A DNA stretch of 40,595 bases from Atribacterota bacterium (GCA_040767965.1 JAXGNR010000014.1:1-40595); one strand, 5' to 3'. Positions 1 to 40,595 are shown, counted from the stretch's first letter. Program-made: numbers and translations. Notes: a model not told the origin generated them from the letters alone.

Positions 1-1601
1 CTGGCTAAACGGGAAGTACATAGATGTACTATTTTTTTTGCTGCCTGCTCCGGGTCTTCTTCTTTGATAAAATAAAAATCCCTTTCCCTTTTCCCGTTAA
101 GCATTGGAAATTTACCCTGGTTTACCAGGTGAGCATTAACCACAATCAAGCTATTTTCTTTTTGTCTGAAGATATGAGTTAGCCGGATTACCGGAATAGT
201 TTCAGAATTAATCATATCTTTTAAAATATTACCTGGTCCAACTGAAGGTAACTGATCAATATCTCCAATCAATATCAAAAAAGTACCTTTTCTAACTGCC
301 TTTAAAAGTTGATGCATCAGAACAATATCAATCATTGAAACTTCATCTAAAATAATAACATCGGTTTTTATGGGATTTTGTTCGTCTTTGGTAAAACCTC
401 TTTTTTTGGGATTATATGATAATAAACGATGAATAGTTTTGGCATTTCTTCCAGTAGCCTCGCTAATTTTTTTAGCTGCCCTGCCAGTAGGGGCTGCCAG
501 AACAATTTTTAACCCCAAATCTTCAAACAATTCAATCAGACCAATTGTGGTAGTGGTTTTACCGGTACCAGGACCGCCTGTTAATATTAAAACACGGTGT
601 AGCAATACTTCCTGAATGGCTTTTTTTTGTTCAGGAGCAAAGCTTATTTTATAATTTTTTTCTAATTCTTTTATTTTTTCTTCAATGTTGATCTGGCTTA
701 ATTGTTGAGGATGATGAATTAAATCAGCAATTTTCTGGCTCACTTCTTTTTCTGCATAAAAATAGATAGGTAACCATACCTGGTTATCCTGCAGGATAAT
801 CTCTTTATTTCTGTCTAATACATAAAACTCTTTTTCAATTAAATTCTCTTCAATTTCTAATAATTCAGAAGTCAGTTTAATAACCGCATCCTGATAGCAA
901 AAACAGTGGCCTTGCCCGGCATTTTCATTTAAGGAAAATTTAATACCCGCTCTGATTCGAAAAGGAGAATCTTTTTTTATCCCTAAATTCTGAGCAATCT
1001 TATCAGCAATCTTAAACCCAATTCCAAATATATCATCAACCAAACAATAAGGATTTTCTTTTAATTTTTCAATTGCTTTTGGTCCGTACTGTTTGAATAT
1101 TTTTACTGCATATCCGGTAGTAATTTTGTAGGATTGCAAAAATAGCATGACTCTCTTGATTTCTTTTTGTTCTTGCCAGGATTTTTTAATCAAGTCAATT
1201 CTTTTTTGAGCAATACCCTCTATTTCATTTAATTTTTCCGGGGTTTTTTCAATAATATCTAAAGTTTTTTCGCCAAAGTGATCAACTATTTTGTTAGCTG
1301 TTGAAGGACCAACTCCTTTAATCAGGCCTGACCCTAAATAACGGCGAACACCTTCCAAAGTTGTTGGTAAAATTATTTCATAATCATCAAAGGTGAATTG
1401 CCATCCATAACGGGAATCCAGGTTCCATCTTCCTTTAAACTTATAGGTTTCACCGACATTTATATTAGCCATTTTACCAACTATGGTAGATTCTTTCTTT
1501 TCAGGCTCCTGCAAGTCAACCCTGGCAACAATGAAGCCATTTTCCTCATTATGATATACTAATCTTTTAATTGTTCCTTTTATGAGGACAATTTCGTCCA
1601 T
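1..1601 (-). CDS. recD2: ATP-dependent RecD-like (RecD2) SF1B DNA helicase, 3' end runs off the window
   Basis: Absent from the ORF track; translated by hand from ATG at 1601 (RBS GAGGT at 1606-1610): MDEIVLIKGTIKRLVYHNEENGF...YLGSGLIKGVGP (HhH)...GIGFKIADKIA...ILTGGPGTGKTT (Walker A)...LAAPTGRAAKK...TIHRLL. Confidence 0.93.
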   Translation of the reverse strand, partial: MDEIVLIKGTIKRLVYHNEENGFIVARVDLQEPEKKESTIVGKMANINVGETYKFKGRWNLDSRYGWQFTFDDYEIILPTTLEGVRRYLGSGLIKGVGPSTANKIVDHFGEKTLDIIEKTPEKLNEIEGIAQKRIDLIKKSWQEQKEIKRVMLFLQSYKITTGYAVKIFKQYGPKAIEKLKENPYCLVDDIFGIGFKIADKIAQNLGIKKDSPFRIRAGIKFSLNENAGQGHCFCYQDAVIKLTSELLEIEENLIEKEFYVLDRNKEIILQDNQVWLPIYFYAEKEVSQKIADLIHHPQQLSQINIEEKIKELEKNYKISFAPEQKKAIQEVLLHRVLILTGGPGTGKTTTTIGLIELFEDLGLKIVLAAPTGRAAKKISEATGRNAKTIHRLLSYNPKKRGFTKDEQNPIKTDVIILDEVSMIDIVLMHQLLKAVRKGTFLILIGDIDQLPSVGPGNILKDMINSETIPVIRLTHIFRQKENSLIVVNAHLVNQGKFPMLNGKRERDFYFIKEEDPEQAAKKIVHLCTSRLA

Positions 1602-1669
1602 TTATACCTCAGGTAATCAAATTACTGCAAATATCATTTTAGTATAGCAGCATTAAAATAAATTCTATA

Positions 1670-2065
1670 TTAACTTATTATTTTTATCCAAACTTCACGA
1701 ATCCTTGGCCCGTCAAATTCACAAAAACAAATTCCCTGCCAGGTACCTAACTTCAACTTACCATTTTCAATAATGACATTTACTGAAGAACCTACTATAC
1801 TTGATTTTATATGAGCAGCAGAATTTCCTTCCAGATGACGGTAATTATCTTCAAATGGTATTACTTTATTAAATTCCTGTAGTATATCATCCAATACACT
1901 TGGATCATCATTTTCATTAATAGTTATACCTGCTGTGGTGTGTGGAACAAAAATGCAGCACAAGCCTTCTTGTTTTTTGCTTTCTTTTACAACTTCTTGA
2001 ATTTTAGAAGTAATATCAAGCATCTCTGTCCTGCTATGGGTTGCAACCGAGATTGTTTTCAACAT
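1670..2065 (-). CDS. yjbQ: YjbQ/UPF0047 family protein (secondary thiamine-phosphate synthase)
   Basis: Motifs PHTTAGITINEN, HLEGNSAAHIKSS and LGTWQGICFCEFDGPR. Start moved to ATG 2065 (MLKTISV) because of the RBS AGAGGAG about 6 nt upstream. Confidence 0.88.
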   Translation of the reverse strand: MLKTISVATHSRTEMLDITSKIQEVVKESKKQEGLCCIFVPHTTAGITINENDDPSVLDDILQEFNKVIPFEDNYRHLEGNSAAHIKSSIVGSSVNVIIENGKLKLGTWQGICFCEFDGPRIREVWIKIIS

Positions 2066-2171
2066 AATATTCTCCTCTAATATAATATATTTGCACAATA
2101 AGTCTATCATATTTCAAAGCCTATTCAAAGGCTCTTGATTTACTTGCACTAAATTGATAAATTTTTTTAAA

Positions 2172-3323
2172 CTATTTCCTTTGCCAGAACAACATCAAAG
2201 ATAAAGCTAATAATTTGCATCTTTCTGTTATAGAAGGTATTTCCAGATACTCACTGCTGGAATGTAAATTGCCTGCTACAGGACCCATTCCACATAATGT
2301 GGGAATACCATTTTGTGACGCAAAACCAGCATCTGCACCACCACCTGTAAAGGCTTCTTTTATTTTTATGCCCAATTTTTCTCCTGCTTCAGTAATAATA
2401 TTATAGGCAAACATTGTATTATTGTTTTTTTCTAATGGAAGAAAAAGAATCTTTAACTCTGTTTCTATTTTTGTTCCTTTAACTTTTGGCTTGAAAAATA
2501 ACTCCTCAATCTTCCTTTTTAAATAGCCAATATCAGAAATTTTGTTAAAATGGACAGCACACTCTGCTTTTGCCTGGTCAGAAATTATACCACGGGCAGA
2601 GCCGCCTGAGATAATATTTGCATTTATTGTTAAGCCTTCTTGCAATCCATTTAATTTATTTAACTCAATAATTCGTTCAGCCAATTCCAGGTTGGCATTA
2701 GCCCCTTTTTCAGGCTCAACTCCGGCATGAGCAGCTTTGCCGGAGATATTGATATCTAAAGAAGCTGTCCCCTTGCGACCGGTCACCACAGCCCCATTAG
2801 GCCTGGCTGGCTCTAGATTAAAGACTAATTTTGCATCCTTCACTTCAGAATTTATTAATTCCCGGGCATATGCTGAGCCAATCTCTTCATGACTATTCAA
2901 GATAACGCTTATGGGTTTTTTTAGGTATCCTTGTTTCTGCAAAGCCTTCACGGCATAAAACATGGTTACTATTCCACTTTTCATGTCTCCAACCCCTGGT
3001 CCAAAAGCTTTATTCCCATCAACAGTAAATGGTCTTAATCTTGCTTCTCCTTTGGGAAAAACTGTATCAAAATGTCCGATTAAAACCACTTTTTCTCCGA
3101 AAGAATTTTCATTAATTCTGGCAATATAACAATTGCCAACCTGCTCAAAAATGAATTTTTCTATCGAAAATCCTATTTCTTCCCATTTATTTTTCAATAA
3201 ATCCCCTAAAATGTCCACCTCTTTTTTATATCTGCTGCCACTATCCATATTAACCAGAGTCTCAATCATTTTTAGCATCTCCAGGTCTTTTTGGTCTATA
3301 TAATTCATTAAATCATTAATCAT
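2172..3323 (-). CDS. M20 family metallopeptidase/amidohydrolase (glutamate carboxypeptidase-like)
   Basis: Zn-ligand motifs GHFDTV, GVGDMKSG, HEEIGS, LEP, AAHAG, GGGADA and a C-terminal H (LHSSSEY). No signal peptide. Confidence 0.88.
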   Translation of the reverse strand: MINDLMNYIDQKDLEMLKMIETLVNMDSGSRYKKEVDILGDLLKNKWEEIGFSIEKFIFEQVGNCYIARINENSFGEKVVLIGHFDTVFPKGEARLRPFTVDGNKAFGPGVGDMKSGIVTMFYAVKALQKQGYLKKPISVILNSHEEIGSAYARELINSEVKDAKLVFNLEPARPNGAVVTGRKGTASLDINISGKAAHAGVEPEKGANANLELAERIIELNKLNGLQEGLTINANIISGGSARGIISDQAKAECAVHFNKISDIGYLKRKIEELFFKPKVKGTKIETELKILFLPLEKNNNTMFAYNIITEAGEKLGIKIKEAFTGGGADAGFASQNGIPTLCGMGPVAGNLHSSSEYLEIPSITERCKLLALSLMLFWQRK

Positions 3324-3401
3324 TATAAAACCTCTTCATTATTATTATAATATTAATAGATAAAATTATTTATTCACAAAATTCATTAGAAATAATTATA
3401 T

Positions 3402-4709
3402 TTAATGTTCTTCTACACTTGCTGGCATATCAATGGGTTTTACAAAAAATAAAATCAGCAGAAATGAAAACAAACTAATTATTAAATTAATAGCAAATAT
3501 GAATAGGTAACTTTTTGTTAAATCAAAAACTATTCCTGCCAACAAAGGACCAAAGGCCCCACCCACACCAATTCCTAATGTTATTATCCCCCAAAGTGAA
3601 CCGAAATACCTGCTGCCGAAGATATCTGCTGCAAAAGGAGCTGATTGTGAGATCCAGGCTCCATAACTTATTCCGTATATTCCAATGAAAAAAAATAAAA
3701 ACATATAATTCTTGATAAAGGGTAATAAAATAAAAGAAAATGCTTGAATTAACATGGCAAATGCTACAATCTTTTGCCTGCCTATGCGATCAGCGAACCA
3801 ACCGCCATATACTCTTCCTAATATACTGACAAGACTCAGTAGAGCGATATATCTGGAAGCCATTGTGGCTGAAAGTCCTAAATCTGTAGCATAAGGAATA
3901 AAATGAATCATTACCACATTTAATTGAAAAGTCATCAAAAATTGTGTTGCAGCTAGCATCCAAAAAGTAGATTTTTTCATGGCTTCACTACTATTAATGG
4001 AATTTTTTTCTTCTAAAATAGCAAACTTTCTTAATTTTTTACTTTCAACATTTTGATTGTTTTCAATGTTCAAGTGAGGTGCTTTGAAGGCAAAAAATCC
4101 TGCCGGTAGTAATATTAGAATAATTAGAATTCCAAAAAGTTGGTAACTAAATCTCCAGCCGTAGGAAGCAACTATAATAGTAGCTAAAGGAATAAATATT
4201 GCATTTCCTAACCCGCTTCCAGTACTGGTTAGGCCAGTTGCCAACCCTCTTTTATCAGTAAACCAGCGGGCAATAGTTGTAGTGGCAATTACCCACCCCG
4301 TGGCGGCACTTCCTATGCCTACTAATAATCCATAAAAAATGTATAACTGGTATATTTCAGAAACAAAAGAACAGGCATAAATACCTCCTCCCAGCAAAAT
4401 AGATCCTCCTATTATTAATAATTTAGGTCCATATTTATCAACTATTCTGCCGGTTATAACCGAACCAAATGCATAAGTAATCATATATAAAGAAAATACC
4501 CCTGAAGTCATGGTTCTGGACCATCCAAAATCTTCAGCCATAGGTTTAAAGAAAACACTAAAAATATAGCGTGCACCATAACTGAACATCATACAGGCAA
4601 AAGAAATTAATACTATAATCCATCCATAATATATCTTGTGCTTCGAAAAAATAATGCAATCATCCTTCTTCAACATAACAACTATTTTTTGTACTCCTTT
4701 TAATATCAT
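3402..4709 (-). CDS. MFS transporter (OFA/MCT-like)
   Basis: About 12 hydrophobic segments; YYGWIIV N-terminus; motif A GRIVDKYGPK and GWFADRIGRQ; WFTDKRGLATG. Exact start uncertain. Confidence 0.88.
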   Translation of the reverse strand: MILKGVQKIVVMLKKDDCIIFSKHKIYYGWIIVLISFACMMFSYGARYIFSVFFKPMAEDFGWSRTMTSGVFSLYMITYAFGSVITGRIVDKYGPKLLIIGGSILLGGGIYACSFVSEIYQLYIFYGLLVGIGSAATGWVIATTTIARWFTDKRGLATGLTSTGSGLGNAIFIPLATIIVASYGWRFSYQLFGILIILILLPAGFFAFKAPHLNIENNQNVESKKLRKFAILEEKNSINSSEAMKKSTFWMLAATQFLMTFQLNVVMIHFIPYATDLGLSATMASRYIALLSLVSILGRVYGGWFADRIGRQKIVAFAMLIQAFSFILLPFIKNYMFLFFFIGIYGISYGAWISQSAPFAADIFGSRYFGSLWGIITLGIGVGGAFGPLLAGIVFDLTKSYLFIFAINLIISLFSFLLILFFVKPIDMPASVEEH

Positions 4710-4774
4710 TTTACATAATAATTTAACTGTGTTTTTAATAGGTAAATTAATAATTATTTATCCTAAAATTAATA

Positions 4775-6490
4775 CTATTTTATTTTAAATTCATTAATGC
4801 TTGTTGCCTTCTGTCCATTAGGCAAAACAACCGGTTCTATTATACCTTCACTATGCAAAGCCCAGGGTAGAATCACTCCTGAATGCCCCCCTCTCCCTCC
4901 GACCACTACTATCTCGATATCTTTTGGGCTTCGGGTTACTGGCATCGGATGTTTATTTTTGAAATAATCAGGTCTAACTGGTATTATCCCCCTATCTCTT
5001 AACATAGGAACCTGATGAAAAGCGTACTTATGAATATGTTCCCGTATCATTTCTTTAGTGAAACCAGATTTTTTTAATAGCATGCCATGGTCAGGAGTTA
5101 AACATAATACCAATGGTCCTGGTATATATGCATTATTTGATCCTAAAGTAGTGCAGCAAGCTGTAAGTGTATCAAGCAAATCATAGCCATTTATGCTGAG
5201 TAAATCAATCACATCGTGCATTGCCTCTGCTTTTAACACATACACTGTTGTAGTTTTTTTATCATAATGCTCCTCATTAATCATTTTCCATTGTGCAAGC
5301 TCTGATTCTTCAGCAAAACAATAAGTAAATTCTGCCTGAGAGGCCATACAATCCAGATCACATATTCCCGGAACAGAACGGGTTATATTCAAGATAACTA
5401 AATTTACTGCTCTTCCAATAGTGGCATTCATAGGCCATCCCGGTCCCATGCATCCTTGTTTGCCTGAAATTCCAATCTCTTGAGCTATTGGTCCACTTAC
5501 TAAAACTAAGTTGCCACCAGGATGTGAGGTAGTAACAGATTGTAAAAAATTATATTTTGAATTACTTAATGCTTTAAAAACCGTTACCAAAATAGGCATT
5601 GCCAGAGGATTACACCCTGCCATTATTGCAGCAATGGCAACGTCTTTCACTTTAATATCATTACCGGCAGGACCAATTTGCTTACAGAGCACAAGATCTT
5701 CATCGAAAGGACAAAAACTCATCATATTCTTAAAACGTTTTTCCGTGGGTGGAATAATGGGCAAGCCATCACTGATATGCTCTCTGTTAAAATATTCATT
5801 TATTTCTTCCAGATAGCACCCTGGCTCTAATAATTTTTCTTTATCAATATCAATATTTTCAATTATCGGAAGGTGCTCGCCTGTAGAAGGAGTTTTATCT
5901 ATGGGGAAATTAATATGGGATATTTCCAAAATTCTATTTTTATCTGAAGTAAAGAAATCAATGATCCTGTCAAGATTCAGATCGGTTTGTTGTTTTACTT
6001 CTTCTTCTGTGCTGATTTGGTGAACATCAAATGAGCAAATACAAAGATTACCTGCACGATAATGAGCTACTCCTTCAGCAATGGCCGTTCCTGGCGGTGC
6101 TGTTATATATACAGTAGGTATGCCTGATTTCTCCAAAGCGATGGTTAGAATTGCTGAGGCAGCAGAAACACCCATATCACCAAAAGCAACAATTGCCGCA
6201 ACCGGATTTTCCTTAGTCAACACTTCTGCTAGTTCTGCTAATTTGTATGCATCTTTCCCTCTGACAGTTTCCGTATAATCTATAAAGTTATTAATACCCA
6301 TTTGCTGAAAGCGTTCTTTTATCCTGGAAAATATATGGATATAATTGCAAAAAAACAGTTTTGTATTATTAAAAAACAGGATTTTCCCTTTTTTTAAATC
6401 TTCCAAAGTAACTCTCTCGGCCAAATTTAAGATTGAGTGCTTTTGACAGCCTCTTGGGTCAAGGATTGGATTAAGTTTTTTTTTATTCAT
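4775..6490 (-). CDS. UGSC-family-like protein fused to conserved 'DGLPxxPPT' domain, function unknown
   Basis: N-terminal AFGDMGVS...ALEKSGIPTVYI resembles UGSC-type (seleno)proteins. The C-terminal part has SDGLPIIPPT, AIAAIMAGC, GPGWPMNATIGRAVNL and YCFAEE, motifs I recall in UGSC partner proteins. Confidence 0.65.
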   Translation of the reverse strand: MNKKKLNPILDPRGCQKHSILNLAERVTLEDLKKGKILFFNNTKLFFCNYIHIFSRIKERFQQMGINNFIDYTETVRGKDAYKLAELAEVLTKENPVAAIVAFGDMGVSAASAILTIALEKSGIPTVYITAPPGTAIAEGVAHYRAGNLCICSFDVHQISTEEEVKQQTDLNLDRIIDFFTSDKNRILEISHINFPIDKTPSTGEHLPIIENIDIDKEKLLEPGCYLEEINEYFNREHISDGLPIIPPTEKRFKNMMSFCPFDEDLVLCKQIGPAGNDIKVKDVAIAAIMAGCNPLAMPILVTVFKALSNSKYNFLQSVTTSHPGGNLVLVSGPIAQEIGISGKQGCMGPGWPMNATIGRAVNLVILNITRSVPGICDLDCMASQAEFTYCFAEESELAQWKMINEEHYDKKTTTVYVLKAEAMHDVIDLLSINGYDLLDTLTACCTTLGSNNAYIPGPLVLCLTPDHGMLLKKSGFTKEMIREHIHKYAFHQVPMLRDRGIIPVRPDYFKNKHPMPVTRSPKDIEIVVVGGRGGHSGVILPWALHSEGIIEPVVLPNGQKATSINEFKIK

Positions 6491-6524
6491 ATTTCATCTC
6501 CCTGGTTTTTGAACTTCAAATCTC

Positions 6525-6554
6525 ATTCTAAGCAGCTAGATACTATCCTGTCAA
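6525..6554 (-). promoter_or_regulatory. sigma70-type promoter for the UGSC-like/MFS/M20 unit
   Basis: TTGACA (6554-6549), 18 nt spacer, TAGAAT (6530-6525), upstream of the ATG at 6490. Confidence 0.55.
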
Positions 6555-6731
6555 TTTATAAAATAATAAAATTTATTTTTTGGAATAAATGATTGAAATT
6601 ATTTTTTGGAAAATCATAAAGACAACCTGCTGTAATTTTTTTATTGTTAAAAAGAATGCAATATGTTATTTTGAAAATATTCTATAATATTATTTTCATA
6701 TTTTTTATTTTAGATAGGAGAATAAATACAA

Positions 6732-7130
6732 ATGTTTAATAAACTGTATTTAATAGCTTTACCAGTTTTTTTTATAATTGATATGATTTGGTTGGGATTA
6801 ATAGCAAAAAATTTTTATCGCAATCAACTTGGTTTTTTGATGAAAAGCAATATAAATTGGCTTGCTGCTATAATATTTTATCTGATTTTTATAGCCGGAC
6901 TAGTATTTTTTGTTCTTACTCCTGCAATTGAAAAACAGAATATAATATATGGAATCAGCATAGCGGCCTTTTATGGCCTACTTACTTATGCAACCTATGA
7001 TTTAACTAATTTGGCAACACTAAAAGATTGGCCTTTGATTGTTACCATCGTTGATATTATCTGGGGAATGACTTTGTCTATTTTAGTAACAACAATCTCT
7101 TACTTTATAGCCACCAGATTTGTTTTATAG
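6732..7130 (+). CDS. DUF2177 family membrane protein
   Basis: IDMIWLG...YATYDLTNLATLKDWP...VDIIWG motifs; RBS AGGAG upstream. Confidence 0.85.
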   Translation: MFNKLYLIALPVFFIIDMIWLGLIAKNFYRNQLGFLMKSNINWLAAIIFYLIFIAGLVFFVLTPAIEKQNIIYGISIAAFYGLLTYATYDLTNLATLKDWPLIVTIVDIIWGMTLSILVTTISYFIATRFVL

Positions 7131-8102
7131 ATTAATTATTTCTAAAAAATCAATCAGTTTTTGGTTAAATAAAACAGGATGTGTTTCCATCGGACAATGA
7201 CTTGCGCCTTCGATAACTGATAATTGAGCATTGGATATTTTCTGTATTATTTTTTCTCCGGACTTTAATGGAACCCATTTGTCATTCTGCCCCCATATGC
7301 CTAAAACAGGAATTGAAATATCGCCAATTCTTTCCTCCAAACGGGAATCAGATTTATATTTTCTAAGCAAAGATGAATAAGTTAGTTTAGTGTTTTTAAT
7401 TTTTAATGGTTGATAATATGCCTCTATTTCTTCTTTGGTAGGTAGTCTCCCATAAGCAGAGTTTAAAAAGGACTTTATTTTTTTCCTGGTAACAAACAAT
7501 TTATCAACAATAGAACTAGTTATATTTCTGATTAATTTGCAGCGAGATAAAAGTGAGAAAAATCCTTTTTTATTTGAAGATACTGTTCCATCCACCAGCA
7601 CCAAAGCTCTGGTATCGTCAGATCTTTGTAAAGACATGGCAGATACTATCCCCCCTCCCATGGAATGTCCTATCAAAACCCATTTTTTAGATAAATCTAA
7701 CTCATCAATTAGTTTCCATAAAATTTCTGCTCTGTTTTCATGGCTATGTAAAATAGATGGTTTTCTTTGGCTTAACCCAAATCCTGGTAAATCAGGTACC
7801 AAAACCAGATATCCGTTTTCTGCAAGATATGGAGCAGTAAAGCGCCAGCTGTAAGTTGATCCAGCCATTCCATGCAACAATAGTATTGCTCCTTTCAAAT
7901 TGCCTTCGATTGGATTCCAAATTCTAAAATGCATATCTATTTCATCAACTTTTACAAAATCACTATTATCAAATAAAAGCTTTTCAATGGAGCTTGACTT
8001 GGCATCTGAATTAAATGGATAAAGATATAATAGAAATAAAACCCCAATAACCATAAATAAACACAGGAAAATTATTTTAATGAAATTATTGTATGTTTTC
8101 AT
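7125..8102 (-). CDS. membrane-anchored alpha/beta fold hydrolase
   Basis: N-terminal TM segment, LLHG, DLPGFGLS, nucleophile elbow GHSMGG, WGQNDKW and catalytic H (ASHCPME). Confidence 0.88.
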   Translation of the reverse strand: MKTYNNFIKIIFLCLFMVIGVLFLLYLYPFNSDAKSSSIEKLLFDNSDFVKVDEIDMHFRIWNPIEGNLKGAILLLHGMAGSTYSWRFTAPYLAENGYLVLVPDLPGFGLSQRKPSILHSHENRAEILWKLIDELDLSKKWVLIGHSMGGGIVSAMSLQRSDDTRALVLVDGTVSSNKKGFFSLLSRCKLIRNITSSIVDKLFVTRKKIKSFLNSAYGRLPTKEEIEAYYQPLKIKNTKLTYSSLLRKYKSDSRLEERIGDISIPVLGIWGQNDKWVPLKSGEKIIQKISNAQLSVIEGASHCPMETHPVLFNQKLIDFLEIINL

Positions 8103-8366
8103 TTTTCATTCTTTTTGATTAATTTTTTAACAAATTAATATTTATCTCATCATCCTGCAAAAGAGACTAATTTAAAAAACTTTGAAATCTCTTATATAAA
8201 TAAAACTTTTTCCTATGTATATCTGTCTTTCTTTGAATTAAAAGGATACAAAAAATCGTTCAGGGAAATTACTCTGAGTCTTCTTAACAAATGTACCCAG
8301 TCCTCCTGTGATTAAAACATAGCATTCTATTCTCAAATTTATTACCTTATTATTTCTTTATATTTT

Positions 8367-9272
8367 TTAATGTCCATTCCTTAATATTTCTTTTTCAGTG
8401 GGAAATGATATGGCTGCGCCTTTTTTCTGAATAGAATATGAAGAGGCATAATTGGCTAATTTTATAGCTTTTTCAATATCATGAAATTCAATCATTCCTT
8501 TTACAAAACCAGCATTAAAACAATCACCAGCTCCTGTAGTATCAATGACACGTGCTACAGGATAGCCTGGTATAATAATCAACTGATTATTTTTTTCGTA
8601 ACAAGCACCTTTTGCTCCCATTTTCACTACAACTTCCTTTACACCTTTATTCTTTAAAGCAATAATTGATTCCAATAAATCTTTTTTCCCGGTAATATCC
8701 TGTATTTCTATCTCATTAGGCAATAAAAAATCAACCAGATTCCAAAACTCGCAATTGCTTATCTTTTGTGCTGGAGCCGGATCAACAACTGTAAATATAT
8801 TGTTTTCCCGGGCAATTTTTAGTCCATGCATTACTGAGGATAATGGTATTTCAAATTGGGATAAAAGCCACTGTGCTAGAAGAAATGCTTTTTTATTTTT
8901 ATTTATAAATTTTATACCAACTTTAGCATTAGCGCCCGGGTAAATAATAATTGAGTTTTCCCCATTTTTGTTTACCCAGATAGAAGCAGATCCAGTAGAA
9001 ACATTCTGACTTATGTCTACAAAATTTGTGTTTACGTTATAATATTGGAGAGTATCCAAAGCAAATTGTTTTAACTGATCATCACCAACCTTGCCAAGCA
9101 TCCAGGTGGGACATCCTAGCTTAGAAATTGCTATTGCCTGATTTGCTCCCTTGCCTCCCTGAAAAATTGAAAAATCAGTGCCGGTAATAGTTTCGCCTGG
9201 TCTGGGAAAACGTTTGGCAAAGGTAACATAGTCAATATTTATACTTCCTAAAACCAGGATATTTTCTTTCAT
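8367..9272 (-). CDS. rbsK: ribokinase (PfkB family)
   Basis: GSINID, GGKGANQA, PNEIE and DTTGAGDCF signatures. Confidence 0.85.
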   Translation of the reverse strand: MKENILVLGSINIDYVTFAKRFPRPGETITGTDFSIFQGGKGANQAIAISKLGCPTWMLGKVGDDQLKQFALDTLQYYNVNTNFVDISQNVSTGSASIWVNKNGENSIIIYPGANAKVGIKFINKNKKAFLLAQWLLSQFEIPLSSVMHGLKIARENNIFTVVDPAPAQKISNCEFWNLVDFLLPNEIEIQDITGKKDLLESIIALKNKGVKEVVVKMGAKGACYEKNNQLIIIPGYPVARVIDTTGAGDCFNAGFVKGMIEFHDIEKAIKLANYASSYSIQKKGAAISFPTEKEILRNGH

Positions 9273-9801
9273 TTAATTCTTCCTTTTTTGATAGAATTAA
9301 AATTGTTTTTTTAATTATATCAAGTTATAAATTAATCTCAAAGACAAAAAGACAAAGAAAAGAATATATAATTGTTTTTATTATAAATTTAATACAAACT
9401 ACAAAGAAATATTAAATATAGAAAATCAGGAAATATTTTGGTTTTTTAAATAAAATTAATGGAAAAATATTTTTCTGAATGAAAAAGTTTCATAAATATT
9501 GTAAAATCAGACTTTAATTATTAAAATAATATGCTATAGTATATTACTATAGTCTAAAATATTTTTATGGTTTTTCATGAAAATTAAAAACTAATAATTT
9601 TTTATTTATTGTTTTTTTTATTTTTCCTTTTATGACTATTAATTCATATCAGGAAGTTTTTTTGTTAGACAAAAAAATATTTTGGACAATTTTTAATAGT
9701 AATTTTATTCATATGTCTTCTGAGACCGCTTTTAATTAATATCGTTTTTAATTAAACTACGGCCCTTGAAAATTATATTTTGCATTGGATTTTTATTAGT
9801 T

Positions 9802-11037
9802 ATGGATATTAATTTAAATAATAGAGAAGAGAAAGAAAAATTTAATTGGTTTATGCTGCTTTTAATTTCTTTTGTTGGTGTAGCTACGGGTATCTACCGA
9901 GATGGATTTTCTACTCTTTTTCCTCTTTTACAGGAAGACTTTTCCTTAACAAGGGCACAGCTGGGTTTACATTCATCAATATTCTTCTTCGGTAACGCCT
10001 TTGCAGCACTATTCACCGGAAGTTTGGTTGATTTAAAGGGTTCAAAATGGGGATTGCTGTATGGGGTTATTTCAATGGGAATACTGTGTATGCTTCACTC
10101 TATTGCCCCAAATTTTATAATATTGTTACTGCTTGGAGGTTTAACCGGAACTGCAGTCAGTATTAACCTTCCAGCATCCACCAAAGGAATCATAGAATAT
10201 TTCCCCCAAAAATGGAGAGGAACTGCATTTGGAATTCAAAGCACAGGATTCCCTGTTGGTGGAATGATCGGGGCTTTGCTGTTATCTTCACTAGGTGGGG
10301 TAATAGGATGGCGAAAGACAATTATTGTACCTGGCATAATAGCATTTTTGTGTGTCTTTATTATTTTTTCTTTTTATAAAGATAAGACATCTGTTGATCT
10401 TTCTTCTGATAAAAGAGAAAATGAAAACAATCTTCCTTTCTGGAAAAGTTATGGTCTACTACTTAAAAACAAGGAATTAATCAGCATTTCCATCCTGGGA
10501 TTTTTTTTAGGTGCCACCAGTGGTTCAATAGGAACCCATTTCACTATTTTCTTGTATCTTGATTATGGATTAAGCGCAAGCATTGCAGGTGTAGGGTTTG
10601 CTATGGTGCAGTTGGGAAGTATTCTGGGGCGTTTAGGATGGGGATTAACCTGTGATAAATTATTAAATTATAATAAAAGAAAAACCTTCTTATATATTGG
10701 AACCTTATTTACTTTAGTTTCATTGCTATTAGGATTATTCTTAAAAAACATTCCTTCTCCTGTCTTGATACTTTTCATACTGGCATTTTTGGCTGGCTAT
10801 TCAGGAAGAGGATGGCAAGGACTATATTTTGCATCAGTTTCTGAAACAGTGGAAGATGAGCATATTGGTATTGCAGTTGGATTTTCTTCTGTTCTCTTTA
10901 GGACCGGTTTAATGGTAGCACCTCCGATATTCGGCCTAATCGCTGATATGCGTGGGAGTTATGATTTAAGTTGGATTTTACTAGGAATAATACTTTTCAT
11001 TGTTTCTATCGGACAATATTTATTACATAAGAAATAA
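9802..11037 (+). CDS. MFS transporter
   Basis: Multiple TM segments, GSLVDLKGSK motif A, YFPQKWRGTAFG. The ORF track starts at TTG 9766; ATG 9802 is preferred but uncertain. Confidence 0.85.
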   Translation: MDINLNNREEKEKFNWFMLLLISFVGVATGIYRDGFSTLFPLLQEDFSLTRAQLGLHSSIFFFGNAFAALFTGSLVDLKGSKWGLLYGVISMGILCMLHSIAPNFIILLLLGGLTGTAVSINLPASTKGIIEYFPQKWRGTAFGIQSTGFPVGGMIGALLLSSLGGVIGWRKTIIVPGIIAFLCVFIIFSFYKDKTSVDLSSDKRENENNLPFWKSYGLLLKNKELISISILGFFLGATSGSIGTHFTIFLYLDYGLSASIAGVGFAMVQLGSILGRLGWGLTCDKLLNYNKRKTFLYIGTLFTLVSLLLGLFLKNIPSPVLILFILAFLAGYSGRGWQGLYFASVSETVEDEHIGIAVGFSSVLFRTGLMVAPPIFGLIADMRGSYDLSWILLGIILFIVSIGQYLLHKK

Positions 11038-11061
11038 AATAGTAATAATGATTAATTTAAA

Positions 11062-12249
11062 TTAATCATTATTACTATTTGTTAATCCCGATAACACAGA
11101 AACTCTTACTATAATCCCTAATAATTTATTATTATTATCCACTACTGCAATCGGATACTTACTTTCGATCGCTTTTGGTATGAGATCTTGCACATAAGCA
11201 TCCTCATCAGTAGTAAAATAATCTTTCTTTAAAATCTCTTTTAGCTGTTTCTTACTTTTTATGGCTTCAACAGCATCGTCTATGGTAACAATACCTTCTA
11301 ATATGCGGTTTTTGCCAACCACAAAAACACTGGAAATACCATTTGATTCCATCTCTTTTATAGCAACCTTCAAACCATGAGATATATTAACTAAAGCTCC
11401 TGGTTTAAACATGACATGTCTGGCTTGTAGAATCTTTGATCGATCAATATCTCTGACAAAGTCTTCAATATAGGCGTTAGAAGGATTATTTAAAATATCT
11501 TCAGGTGTTCCTATCTGGACAATCTCAGCATCTTTCATAACAGCTACCCTATCTCCTAATTTGAACGCCTCATTTACATCATGAGTAATAAAAACTATAG
11601 TTTTTTTTAGTTTAGATTGTATATCCAATAATTCAAGCTGCATTTCTCTTCTAATTAAGGGATCAAGCGCACTAAATGGTTCATCCATCAATAAAATATC
11701 CGGATTATTAGCCAGCGCCCTTGCCAGTCCTACTCTCTGCTGCATTCCTCCACTTAACTCGGTAATATATTTATCTTCCCATCCGGAAAGTCCTACTGAT
11801 TCTATTGTCTCCAGAGCAATTTTTTTTCTTTCCTCTGAATTCATTCCCCTAACTTCCAGACCGTATTCCACGTTACCTAATACTGTTCGATGATTAAACA
11901 ATCCAAAATTTTGAAATACCATGGTGGCCTTTTTCTGCCTGAAACCTCTTAATTGACTTTTATCATATTTTACAATATTTTCATTATCAACATAGATAGA
12001 TCCTGCAGTAGGCTCATTTAGCATATTAAGACATCTTATTAATGTGGACTTGCCACTGCCAGATAGACCCATAATAACAAATATTTCTCCCTCATTAACT
12101 GAAAAGGTAGCATTTTTAACTCCAACAGTATGACCTGTTTTTTTAAAGATATGATCTTTAGATTGTTTTTTTTGTAATCTTTTTAATATTTCTTTAGGTT
12201 TTTTACCAAATACTTTGGTTAAACCTTCAACTTTAATCTTTGTAGTCAT
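11062..12249 (-). CDS. proV: glycine betaine/proline ABC transporter ATPase with CBS domains (ProV/OpuAA)
   Basis: GLSGSGKST, LSGGMQQRVGLARAL, LLMDEPFSALDPLIR and a C-terminal CBS pair. Confidence 0.92.
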   Translation of the reverse strand: MTTKIKVEGLTKVFGKKPKEILKRLQKKQSKDHIFKKTGHTVGVKNATFSVNEGEIFVIMGLSGSGKSTLIRCLNMLNEPTAGSIYVDNENIVKYDKSQLRGFRQKKATMVFQNFGLFNHRTVLGNVEYGLEVRGMNSEERKKIALETIESVGLSGWEDKYITELSGGMQQRVGLARALANNPDILLMDEPFSALDPLIRREMQLELLDIQSKLKKTIVFITHDVNEAFKLGDRVAVMKDAEIVQIGTPEDILNNPSNAYIEDFVRDIDRSKILQARHVMFKPGALVNISHGLKVAIKEMESNGISSVFVVGKNRILEGIVTIDDAVEAIKSKKQLKEILKKDYFTTDEDAYVQDLIPKAIESKYPIAVVDNNNKLLGIIVRVSVLSGLTNSNND

Positions 12250-12326
12250 TTGTTACTCCTTTAATCTAACTGGGAACTAGTTAAATAATTAATTATTTAA
12301 TTAATACTATTACTAACTATTAGAAA

Positions 12327-13190
12327 TTATTTTGGAAATTTATATTTGTTAGCAATACCCTGGGTTATTCTGTCAATTGTTATAGCAAGGAAAACAATAC
12401 TAATTCCAGCCTCAAATCCCATACCAATGTCAATTCGGTTAATAGCTTGCAATACATTTAATCCTAATCCTCTGGCACCTATCATAGAAGAAATTACTAC
12501 CATTGCCATTGCCATCATGGTTGTTTGATTAATTCCCATCATAATGGTTGGAAAAGCCTGGGGTAGTTCTATTTTTGTTAGTATCTGCCAGGGATTCGAG
12601 CCAAAAGCATGTCCTGCTTCTACCATTTCTCTGGAAACACCTTTTATTGCTAAAGTTGTCAAACGAATTGCTGGAGGAGTAGAATATATTACAGTAGCAA
12701 AAACAGCTGGTACACTACCTAAACCAAACAGCATAATAGCAGGAATCAGATAAACAAAGCTGGGCATGGTCTGCATGGCGTCCAAAATTGGTTTAACAAT
12801 TGCCTCCAGTCGTTGGCTATAAGCCACCAGTATTCCTAAAGGAACACCAATCATACAAGCAATAATTACAGCAACCAAAACAACTGATAAGGTTAACATC
12901 ATTTCATCCCAAAGACCCATTATCCCTATTAAAAATATTAGAGTTGTAAAAGTAACACCTGACTTCCAGTTTAGAACTTTCCATCCCAAAATAAAAACTG
13001 CAATTAGAATTACAGGCCAGGGTATCAACAAAAATAAATCTCTGGTTTGTAGTAAAAACCACAGGATTCCATCTTTGATTGCATCAAAGAAAAAAGAATA
13101 GTTCTGCACCAGCCATCTTACAAAATTCCCTACATGTTTCCCTAAATTAAGATGCCAGGCTTCGGGAAAATTAATAAACATATTTATCAT
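12327..13190 (-). CDS. proW: glycine betaine/proline ABC transporter permease (ProW/OpuAB)
   Basis: PILDAMQTMPSFVYLIP, EAA loop EAGHAFG, GINQTTMMAMAMVVISSMIGA. Confidence 0.92.
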   Translation of the reverse strand: MINMFINFPEAWHLNLGKHVGNFVRWLVQNYSFFFDAIKDGILWFLLQTRDLFLLIPWPVILIAVFILGWKVLNWKSGVTFTTLIFLIGIMGLWDEMMLTLSVVLVAVIIACMIGVPLGILVAYSQRLEAIVKPILDAMQTMPSFVYLIPAIMLFGLGSVPAVFATVIYSTPPAIRLTTLAIKGVSREMVEAGHAFGSNPWQILTKIELPQAFPTIMMGINQTTMMAMAMVVISSMIGARGLGLNVLQAINRIDIGMGFEAGISIVFLAITIDRITQGIANKYKFPK

Positions 13191-13203
13191 ATAAGTTAAT
13201 TAA

Positions 13204-13232
13204 CCTGTCCTATCAATTTCTGACAGGACAGG
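13204..13232 (-). promoter_or_regulatory. intercistronic stem-loop between binding-protein gene and permease gene
   Basis: Minus strand CCTGTCCTGTCA-GAAAT-TGATAGGACAGG: 12 bp stem with one G-U pair that forms only on the mRNA strand. Confidence 0.65.
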
Positions 13233-13300
13233 CATCATCCTTTCTAGAATTTATTAATTAGACTTTCTAATTTAATTATGTAAATTATATTATCTATCTT

Positions 13301-14296
13301 TTACAATGAAGCTCTAACTTTTTGGGCTATATCTTCTGAGACCCATTTTCCCCATACATCTTCTCTGTTCTTTAAAAACCAGATAGCTGCATCTTTTTCA
13401 TCAGTTTCATTTTCCATCATATAAGCCAAAGCCTCATTTGTTAGTTGTTCACTGGTACGATATTTACTTAAAAATTCAGCTAATTCAGGAAATCCATCTG
13501 CAAAATCAGCATTCGCAGCAATGGCAATCTCCATAGATTCAAATTCACAGGCATAACCATTATTCCATAATTCTTCACTATAAGGTTCGTCCTCTAACAA
13601 AGTCATATCCATCATTCCCATAATCCAGGTTGGTTCCCAGTAATAAGCCACTATAGGCTCTCCTCTTTCGTAAGCAGATACAATTGCTGCAGCCAAAGCA
13701 GTATCTGAACCTGGACTGAAATAATTATAATATTCATCTAAACCATAGGTTTCAACTTTTGTTCTCATAATTTCATCCACTGCCCATCCCGGAGGTGAAC
13801 CGTATATTCTACCTTTAGATCTGTCTTCTTCATCTTCAAAAACCTGCCAATAATTAGCTAGATCTTTTACAGTTTTCAATTCAGGAGCCATAGGTTCAAT
13901 GTCTCTTGCAGAATCTCCTTCTATAAGAAAAGTTGGAACATATAATCCCTGGGTATTACCATCAAAATTAACACCTAATTCGACAATATCTCCAGAATCA
14001 AGGGCTTCTTGATAAATTTCAGCAATATTACTTGTCCACATTTCCATTTGTACATCAATATCTCCTCTGCGCATTCCTGTTAGGATAACAGGTGATGAAC
14101 CGGCAATCATTTCATAAGAATAACCAAAACCATTTTCCATAATTATACCGGCAATATGGCTGTGAAATCGAATGCTTTCCCAACCAGCATCACCAAAAAT
14201 TACTGTCTCATTTGCTGAAATATTTATTCCTATACTTAACATGAAGCCTATTACAACCAAAGTGGCTATAATTTTTTTTAAATAATTTTTTTTCAA
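13301..14296 (-). CDS. proX: glycine betaine/proline-type ABC substrate-binding protein, copy B
   Basis: Signal peptide; WESIRFH, QMEMW, GSPPGW and YYWEPTW motifs; TTG start with AAAGGAG RBS. Confidence 0.85.
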   Translation of the reverse strand: MKKNYLKKIIATLVVIGFMLSIGINISANETVIFGDAGWESIRFHSHIAGIIMENGFGYSYEMIAGSSPVILTGMRRGDIDVQMEMWTSNIAEIYQEALDSGDIVELGVNFDGNTQGLYVPTFLIEGDSARDIEPMAPELKTVKDLANYWQVFEDEEDRSKGRIYGSPPGWAVDEIMRTKVETYGLDEYYNYFSPGSDTALAAAIVSAYERGEPIVAYYWEPTWIMGMMDMTLLEDEPYSEELWNNGYACEFESMEIAIAANADFADGFPELAEFLSKYRTSEQLTNEALAYMMENETDEKDAAIWFLKNREDVWGKWVSEDIAQKVRASL

Positions 14297-14341
14297 AACA
14301 ATTATCTCCTTTTCTTTTTTTATTAGATTTAGTAAAATTTT

Positions 14342-15367
14342 TTATAGAGAATCTCTAACTTTTTGAGCAATATCTGCTGGTACCCAATTCAACCAAACAT
14401 CTTCCCTATTATTTAAAAACCAGATAGCTGCTTCTTTTTCATCAGTTTCATTTTCTCTCATATAAGCTAAAGCTTCACTGGTTATCTTTCCACTGGTTCT
14501 ATATTTTCTTAGGAAATCAGTAACCTCTGGTGCTTTTTTGGGCAAATCGGCGTTTGCTGCAACAGTTACGTCCATTGTTTCAAAAGCACAAGCATAACCA
14601 TCATTCCACAATTCTTCGTTATAAGGATCTTCTTGCAATAAGGTTAAATCCAACATTCCCATTACCCAGGTTGGTTCCCAGTAATAAGCCACTATAGGCT
14701 CTCCTCTTTCGTAAGCGGACACAATTGCAGTTGCCAAAGCAGTATCTGAACCTGGACTGAAATAATTATAGTATTCATATAATCCATAAGTGCCAATTTT
14801 TACTCTGAATATTTCATCAGCATTCCAACCAGGTGGAGATCCGTATATTCTGCCCTTAGAAGGATCTTCTGGATCTTTAAATAATTCCCAATATTCTGCC
14901 AAATCTTTCACTGTTTTTAAATTTGGTGCCATTGGTTCGATTCCTCTTTCCGGATCCCCTTCAATCAAAAAAGTTGGGACAAAAAGTCCTGCATCCTGAT
15001 CACTGTCATCGAAATTTATTCCTAATTCGATTACATCACCAGATGCAAGGGCTTCATTGTAAATTTCAGCTAAGTTGACAGTCCAGACTTCCATCTGAAC
15101 ATCAACATCTCCACGACGCATTCCGGTTAGAATAACAGGTGATGAACCTGCAATCATTTCAGTAGGATACCCATAACCTTCTTCTATAATAATTCCTGCA
15201 ACATAGCTATGAAAACGGATACTATCCCATCCGGCATCACCAAATATTATTGCTTCTTTCTGTGATAAAACAGTTAATGATGATGTGAGCATAAAAAGAA
15301 ATATAAACAACAATTGAAATAATAGATTTAAATTTTTATTAATTTTACGATTTTTCAATTTCTTCAA
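14342..15367 (-). CDS. proX: glycine betaine/proline-type ABC substrate-binding protein, copy A
   Basis: Close paralogue of 13301..14296 with the same motifs; TTG start. Confidence 0.85.
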   Translation of the reverse strand: MKKLKNRKINKNLNLLFQLLFIFLFMLTSSLTVLSQKEAIIFGDAGWDSIRFHSYVAGIIIEEGYGYPTEMIAGSSPVILTGMRRGDVDVQMEVWTVNLAEIYNEALASGDVIELGINFDDSDQDAGLFVPTFLIEGDPERGIEPMAPNLKTVKDLAEYWELFKDPEDPSKGRIYGSPPGWNADEIFRVKIGTYGLYEYYNYFSPGSDTALATAIVSAYERGEPIVAYYWEPTWVMGMLDLTLLQEDPYNEELWNDGYACAFETMDVTVAANADLPKKAPEVTDFLRKYRTSGKITSEALAYMRENETDEKEAAIWFLNNREDVWLNWVPADIAQKVRDSL

Positions 15368-15629
15368 ACCTTCCTTCCTTTAAAAACTTATGGTATTTCA
15401 CATATTAAAATAAAAAATATTCAATCATTACTATATACTATATTTATGTGATTCATTCTACTATAATTCTTTCGTGTTATAAATAATTGTAGTTATAACT
15501 AGTACTAACTATTTCTACTTACTGGATATTTTGAAGTATTAGATTTGTTTTTTTTACCAGGAAAAATAATTACATATTATGTTATATCTATTAGCTTTTC
15601 AAGCAATGATTAATTTTTTTTATATTTTT

Positions 15630-15657
15630 ATTATATATAAATACTCAAATTTGTCAA
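15630..15657 (-). promoter_or_regulatory. candidate sigma70 promoter of the osmoprotectant ABC operon
   Basis: TTGACA (15657-15652), 16 nt spacer, TATAAT (15635-15630). Confidence 0.45.
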
Positions 15658-15732
15658 ATCAGTCCCTGCTTTTAATACTTAGTACAAACAGTAATTATCT
15701 TATTTTTTAGGATAAATTTAATCAGGTATTAC

Positions 15733-16869
15733 TTAGTATTCTATAAAAGAATATTTTGAATTCTCAGGATAAACCTGTACATCTTGGCTTAAGTATTTAA
15801 GAGTATTTTTAATATATTGATAGGTTTCTTCGATTGTTATTCTTCTATCTTTATCGATATCTGCGGGAAATGGAAAAATAAAATCATCATAACCGCAACC
15901 CTGACTTAATGCAGCAGAAAAATAACCATAAGGATTTCCATCAACTGGATGATAGAGAGTTTCCCAACATTCCTGATCGCCGGTAGCAGAAACAAGAACC
16001 TGAAATGAACCTGTAGCCAGGTTTTTTCTGGTAATAGCCTGGTCTTGTAAAATAAAAACATTTAGTATATTATTTATATATTCCTCTTCTTTCATGCTTT
16101 TAATAAAAAATCTTTCAGAAAAAATATCTTTACCAATAAAACCACCTGAAAAACATGAATCAAGCAAAACAACTTTGGTTCCGGCAATATTGCTTAAAGC
16201 AGATGCTAATTGCTCAGCTGAAATATCCATTGAAGCATTTTTCGCTAAAGCATCGTGAGGAAGTAATGTGCTGGTTTGACCGTCACTATACCCATGTCCT
16301 GAAAAATAAAAATAAGAAACATCGTCTTCATTTGCACCTGCAAAAGATAGATTAATAGCATTGAAAATATTTTCTTTTGTGGCTTGTTTACCAATAAGCG
16401 TATTGATATTTGTAAAGTCATTATCCTGTTCACCAAAATTACTATTTTCTAGTACCTGCACCATTCGTGCTATATCATATGAAGGAGCCCTCAAATCTGA
16501 TATCCCTGGATCCTTGTAATCATCTACCCCGATACATAAAGCTCTGTATTTGGCTGGAATAGAAAATTCTATATGGATTGAAACTGTTTCATTGCTAACT
16601 ACTACAATGGAATCCTCATAAACAAGAGAACTGTCTTCTAAGGTTAAGCGAAGATTATAATTTCCAGGAACAAGATCTGGAATAAAGCTCGGGGTAACTT
16701 CTCCTGAAAATTCATTATTGAGATATATTCTTGCTCCAGCAGGTGTGCTGTTAATATACAAAGAACCATTGCTAGGCTTAATAAAAGCAGAACACCCATT
16801 TAATATTATTGATATAATAAAAAAACAAATACTAAAGATTATTATTTTATACTTATAATTATTAATCAT
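15733..16869 (-). CDS. PEGA domain + caspase-like (peptidase C14) lipoprotein
   Basis: Lipobox ILNG-C; PEGA GSLYINSTPAGARIYLN; C14 motifs ALCIGVDDY, FYFSGHG (His) and VLLDSCFSGG (Cys). Confidence 0.85.
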   Translation of the reverse strand: MINNYKYKIIIFSICFFIISIILNGCSAFIKPSNGSLYINSTPAGARIYLNNEFSGEVTPSFIPDLVPGNYNLRLTLEDSSLVYEDSIVVVSNETVSIHIEFSIPAKYRALCIGVDDYKDPGISDLRAPSYDIARMVQVLENSNFGEQDNDFTNINTLIGKQATKENIFNAINLSFAGANEDDVSYFYFSGHGYSDGQTSTLLPHDALAKNASMDISAEQLASALSNIAGTKVVLLDSCFSGGFIGKDIFSERFFIKSMKEEEYINNILNVFILQDQAITRKNLATGSFQVLVSATGDQECWETLYHPVDGNPYGYFSAALSQGCGYDDFIFPFPADIDKDRRITIEETYQYIKNTLKYLSQDVQVYPENSKYSFIEY

Positions 16870-16968
16870 TATCTCTCCTGCTTGTATTTAATGAATATAG
16901 TTTGTCATATGTTTTTAATTATTGAATAAATAATAGAAATGTTAATCCATCATTGAAATATTGGCTTC

Positions 16969-17520
16969 TTATTTTATTAATATCTGTATTCCGATCAAGA
17001 TCAAAATTAGTCCACCTATTTTTTCAGCATATTTTTTTACTAAATAGCCCACTGACTTTCCAATCAACACTCCGGCAAAAGAAAATAAAAAAGTTATTAC
17101 CCCAATATTCAAAATAATTAATCTCATGTTACAGTCTAAAAAAGAAAGTCCGATTCCAGCAATAAATGCATCAATGCTTGTTGCAATAGAAAGTAATAAT
17201 AAAACTGCTACACTATTAAAGTTTAATAGTGTATTTTTATTACTGTTATCATGAAAAGAATCATACATCATTTTGCTCCCTATAACAAAAAGGAGTAAAA
17301 ATGCTATCCATTTACCATAAATAGATATATATTTACTTAGATTTCTTCCTAAATACCATCCCAGATAAGGCATAATCATTTGAAAAACTGCAAAAAAGAC
17401 AGATATTCTGAAGGCATAATAGAAATTGGTTGTTGTCAATAGAATACCACCAGTTATTGAAACTGCAAAAGCATCCATTGCCAGTCCTGTTGCTAAAAAT
17501 CTGGTAGATAAAAAATTCAT
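16969..17520 (-). CDS. mntP: manganese efflux pump MntP
   Basis: GLAMDAFAVS, FQMIMP, IATSIDA and AEKIGGLILILIG motifs. Confidence 0.88.
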   Translation of the reverse strand: MNFLSTRFLATGLAMDAFAVSITGGILLTTTNFYYAFRISVFFAVFQMIMPYLGWYLGRNLSKYISIYGKWIAFLLLFVIGSKMMYDSFHDNSNKNTLLNFNSVAVLLLLSIATSIDAFIAGIGLSFLDCNMRLIILNIGVITFLFSFAGVLIGKSVGYLVKKYAEKIGGLILILIGIQILIK

Positions 17521-17797
17521 TTATTCCTCTTTGTTTTGATTAATATATAGAATATATTATTAATTTTAAAATAATCTAATTGGATTACAAGCAATAATAT
17601 TTCTTTATATTATAACTCATTAGATTAATTTATCTATTACACTTACACTTTATATCAAAAATCAGGCATAAATATTTTACAGCTTTAATGTTAAATTTGA
17701 CAAAACGAGGATACTTTTTATAGGATATAAGCACAAATAAAGAAAAATAGTGATAATATAGGACAAAATAATAATTAAATTTATCCGGACCACAACA

Positions 17798-18253
17798 ATG
17801 AGTAAAGAAAAAATAAATCAAAACAATAAAGAAAAAGAATTTAAATTCAGACAACCTTTTAAGCCTAGAATCCCCAAAATAAAGGCAATTTCTACAAAAA
17901 ATTTTATTCTTTTTTTAGCTTTTTCTTTATTAATTTATTATCTTTTTTTCTATATTGATATTGATAAAATATTAATCACAGCCATTCTTGCTTTAGTTGG
18001 AATATCAATAGAAATGTTTAGTCAAGCTTTTACCTATGCCTTAACATTGATCCAGGCAATACCCTATGTTGGACCGGTAGTGGCAAGGGTTATTACCTGG
18101 CCAATCTTTGTTACTTTAAATGTGCTAGCTTACTTCGTTTCCCTGGTTGTTATCCGATTTAAAGGAATAGCAATGGTAAAAGATGCTCGAATTTTGACTA
18201 CTATTTTCATAATCGGCATCTTGTTCGGTTTTATCCTGGGAAGATTATTCTAA
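17798..18253 (+). CDS. hypothetical membrane protein
   Basis: 151 aa ORF with basic N-terminus and 3-4 hydrophobic helices; converges on plsX with a 1 nt gap. Confidence 0.65.
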   Translation: MSKEKINQNNKEKEFKFRQPFKPRIPKIKAISTKNFILFLAFSLLIYYLFFYIDIDKILITAILALVGISIEMFSQAFTYALTLIQAIPYVGPVVARVITWPIFVTLNVLAYFVSLVVIRFKGIAMVKDARILTTIFIIGILFGFILGRLF

Positions 18254-18254
18254 T

Positions 18255-19241
18255 TTAAAAGTTAATATTTTTAATATACTCTAAACCTCTATTTTCAATA
18301 AACATACAGGCATTCGCCAGAGCATTCTTGATAGCAATTGATTTTGATCTTCCATGGCATATAAAACATAAACCATTAACCCCCAATAAAGGAGCACCTC
18401 CATATGTTTTGTAGTCTCTCTTGACTGCATATTCAATCAATTTCTCTTTTAACAATTGAGTTGTTTCATTGTCAGGTAATTTCTCTAAAATATTACTGCT
18501 AAAATCTGCCATGAACATCTTGGCTAAACCTTCCACTGTTTTTAAAAATATATTGCCAGTAAATCCATCACACACAGTTACATCAGCTAATCCTAAAAAT
18601 ACTCCTCTTCCCTCAATATTGCCAATAAAGTTAAGGTCATCCCGTTTAGCTAAAAGATCATAAGTCTCCCTGCTCATCTTATTCCCTTTGCCTTTTTCTT
18701 CACCAATATTCAATAGGCCGATACTGGGATTATCAACTTTCAACTCTGCTTTTGCATAGGCAGCTCCCATTAGAGCAAAATGCAGCAAATGAATTGGCTT
18801 GCAATCAACATTAGCACCCATATCCAGAATAATTTTTCTTCCTTGCATTGTTGGAATTACAGCAGCTATTGCCGGTCTTTTGATTTTACCGATACATCCC
18901 AGCTTAAAGAGGGCAGCAGCCATAACCGCACCACTGTTTCCAGCAGAGATAAAGGCATCTGCTTTTCCTTCTTTAACCAGATCCATTCCTATTACTACAG
19001 GTGAATTAGGTTTTCTTTTAAGTACCTCAACAGGCAAATCATCATTTTCCACCCTATCCTTACAATCAACCACCTTAATTTTATTAATATCAATGGAATA
19101 TTTTTTAATTCCATCTTCAATTATGTCTTTATCCCCTAAAAGAGTAACCTCACACTCATGCTTTTGTAAAAAAGAGGCAGCCCCCTTTAAAGTTTCTTCA
19201 GGGCTGAAATCTCCGCCCATAATATCTAATGCAATATTCAA
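18255..19241 (-). CDS. plsX: phosphate acyltransferase PlsX
   Basis: IALDIMGGD, SAGNSGA, RPAIA, LDMGANVD, LLNIGEEKGKG, VCDGFTGN, YGGAPLLG, HGRS; TTG start after AAGGAGG. Confidence 0.95.
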   Translation of the reverse strand: MNIALDIMGGDFSPEETLKGAASFLQKHECEVTLLGDKDIIEDGIKKYSIDINKIKVVDCKDRVENDDLPVEVLKRKPNSPVVIGMDLVKEGKADAFISAGNSGAVMAAALFKLGCIGKIKRPAIAAVIPTMQGRKIILDMGANVDCKPIHLLHFALMGAAYAKAELKVDNPSIGLLNIGEEKGKGNKMSRETYDLLAKRDDLNFIGNIEGRGVFLGLADVTVCDGFTGNIFLKTVEGLAKMFMADFSSNILEKLPDNETTQLLKEKLIEYAVKRDYKTYGGAPLLGVNGLCFICHGRSKSIAIKNALANACMFIENRGLEYIKNINF

Positions 19242-19255
19242 ATGTATTCTCCTCC

Positions 19256-19272
19256 TTAGTATCTGCTACTAA
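19256..19272. promoter_or_regulatory. FapR-type operator TTAGTA-N5-TACTAA abutting the plsX RBS
   Basis: TTAGTATCTGCTACTAA matches the Bacillus FapR 17 bp consensus TTAGTA-N5-TANTAA; plsX is a known FapR target. Confidence 0.7.
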
Positions 19273-19295
19273 AAGCAGATAAAAATAATAATATT

Positions 19296-19324
19296 ATTAT
19301 AATGATTTTATTGGTTATTTTCAA
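19296..19324 (-). promoter_or_regulatory. sigma70 promoter of plsX
   Basis: TTGAAA (19324-19319), 17 nt spacer, TATAAT (19301-19296). Confidence 0.65.
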
Positions 19325-19431
19325 AAAAATATGCGGGTATATTTTCAATATTTTTATATACACGCTTTTTTACTGTAGTCTTTTATTACTTTAGAGGTTA
19401 TTGTTAAACAAAAATAAGTTTTTAACAGGAG

Positions 19432-19518
19432 TTAGCATTCTTCCTTTAAATCTCTTTCAATTAAAATTTCTCTTATTATATCAATTATTTCTTCGGTCCA
19501 ATTATTATTGTTTTCCAT
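19432..19518 (-). CDS. unannotated 28-aa small protein MENNNNWTEEIIDIIREILIERDLKEEC
   Basis: GAAAGGAG RBS 6 nt before ATG 19518; TAA at 19434-19432; amphipathic acidic helix pattern. Confidence 0.55.
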   Translation of the reverse strand: MENNNNWTEEIIDIIREILIERDLKEEC

Positions 19519-19628
19519 TACTAACTCCTTTCATTCCTGGCAAATATTTTTGAAATAATTTTATTTGATTATACAAGTAAAGAAAAAGAAAGGATGGAAA
19601 CCATTTTTTAAAAATTTTTTATTCTGTA

Positions 19629-20381
19629 CTAAGCTATTACCACAATTGGAATGCCATTATAGTTATCAACATACGCAGTCACATCATAAACTTCTAATAT
19701 GTTTGCAGAGTTTATTATATCGCTTTCCCCTTCTGAAAATATTTCCCCATCTTTTAACATAATAAATTTATCAGAAAATCTTAAGGTTAGATTTAAGTCA
19801 TGCATTACTACAATGGAGGCAATATTTTGAGATTTAGAAACATTCCTGATAATTTCCATTACTACCATTTGATTTTTAAGATCAAGATTATTGGTAGGTT
19901 CATCTAATAAAAGCACCTGAGGTTCCTGCACAAGTGCCCTGGCAATTATTACTTTTTGCAGCTCTCCACCACTCAACTCGTTGGTATTTTTTAATGCAAG
20001 TTCTTCCAGTTCCATTATTTTTAATATCCGACTGGTAATTTCAAGATCTTCCTTAGTAACTTCCCATTTAATATGTGGTTTTCTGCCCAGCAATACAGAA
20101 TCAAAGACATTGATATAATTACCACTTGTATGTTGGGAAACATAGGCCATTTTTTTGGCAATTTCCTTTTGGTTTAGTGTGCTTAACTTAAAATTATCAA
20201 TTAATATAGAACCTTTTTTGGGTTTTAGCATTCTATTGATGCATTTTAAAAGTGTTGACTTGCCTGCCCCATTAACACCTAAAACAGAAACTACCTCTCC
20301 TTTATTTACCTTAAATTTCACATTTTTTAGAATATTTTTACTCTGATATGAGAATTCAATATCATCAACTGAAAGTATCAT
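19629..20381 (-). CDS. FecE/BtuD-type metal-chelate ABC transporter ATPase
   Basis: GVNGAGKST, LSGGELQKVIIARALVQEP, LLLDEPTNNLD, MHDLNL. Confidence 0.92.
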   Translation of the reverse strand: MILSVDDIEFSYQSKNILKNVKFKVNKGEVVSVLGVNGAGKSTLLKCINRMLKPKKGSILIDNFKLSTLNQKEIAKKMAYVSQHTSGNYINVFDSVLLGRKPHIKWEVTKEDLEITSRILKIMELEELALKNTNELSGGELQKVIIARALVQEPQVLLLDEPTNNLDLKNQMVVMEIIRNVSKSQNIASIVVMHDLNLTLRFSDKFIMLKDGEIFSEGESDIINSANILEVYDVTAYVDNYNGIPIVVIA

Positions 20382-20489
20382 CTTAAAATTTCTCCTTTTA
20401 AAAAGACAATTCTCATTTTTAATTAATTATACCACTTTGAAAAAAACATTATAAACCATAAATCTCTGGTATTTTTTGTTGAATTTCAC

Positions 20490-21545
20490 TTATTTATACA
20501 TTTTTACCAGCAAATACAAAAACAGAGGTGCTCCCATAAAAGAAGTAAGTATCCCTACAGGCAATATTACTGGAGAAATTACAGTTCTGGCAATAGTATC
20601 AGATATTAATAATAATATTGCTCCAAACAAAGCCGATATTGGAATAAGATATCTGTAGTCTCCACCAATTAAAATCCTTACCAGATGAGGACAAATTAAT
20701 CCTACAAATCCTATAATGCCCAGAAATGCTACATTTACTGAAACCAGCAAGGCTGCTATAAGCATTCCTATCAGTCGGGTTTTTTCCGTATTGACACCAA
20801 GTGATTTAGCACTTTCTTCACCACTTTCCAGAGCATTAAAGTCCCACCTTTTATAGATAAAGTAAATTAAGGAAAAAACCATGGTAACAAACATTATTCC
20901 AACCTCAACCCAAAGAGGTCTTCCAAGATCTCCAAAAGTCCAGTAAACCATTGATGCCAATTGCAAATCATTGGCAAAATACTGAATTACCATCGTTCCA
21001 GCTGAAAACAAAGAACCCATAGCAATACCTGCTAATACCATTGCTTCAGGAGGAAAATTTCTTAATTTCGCCATTAACAAGATTATTAATACTGATAAGA
21101 ATGCCCCTAAAAAAGCAAAAATAGTAACAGCATACGGACTATTGATAAATATCTTCCCGGTAGGCTCGGATCCTCCAATGCCAAAAACTATTATCGCAAA
21201 AGCTGCTCCAAACATAGCCCCATGAGAAATCCCAATTGTATAAGGAGAGGCAAGCGGATTTCTCAGCGTGCATTGCATTACAGCACCGGAGGTCGCAAGC
21301 GATATGCCGGCAATAATTGCCGCAATAATCCTTGGCAGTCTGATATTCCAGATAATTAAACTTGCTGAGGTATCTCCTTGCCCAATTAACACTTTCAAGA
21401 TCTGGGAAATTGATATCTGATAACCTCCAATAGATAGAGCATAGAGGCTTAAAATAAGTAATAAAACGGAAAAAGAAATTCCAATATTTTTTTTTCTTTT
21501 ATTTAATTCTTCATACTTTTTACTGATATCTTTTTTTTCACTCAA
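20490..21545 (-). CDS. FecCD/BtuC-type ABC permease
   Basis: IRLPRI, SGAVMQCTLRNPLASPYTIG, GEESAKSLGV, IGFVGLICPHLVR, LPVGILTSFMGAPLF. Confidence 0.92.
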   Translation of the reverse strand: MSEKKDISKKYEELNKRKKNIGISFSVLLLILSLYALSIGGYQISISQILKVLIGQGDTSASLIIWNIRLPRIIAAIIAGISLATSGAVMQCTLRNPLASPYTIGISHGAMFGAAFAIIVFGIGGSEPTGKIFINSPYAVTIFAFLGAFLSVLIILLMAKLRNFPPEAMVLAGIAMGSLFSAGTMVIQYFANDLQLASMVYWTFGDLGRPLWVEVGIMFVTMVFSLIYFIYKRWDFNALESGEESAKSLGVNTEKTRLIGMLIAALLVSVNVAFLGIIGFVGLICPHLVRILIGGDYRYLIPISALFGAILLLISDTIARTVISPVILPVGILTSFMGAPLFLYLLVKMYK

Positions 21546-21575
21546 TATAAATAATTATATAAACCTTTCACTAAT

Positions 21576-22679
21576 TTATTCATATTTTTTAAAAGCACCA
21601 AATCTATCCTTCAGTTGAATATAAGCATTTTCACCTTTTCCATTATAAAAAGAATTATAAATTTCAATGCTCTTCTCATCAATGTCAACATCCTGGAACA
21701 ATTCAGGGTAAACTGTTTTACCGACATAATAAGCATTTGCAATCAAGTTTTCCTTGTTATAGGAATACCAGCAATAAGGAAGTACATAATAAACTTCTTT
21801 TTCCTTTACTGCTTTTAATTCGCTAAACGGGCTGGTTTTTAAATCGCTTTCCAAAGTAGAAAGAGAAACAGGAGATATAAATATTATATCTGGATTCCAT
21901 CCAACCAAAGCCTCCTTGTCTACATTTATGCCTGAACTCAAATCAGATAATTCAAAGGCAACATTTTTGACATTAATCAGATTAAAAGGTGGCCATTGTG
22001 GATCTGTACCGGTAATACCATGAGATCCAAAGAAGGCTCTGCCTCCAATATAAGCATTTACTTTATTTACTTCGGAAATACCCTTGGTTCTCTCTTCTAA
22101 ATCAAACGCATAATCTTTTATAATATTAATAAGCTCTGCGGCTTTTTCTTGTTTATTTAGAACTTCTCCAATAATTTCTAAAGAATCAAAAAATAACTTA
22201 TCCTGTCCAGGAGTTCCCACTGGGTTTGTATAGACTGCAACTACCGGGATTTTTGTTTTATTCATTAAATCATCTACCTGTTTTCTGTCACTGGCTCCCA
22301 TAAAAATTACATCTGGTTTTAATTGGATAATTATCTCATGATTAAAACCGCTTCCTCCTACTCCAATATTAACCACCGGTAAATCATATAGTTCCGGGTA
22401 GGCAAGCATATATGGCAAATCTGACCCTTGTGGAACTCCTTTCTCGTCAGTTTCTGATTTCTCCCTGTATTCAATTCCAACCACTTTTTCTGCTACATTG
22501 AAAGCAACAATTTCTCTTAGAGAACTGCCTACTGCTAGAATTCTCTCGACTTTCTTTGGTATTGACACTTCTCTTCCCAATATATCATTTATTATTATCT
22601 CTTCGGCTGACCCAATAATTGACAAGACAGCCAATAAAAAACTTATAAAAATTACTGTTAAAATTTTTTTGCTGAACAT
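21576..22679 (-). CDS. class III (FecB/BtuF-like) metal ABC substrate-binding protein
   Basis: Signal peptide, DILGREVSIPKKVERI, LKPDVIF, WNPDIIF, LPYCWY. Start set to ATG 22679 (RBS GGAGG at 22692-22688). Confidence 0.88.
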   Translation of the reverse strand: MFSKKILTVIFISFLLAVLSIIGSAEEIIINDILGREVSIPKKVERILAVGSSLREIVAFNVAEKVVGIEYREKSETDEKGVPQGSDLPYMLAYPELYDLPVVNIGVGGSGFNHEIIIQLKPDVIFMGASDRKQVDDLMNKTKIPVVAVYTNPVGTPGQDKLFFDSLEIIGEVLNKQEKAAELINIIKDYAFDLEERTKGISEVNKVNAYIGGRAFFGSHGITGTDPQWPPFNLINVKNVAFELSDLSSGINVDKEALVGWNPDIIFISPVSLSTLESDLKTSPFSELKAVKEKEVYYVLPYCWYSYNKENLIANAYYVGKTVYPELFQDVDIDEKSIEIYNSFYNGKGENAYIQLKDRFGAFKKYE

Positions 22680-22704
22680 TACGAAATCCTCCATGTGTTT
22701 AATA

Positions 22705-22753
22705 ATTTAAAAACAGTGTTACTATTTTAATAATTGTAACACTGTTTTTAAAT
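22705..22753. promoter_or_regulatory. 18-bp perfect inverted repeat with core GTGTTAC-N13-GTAACAC (NikR-like operator and/or terminator)
   Basis: ATTTAAAAACAGTGTTAC (22705-22722), 13 nt spacer, GTAACACTGTTTTTAAAT (22736-22753), just upstream of the metal ABC operon. Confidence 0.65.
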
Positions 22754-22813
22754 AAAGCAAGTAATTATGCTGTTAATCATACAAAAACATTATTAGTATT
22801 CTTATAATGTCTT

Positions 22814-24880
22814 TTAAAGCAAATTGTCAACTTTTTCAATACTACACATAAATAATCTATTGGAAGTTGTGCTGGTTATGGAGTCTTTTAAATTATCATC
22901 TGTTAATAAATTCAAGTTATACTTTTCTTCACATTCACCCCATCCCCAGGCTATTCTTATCTTTCCAGGGGCAATAATATCGGTAATATTTGCTTTCATC
23001 TGAATTTGGCCATTAGGTGTAAGTATGTTGATCAAATCATTTTGATTAATATTTCTTTTCTGTGCATCCAGCGGGTTAACATCGGCTGATGGCTCGTCCT
23101 CTTTTTTTCTTAGAAAGTCTATGTGTCGAAATTGTGAATGAACAAAATGATTTGGCCTTTGTCCGCTTAAACCTGTCAAAGGATAGGCTTCTTTTTGTTG
23201 ATAGAAAGAAGGGTTCTGAGATTGAAAATCTTCCCAGAAATCCGGCACAGATCTGTAATTGTATTTTTTTAACAAAGAAGAGTCTATTTCAACTTTACCA
23301 GAAGGTGTTTTAAATCCTTCGATAATATATTTTTGATATCGGGTATCTTCTGAGGTGATTCCTGCTAGATTTTTAATTATATCTTTTGTTTGCAAACCTG
23401 CAGGCAAAAGTTGATCATCAATAGCTTCTTCTACATTTTCCCAAGGGAATTCTTTATTAAAACCTAATCTTTTAGCCATTAAAAATACAATCTCCCAATC
23501 AGGCTTACTTTCACCTACTGGCTCAATTACCTTTTTCTGTAGTCTGACACAATTATTTGAAACTGCATTATTACTAAGCATGGTTTGCTCAAAAGAAAAA
23601 CTTGCCGGTAAAATTATATTTGCTAATTTAGCTGTTTGAGTCATCATCGGATCAATAACAACAACAAATTCAAGCTTTTGCAATGCCTGTCTGACTCTTT
23701 TAATATTAGCCATTGTCACCAAGGGGTTTGCTCCTTGTATAAGGAGTCCTTTTATAGGATATGGCTTTTCTTCAATAATCGAATCTATCAAAGTACCCAG
23801 CACATGGATACCCCTTCTAGTGCTATATTGGCTAAATAGAGGATAATTCTGACTTATAGAAAGAGGGGGCTGGAAAAAAGATTCTCTTAATTGGTAATTT
23901 TTTATCTTTATTGGTTGTGGAATTAAGTCTCCCCCTTTTTTATCCAGATTACCGCTAATAGCTCTTAAAATTGCAATTGCTCTGGTAACCTGGGCCATAT
24001 TGCAATGCATATCAAGCCCATTCCCTTCAGCAATACAAGCAGGGGTATTATTAGCATATAATTGGGCAGCTTCTACTATCTTTTCTTCAGGTAACTGCAC
24101 AATGGCTGCTATTTTCTCTGGGGGATATTTGTCAATATTTTTTTTTAAAGAATCAAAACCAATCGTGTATTCTTCAATAAATTTTCTATCAATCAAATTA
24201 TGTTTTATCAGATAATTAATAAAAGTCATAGCTAAAAATCCATCAGTTCCGGGTTTTATCTGCAGCCAGACATCAGCCATTTCGGCTAATCTGGTTTTTA
24301 CAGGATCAATTACTACTAACTTTGCTCCCTTATTTATTGCATATAATAAGTCTTCAAAGGCTGTGGGATTAGTGTCCTGATCATTTCTTCCCCAACAAAT
24401 AATACAATTGCTATTCTTGTAATCTGGACTGGTCATCTCTCCATAAGTAAAAGTTTGCAAAGCTTCTCTCCCGGCATGGCAAACAGAACCGTTACCAATT
24501 ACATTAGGAGAGCCAAAAGCATGCATCAAGCGCATGGCATAATGCCAATTGCCTCCCCAATCAGGCGCCTGTCCTCTTAACCAGCAGAATGCTTCAGCAC
24601 CATATTTATCTTTAACAATATTCATTTTACTGCAAACCATATCTAATGCATTGTCCCAGGATGTTTCCCCCCATTCACCTTCTTCGTTTTTTACCAAAGG
24701 ATGCACTATTCTCCTGGGAGAATAAATAATCTCTGGAACTGCCTGTAATTTTGGACAATTCTGGTGAATTGCTTCAGAGTATCTTTTGACTCTTTCTGCT
24801 GTTACTATTTTTCCGTTTAGTATTTCCACTTCCACAGGGCAGCATCCTGAACATAATCTGCATATGGTATTTATTCTCAT
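22814..24880 (-). CDS. Mo/W-bis-PGD oxidoreductase (DMSO reductase superfamily), cytoplasmic, substrate unknown
   Basis: N-terminal CRLCSGCC...CPK 4Fe-4S motif; SWDNALD; IDPVKT; KPGTDG; TQTAKLANIILP; FKTPSGKVE; HSQFR; C-terminal molybdopterin-binding domain. No twin-arginine signal. Confidence 0.9.
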   Translation of the reverse strand: MRINTICRLCSGCCPVEVEILNGKIVTAERVKRYSEAIHQNCPKLQAVPEIIYSPRRIVHPLVKNEEGEWGETSWDNALDMVCSKMNIVKDKYGAEAFCWLRGQAPDWGGNWHYAMRLMHAFGSPNVIGNGSVCHAGREALQTFTYGEMTSPDYKNSNCIICWGRNDQDTNPTAFEDLLYAINKGAKLVVIDPVKTRLAEMADVWLQIKPGTDGFLAMTFINYLIKHNLIDRKFIEEYTIGFDSLKKNIDKYPPEKIAAIVQLPEEKIVEAAQLYANNTPACIAEGNGLDMHCNMAQVTRAIAILRAISGNLDKKGGDLIPQPIKIKNYQLRESFFQPPLSISQNYPLFSQYSTRRGIHVLGTLIDSIIEEKPYPIKGLLIQGANPLVTMANIKRVRQALQKLEFVVVIDPMMTQTAKLANIILPASFSFEQTMLSNNAVSNNCVRLQKKVIEPVGESKPDWEIVFLMAKRLGFNKEFPWENVEEAIDDQLLPAGLQTKDIIKNLAGITSEDTRYQKYIIEGFKTPSGKVEIDSSLLKKYNYRSVPDFWEDFQSQNPSFYQQKEAYPLTGLSGQRPNHFVHSQFRHIDFLRKKEDEPSADVNPLDAQKRNINQNDLINILTPNGQIQMKANITDIIAPGKIRIAWGWGECEEKYNLNLLTDDNLKDSITSTTSNRLFMCSIEKVDNLL

Positions 24881-24914
24881 TTTTTACCTCTGTCTCTTTC
24901 CTAAATCTACTTAT

Positions 24915-26876
24915 CTACTTAGCAATATTATATTGCACTGAATTAATATCAGCTGTTTGTTTTTTAATTTTTCTTTGCTGAAGAAATATACCTATAAATA
25001 AAACAATTCCTGCATAGTTTAACCAGCGAAGGGGGAAAAACATACTTAAAGCTGATAATAAAATTAACATGCGATTTATAAAAGATAAATAAGTAAAAAT
25101 ATATCTTTCCCAAAATATAGCAAAAGCCACCAGGCCGCCTAAGATCATGATAGCTGTTTCGAAAATCATCCAGGGGGTTCCCTGTAATAATATTTCCGGG
25201 CGATAATAAAATAAAAAAGGTAATATATAAAGTCCTTTTGAAAATTTAAAAGCAGTAAGCATGGTTTTAACCGGGTCTGCCCCGGCAATGCCTGCCCCTA
25301 CTATCGATGCCAGCCCTACAGGTGGAGTTATCTCAGAGTTAATACTGAACCAGATCATAATCATATGGGCAACAACTAGTGGGAATCCAAGCCCTGTAAG
25401 ACTTGGTCCTGCAGTGATAGCCACAATAATATAAGCAGCGCTACTGGGTAAACCCATTCCTAAAATTGTTGAAATTAAACCTACCAAAAAAATAGCTAAA
25501 AAAGAATTTTCATGGCTTAAACCAGAAAGAAACCAGGATATTTTTAACCCTAATCCTGTTAATCCTACCAGAGAAAGAATAATACCGATACATGGCACAA
25601 GACTGCCGATATTAAGAGAATATCTGCCGCCTGTTACCAAAGAATTATAAATAAAAAGTAAATTAAGAGATCTCTTTTTAATGATATGGGTGATAATTAA
25701 TGTAGTAATACCAAAAAAAGCTGCAAGGCTTGGTGAAAATCCCAATATCATAACTAAAATAATAAAAAATAAAGCGAAAAAATAATACCAGCCTTTTTTT
25801 ATCAAAAAACTCCAATTTTCATCATTATCTTTATCTATTGAACCAATATTTTCTTTTTTGGCTTCTAAATGAACAAAAACAAAAAGAGTTAAATAATACA
25901 AAATAATTGGTAAAGATGCTATAGCTATTATTTTTAAATAAGGTATGCTGGTAAATTCCACCATTATAAAAGCGACTGCACCCATTACCGGTGGCATTAT
26001 CTGTCCTCCGGTAGAGGCAGAAGCTTCAATAGCTGCTGCAACATGGGGCTTATAACCTATTTGCTTCATCATTGGGATAGTAAACACTCCTGTTGAGGAT
26101 ACATTGGCAATAGCACTACCTGATACTGAACCTAATAAAGCGCTGCCTAAAATGGCCGCCTTGGCTGGTCCGCCAGCAGTTTTACCGGTAATTGCAAAAG
26201 CCAGCTTAATAAAAAAATCACCTGCCCCGGTTTTTTCTAAAAATGCTCCAAACAAGATAAAAGGAATTACATATTGAATCATTATCCTGCTTACCATTCC
26301 ATAATAACCTTCCATGCCACAAAAAACCTGACTGACAATGGTCTGAATTGAAAATCCGGCATGCCCAAAACGACCAGGAATGTTATTCCCAAAAAAAGCA
26401 TACACCAAGAGCAACCCCGCTGTAATTGTTAATGTCCAGCCGATAACTCTTCTTCCAATATCTAACCCGATAATAATCATGATAATTCCTATAACGATAT
26501 CAAAATTATTAAGAGAGCTTAAACGGGAAAAACGTTCATAAGGATTATGCATAATATAAAAAGAACCAATTATAATGAAGAATACAAACAAATAATCAAT
26601 GTACAAAGAAATTTTTTTATTGGTTTTCTGAGAAAAAGGATAAATAATAACACACAATATCATTACCAGCATCAAATAAATGGCACGTTGTGCAACCATA
26701 TCAAAAGTAATTACAATAGTCCAGTAAAGGACTAATGCTGACAGAGCTGCCATCATCAAAGAAGTTACTTTAACCCCGAAAGAATTCAAACTTCGTTCTT
26801 GTGGCATTAATCCATCGGAAGAAATAGATTGCTGTTTAAATGAATCACTGTTATCGCCTGGCACGTTAATAGTCAT
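24915..26876 (-). CDS. TAXI-TRAP transporter fused 4TM/12TM permease
   Basis: GGPAKAA, GSVSGSAIANV, IPMMKQIGY, ASTGGQIMPPVMGAVAF, LGMGLPSSAAY, ITPPVGLA. Confidence 0.92.
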   Translation of the reverse strand: MTINVPGDNSDSFKQQSISSDGLMPQERSLNSFGVKVTSLMMAALSALVLYWTIVITFDMVAQRAIYLMLVMILCVIIYPFSQKTNKKISLYIDYLFVFFIIIGSFYIMHNPYERFSRLSSLNNFDIVIGIIMIIIGLDIGRRVIGWTLTITAGLLLVYAFFGNNIPGRFGHAGFSIQTIVSQVFCGMEGYYGMVSRIMIQYVIPFILFGAFLEKTGAGDFFIKLAFAITGKTAGGPAKAAILGSALLGSVSGSAIANVSSTGVFTIPMMKQIGYKPHVAAAIEASASTGGQIMPPVMGAVAFIMVEFTSIPYLKIIAIASLPIILYYLTLFVFVHLEAKKENIGSIDKDNDENWSFLIKKGWYYFFALFFIILVMILGFSPSLAAFFGITTLIITHIIKKRSLNLLFIYNSLVTGGRYSLNIGSLVPCIGIILSLVGLTGLGLKISWFLSGLSHENSFLAIFLVGLISTILGMGLPSSAAYIIVAITAGPSLTGLGFPLVVAHMIMIWFSINSEITPPVGLASIVGAGIAGADPVKTMLTAFKFSKGLYILPFLFYYRPEILLQGTPWMIFETAIMILGGLVAFAIFWERYIFTYLSFINRMLILLSALSMFFPLRWLNYAGIVLFIGIFLQQRKIKKQTADINSVQYNIAK

Positions 26877-26920
26877 GATATTCCTTTCTCGTTTATCTTG
26901 CTTGTTTGTGAAGCAATTTT

Positions 26921-26953
26921 GTCGGCTGCAATACTGTTAAAAAAGCAGCCGAC
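26921..26953 (-). promoter_or_regulatory. intercistronic stem-loop after the TAXI binding-protein gene
   Basis: GTCGGCTGC (26921-26929) and GCAGCCGAC (26945-26953) form a 9 bp perfect inverted repeat. Confidence 0.6.
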
Positions 26954-26969
26954 TTTTTATAAATAGCAT

Positions 26970-27938
26970 TTAATTTATTAATCCCTGCTCCTGGAAGAAT
27001 TTTCTTGCTCCAGGATGCATTGGTATAGGTTCCCATTTTGCTGCATTTTCCAATGAGATCCCTCGACCAGCCGGATGAACTGCAGCCATATGCTTTAATC
27101 CATCTTCGCTATAAAGAGTTTTTACCATTTCATAAACCAGTTCTTCCGGAAGATCTTTATCACAAACCAGCATTGCCGCCATTCCAACCGTTTCAATAGT
27201 TTCATCAATTCCTTTGTAAGTTCCTGCAGGGATATCCATTGCAAGATACTTAGGATTTTCTGCAACCAGCTTATCCCTTAATCCTGGGGCAAATTTTAAT
27301 ATTTGGAAATCATGAGTTAGTGATAATTCAGTGAGACCTGCAGTGGGAATAGCAGCAATTTCCATCACTACATCAACCTGTCCCATTTTGATTGCCTGTA
27401 CTGCAGCATCTGCTGCCAGATAAACTGTTTTTTTGAAATCTTCTTCTGGATTAATCCCATGAAATTCACAAATTTCAAAAAAGATTTTATGCATCGAACC
27501 ACCAGGCGATCCTGCGCAGACAATTTTATCTTTTAAATCCGAATAACTTTCTATCTGACTTTTCTGCAAAGCATATGGTTCAACCCAATTACCAAACAAA
27601 ATGCCCATTCCTCTCATCTGATTGTAAGGGTGATCATAAGGTTCTTCACCCTGGAAAGCTATATAGGCATCTCCTGTGCTTACCAATCCCATATCTGATT
27701 CTCCTCTATCCAGGCGATTTAAGTTCTCATCAACACCTCCTGAAGATACTGCAGTTACATAAAGATCTGGTATGGTTTTAGAAAAATATTCGGCAATTCC
27801 TCCTCCCATAGGATAAAACCCTCCTCCCATGGGCCCGGTAGTAATAGATAATTGAATTTCACTAGCAAAAGCTGTTAAAGTGAAGACAGAAACAAAACTT
27901 AAAACTAAACCTATTAATAATAATCGTTTTTTACTCAT
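26970..27938 (-). CDS. TAXI family TRAP solute-binding protein
   Basis: Signal peptide; ITTGPMGGGFYPMGG, SSGGVDENL, IPAGTYKG and IPMHPGARKFFQE motifs. Confidence 0.92.
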   Translation of the reverse strand: MSKKRLLLIGLVLSFVSVFTLTAFASEIQLSITTGPMGGGFYPMGGGIAEYFSKTIPDLYVTAVSSGGVDENLNRLDRGESDMGLVSTGDAYIAFQGEEPYDHPYNQMRGMGILFGNWVEPYALQKSQIESYSDLKDKIVCAGSPGGSMHKIFFEICEFHGINPEEDFKKTVYLAADAAVQAIKMGQVDVVMEIAAIPTAGLTELSLTHDFQILKFAPGLRDKLVAENPKYLAMDIPAGTYKGIDETIETVGMAAMLVCDKDLPEELVYEMVKTLYSEDGLKHMAAVHPAGRGISLENAAKWEPIPMHPGARKFFQEQGLIN

Positions 27939-28035
27939 AAATATATCCCTCCAATAATTTATTTTTGATAATTTTATTTGTTTTCAATCCAAAATCAGGT
28001 TATGCTTTGTCGACAACCTCCTTTAATTTATAAAT

Positions 28036-28160
28036 AAAAAAAGCTCTTCATGTCTTCCTTTATAAAAAAGGGACGAAGAGCTTGCTTCGCGGTGCCACCC
28101 CGGTTGGATTAATGATTCTAATATCATTCTTTTTTCAATATTTTAATTATTAATCCCTCT
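28036..28160 (-). ncRNA. second (partial) T-box: antiterminator/terminator without Stem I
   Basis: T-box AACCGGGG-TGGCACC-GCG (28105-28088), its complement CGTCCC, terminator AAGCTCTTC...GAAGAGCTT plus U run (28083-28036), and a Stem III-like GGATTAAT...ATTAATCC. Confidence 0.88.
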
Positions 28161-28195
28161 TACTGAAATACAGGTATATTACTTAGTAGAACTGA

Positions 28196-28485
28196 ATAAA
28201 ATAAAAAATCCTCTCATCTGTTAGAGACGAAAGGAATCCGTGTTGCCACTCTTATTCTAGAACATAATTGTTCCACTCAACAGAATACTGGTAAAATTTT
28301 TTATTATGCTTTTAATATACCGATATTCTTTCCTTTTTTACGGGGGAAAACCGTCAGCACTTACTTTTTTGTTTCAGGCTGAAACTCCTGGGACCATTTA
28401 GCAATTCAGTTCTTTGCCACATCCCACCAACCGTGGCTCTCTTAAAAGTAAAACAGAATTGTTATTTAACCCAATCATGGTCTTT
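28196..28485 (-). ncRNA. complete T-box riboswitch, probable Trp (UGG) specifier
   Basis: Stem I with GA motif (ATGA...GGA), AGAG bulge, GGTGGGA loop and specifier loop CTAAATGGT (28401-28393); Stem II AGTA; T-box AATAAGAG-TGGCAAC-ACGG (28256-28238); terminator CCTTTCGTCT...AGATGAGAGG plus U run. Confidence 0.9.
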
Positions 28486-28504
28486 TGAATCTTAAATTGT
28501 ATTG

Positions 28505-28533
28505 ATTATAGTTATAATTTTGAAATTAGTCAA
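28505..28533 (-). promoter_or_regulatory. sigma70 promoter driving the T-box leader
   Basis: TTGACT (28533-28528), 17 nt spacer, TATAAT (28510-28505), just upstream of Stem I. Confidence 0.8.
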
Positions 28534-28589
28534 ATATTTTAAAAAATTATTTTTATATTTACTGTATTTATATTATTTATCAGCATGTG

Positions 28590-30344
28590 CTATTTGCCGT
28601 TCACAGATCCATTAACCCAGTCAGGCATAAAACCTTTAAACTGAGATTGGTAAAGTTTTGTATATAATTTTTTTTGAGCTATCAGTTCATTATGAGTTCC
28701 TTTTTCAACTATTCCTTGATTTGTAAGCACTATTATTTGATCGGCATTCCGAATAGTAGAAAGTCTATGGGCAATTACTAATACTGTTCTGCCAATAGTA
28801 AGCTTTTCTAATGCTTTTTGGATTATTGCTTCTGATTCCGCATCTAAAGAAGAAGTGGCCTCATCAAGGATTAAAATAGGAGGATTTTTTAAAAATGCTC
28901 TTGCTAATGATATTCTCTGTTTTTGTCCACCCGAAAGCTTTAAACCTTTTTCCCCAATATAAGTCTCATAACCATCAGTCAGGCTATTAATAAAATCATG
29001 AATATTAGCATCTATAGCAGCCTTGATAACCTCTTCTTTAGAAGCATCCGGTTTCCCGTATAGTATATTTTCTCCAATAGTTCCGGTAAATAGAAAAACA
29101 TCCTGCTGCACTAACCCAATGTTTCTTCTTAAAGAATTTAAACTAACATCTTTAATGTTTATGCCATCAATCAGAATTTCACCGCTATTTACTTCATAAA
29201 ATCTTGGAATTAAATGGCATAAAGTAGTCTTCCCTGCTCCCGAAGGTCCTACTAAAGCAAGGGTTCTGCCTGATTCTATTACCAGATTTATATTTGACAA
29301 TACAATCTCTTCTTTTTTATAGCTAAATGATACATCTCTAAACTCTACCTTGCCTTTTATCTTGGCTAATTCCAGAGCATTTTCTTTATCTGTAATAGAT
29401 GGTTTAATCGTCATAATTTCTACAAATCTTTCAAAGCCACTGATTCCTTCCTGCAACTGTTCGGTAAAATTTGTCAGCCGGCGGATAGGCTGTAAGAAAA
29501 AACTGATATATAAAAGATAAGCTACCAGATCTCCGATGTTTATGATATTTTTAAATACAAAAAATCCACCTAATCCTAAAGCAACAATATTTAAAAAATT
29601 AGTCAGGAACATAATAGTTGAAAAGAATTCTGCCATTACCTTGTAAGACATTTCCCTGGATTCATTAAATTTTTGATTGCCAAGGTCAAACTTTTCCATT
29701 TCAAATTCCTCATTGGTAAATGCTTTGGACACCCTTATACCGGAAATACTATTTTCCAGTTGAGCATTAACATTGGCAATTTTTTTCCTGACTAACCTGA
29801 AAACCTCAGTCATTTTCTTTCTTTTATTTATTGCATAAAAAAGTAGTATTACTAAAAATCCATATAATATTAAAGTAAGTCGCCATTCAATGCGGAAAAG
29901 TATAATAAATGAACCTATTATCATTACTAATGATAAAAATATATCTTCAGGTCCATGATGAGCAAGACCAGCAATTTTGCTAATGTCATTTACCACCCGG
30001 GACATAATATGTCCTGTTTTGACACTATCAAAATAATCAACTGATAACGCCTGTAGATGCCGAAAAAGATCTGTTCTCATATCTCTTTCCATCCTGGCCC
30101 CCATAGCATGTCCCCAGTAATTTACTATATACTGAGCTACTGCACGCACTATAGAAAGAATTACTAAAATCCCTATGTATGTATAAAAAAGTCTGAACTG
30201 ATTGTTGGGAATAATCTGATTAATAAAACTTCTTGTAACCGAGGGAAAAGCCAGATCAACTGCAGCAATTATTGTTGCAGAAGCTAAATCTAAAAACAGT
30301 ATTCCCTTGTAAGGCTTATAATAATGAACAAATCTCTTAAACAT
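28590..30344 (-). CDS. ABC exporter, fused permease/ATPase (MdlB/MsbA-like)
   Basis: N-terminal TMD; GPSGAGKTT, LSGGQKQRISLARA, LILDEATSSLD, IAHRLST. Confidence 0.92.
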   Translation of the reverse strand: MFKRFVHYYKPYKGILFLDLASATIIAAVDLAFPSVTRSFINQIIPNNQFRLFYTYIGILVILSIVRAVAQYIVNYWGHAMGARMERDMRTDLFRHLQALSVDYFDSVKTGHIMSRVVNDISKIAGLAHHGPEDIFLSLVMIIGSFIILFRIEWRLTLILYGFLVILLFYAINKRKKMTEVFRLVRKKIANVNAQLENSISGIRVSKAFTNEEFEMEKFDLGNQKFNESREMSYKVMAEFFSTIMFLTNFLNIVALGLGGFFVFKNIINIGDLVAYLLYISFFLQPIRRLTNFTEQLQEGISGFERFVEIMTIKPSITDKENALELAKIKGKVEFRDVSFSYKKEEIVLSNINLVIESGRTLALVGPSGAGKTTLCHLIPRFYEVNSGEILIDGINIKDVSLNSLRRNIGLVQQDVFLFTGTIGENILYGKPDASKEEVIKAAIDANIHDFINSLTDGYETYIGEKGLKLSGGQKQRISLARAFLKNPPILILDEATSSLDAESEAIIQKALEKLTIGRTVLVIAHRLSTIRNADQIIVLTNQGIVEKGTHNELIAQKKLYTKLYQSQFKGFMPDWVNGSVNGK

Positions 30345-30391
30345 TTATCTTCTTTCTAAAATTATTTGATAACTTTTTCACACAATAGGAA

Positions 30392-30420
30392 ATTCTATCA
30401 TTAACTGCACTGTCTTGCAA
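30392..30420 (-). promoter_or_regulatory. sigma70 promoter (extended -10) of the ABC exporter
   Basis: TTGCAA, 17 nt spacer ending in TGA, then TAGAAT. Confidence 0.55.
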
Positions 30421-30446
30421 AATTTCCGTAATCAGACAAAAAGAAG

Positions 30447-31274
30447 TTAAATTTTTTCTATATCATTGATTCCAGCAATTGCCGGTATAATCTCTTTCAG
30501 AGATTTAAAAACCATATCCGGTTTAATTAAAGAGTGAGCTATTTCTTCTTTTTTAGTTTCCCCGGAAAGAACCAGTATAGTATTTATGTCACTATCTTTT
30601 CCTAAAGCAATATCGGTGTAAAGCCTGTCACCAATAAAAACAATATCCTGACCTTTAAAGCCAGTATGTTCTTTCATAAAATTTACTGCATAAAAAGATG
30701 GTTTCCCAAACACAATCGGCTTTTTCCCGGTAGAAGCAGTTATCAATGCGCATATTGAACCACAATCAGGGAGAAAGCCATTCTCGATGGGGCAATTAAA
30801 ATCAGGGTTTACTGCATAAAAATTGGCTCCATTTCTAATGAAATGGCAGGCTGCAGCTACTTTTTGATAATCCAGGCTTGTATCAAATCCGACTACAACA
30901 ATATCAGGGTCCTCATCAACCATCCTTAATTTGGCATTAACAAAATCATCTCTCAAATATTTATTTCCAACCAGATATATTTTTATATTATTCTTTTTCT
31001 TTAAATATTTTATAATAACCTGGTTAGCAGTTAATATATTTTTTTCTGTAATTGAACATCCCATTTTATCCAATTTTTTTCTATAATATGAAGCATTTCT
31101 TGAAGAGTTATTGGTGAAAAAATAAAATGACTTCCCCAGACTTTTGATATATTCCAAAAATTCCAGAGAGCCGTCTATGATCTTATTGCCTAAATAAAAA
31201 GTCCCATCCAGATCCAGAATAAAACACTTCACCTGTCGTAAAATTTCTTTTTTTTCTTTTGTGAGGTAATTCAT
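30447..31274 (-). CDS. HAD-IIA family hydrolase (NagD-like)
   Basis: DLDGT, FTNNS, NPD, FGKP, IGDRLYTDI, VLSGET. Confidence 0.92.
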   Translation of the reverse strand: MNYLTKEKKEILRQVKCFILDLDGTFYLGNKIIDGSLEFLEYIKSLGKSFYFFTNNSSRNASYYRKKLDKMGCSITEKNILTANQVIIKYLKKKNNIKIYLVGNKYLRDDFVNAKLRMVDEDPDIVVVGFDTSLDYQKVAAACHFIRNGANFYAVNPDFNCPIENGFLPDCGSICALITASTGKKPIVFGKPSFYAVNFMKEHTGFKGQDIVFIGDRLYTDIALGKDSDINTILVLSGETKKEEIAHSLIKPDMVFKSLKEIIPAIAGINDIEKI

Positions 31275-31403
31275 TTATGTTTTTCTCAATTATTTTCTAA
31301 CATTTCAAAATATCCAATGCTTTTTATTTTCTTTAGGTGTTGCCCCTTAAAAATTTTTTATATTTCTAATCTTTTTTACTATTTTTGCTATTATTTATTT
31401 ATT

Positions 31404-32234
31404 TTATTGCAAAATTATTTTGAATACTTTAGGCCATAATTTACCGGTAACATACAGATAGTCATTTATATTATCATAAGCTATCCCATTTAAAACATCC
31501 ACATTCTCATTGTAAAAAGACAGGTCCAGAATATTTGAAAGATCTATCCATCCTTGCACCTGTCCATTTTCCGGTTCAATAATAGCAATTTTTTCTTCCT
31601 GCCAGATATTTGCATAAAGATACCCTTGAATATATTCCAGTTCATTGATTAATTGAAGTTTTTGCATACCTTCAAATACTTCAACCTGTTTTACTTCTTT
31701 CAAGGTGTAGGGATCTAGAAAATGTAGTACTGAAGTGCCGTCACTGATGATTAAATGAGTGCCGTCATATGCAGCACCCCAACCTTCAAATGGATAATAA
31801 AAAGTATCTAACAGTTGAAAGGTAACAATATCATAAATAAATCCTGTTTGTTCTTTCCATGTTAACTGGTATATCCTATTATCAATAATTGTTATTCCTT
31901 CTGCAAAATAGCTGTCTGCCAATTCATATTTTTGCAATATTTTCCCAGTAGAAGCTTCTACTTTTCTTAAAGAAGAATTGCCATAAAGTCCTGTGCTTTC
32001 ATAAAAATAACCATCTTTCCATATCAAACCTTGGGTAAAAGCAGTGCTATCGTGGGGATAGCTATCAATTATTTGATATTGATAGTGCAAAACATTTGGA
32101 TTATCAAGATCAAGACATCCTTGAGCGGGAAATATAAATATAAAAAAAATATTTAGAAAAATTAATAACTTTCTGTGCCTGGAAGAAATAAAATACATCT
32201 TTAACAGGCTTATATTTTTACTAAACTTAATCAT
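31404..32234 (-). CDS. glutaminyl-peptide cyclotransferase (type II, plant/bacterial beta-propeller)
   Basis: YPHDSTAFTQGL, ESTGLYG, FAEGIT, QLTWK, EGWG, NELE, VLNGIAYD, VTGKLWP; possible lipobox AQG-C. Confidence 0.92.
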   Translation of the reverse strand: MIKFSKNISLLKMYFISSRHRKLLIFLNIFFIFIFPAQGCLDLDNPNVLHYQYQIIDSYPHDSTAFTQGLIWKDGYFYESTGLYGNSSLRKVEASTGKILQKYELADSYFAEGITIIDNRIYQLTWKEQTGFIYDIVTFQLLDTFYYPFEGWGAAYDGTHLIISDGTSVLHFLDPYTLKEVKQVEVFEGMQKLQLINELEYIQGYLYANIWQEEKIAIIEPENGQVQGWIDLSNILDLSFYNENVDVLNGIAYDNINDYLYVTGKLWPKVFKIILQ

Positions 32235-32268
32235 AATGTAATCGATCCTAAAGTATTTCTATATTATT

Positions 32269-32646
32269 CTATTCTTTTTCTTTTTTGCCATCATTTAGCA
32301 GTTCTGGATTACATAAATGGCAAATCCCGGCAACTTTTTTAACTTCAATAACAAAAGCTATGCCTTTCCCGGGCTCATTTAAACTCATTTCTCTTTCAAT
32401 TGCCTCTAATACTTTCTCTGTTTTCTCTCTGCTGATCAAGGTCAGGACAACTTCTTTTTCCGGCTGGATTGGGATTCCAAATATTTTTGATTCTTCATGA
32501 ACTCCGGTTCCTCTTCCAGGTAAGATTGTTCCCCCTTCCGCCCCAGCTTTCTTTGAAACATCGCTTACTTCAGTAGCAAAGCCCCTATTTACAATAGTTA
32601 CAATTAAATCAAAGTTAATATTAATTTTTTCCATTTTATCCACCAC
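32269..32646 (-). CDS. PII-like (GlnB fold) regulatory protein
   Basis: IVTIVNRG, AGAEGGTILPGRGTG, EKEVV, PGKGIAFV; C-terminal CHLC. Confidence 0.85.
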   Translation of the reverse strand: MVDKMEKININFDLIVTIVNRGFATEVSDVSKKAGAEGGTILPGRGTGVHEESKIFGIPIQPEKEVVLTLISREKTEKVLEAIEREMSLNEPGKGIAFVIEVKKVAGICHLCNPELLNDGKKEKE

Positions 32647-32659
32647 TCCTTAGGATATT

Positions 32660-33412
32660 TTAATGTTCAGAGGTTTGTTTTTGTTCTTTTTTTACTTTAG
32701 ATTCTTGTTTATTATACAAAACTCCCAGTATCAGAATTGATATTATTGGCACCATTGAAACCAGGGCTATCATCCCAAAAGCATCTGTAATAGGATTGCT
32801 GCCACTAACGGCATGTGAGCTACCTAAGATAAGTGCCAGTAGAAAAGTGGCGATCATTGGCCCTGTAACTACCCCTCCGGAATCAAAAGCAATTGCCACG
32901 AAAATTGGTTTAACATACCACATTAGCAATAAAACAATCAAATATCCTGGCAAAATAAAATACCACAAAGAAATTCCCTTTAACATCCTGGTCATAGATA
33001 GTGCTACTGCTACAGCTACCCCAAAAGATAAAAAGAAAAGCATTATTTTTTTGTTAATATAGCCAGATGATACCTTTTCAACTTCAATATTTAATACCTG
33101 GATTGCCGGTTCAGCAAAAGTTACTACAAAGCCTAGTACAAATCCAATTGGTATTAAGACCCAATTATAATGTGATTCTCCTAAAGTTTTCCCAATTAGA
33201 TTGCCCATCTTGATAAAACCGATATTCACCCCATGGATAAATAAAACCAACCCGGCAAATGTCAGCACAATTCCGCGAAGAACAATTACAAGTCTTTTTA
33301 TTGGTATTTTCAGATTAACAAATTGAAAAACTAAAAATAATACTAATAATGGTAATAATGCCCAAAATACCTCTTTTGAAACAATTAGTAATTCTTTAAA
33401 AAATATATTCAT
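32660..33412 (-). CDS. DUF1538 family membrane protein
   Basis: FAEPA, IAFDSGGVVTGP, DAFGMIAL. Confidence 0.88.
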   Translation of the reverse strand: MNIFFKELLIVSKEVFWALLPLLVLFLVFQFVNLKIPIKRLVIVLRGIVLTFAGLVLFIHGVNIGFIKMGNLIGKTLGESHYNWVLIPIGFVLGFVVTFAEPAIQVLNIEVEKVSSGYINKKIMLFFLSFGVAVAVALSMTRMLKGISLWYFILPGYLIVLLLMWYVKPIFVAIAFDSGGVVTGPMIATFLLALILGSSHAVSGSNPITDAFGMIALVSMVPIISILILGVLYNKQESKVKKEQKQTSEH

Positions 33413-34098
33413 TGATAAATTATTCCTAATATTAAAACTGAAATAATTGGTCCGATAGAAGCCAAACCTACAAAACCAAAACTATCAGCAGAAGCTGTTT
33501 TAGAGCCACTTATTGAAGACATTCCTACTCCCAGTGCCAGGATAAAAGGAACAGTCATTGGTCCTGTGGTTGCCCCACCAGCATCAAAGGCAACTGCAAA
33601 AAAGCTGGGCGGGGCAAATAAAGCCAGTGTAAATACAATGATATATCCTCCTATCAGGAGAAAACGCAAAGGTATTTTATAAATAATCCTCAGCAATGCT
33701 AGGGAAAGAAATAGTCCCACACCAAGAGATACTATTATTACAAGCAAATTTTTTGGGATAACTCCATTGGAAACACTATCTATTTGATCAGCCAATATTT
33801 GCAATCCTGGTTCAGCTATTGTAACTGAAAATCCAAGACAAACACTTAAACCTATTAAAAACCAGATACTTTCATTTTTCATTAAGGAAACACCAAAAGC
33901 CTCCCCGATAGGTAATAAGCTTACACGAACACCAATTAAAAATAATGTAAAACCTAAAAATGCCAGCAATGCTCCTAATAAAAAATTTAAAAAATCACTT
34001 ATTGGCAACCAGATAACAGTAAATTGTAAAATAGCGATTACTACTGTAATAGGTAAAATAGCAAATAACACTTCTCTGATTACTTCTTTTGGGTTCAT
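33409..34098 (-). CDS. DUF1538 family membrane protein
   Basis: IAEPG, VAFDAGGATTGPMTVPFILALG, SFGFVGLASIGP; ATGA overlap with the next gene. Confidence 0.88.
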   Translation of the reverse strand: MNPKEVIREVLFAILPITVVIAILQFTVIWLPISDFLNFLLGALLAFLGFTLFLIGVRVSLLPIGEAFGVSLMKNESIWFLIGLSVCLGFSVTIAEPGLQILADQIDSVSNGVIPKNLLVIIVSLGVGLFLSLALLRIIYKIPLRFLLIGGYIIVFTLALFAPPSFFAVAFDAGGATTGPMTVPFILALGVGMSSISGSKTASADSFGFVGLASIGPIISVLILGIIYQ

Positions 34099-34137
34099 GA
34101 AAATTCTTCTTTACAAACCTTTATGTTTTCTTTATTT

Positions 34138-34692
34138 TTATAAGCCAATTAACTCTATTGTATATAAAAACAAGATAATTAACAAGCAAATTGGAATTAT
34201 AACTATCCAATGATTTACTTTCAAATATTCTGGAATAGTAATTTCACCAAACCAGCCTTTTTTAAGGATTTTTTCTAATCCAGGGTATAAATGAGCAAAT
34301 ATTCCAGACCCAATTATAATCCCTAACAGCCCACCAGCTAGTGCATCAATATTGCCCTGTCCGATTGCCGCTGAAATGGTACCAGGACAATATCCTAATA
34401 ATGCAAATCCGATTCCAAAAATAAAACCTCCAATAATAGTCATACCGATGGATCCTGGTTTGGGGTGAAGCTGTGCTAATTTAAAATCTTTCAGAAAATA
34501 AACTCCCACCATTCCAACAATAATAGCTGACAGTATTATTTTAATTACTGTAAAATCTTTAAGAAGTAATTGTCCCATGATTACATCATATTTAGCTACT
34601 CCTCCTTTTTGCAGGAGGAAACCAAAAATAATGCCCATTAAAAGACCTAACAAAAGTTGTGTTTTATTTTGAGAGTGTAATTTTTTAAACAT
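34138..34692 (-). CDS. YeeE/YedE sulfur-transport family protein (half)
   Basis: FGFLLQKG, GGFIFGIGFALLGYCPGT. Confidence 0.88.
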   Translation of the reverse strand: MFKKLHSQNKTQLLLGLLMGIIFGFLLQKGGVAKYDVIMGQLLLKDFTVIKIILSAIIVGMVGVYFLKDFKLAQLHPKPGSIGMTIIGGFIFGIGFALLGYCPGTISAAIGQGNIDALAGGLLGIIIGSGIFAHLYPGLEKILKKGWFGEITIPEYLKVNHWIVIIPICLLIILFLYTIELIGL

Positions 34693-34701
34693 ATTTTTCT
34701 C

Positions 34702-35214
34702 CTACAAATAATAAAGGAGGCGAGCCATAAAAATACCTCCGATAAAGAATACTATTACAGCAAGCCAGCTGCTTATAGCCAACTGCATAGTTCCACTAAT
34801 ACCATGTCCACTGGTGCATCCTCCAGCCCACCTTGCGCCAATTCCTAAAATAACTCCACCCAGTAAGGCAGTTAAAAATCTTGGTAAAAAAGAAAACCCA
34901 AATCTGGCCATCCATAAAGAAGGAATAAACCTTAAAGAAAAATCAGCGGAAAGTATTGCTGATAAAAAAGATCCGATTATAATTCCCAGCACAAACATCC
35001 ATTCCCAATCAATCACTGCAGGAAATTTTTGATAATAAGAGTTATTTTCTACAGATTTGCCTGTTATAATCTGTTCTATCATACCACTGGTTCTGGAAAA
35101 AGCAGTAGAGCAACCGATAGGTTTATTGGAAAGTAAAAAAGTAAACCAGCTTAAGATACCAATTCCTCCTCCAACCAGATAAGGAGACCATATTTTTAAA
35201 GTAAAAAAATCCAT
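34702..35214 (-). CDS. YeeE/YedE sulfur-transport family protein (half)
   Basis: WSPY, PIGCS, GARWAGGCTSGHGISG. Confidence 0.88.
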   Translation of the reverse strand: MDFFTLKIWSPYLVGGGIGILSWFTFLLSNKPIGCSTAFSRTSGMIEQIITGKSVENNSYYQKFPAVIDWEWMFVLGIIIGSFLSAILSADFSLRFIPSLWMARFGFSFLPRFLTALLGGVILGIGARWAGGCTSGHGISGTMQLAISSWLAVIVFFIGGIFMARLLYYL

Positions 35215-35242
35215 TTTTTCACTCCTTTCAATTTGCTTTTAT

Positions 35243-36658
35243 TTATCTATGAATTTTCCATCTATAAGGAAAACTTCCCCATTTATTTATAGCTTCTTTA
35301 TTTTCTCCAAACTCACCCATTCCAGTCATACCTCCGGCAACATTTACCAAATCTTCAAATCCCCTTTGTAATAATAAAGAAATTGCTAAAGTTGAACGAT
35401 GTCCAGTGCTGCAAATGACATAATATTTTTCCTCTTTACTCAACTCCTTATACCTTTCCCTTAAATCAGGAGCAGGAATATTGATTGCTCCTGCCAGATG
35501 TTTCTCTTCATATTCAGCAACTGCCCGTACGTCCAAAATATTTATATTATTATCTTTTAGCAAGACTGCTAATTCCGGAGAAGATACCTGCAATGAATGA
35601 CGGCTTGGCAATCCATCTTTTGCCCATTCAAACATTCCACCTTCCAGATAGCCATAGGTATTATCCAAACCCACTCTTTGTAGCCATACAGCTACTTCTT
35701 CAGCAGTAACCTGCTCAGGAGTAACTAATAATATTTTTTTCTGCGGTGGGATTACCCATCCGGCAAAAGTAGGAAAATTTCCATCATAAGTAATTCCATA
35801 GGCATTAAAGATATGTTGCCCCTCAAAAGCATCATAGGAACGGCAATCCAGTATCACATAATTATCAGATTCTGCTAGTTTACCGAATTCCAGGGGAGAC
35901 AATGCTTTAATTCTTTTTAATTTACTAACTAATTGAGGTCCTTTTCTATTTATTTCACTGCAACGTCCAAAATGGTCAGGAACAGGTGGCATATCATTTG
36001 TTAGCGAAGTTATAAATTCTTTTTCTGAAGCAATCTGCAAAGCCTCATTATATCTTTTTTCATACCCGATTGTGCTTCTTCTTTTAGCGCCCATAGCCCT
36101 CCCGCAAAGAGATCCTGCTCCATGAGCTGGTAATACTTCACAAAAATCAGGTAATGCCTTGAATTTTTTTAAACTATTAAATAGTTTGGAAGCTAATTCC
36201 TCTGCTCTGCCAGGGAACAGATCCGGTCTTCCAACATCTTCCACAAACATAGTGTCCCCTGAAAAAAGAACAACAGGTTCTTCTCCTCTGGACTTGTCAG
36301 TTACCACATATGCTATGTGTTCAGGTGTGTGACCAGGTGTTTCCAGTACTCTTATTGAAACATTATCAACCTGAAATTCATCTCCTTCTTTTAAAGAGTG
36401 ATGTTCAAACTCACAATTTGCTGAAGCAGGAGCATATATTTCAGCTCCAGTCTTTTCAGCCAGGTCCATATGTCCTGAAATAAAATCAGCATGCAGATGT
36501 GTTTCTAAAATGTGTGTTATCTTAAAACCCATATTTTTGGCAGCAGCAATATAGTGCTCTACATCACGGCTAGGGTCAACGATTGCACAATGTTCATTTC
36601 CTGCCAGAAGATAAGAACTGTGAGCAATTTTCGGAATATAGAATTGTTCAATATACAT
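35243..36658 (-). CDS. MBL-fold persulfide dioxygenase-like + two rhodanese domains (CstB/Blh-like)
   Basis: ETHLHADFISG, TPGHTPEH, GDTMFVEDVGRPDL, PAHGAGSLCG; first rhodanese lacks the active Cys, second has ICSTGHRS. Confidence 0.88.
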   Translation of the reverse strand: MYIEQFYIPKIAHSSYLLAGNEHCAIVDPSRDVEHYIAAAKNMGFKITHILETHLHADFISGHMDLAEKTGAEIYAPASANCEFEHHSLKEGDEFQVDNVSIRVLETPGHTPEHIAYVVTDKSRGEEPVVLFSGDTMFVEDVGRPDLFPGRAEELASKLFNSLKKFKALPDFCEVLPAHGAGSLCGRAMGAKRRSTIGYEKRYNEALQIASEKEFITSLTNDMPPVPDHFGRCSEINRKGPQLVSKLKRIKALSPLEFGKLAESDNYVILDCRSYDAFEGQHIFNAYGITYDGNFPTFAGWVIPPQKKILLVTPEQVTAEEVAVWLQRVGLDNTYGYLEGGMFEWAKDGLPSRHSLQVSSPELAVLLKDNNINILDVRAVAEYEEKHLAGAINIPAPDLRERYKELSKEEKYYVICSTGHRSTLAISLLLQRGFEDLVNVAGGMTGMGEFGENKEAINKWGSFPYRWKIHR

Positions 36659-36684
36659 AAATCCTCCTTTGATTTAAACAAAAT

Positions 36685-38478
36685 TTAAAAATAAAAAAAA
36701 TAAAAAATAAGAGTAACAACAAAAATAAAAAGAATGGTCATCAGGCCTCCGGCTTTTAAATAATCAGAAGTTTTATAGCTTCCGGCAGTAATTAACATAG
36801 CATTAACCTGGTGAGTAGGTAAAACAAAAGAATTTGCAGCACTAACTGCAACCAGTAGAACCAGTGGCCTTGCATCCATTTTGATTAATATTGATAAGTT
36901 AATAATAAGAGGAACCAAAACAACGGTTGAAGCAACATTTGACATAAATAAAGAAAATAAAGTTGAAAGCAAAGCAATAGAAAAAATAATAAAAAAAGGA
37001 TGTTTATCTTGGATAATTAACATTAATTTTTCAGCTAGAAAGGCTGCAGTACCCGTTTTTTCCATTGCCATCCCCAATGGAATTAAGCCGGCAATTAAAA
37101 ACACCACTTTCCAATCTATCGCTTGGTAGAATTCATCAATATCAAAAACCCCAGTCAGTATCATGGCAATTGCTCCTGACAGTAAAGATACAGACAAAGG
37201 ATATCCAGCAATAGCCAAAGAGATTCCTCCTGCAAAACATAATAATGCAATCAATGGTTTTGTTTTTATTCCATCTTCTCCTTTTATTGAGGTCAATATT
37301 ATTACCTGTCCTGAGTTTTTTAATTGATTAATATTTTTCCACAAACCATGAAATATTATAATATCTCCTGCAATTAATTCTCTATCAGAAAAATCTCCAT
37401 GCACTGCTTTCCCCTGACTAAAAATCAGGACTGGTTCTATGTGGAAAGTTTTTCTAATTGCTAATTGTCGGATAGTTTTTCCAACAAGATCAGATCTGGG
37501 AGGAATGATAGATTCAACAAATCCTGCTTTCCTGGAATTTTGAATATCTGGAAAAATATTTGATTTTTCAATTAAAATCAATTGATAAAATTCAGCAAAT
37601 TCTTTAACATGTTCATCATCTCCTAATAAAGCTAGTTTTTGTCCTGCTTTAAAGCCAGTTTCTCTCCAGGGTGCATATTCTATACCCTTTTCCATGGATA
37701 AAGCAAGGATATTTAGCTGATATTTCTCCCATACCCCGGAATCTTCAGGATTTTTATTAATTAAAAGACTTTTTTCTGGTATAGAATAATGCCTTATCTT
37801 CCGGGGTAATTGCCATGAGTCTATCAGTATTTCCTGCTCTGGCTTAAATTCTTTAATATCTTTTTTTGGTAATACAAATGATCCTAAAAAGTAAAAATAA
37901 AAAATACCTGTCAATAATAGTATTAACCCGATCGGAGTTACGCTAAAAAGGTTATATGGCTCAATCCCTGCTTCTCTTAAAAAATCATTCAATATAACCA
38001 GTGGTCCTGATGCTATCATGGTAAGTGTTCCTCCTAGAATGGCAGCAAAACCCATAGGCATAATTAATTCAGAGGGGTGATATTTTTCCTTTTTGGAAAT
38101 GGTTATTATAACAGGTAAAAAAAGTGCAGCTGCACCTATATTTTGCATGAAGGCTGAAATCAGACCAACAGATAAAGAAACTATAACTATTAATTTACGT
38201 TTACTGCCAGTAACTATTTTTAAAATCCAATTGGAAAAATAATCCATAACCCCGGTCTTGGATATTCCATAACCCATAGCCATTACTGCAATCATCGCAA
38301 TAACCGCATTACTGGAAAATCCCGAAATCATTTCCAAAGGATTTAATACCCCAGACCAGCCCAATAATAACATACACAAAATAGCTACCAGGTCTACCCG
38401 AAAAATGTCAAAGACAAGCAGGAATATTGTTATTATTAATATTATCAGAACAATAAACTGTTGAATCAGCATATACAT
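36685..38478 (-). CDS. SLC13/CitMHS-type anion permease with two TrkA-C (RCK-C) domains
   Basis: RVDLVA, SGFSS, SAFMQNIGA, LGGTLTMIAS, central soluble domains, FMSNVAS, LPTHQVN. Confidence 0.88.
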   Translation of the reverse strand: MYMLIQQFIVLIILIITIFLLVFDIFRVDLVAILCMLLLGWSGVLNPLEMISGFSSNAVIAMIAVMAMGYGISKTGVMDYFSNWILKIVTGSKRKLIVIVSLSVGLISAFMQNIGAAALFLPVIITISKKEKYHPSELIMPMGFAAILGGTLTMIASGPLVILNDFLREAGIEPYNLFSVTPIGLILLLTGIFYFYFLGSFVLPKKDIKEFKPEQEILIDSWQLPRKIRHYSIPEKSLLINKNPEDSGVWEKYQLNILALSMEKGIEYAPWRETGFKAGQKLALLGDDEHVKEFAEFYQLILIEKSNIFPDIQNSRKAGFVESIIPPRSDLVGKTIRQLAIRKTFHIEPVLIFSQGKAVHGDFSDRELIAGDIIIFHGLWKNINQLKNSGQVIILTSIKGEDGIKTKPLIALLCFAGGISLAIAGYPLSVSLLSGAIAMILTGVFDIDEFYQAIDWKVVFLIAGLIPLGMAMEKTGTAAFLAEKLMLIIQDKHPFFIIFSIALLSTLFSLFMSNVASTVVLVPLIINLSILIKMDARPLVLLVAVSAANSFVLPTHQVNAMLITAGSYKTSDYLKAGGLMTILFIFVVTLIFYFFYF

Positions 38479-38537
38479 TCTCCTGATAAAAATTAATCAA
38501 ATGCTTATTGGTATTCAAGAATGATATAACTAGTTGT

Positions 38538-39905
38538 CTACTGTGCCTTTTTTAAGTCTTTAATCTTCTGAATATATTTTTCCATATCAAATTTTCTTTT
38601 TAAACCACTTTCATTCATAAAACGCACTTTGCCAAATATAGGTCTTTCTTTCCATGCACGGTCATGTTTCCCAAAACACCAGGCAATCCCGGCATATCCA
38701 TTAGGATCACGACCATCCAGCTCATATTTATTATTTAGATAAATACACCTCTGGTAAGCTTCTTGAGGGGTGGGACTCCATTCTAATATTTTTTTGCCCC
38801 AGTACATGCGCATATATCCATGCATTTTACCTGTGACAACCATTTCTTGTTGTGCTGCATTCCAATAGGGATCATGTGTTAGCGAGTGTTCTAATTCTGC
38901 AATTGAATAGATTAATTTTCTGGTATCATTTTGGTGCTTTTCCAGGGTGCTTTTTGCCCATCTGGGCAAACCTTTAAATTGGTCGTAATTAGCATTATAA
39001 AAAACATAATTAATTGACAGTTCACGTCGCACAATTAATTCTTCCAAATAAACTCGATATGCTTCTGAAGGTGCTTCTTCTTTCAGCCTTAATGCAATAT
39101 ACAATGGAGAAATTTGTCCGAAATGCAGGTAAGGACTCATGTGAGACAAGTAATCTTCTGATGGATTATTTCGTAATGATTCAAATCGGTTTATTTTTTC
39201 ATTGATAAATACATTTAACCGATATTCTGCCTGGCTTGTTCCCCCTTTGAATATTGTAGAAGGCAAAACAGAATTATCTATAGTTAAATATTCCAGGGTA
39301 TTCTCAATATTTTTAATGGAAAAAGAAGGAATTTTAAAATCCATAGATGAATAAAGGGGCTTTGTTTTTTTTAGAGGTTTAAGATATTCAGGCAATAAAC
39401 GGTTAATTTTAGGTCGAAATGTACCAGCTGTAAATTCTTCTTTCGATGAAGCGATTTCTACCGGAACAATAATGTTGCTTTCAACCTGTATCATCAGACA
39501 GGGTAATTTTTGGGCATAACTTTCGTACCATTGACTTAAAAAATTCAGATATCCACAATCAGCAATAACTATTATTGCTTCTTTTGCCAGCTGCAGCAGG
39601 TCTGGAGTTTTATAATCATTTTGAATATGAATGATGACCTGGATACCTATTTCTTTTAATTCCTTAATTACTTCCTGTAAACCTTCTAACATAAAATAGT
39701 AATGTCTTTTATTGGCATCCGGATATTTTTCAGTAATCTCGAAATAGACCAAAACTGGTTTTTCTTGTTTATTCCCTATTCTAATAGCAGTCTCCAGGGC
39801 GTGGTTATATTGGACACGTTGAGATGACTGCATCCAGTATATTACATACTTCCCGGGCTGCTCTTTATTTTCATTAAGATAAGAAATTCTCTCATCCTGA
39901 ATCAT
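38538..39905 (-). CDS. phr: class II CPD deoxyribodipyrimidine photolyase
   Basis: VIYWMQSSQR, LSHMSPYLHFGQIS, EELIVRREL, THDPYWNAAQ, GKMHGYMRMYWGKKILEW, DGRDPNGY. Start set to ATG 39905 (RBS GAGGTG). Confidence 0.92.
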   Translation of the reverse strand: MIQDERISYLNENKEQPGKYVIYWMQSSQRVQYNHALETAIRIGNKQEKPVLVYFEITEKYPDANKRHYYFMLEGLQEVIKELKEIGIQVIIHIQNDYKTPDLLQLAKEAIIVIADCGYLNFLSQWYESYAQKLPCLMIQVESNIIVPVEIASSKEEFTAGTFRPKINRLLPEYLKPLKKTKPLYSSMDFKIPSFSIKNIENTLEYLTIDNSVLPSTIFKGGTSQAEYRLNVFINEKINRFESLRNNPSEDYLSHMSPYLHFGQISPLYIALRLKEEAPSEAYRVYLEELIVRRELSINYVFYNANYDQFKGLPRWAKSTLEKHQNDTRKLIYSIAELEHSLTHDPYWNAAQQEMVVTGKMHGYMRMYWGKKILEWSPTPQEAYQRCIYLNNKYELDGRDPNGYAGIAWCFGKHDRAWKERPIFGKVRFMNESGLKRKFDMEKYIQKIKDLKKAQ

Positions 39906-40105
39906 TATTTCATTCACCTCTTCTTCCAAAAATGTTTTAATAATAATTCAAAAATCGCTAAAAATCCTCGTTGCTGTTTATTAATCAATATTCTAACATA
40001 AAAAAGTAATAAATATTTATTAAAAGAATTTATTTTAATATTAATAAAAAATTACTTTTTAATTTTTGTAATTATTTTAGAAAATAATTCATAGTTTTAT
40101 AATTA

Positions 40106-40149
40106 AAAGACCTTTCTTACCATTATTAACAATAATAAGAAAGGTCTTT
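40106..40149 (-). terminator. probable intrinsic terminator after the LolA-like gene
   Basis: 14 bp perfect inverted repeat AAAGACCTTTCTTA / TAAGAAAGGTCTTT. Confidence 0.6.
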
Positions 40150-40201
40150 CTTTTAATAGTATTGGCTCAATAATTATATATCTATAAAAATTCAGGTAAA
40201 C

Positions 40202-40595
40202 TTAACGCAAACTTTGCAGGCTGAACATATCTTCATCCAATTCAGGATTTAAATTAATTTCAGTTATTACAAACTGGGTATAGGTGTCTTTACGCAATTT
40301 ATTTTCCATGATTGATTTTATAGGTAACCATCTTCCCTCAATTTCTTCAATTTCCTGTATCTCGCTTACCTTCAATAATCTTCCACTTTCTGCATAAAGT
40401 TCTTCTTTTAACCCTACAAAACGCTCTTTATCTATCCAGGTTACCCTGTGGTAATAAGATACTTTTTGACCTGGAACAGCAATGGCTTCCAAAACATAAC
40501 AGGGACGATCATTAAAAGTTTCTTCTTCTAAGAGCGTAAATGTATATAATTCAGTCAGTTTGTCGGATTCCATCATCTCCTGGTAAGAGAAATCA
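40202..40595 (-). CDS. outer-membrane lipoprotein-sorting (LolA-like) protein, 5' truncated
   Basis: Frame stays open to the window edge (DFSYQEMMES...); CYVLEA, WIDKE, YAESGRLLK and a C-terminal FSLQSLR. Confidence 0.75.
   Translation of the reverse strand, partial: DFSYQEMMESDKLTELYTFTLLEEETFNDRPCYVLEAIAVPGQKVSYYHRVTWIDKERFVGLKEELYAESGRLLKVSEIQEIEEIEGRWLPIKSIMENKLRKDTYTQFVITEINLNPELDEDMFSLQSLR

Follow-up and report, generated by a model that had tools for sequence, protein, structure and literature searches.

A tryptophan T-box leader ahead of a TAXI-TRAP transporter and a Mo/W enzyme: a candidate tryptophan salvage operon in a probable member of the Atribacterota

Why should a TRAP transporter of the TAXI type and a stand-alone molybdenum or tungsten enzyme be placed under the control of an amino acid? 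The question is raised by a locus of the window, i.e. the whole stretch of 40,595 nucleotides analysed in this work. Few clues to the role of a gene in amino-acid supply are as reliable as its membership of a T-box regulon. The elements of the locus are listed in Table 1. The genes for the TAXI binding protein, the permease and the Mo/W enzyme all lie on the minus strand, in that order behind the leader. The original prediction, made from the DNA alone, described an operon of precisely these genes, the enzyme being cytoplasmic, preceded by a near-consensus promoter and a leader of about 560 nt, with intergenic gaps of 93 and 34 nt. Each of these elements has been recovered: the gaps follow from the ORF coordinates, and the leader has the expected length, measured between the -10 hexamer and the start codon of the TAXI gene. 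Promoter-like sites are as frequent between 22500 and 28700 as in shuffled sequences (26 found, 25.6 expected), and hence only the quality and the position of the site at 28533..28505 carry weight. No consensus promoter was found on the coding strand between terminator 2 and the TAXI gene, including the interval 27940-28035, where an independent promoter driving the operon had been considered. Contigs from RNA libraries cover 28242-28402 and 27511-27888, which is in itself no sign of regulation.

Table 1. Features of the operon and of its leader
Feature	Position	Strand	Evidence
Sigma-70-type promoter, TTGACT-17 nt-TATAAT	28505..28533	-	11/12 matches, best site in 22500-28700
Complete T-box leader, specifier UGG (Trp) in loop UAA-A-UGG-U, bulge UGGC	28220..28487	-	RF00230
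Terminator 1, 11-bp stem and U tract	28199..28235	-	-20.2 kcal/mol, z -4.1
Second T-box element, devoid of Stem I but with Stem III and an antiterminator containing GGGUGGCACCGCG	28069..28170	-	30 bits
Terminator 2, 11-bp outer stem and inner helix, then U7	28032..28083	-	-23.8 kcal/mol, z -2.4
TAXI-family TRAP solute-binding protein, 322 aa, Sec signal peptide	26970..27938	-	TIGR02122, 223 bits; closest solved structure 1us4, E 1.4e-36
Fused DctQ-DctM TRAP permease, 653 aa	24915..26876	-	TIGR02123, 563 bits vs cut-off 321
Cytoplasmic [4Fe-4S] Mo/W-bis-pyranopterin enzyme, 688 aa, predicted metal ligand Cys134	22814..24880	-	Pfam domains, alignments

The leader and its specifier

In a covariance-model scan the complete T-box was the sole Rfam match above threshold in the window (28487..28220, model positions 1-219, E 2.2e-22), scoring 105.2 bits against the gathering score of 93. 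A second RF00230 match (28170..28069, E 1.2e-4) covers model positions 147-216 only, within an antiterminator/terminator unit spanning 28170-28041. The T-box riboswitches originally announced in the plural are therefore one complete T-box, followed by an antiterminator/terminator lacking Stem I. Folding bears out both predicted terminators (Table 1). Terminator 1 overlaps the 3' half of antiterminator 1, and each terminator stem overlaps the 3' strand of its antiterminator and is followed by a U tract, so that the alternative structures are mutually exclusive. The half T-box is conserved in nine related leaders, and in the leader of the trp operon of the same genome.

Tryptophan and methionine had both been proposed as the amino acid sensed. 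In the Rfam alignment the codon position is occupied by UGG, and the triplet is kept in the leaders of 5/5 aligned relatives. The base following a T-box specifier is usually a purine; it is U in the window, and among the five leaders U in three and A in two. In the window an AUG overlaps the UGG (AAAUGGU) and is itself followed by a purine, and could be taken to denote an operon salvaging methionine, for example from methionine sulfoxide through a BisC-like reductase. This reading is hardly credible, and has been rejected. The leader of G019 reads AAGUGGU, which destroys the overlapping AUG. The UGGC bulge present in both T-box elements requires G73, and is complementary to the G73-CCA end of the encoded tRNA-Trp(CCA), while all three tRNA-Met genes end in A-CCA (A73). 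The enzyme scores 178 bits with the bisC family model, against a cut-off of 1018. Moreover, the leader of the genome's own trpEGDCFBA operon, which carries GAA-A-UGG-A, matches the operon leader over 38 nt except for 3 differences, and likewise carries the additional half T-box. By sequence, the operon leader is a paralogue of the trp-operon and TrpB2 leaders, and its specifier reads tryptophan, not methionine.

Gutierrez-Preciado and co-workers, and Vitreschak and co-workers, have reportedly described Trp T-box leaders of trp operons and trpS, tandem T-boxes included. The leader of the window shares with such Gram-positive leaders an Rfam T-box over threshold, the UGG specifier, the UGGC bulge, the terminator/antiterminator alternative and two attenuators in series. 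It differs in that the second unit is devoid of Stem I and of a specifier, and the host is probably a member of the Atribacterota. The targets differ as well: where Gram-positive leaders control synthetases, biosynthetic genes or known Trp transporters, the window leader precedes a TAXI-TRAP importer and a Mo/W enzyme. Within reach of the literature searched we found no report of a Mo/W-pterin enzyme in a T-box regulon, and no published description of a T-box-controlled TAXI-TRAP and Mo/W enzyme system.

The transporter and the enzyme

T-box-controlled amino-acid importers usually import the amino acid itself. According to this view, the TAXI-TRAP system would take up tryptophan, and the molybdoenzyme would have a separate role not feeding the tryptophan pool. 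Both transporter proteins exceed the cut-offs of their NCBIfam models (84 bits for TIGR02122; TIGR02123 describes fused TRAP permeases). Its closest relatives of solved structure, TtGluBP (1us4) and VcGluP (PMC11574862), match the binding protein with E 1e-36 to 1e-32 as members of the TAXI fold family, and have amino acids (Glu/Gln) as their ligands. E125 of VcGluP, which holds the amino group of the ligand, aligns with E120 of the window protein. Import of tryptophan would fit these data. Yet, E120 is replaced by Q in 6/11 TAXI proteins of the same branch of the family (branch A, see below), and the residues of greatest weight in amino-acid binding by VcGluP, Y45 and Q93, correspond to F41 and S87. 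Overall, the ligand site differs from that of VcGluP by Y45F, S75V, Q93S, H123W, G156S, D157M and Y200E. These substitutions predict a more hydrophobic and aromatic pocket, and consequently a ligand that is not glutamate. At 10/13 positions lining the VcGluP ligand site, an identical residue is found in 18/19 of the binding proteins compared across branches A, B and C.

The enzyme matches the Pfam domains Molybdopterin, Molydop_binding and Molybdop_Fe4S4, and no others. It begins directly with the cluster motif C7-x2-C10-x3-C14...C42, and no twin-arginine leader was found on it; hence it is predicted to be cytoplasmic. C7, C10, C14, C42 and C134 are invariant in 13/13 aligned enzymes, and C134 aligns with the tungsten-ligand cysteine of 2e7z. 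The domains, the four-cysteine Fe4S4 motif and the putative protein metal ligand place the enzyme in the Mo/W-bis-pyranopterin (DMSO reductase) superfamily. Among PDB entries the enzyme comes closest to acetylene hydratase (E 3.6e-80), followed by a PsrA/PhsA-type (polysulfide/thiosulfate) reductase (1.1e-62) and FdhF (3.5e-60), and Cys134 is followed by His135, as in formate dehydrogenases. The enzyme could thus be an ordinary member of one of these families, a reading that we regard as very unlikely. Acetylene hydratase of Syntrophotalea (Pelobacter) acetylenica (2e7z), the best solved relative, aligns over residues 4-646, and is likewise stand-alone and cytoplasmic, with an N-terminal [4Fe-4S] motif and a cysteine ligand at the aligned position. 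However, Asp13, which adjoins the second cluster cysteine and which we take to be its catalytic residue, is replaced by Ser11, invariant in the family, and of the six residues (Ile14, Ile113, Ile142, Trp179, Trp293 and Trp472) presumed to form the hydrophobic ring holding acetylene none is kept, the positions being Gly, Ala, His, a gap, Glu and Ala. Formate dehydrogenase is disfavoured by the score with the alpha subunit model (TIGR01591, 317 bits, cut-off 666), and by the catalytic arginine of its motif, which we judge to be absent; the PhsA model scores 306 bits (cut-off 694). Neither a Tat signal nor a gene for a partner subunit accompanies the enzyme. BisC-type S/N-oxide reductases are discarded as well, the weak bisC match being split in three fragments. 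BisC and MtsZ-type free methionine sulfoxide reductases, cytoplasmic members of the DMSO reductase family which regenerate an amino acid from its oxidised form, are in our view a conceptual analogue of the salvage proposed below; they belong to another subfamily, whereas the window enzyme has an Fe-S domain and the amino acid sensed is tryptophan, not methionine. No curated family model is matched above its cut-off, and the chemistry of the enzyme consequently rests on analogy. Its sequence assigns it to an uncharacterised family related to acetylene hydratase.

[quoted passage not shown] As described there, MES has four N-terminal cysteines and a cysteine ligand, acts reversibly on the heterocycle of an amino-acid derivative, and is found in anaerobes. 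Compared by description only, MES is a protein of 1136 aa with a C-terminal cysteine desulfurase fusion and a co-encoded EgtD-type methyltransferase (histidine N-alpha-methyltransferase), the window enzyme one of 688 aa without a desulfurase domain, encoded beside a transporter behind a Trp T-box. No methyltransferase gene resides in the window operon; on these features, identity with MES was discarded.

Distribution and genomic context

Of 7999 candidates scored, at least 1154 belong to the enzyme family with an E-value of 0.001 or lower, and TAXI and permease genes adjoin the enzyme gene in three branches of the family. The original prediction asked whether homologous TAXI and Mo-enzyme pairs sit behind T-boxes. 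This is the case in branch A (54-100% identity), in which a T-box precedes the TAXI gene in 13/13 loci with assembled upstream DNA (the window, G005, G013, G019, G025, G034, G043 and six metagenome contigs, about nine distinct sequences), distributed in two families of a probable Atribacterota order. No T-box was found at a more distant TAXI-permease-enzyme locus (L154, 48% identity, 61% G+C), nor in branches B and C; amino-acid control is hence predicted to be confined to one branch. Enzyme orthologues occur in only 8/61 related genomes, and the system is therefore accessory. Sequencing runs containing at least half of the sampled words of the stretch are labelled landfill (3), anaerobic digester (1) and soil (1).

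Three further conserved gene contexts, not foreseen at the outset, were found in the family. In branch B the enzyme gene sits between the binding-protein and permease genes, along with genes for an IclR regulator, a HisC-family aminotransferase (350 bits, cut-off 277) and IorA (640 bits) and IorB, which constitute indolepyruvate:ferredoxin oxidoreductase. Branch C features a UbiD decarboxylase of the hydroxyarylic-acid type and an SdhA/TfrA-like flavoprotein; branch D, common in sulfate reducers, an OvoA-like methyltransferase. The context of branch B suits a module that takes up and converts an aromatic compound, probably an indole one, and branches C and D carry no obvious pointer to tryptophan. 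The companion genes of branches B and C look catabolic, and most of the family lacks a T-box. The module might be catabolic or respiratory, an aromatic acid serving as carbon source or electron acceptor, and the T-box have been recruited secondarily, without a salvage function. This is quite improbable, since a T-box, which turns genes on solely in response to uncharged tRNA-Trp, would be pointless in catabolism. Also, the T-box is kept throughout branch A, across two families, and the leader is paralogous to those of tryptophan genes. The context bears on the import of tryptophan itself, too: the enzyme gene stays with the transporter genes in three branches, and tryptophan taken up as such would need no such enzyme beside an aminotransferase and an indolepyruvate oxidoreductase. 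Import of tryptophan is thus an unlikely role of the module, although the apparent auxotrophs among its carriers, described next, would profit from it.

Neither trpE nor trpB1 was found in 5/8 carrier genomes (82-96% complete), which appear to be tryptophan auxotrophs. The genome of the window has trpEGDCFBA. In G000, which encodes aminotransferases and IorAB, the trp operon is complete, and the transporter-enzyme system is hence not essential there. An observation not anticipated is that most carriers apparently lack a trp operon, yet 4 of the 5 genomes without detected trpE and trpB1 have TrpB2 behind its own Trp T-box. TrpB2 is present in 37/60 relatives, with or without the operon, and does not therefore tie indole to the operon. 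The apparent lack of trpE and trpB1 in these carriers implies that the product of the enzyme is tryptophan, indolepyruvate or indole, rather than anthranilate.

A candidate route of tryptophan salvage

The reading that we favour, and hold to be probable on the evidence of sequence and gene context, is that the module salvages tryptophan and is turned on when the cell is starved of this amino acid. Uncharged tRNA-Trp would be recognised at two sites, by pairing to the UGG specifier and by pairing of the G73-CCA end to the UGGC bulge. Of the two terminators in series, the complete T-box would override the first and the Stem I-less antiterminator the second, and read-through would yield the binding protein, the fused permease and the enzyme with its single [4Fe-4S] cluster. 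The transporter would import an aromatic (probably indolic) organic anion, which the enzyme may turn into tryptophan in one step. Alternatively, the product may be a single housekeeping reaction short of tryptophan: indole-3-pyruvate, to be processed by an aminotransferase, or indole, to be used by TrpB or TrpB2. It is such import and conversion toward tryptophan that would make the module a salvage device. The general idea of importing a derivative and converting it back was part of the original prediction; its methionine version has been abandoned, and the tryptophan version is sustained by the Trp T-box, the conserved linkage and the aromatic context of branch B.

If salvage is the function, a reasonable though tentative candidate is a reaction that strips a modified tryptophan (for example 2-oxindolylalanine or a hydroxy- or N-oxy-tryptophan) of a heteroatom bound to the ring or to nitrogen. 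Oxidation of indole-3-lactate to indolepyruvate is possible but a weaker proposal, and the release of indole from an indole carboxylate is improbable; the rest is left to a reaction not yet conceived. In its most specific and rather doubtful form, drawn by analogy with MES, the hypothesis is that a new ferredoxin-linked, tryptophan-forming metallopterin enzyme takes O or S off the indole ring of imported damaged or modified tryptophan. The conversion of 2-oxindolylalanine into tryptophan, for example, would mirror the reversible C2 sulfur transfer described for MES. The whole family, including the branch with the OvoA-like methyltransferase, would then transfer heteroatoms on heterocycles of aromatic amino acids, and the half T-box would make use of the tRNA that Stem I of the preceding unit has already bound.

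An antiterminator devoid of Stem I poses the question of a T-box mechanism that works without a specifier. The conserved pairing of importer and enzyme points to an undescribed way for these anaerobes to obtain tryptophan from an imported compound. Membership of a T-box regulon gives a large uncharacterised enzyme family a physiological role, tryptophan supply. For the TAXI transporter and the metalloenzyme, both orphans, it narrows the candidate substrates to a few that can be tested. It also hints at how members of a widespread and uncultured anaerobic phylum that seem unable to make tryptophan cover their needs.

A tryptophan T-box leader

The original prediction had recognized an operon in which T-box riboswitches precede a TAXI-TRAP transporter and a molybdoenzyme, and the observation was confirmed: the three ORFs, the gaps of 93 and 34 nt between them and the gene families are all as first described. 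The binding protein carries a signal peptide; the enzyme lacks a Tat leader, and its Fe-S motif starts from residue 7. A full-length match to the T-box model (RF00230) lies above the gathering score, and the T-box is the sole Rfam family above threshold across the entire 40,595-nt window (see the table of features). The second, partial match came from a relaxed-threshold Rfam search of the interval 27800-28700. A stem-loop plus U tract is found 3' of each T-box element, and overlaps the 3' strand of the antiterminator (folding z -4.1 and -2.4). Since the 26 promoter-like sites of the region equal the shuffle expectation (25.6), the one preceding the leader counts only by its quality and position. 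No promoter-like site, and so no candidate for the independent promoter that would have spoken against the original prediction, was found on the coding strand from terminator 2 to the TAXI start codon. As for RNA, the one true metatranscriptome, X19, has three contigs that match the T-box and the 5' portion of the TAXI gene with at least 99% identity; since contigs reveal neither transcript level nor strand nor ends, and DNA may have been carried over, they do not speak for regulation. The other three runs marked as possible RNA are probably DNA.

Coordinates of the features in the window (window positions), in the window's own genome (G000) and at related loci
Feature	Position	Strand	Remarks
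Promoter-like site TTGACT-17-TATAAT	28533..28505	minus	11/12 matches, top site of the region
Complete T-box	28487..28220	minus	Rfam 105.2 bits (gathering score 93), E 2.2e-22, model positions 1-219 (full)
Second T-box match	28170..28069	minus	30 bits, E 1.2e-4, model positions 147-216 only (Stem III and antiterminator)
Half T-box	28170-28032	minus	Stem III, UGGC-bulge antiterminator and own terminator, without Stem I or specifier
BtuF/FecB-type binding protein, FecCD permease, ABC ATPase	22694-19629	minus	119 nt past the enzyme gene
T-box of the trp operon	G000:C9:94325-94563		much shortened Stem I
Half T-box of the trp operon leader	G000:C9:94609-94687
trpEGDCFBA operon	G000:C9:94758-101382
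T-box before a LeuS-like gene	G000:C5:280812-281107	plus	72 bits, outside the window
tRNA-Ala(GGC) gene	G000:C5:280987-281062		complete
Stand-alone TrpB2 gene	L234:524-1882		genome G019
Branch B operon	L146:1225-10208
Branch D gene pair	L018:7052-10061
Cobalamin riboswitch	L118:3566-3741	minus	genome G005, 81 bits

The specifier loop reads UAA-A-UGG-U, with UGG at the codon position in the Rfam alignment. AUG overlaps UGG, and methionine had therefore been left open beside tryptophan in the original prediction; only tryptophan stood. UGG is invariant across five aligned orthologous leaders, and in the related genome G019 the sequence AAGUGGU destroys the AUG. UGGC is the bulge of both antiterminators, and the tRNA-Trp(CCA) of the genome ends in G-CCA. 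The leader of the trpEGDCFBA operon of the same genome features GAA-A-UGG-A, a UGGC bulge and the same additional half T-box, and has in common with the window leader a 38-nt stretch with 3 differing bases. The same leader type stands before stand-alone TrpB2 genes in relatives. Tryptophan specificity is settled by the invariance of UGG, the G73 match, and the trp operon and TrpB2 leaders. A methionine specifier was rejected, because AUG is lost in G019 and 3/3 tRNA-Met end in A-CCA, against the UGGC bulge.

Other T-boxes differ in structure or setting. The trp operon T-box lacks the AG bulge and the distal loop of Stem I, and its specifier loop is closed almost at once, whereas the window's T-box keeps the whole stem. 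The apparent Stem III loop of the T-box found before a LeuS-like gene contains an entire tRNA-Ala gene, flanked by GUAGAU...AUCUAC. A further Trp-like T-box (L218) runs off a contig end in the relative G043.

Half T-boxes follow a complete Trp T-box also at loci L118-L121, L127, L128, L136 and L148, and are found in the TrpB2 leaders of relatives. The element devoid of Stem I has been kept in register in nine branch A-type leaders (see below) as well as in the trp operon leader; a tRNA already bound to the preceding Stem I might serve it a second time. At the level of sequence, a double attenuator read by tRNA-Trp is shown to precede the genes for an importer and for a metallopterin enzyme of the cytoplasm with an Fe-S cluster.

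Distribution and gene contexts of the enzyme family

G000 and 60 genomes of relatives were surveyed, with 53% identity as the lower limit for an orthologue. Enzyme orthologues reside in 8 genomes: 5/22 in the family of the window, G000 included, 3/30 in the sister family, and 0/9 in other families. A T-box of the window's type precedes the TAXI gene wherever upstream DNA has been assembled (G000, G005, G013, G019, G025, G034 and G043); the eighth carrier, G012, is broken off inside the permease gene. The nearest named protein to the close relatives is an Atribacterota TAXI protein (83% identity).

The ABC transporter genes located past the enzyme gene are not separated from it by any terminator-like site. 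They follow the enzyme gene in G005 and G013, not in G019, so the module probably does not include them. In G005, a cobalamin riboswitch lies downstream of the ABC transporter; no such match occurs in the window.

By sorting 80 metagenome loci, 13 genome loci and the window, four gene contexts, here called branches A-D, were distinguished; 12 of the 80 metagenome loci were too short for classification.

Gene contexts of the enzyme family, with identity to the window's enzyme
Branch	Identity	Gene context	Loci
A	54-100%	T-box, TAXI, permease, enzyme	9 of 80 metagenome loci
B	52-53%	IclR regulator, TAXI, enzyme, permease, HisC-family aminotransferase, IorA, IorB	3 loci and G034:C93
C	48-54%	UbiD decarboxylase adjoining enzyme; TAXI, permease and SdhA/TfrA/NadB-like flavoprotein nearby	8 loci and L016
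D	45-52%	Trm112-fused SAM methyltransferase directly upstream	47 loci and 4 Desulfobacterota genome loci
Unplaced (L154, 61% G+C)	48%	TAXI, permease, enzyme, without T-box	1 locus

That homologous TAXI-enzyme pairs sit behind T-boxes, as the original prediction proposed to check, holds for all branch A loci with upstream DNA, among which 6/6 metagenome contigs (three more start inside TAXI); it fails for branches B and C and for L154, since no T-box or other riboswitch was detected in 6 branch B/C loci and L154 by relaxed-threshold Rfam searches. Given near-duplicate loci (L119/L127, L121/L128, L118/L148/L206), branch A amounts to about 9 distinct sequences. In branch B, the aminotransferase scores 350 bits vs 277 with TIGR01141, and IorA 640 bits vs 651. 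The branch B operon (L146, L144, L143, L122) resides in low-G+C contigs and in G034. As G034 carries both the T-box version and the IclR-regulated version, two paralogous modules coexist in one genome. The UbiD protein of branch C is nearest to the hydroxyarylic-acid decarboxylase VdcC. At lower identity (25-36%), 75 further homologue loci were screened by tblastn and none has a TAXI neighbour; 5 of them contain a loose T-box sequence motif, not assigned to the 5' side of the enzyme gene.

The enzyme and the imported compound

No curated model was reached by the enzyme, the best being Fdh-alpha (317 bits vs 666) and PhsA (306 vs 694), and matches in the ESM Atlas bear generic names only, such as 'acetylene hydratase family'. 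Among solved structures, that of acetylene hydratase, a tungsten enzyme, comes closest (2e7z, E 3.6e-80, residues 4-646). Four cluster Cys, Lys44 and Cys134 are invariant in 13/13 aligned family members, and Cys134 is aligned with the metal-ligand Cys of 2e7z. The Asp that serves catalysis in acetylene hydratase is replaced by Ser11, and 0/6 residues of the hydrophobic ring around its substrate are kept. The enzyme therefore belongs to the Mo/W-bis-pyranopterin superfamily, and its active site is of another, more polar kind. Class-specific residues were found at 24 positions (position 292, for example, is H/N/H/Q in branches A/B/C/D), and hold no readable substrate signal.

Another acetylene hydratase relative, whose chemistry is known, is the metallopterin module of ergothioneine synthase (MES), which moves sulfur to and from the imidazole C2 of trimethylhistidine (PMC9516567). 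The top model for the branch D methyltransferase is the OvoA C-terminal 4-mercaptohistidine N1-methyltransferase domain (90 bits, cut-off 170). By analogy with MES, branch D enzyme and methyltransferase could provide an oxygen-independent route to an ovothiol-like thiohistidine. The gene pair (L017, L018, L019, L040 and the 47 metagenome loci) is found in Desulfobacterota and in many sediment contigs.

The TAXI proteins of branches A, B and C have a near-identical predicted ligand site (F41, Y42, V69, S/N87, W118, E/Q120, S148, M149, E193, I194), in which 7/8 side-chain positions are unlike those of the VcGluP glutamate site. Such residues would line a pocket of hydrophobic, aromatic character that includes one or two acidic/amide groups, and the three branches probably import the same or a very similar compound.

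Tryptophan supply and the proposed salvage

That tryptophan biosynthesis might be missing does not apply to the window's genome, which has the entire trp operon. It does apply to 5 of the 8 carrier genomes, in which searches with an E cut-off of 1e-40 revealed neither trpE nor trpB1 (completeness: G013, 96%; G005, 85%; G019, 91%; G043, 82%; G025, 93%). Both genes are present in only 2/21 other genomes of the window's family. Lying at opposite ends of one operon, trpE and trpB1 are absent in a correlated manner within a genome; five independent assembly losses are unlikely. Salvage at the level of anthranilate was rejected for these five carriers, because neither gene was found there.

Of the 5, 4 encode a stand-alone TrpB2 of 452-454 aa (L234, L235, L236, L237), whose gene follows a Trp T-box and half T-box of its own; this makes indole a possible product of the enzyme. 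TrpB2 occurs in 37/60 relatives, operon or not, and is thus not tied to the operon; it was not found in G000. The data suggest that the usual tryptophan source of the lineage is indole salvage. G000 holds aminotransferases and an IclR-IorAB-aminotransferase cluster, so indolepyruvate could become tryptophan. The enzyme product would therefore be tryptophan, indolepyruvate or indole. In branch B, the aminotransferase and IOR genes are such as would be expected if the enzyme formed an aromatic amino acid or the corresponding 2-oxo acid.

A T-box-controlled TAXI-TRAP transporter or molybdoenzyme was not found described in the literature covered, to which most subscription journals do not belong. 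Both the type of regulation and the class of transporter are familiar; the enzyme family under control is an uncharacterised one.

Tryptophan limitation would induce the import of an indole-bearing anion, to be turned into tryptophan or a last-step precursor in one enzyme step. The candidate ranked first, because of the analogy with oxygen- and sulfur-atom transfer in the superfamily and with MES, would be the reductive removal of O (or S) from a tryptophan that carries a modification, for example from 2-oxindolylalanine or a hydroxy-/N-oxy-tryptophan. Ranked second, indole-3-lactate might be oxidized to indolepyruvate; the molybdenum 2-hydroxycarboxylate-viologen oxidoreductase of Proteus vulgaris may be a precedent for lactate-type oxidation. 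Ranked third, indole might be freed from an indole carboxylate. The original interpretation, salvage of an amino-acid precursor, is therefore supported in part: methionine drops out, and the operon likely serves these bacteria in salvage for tryptophan.
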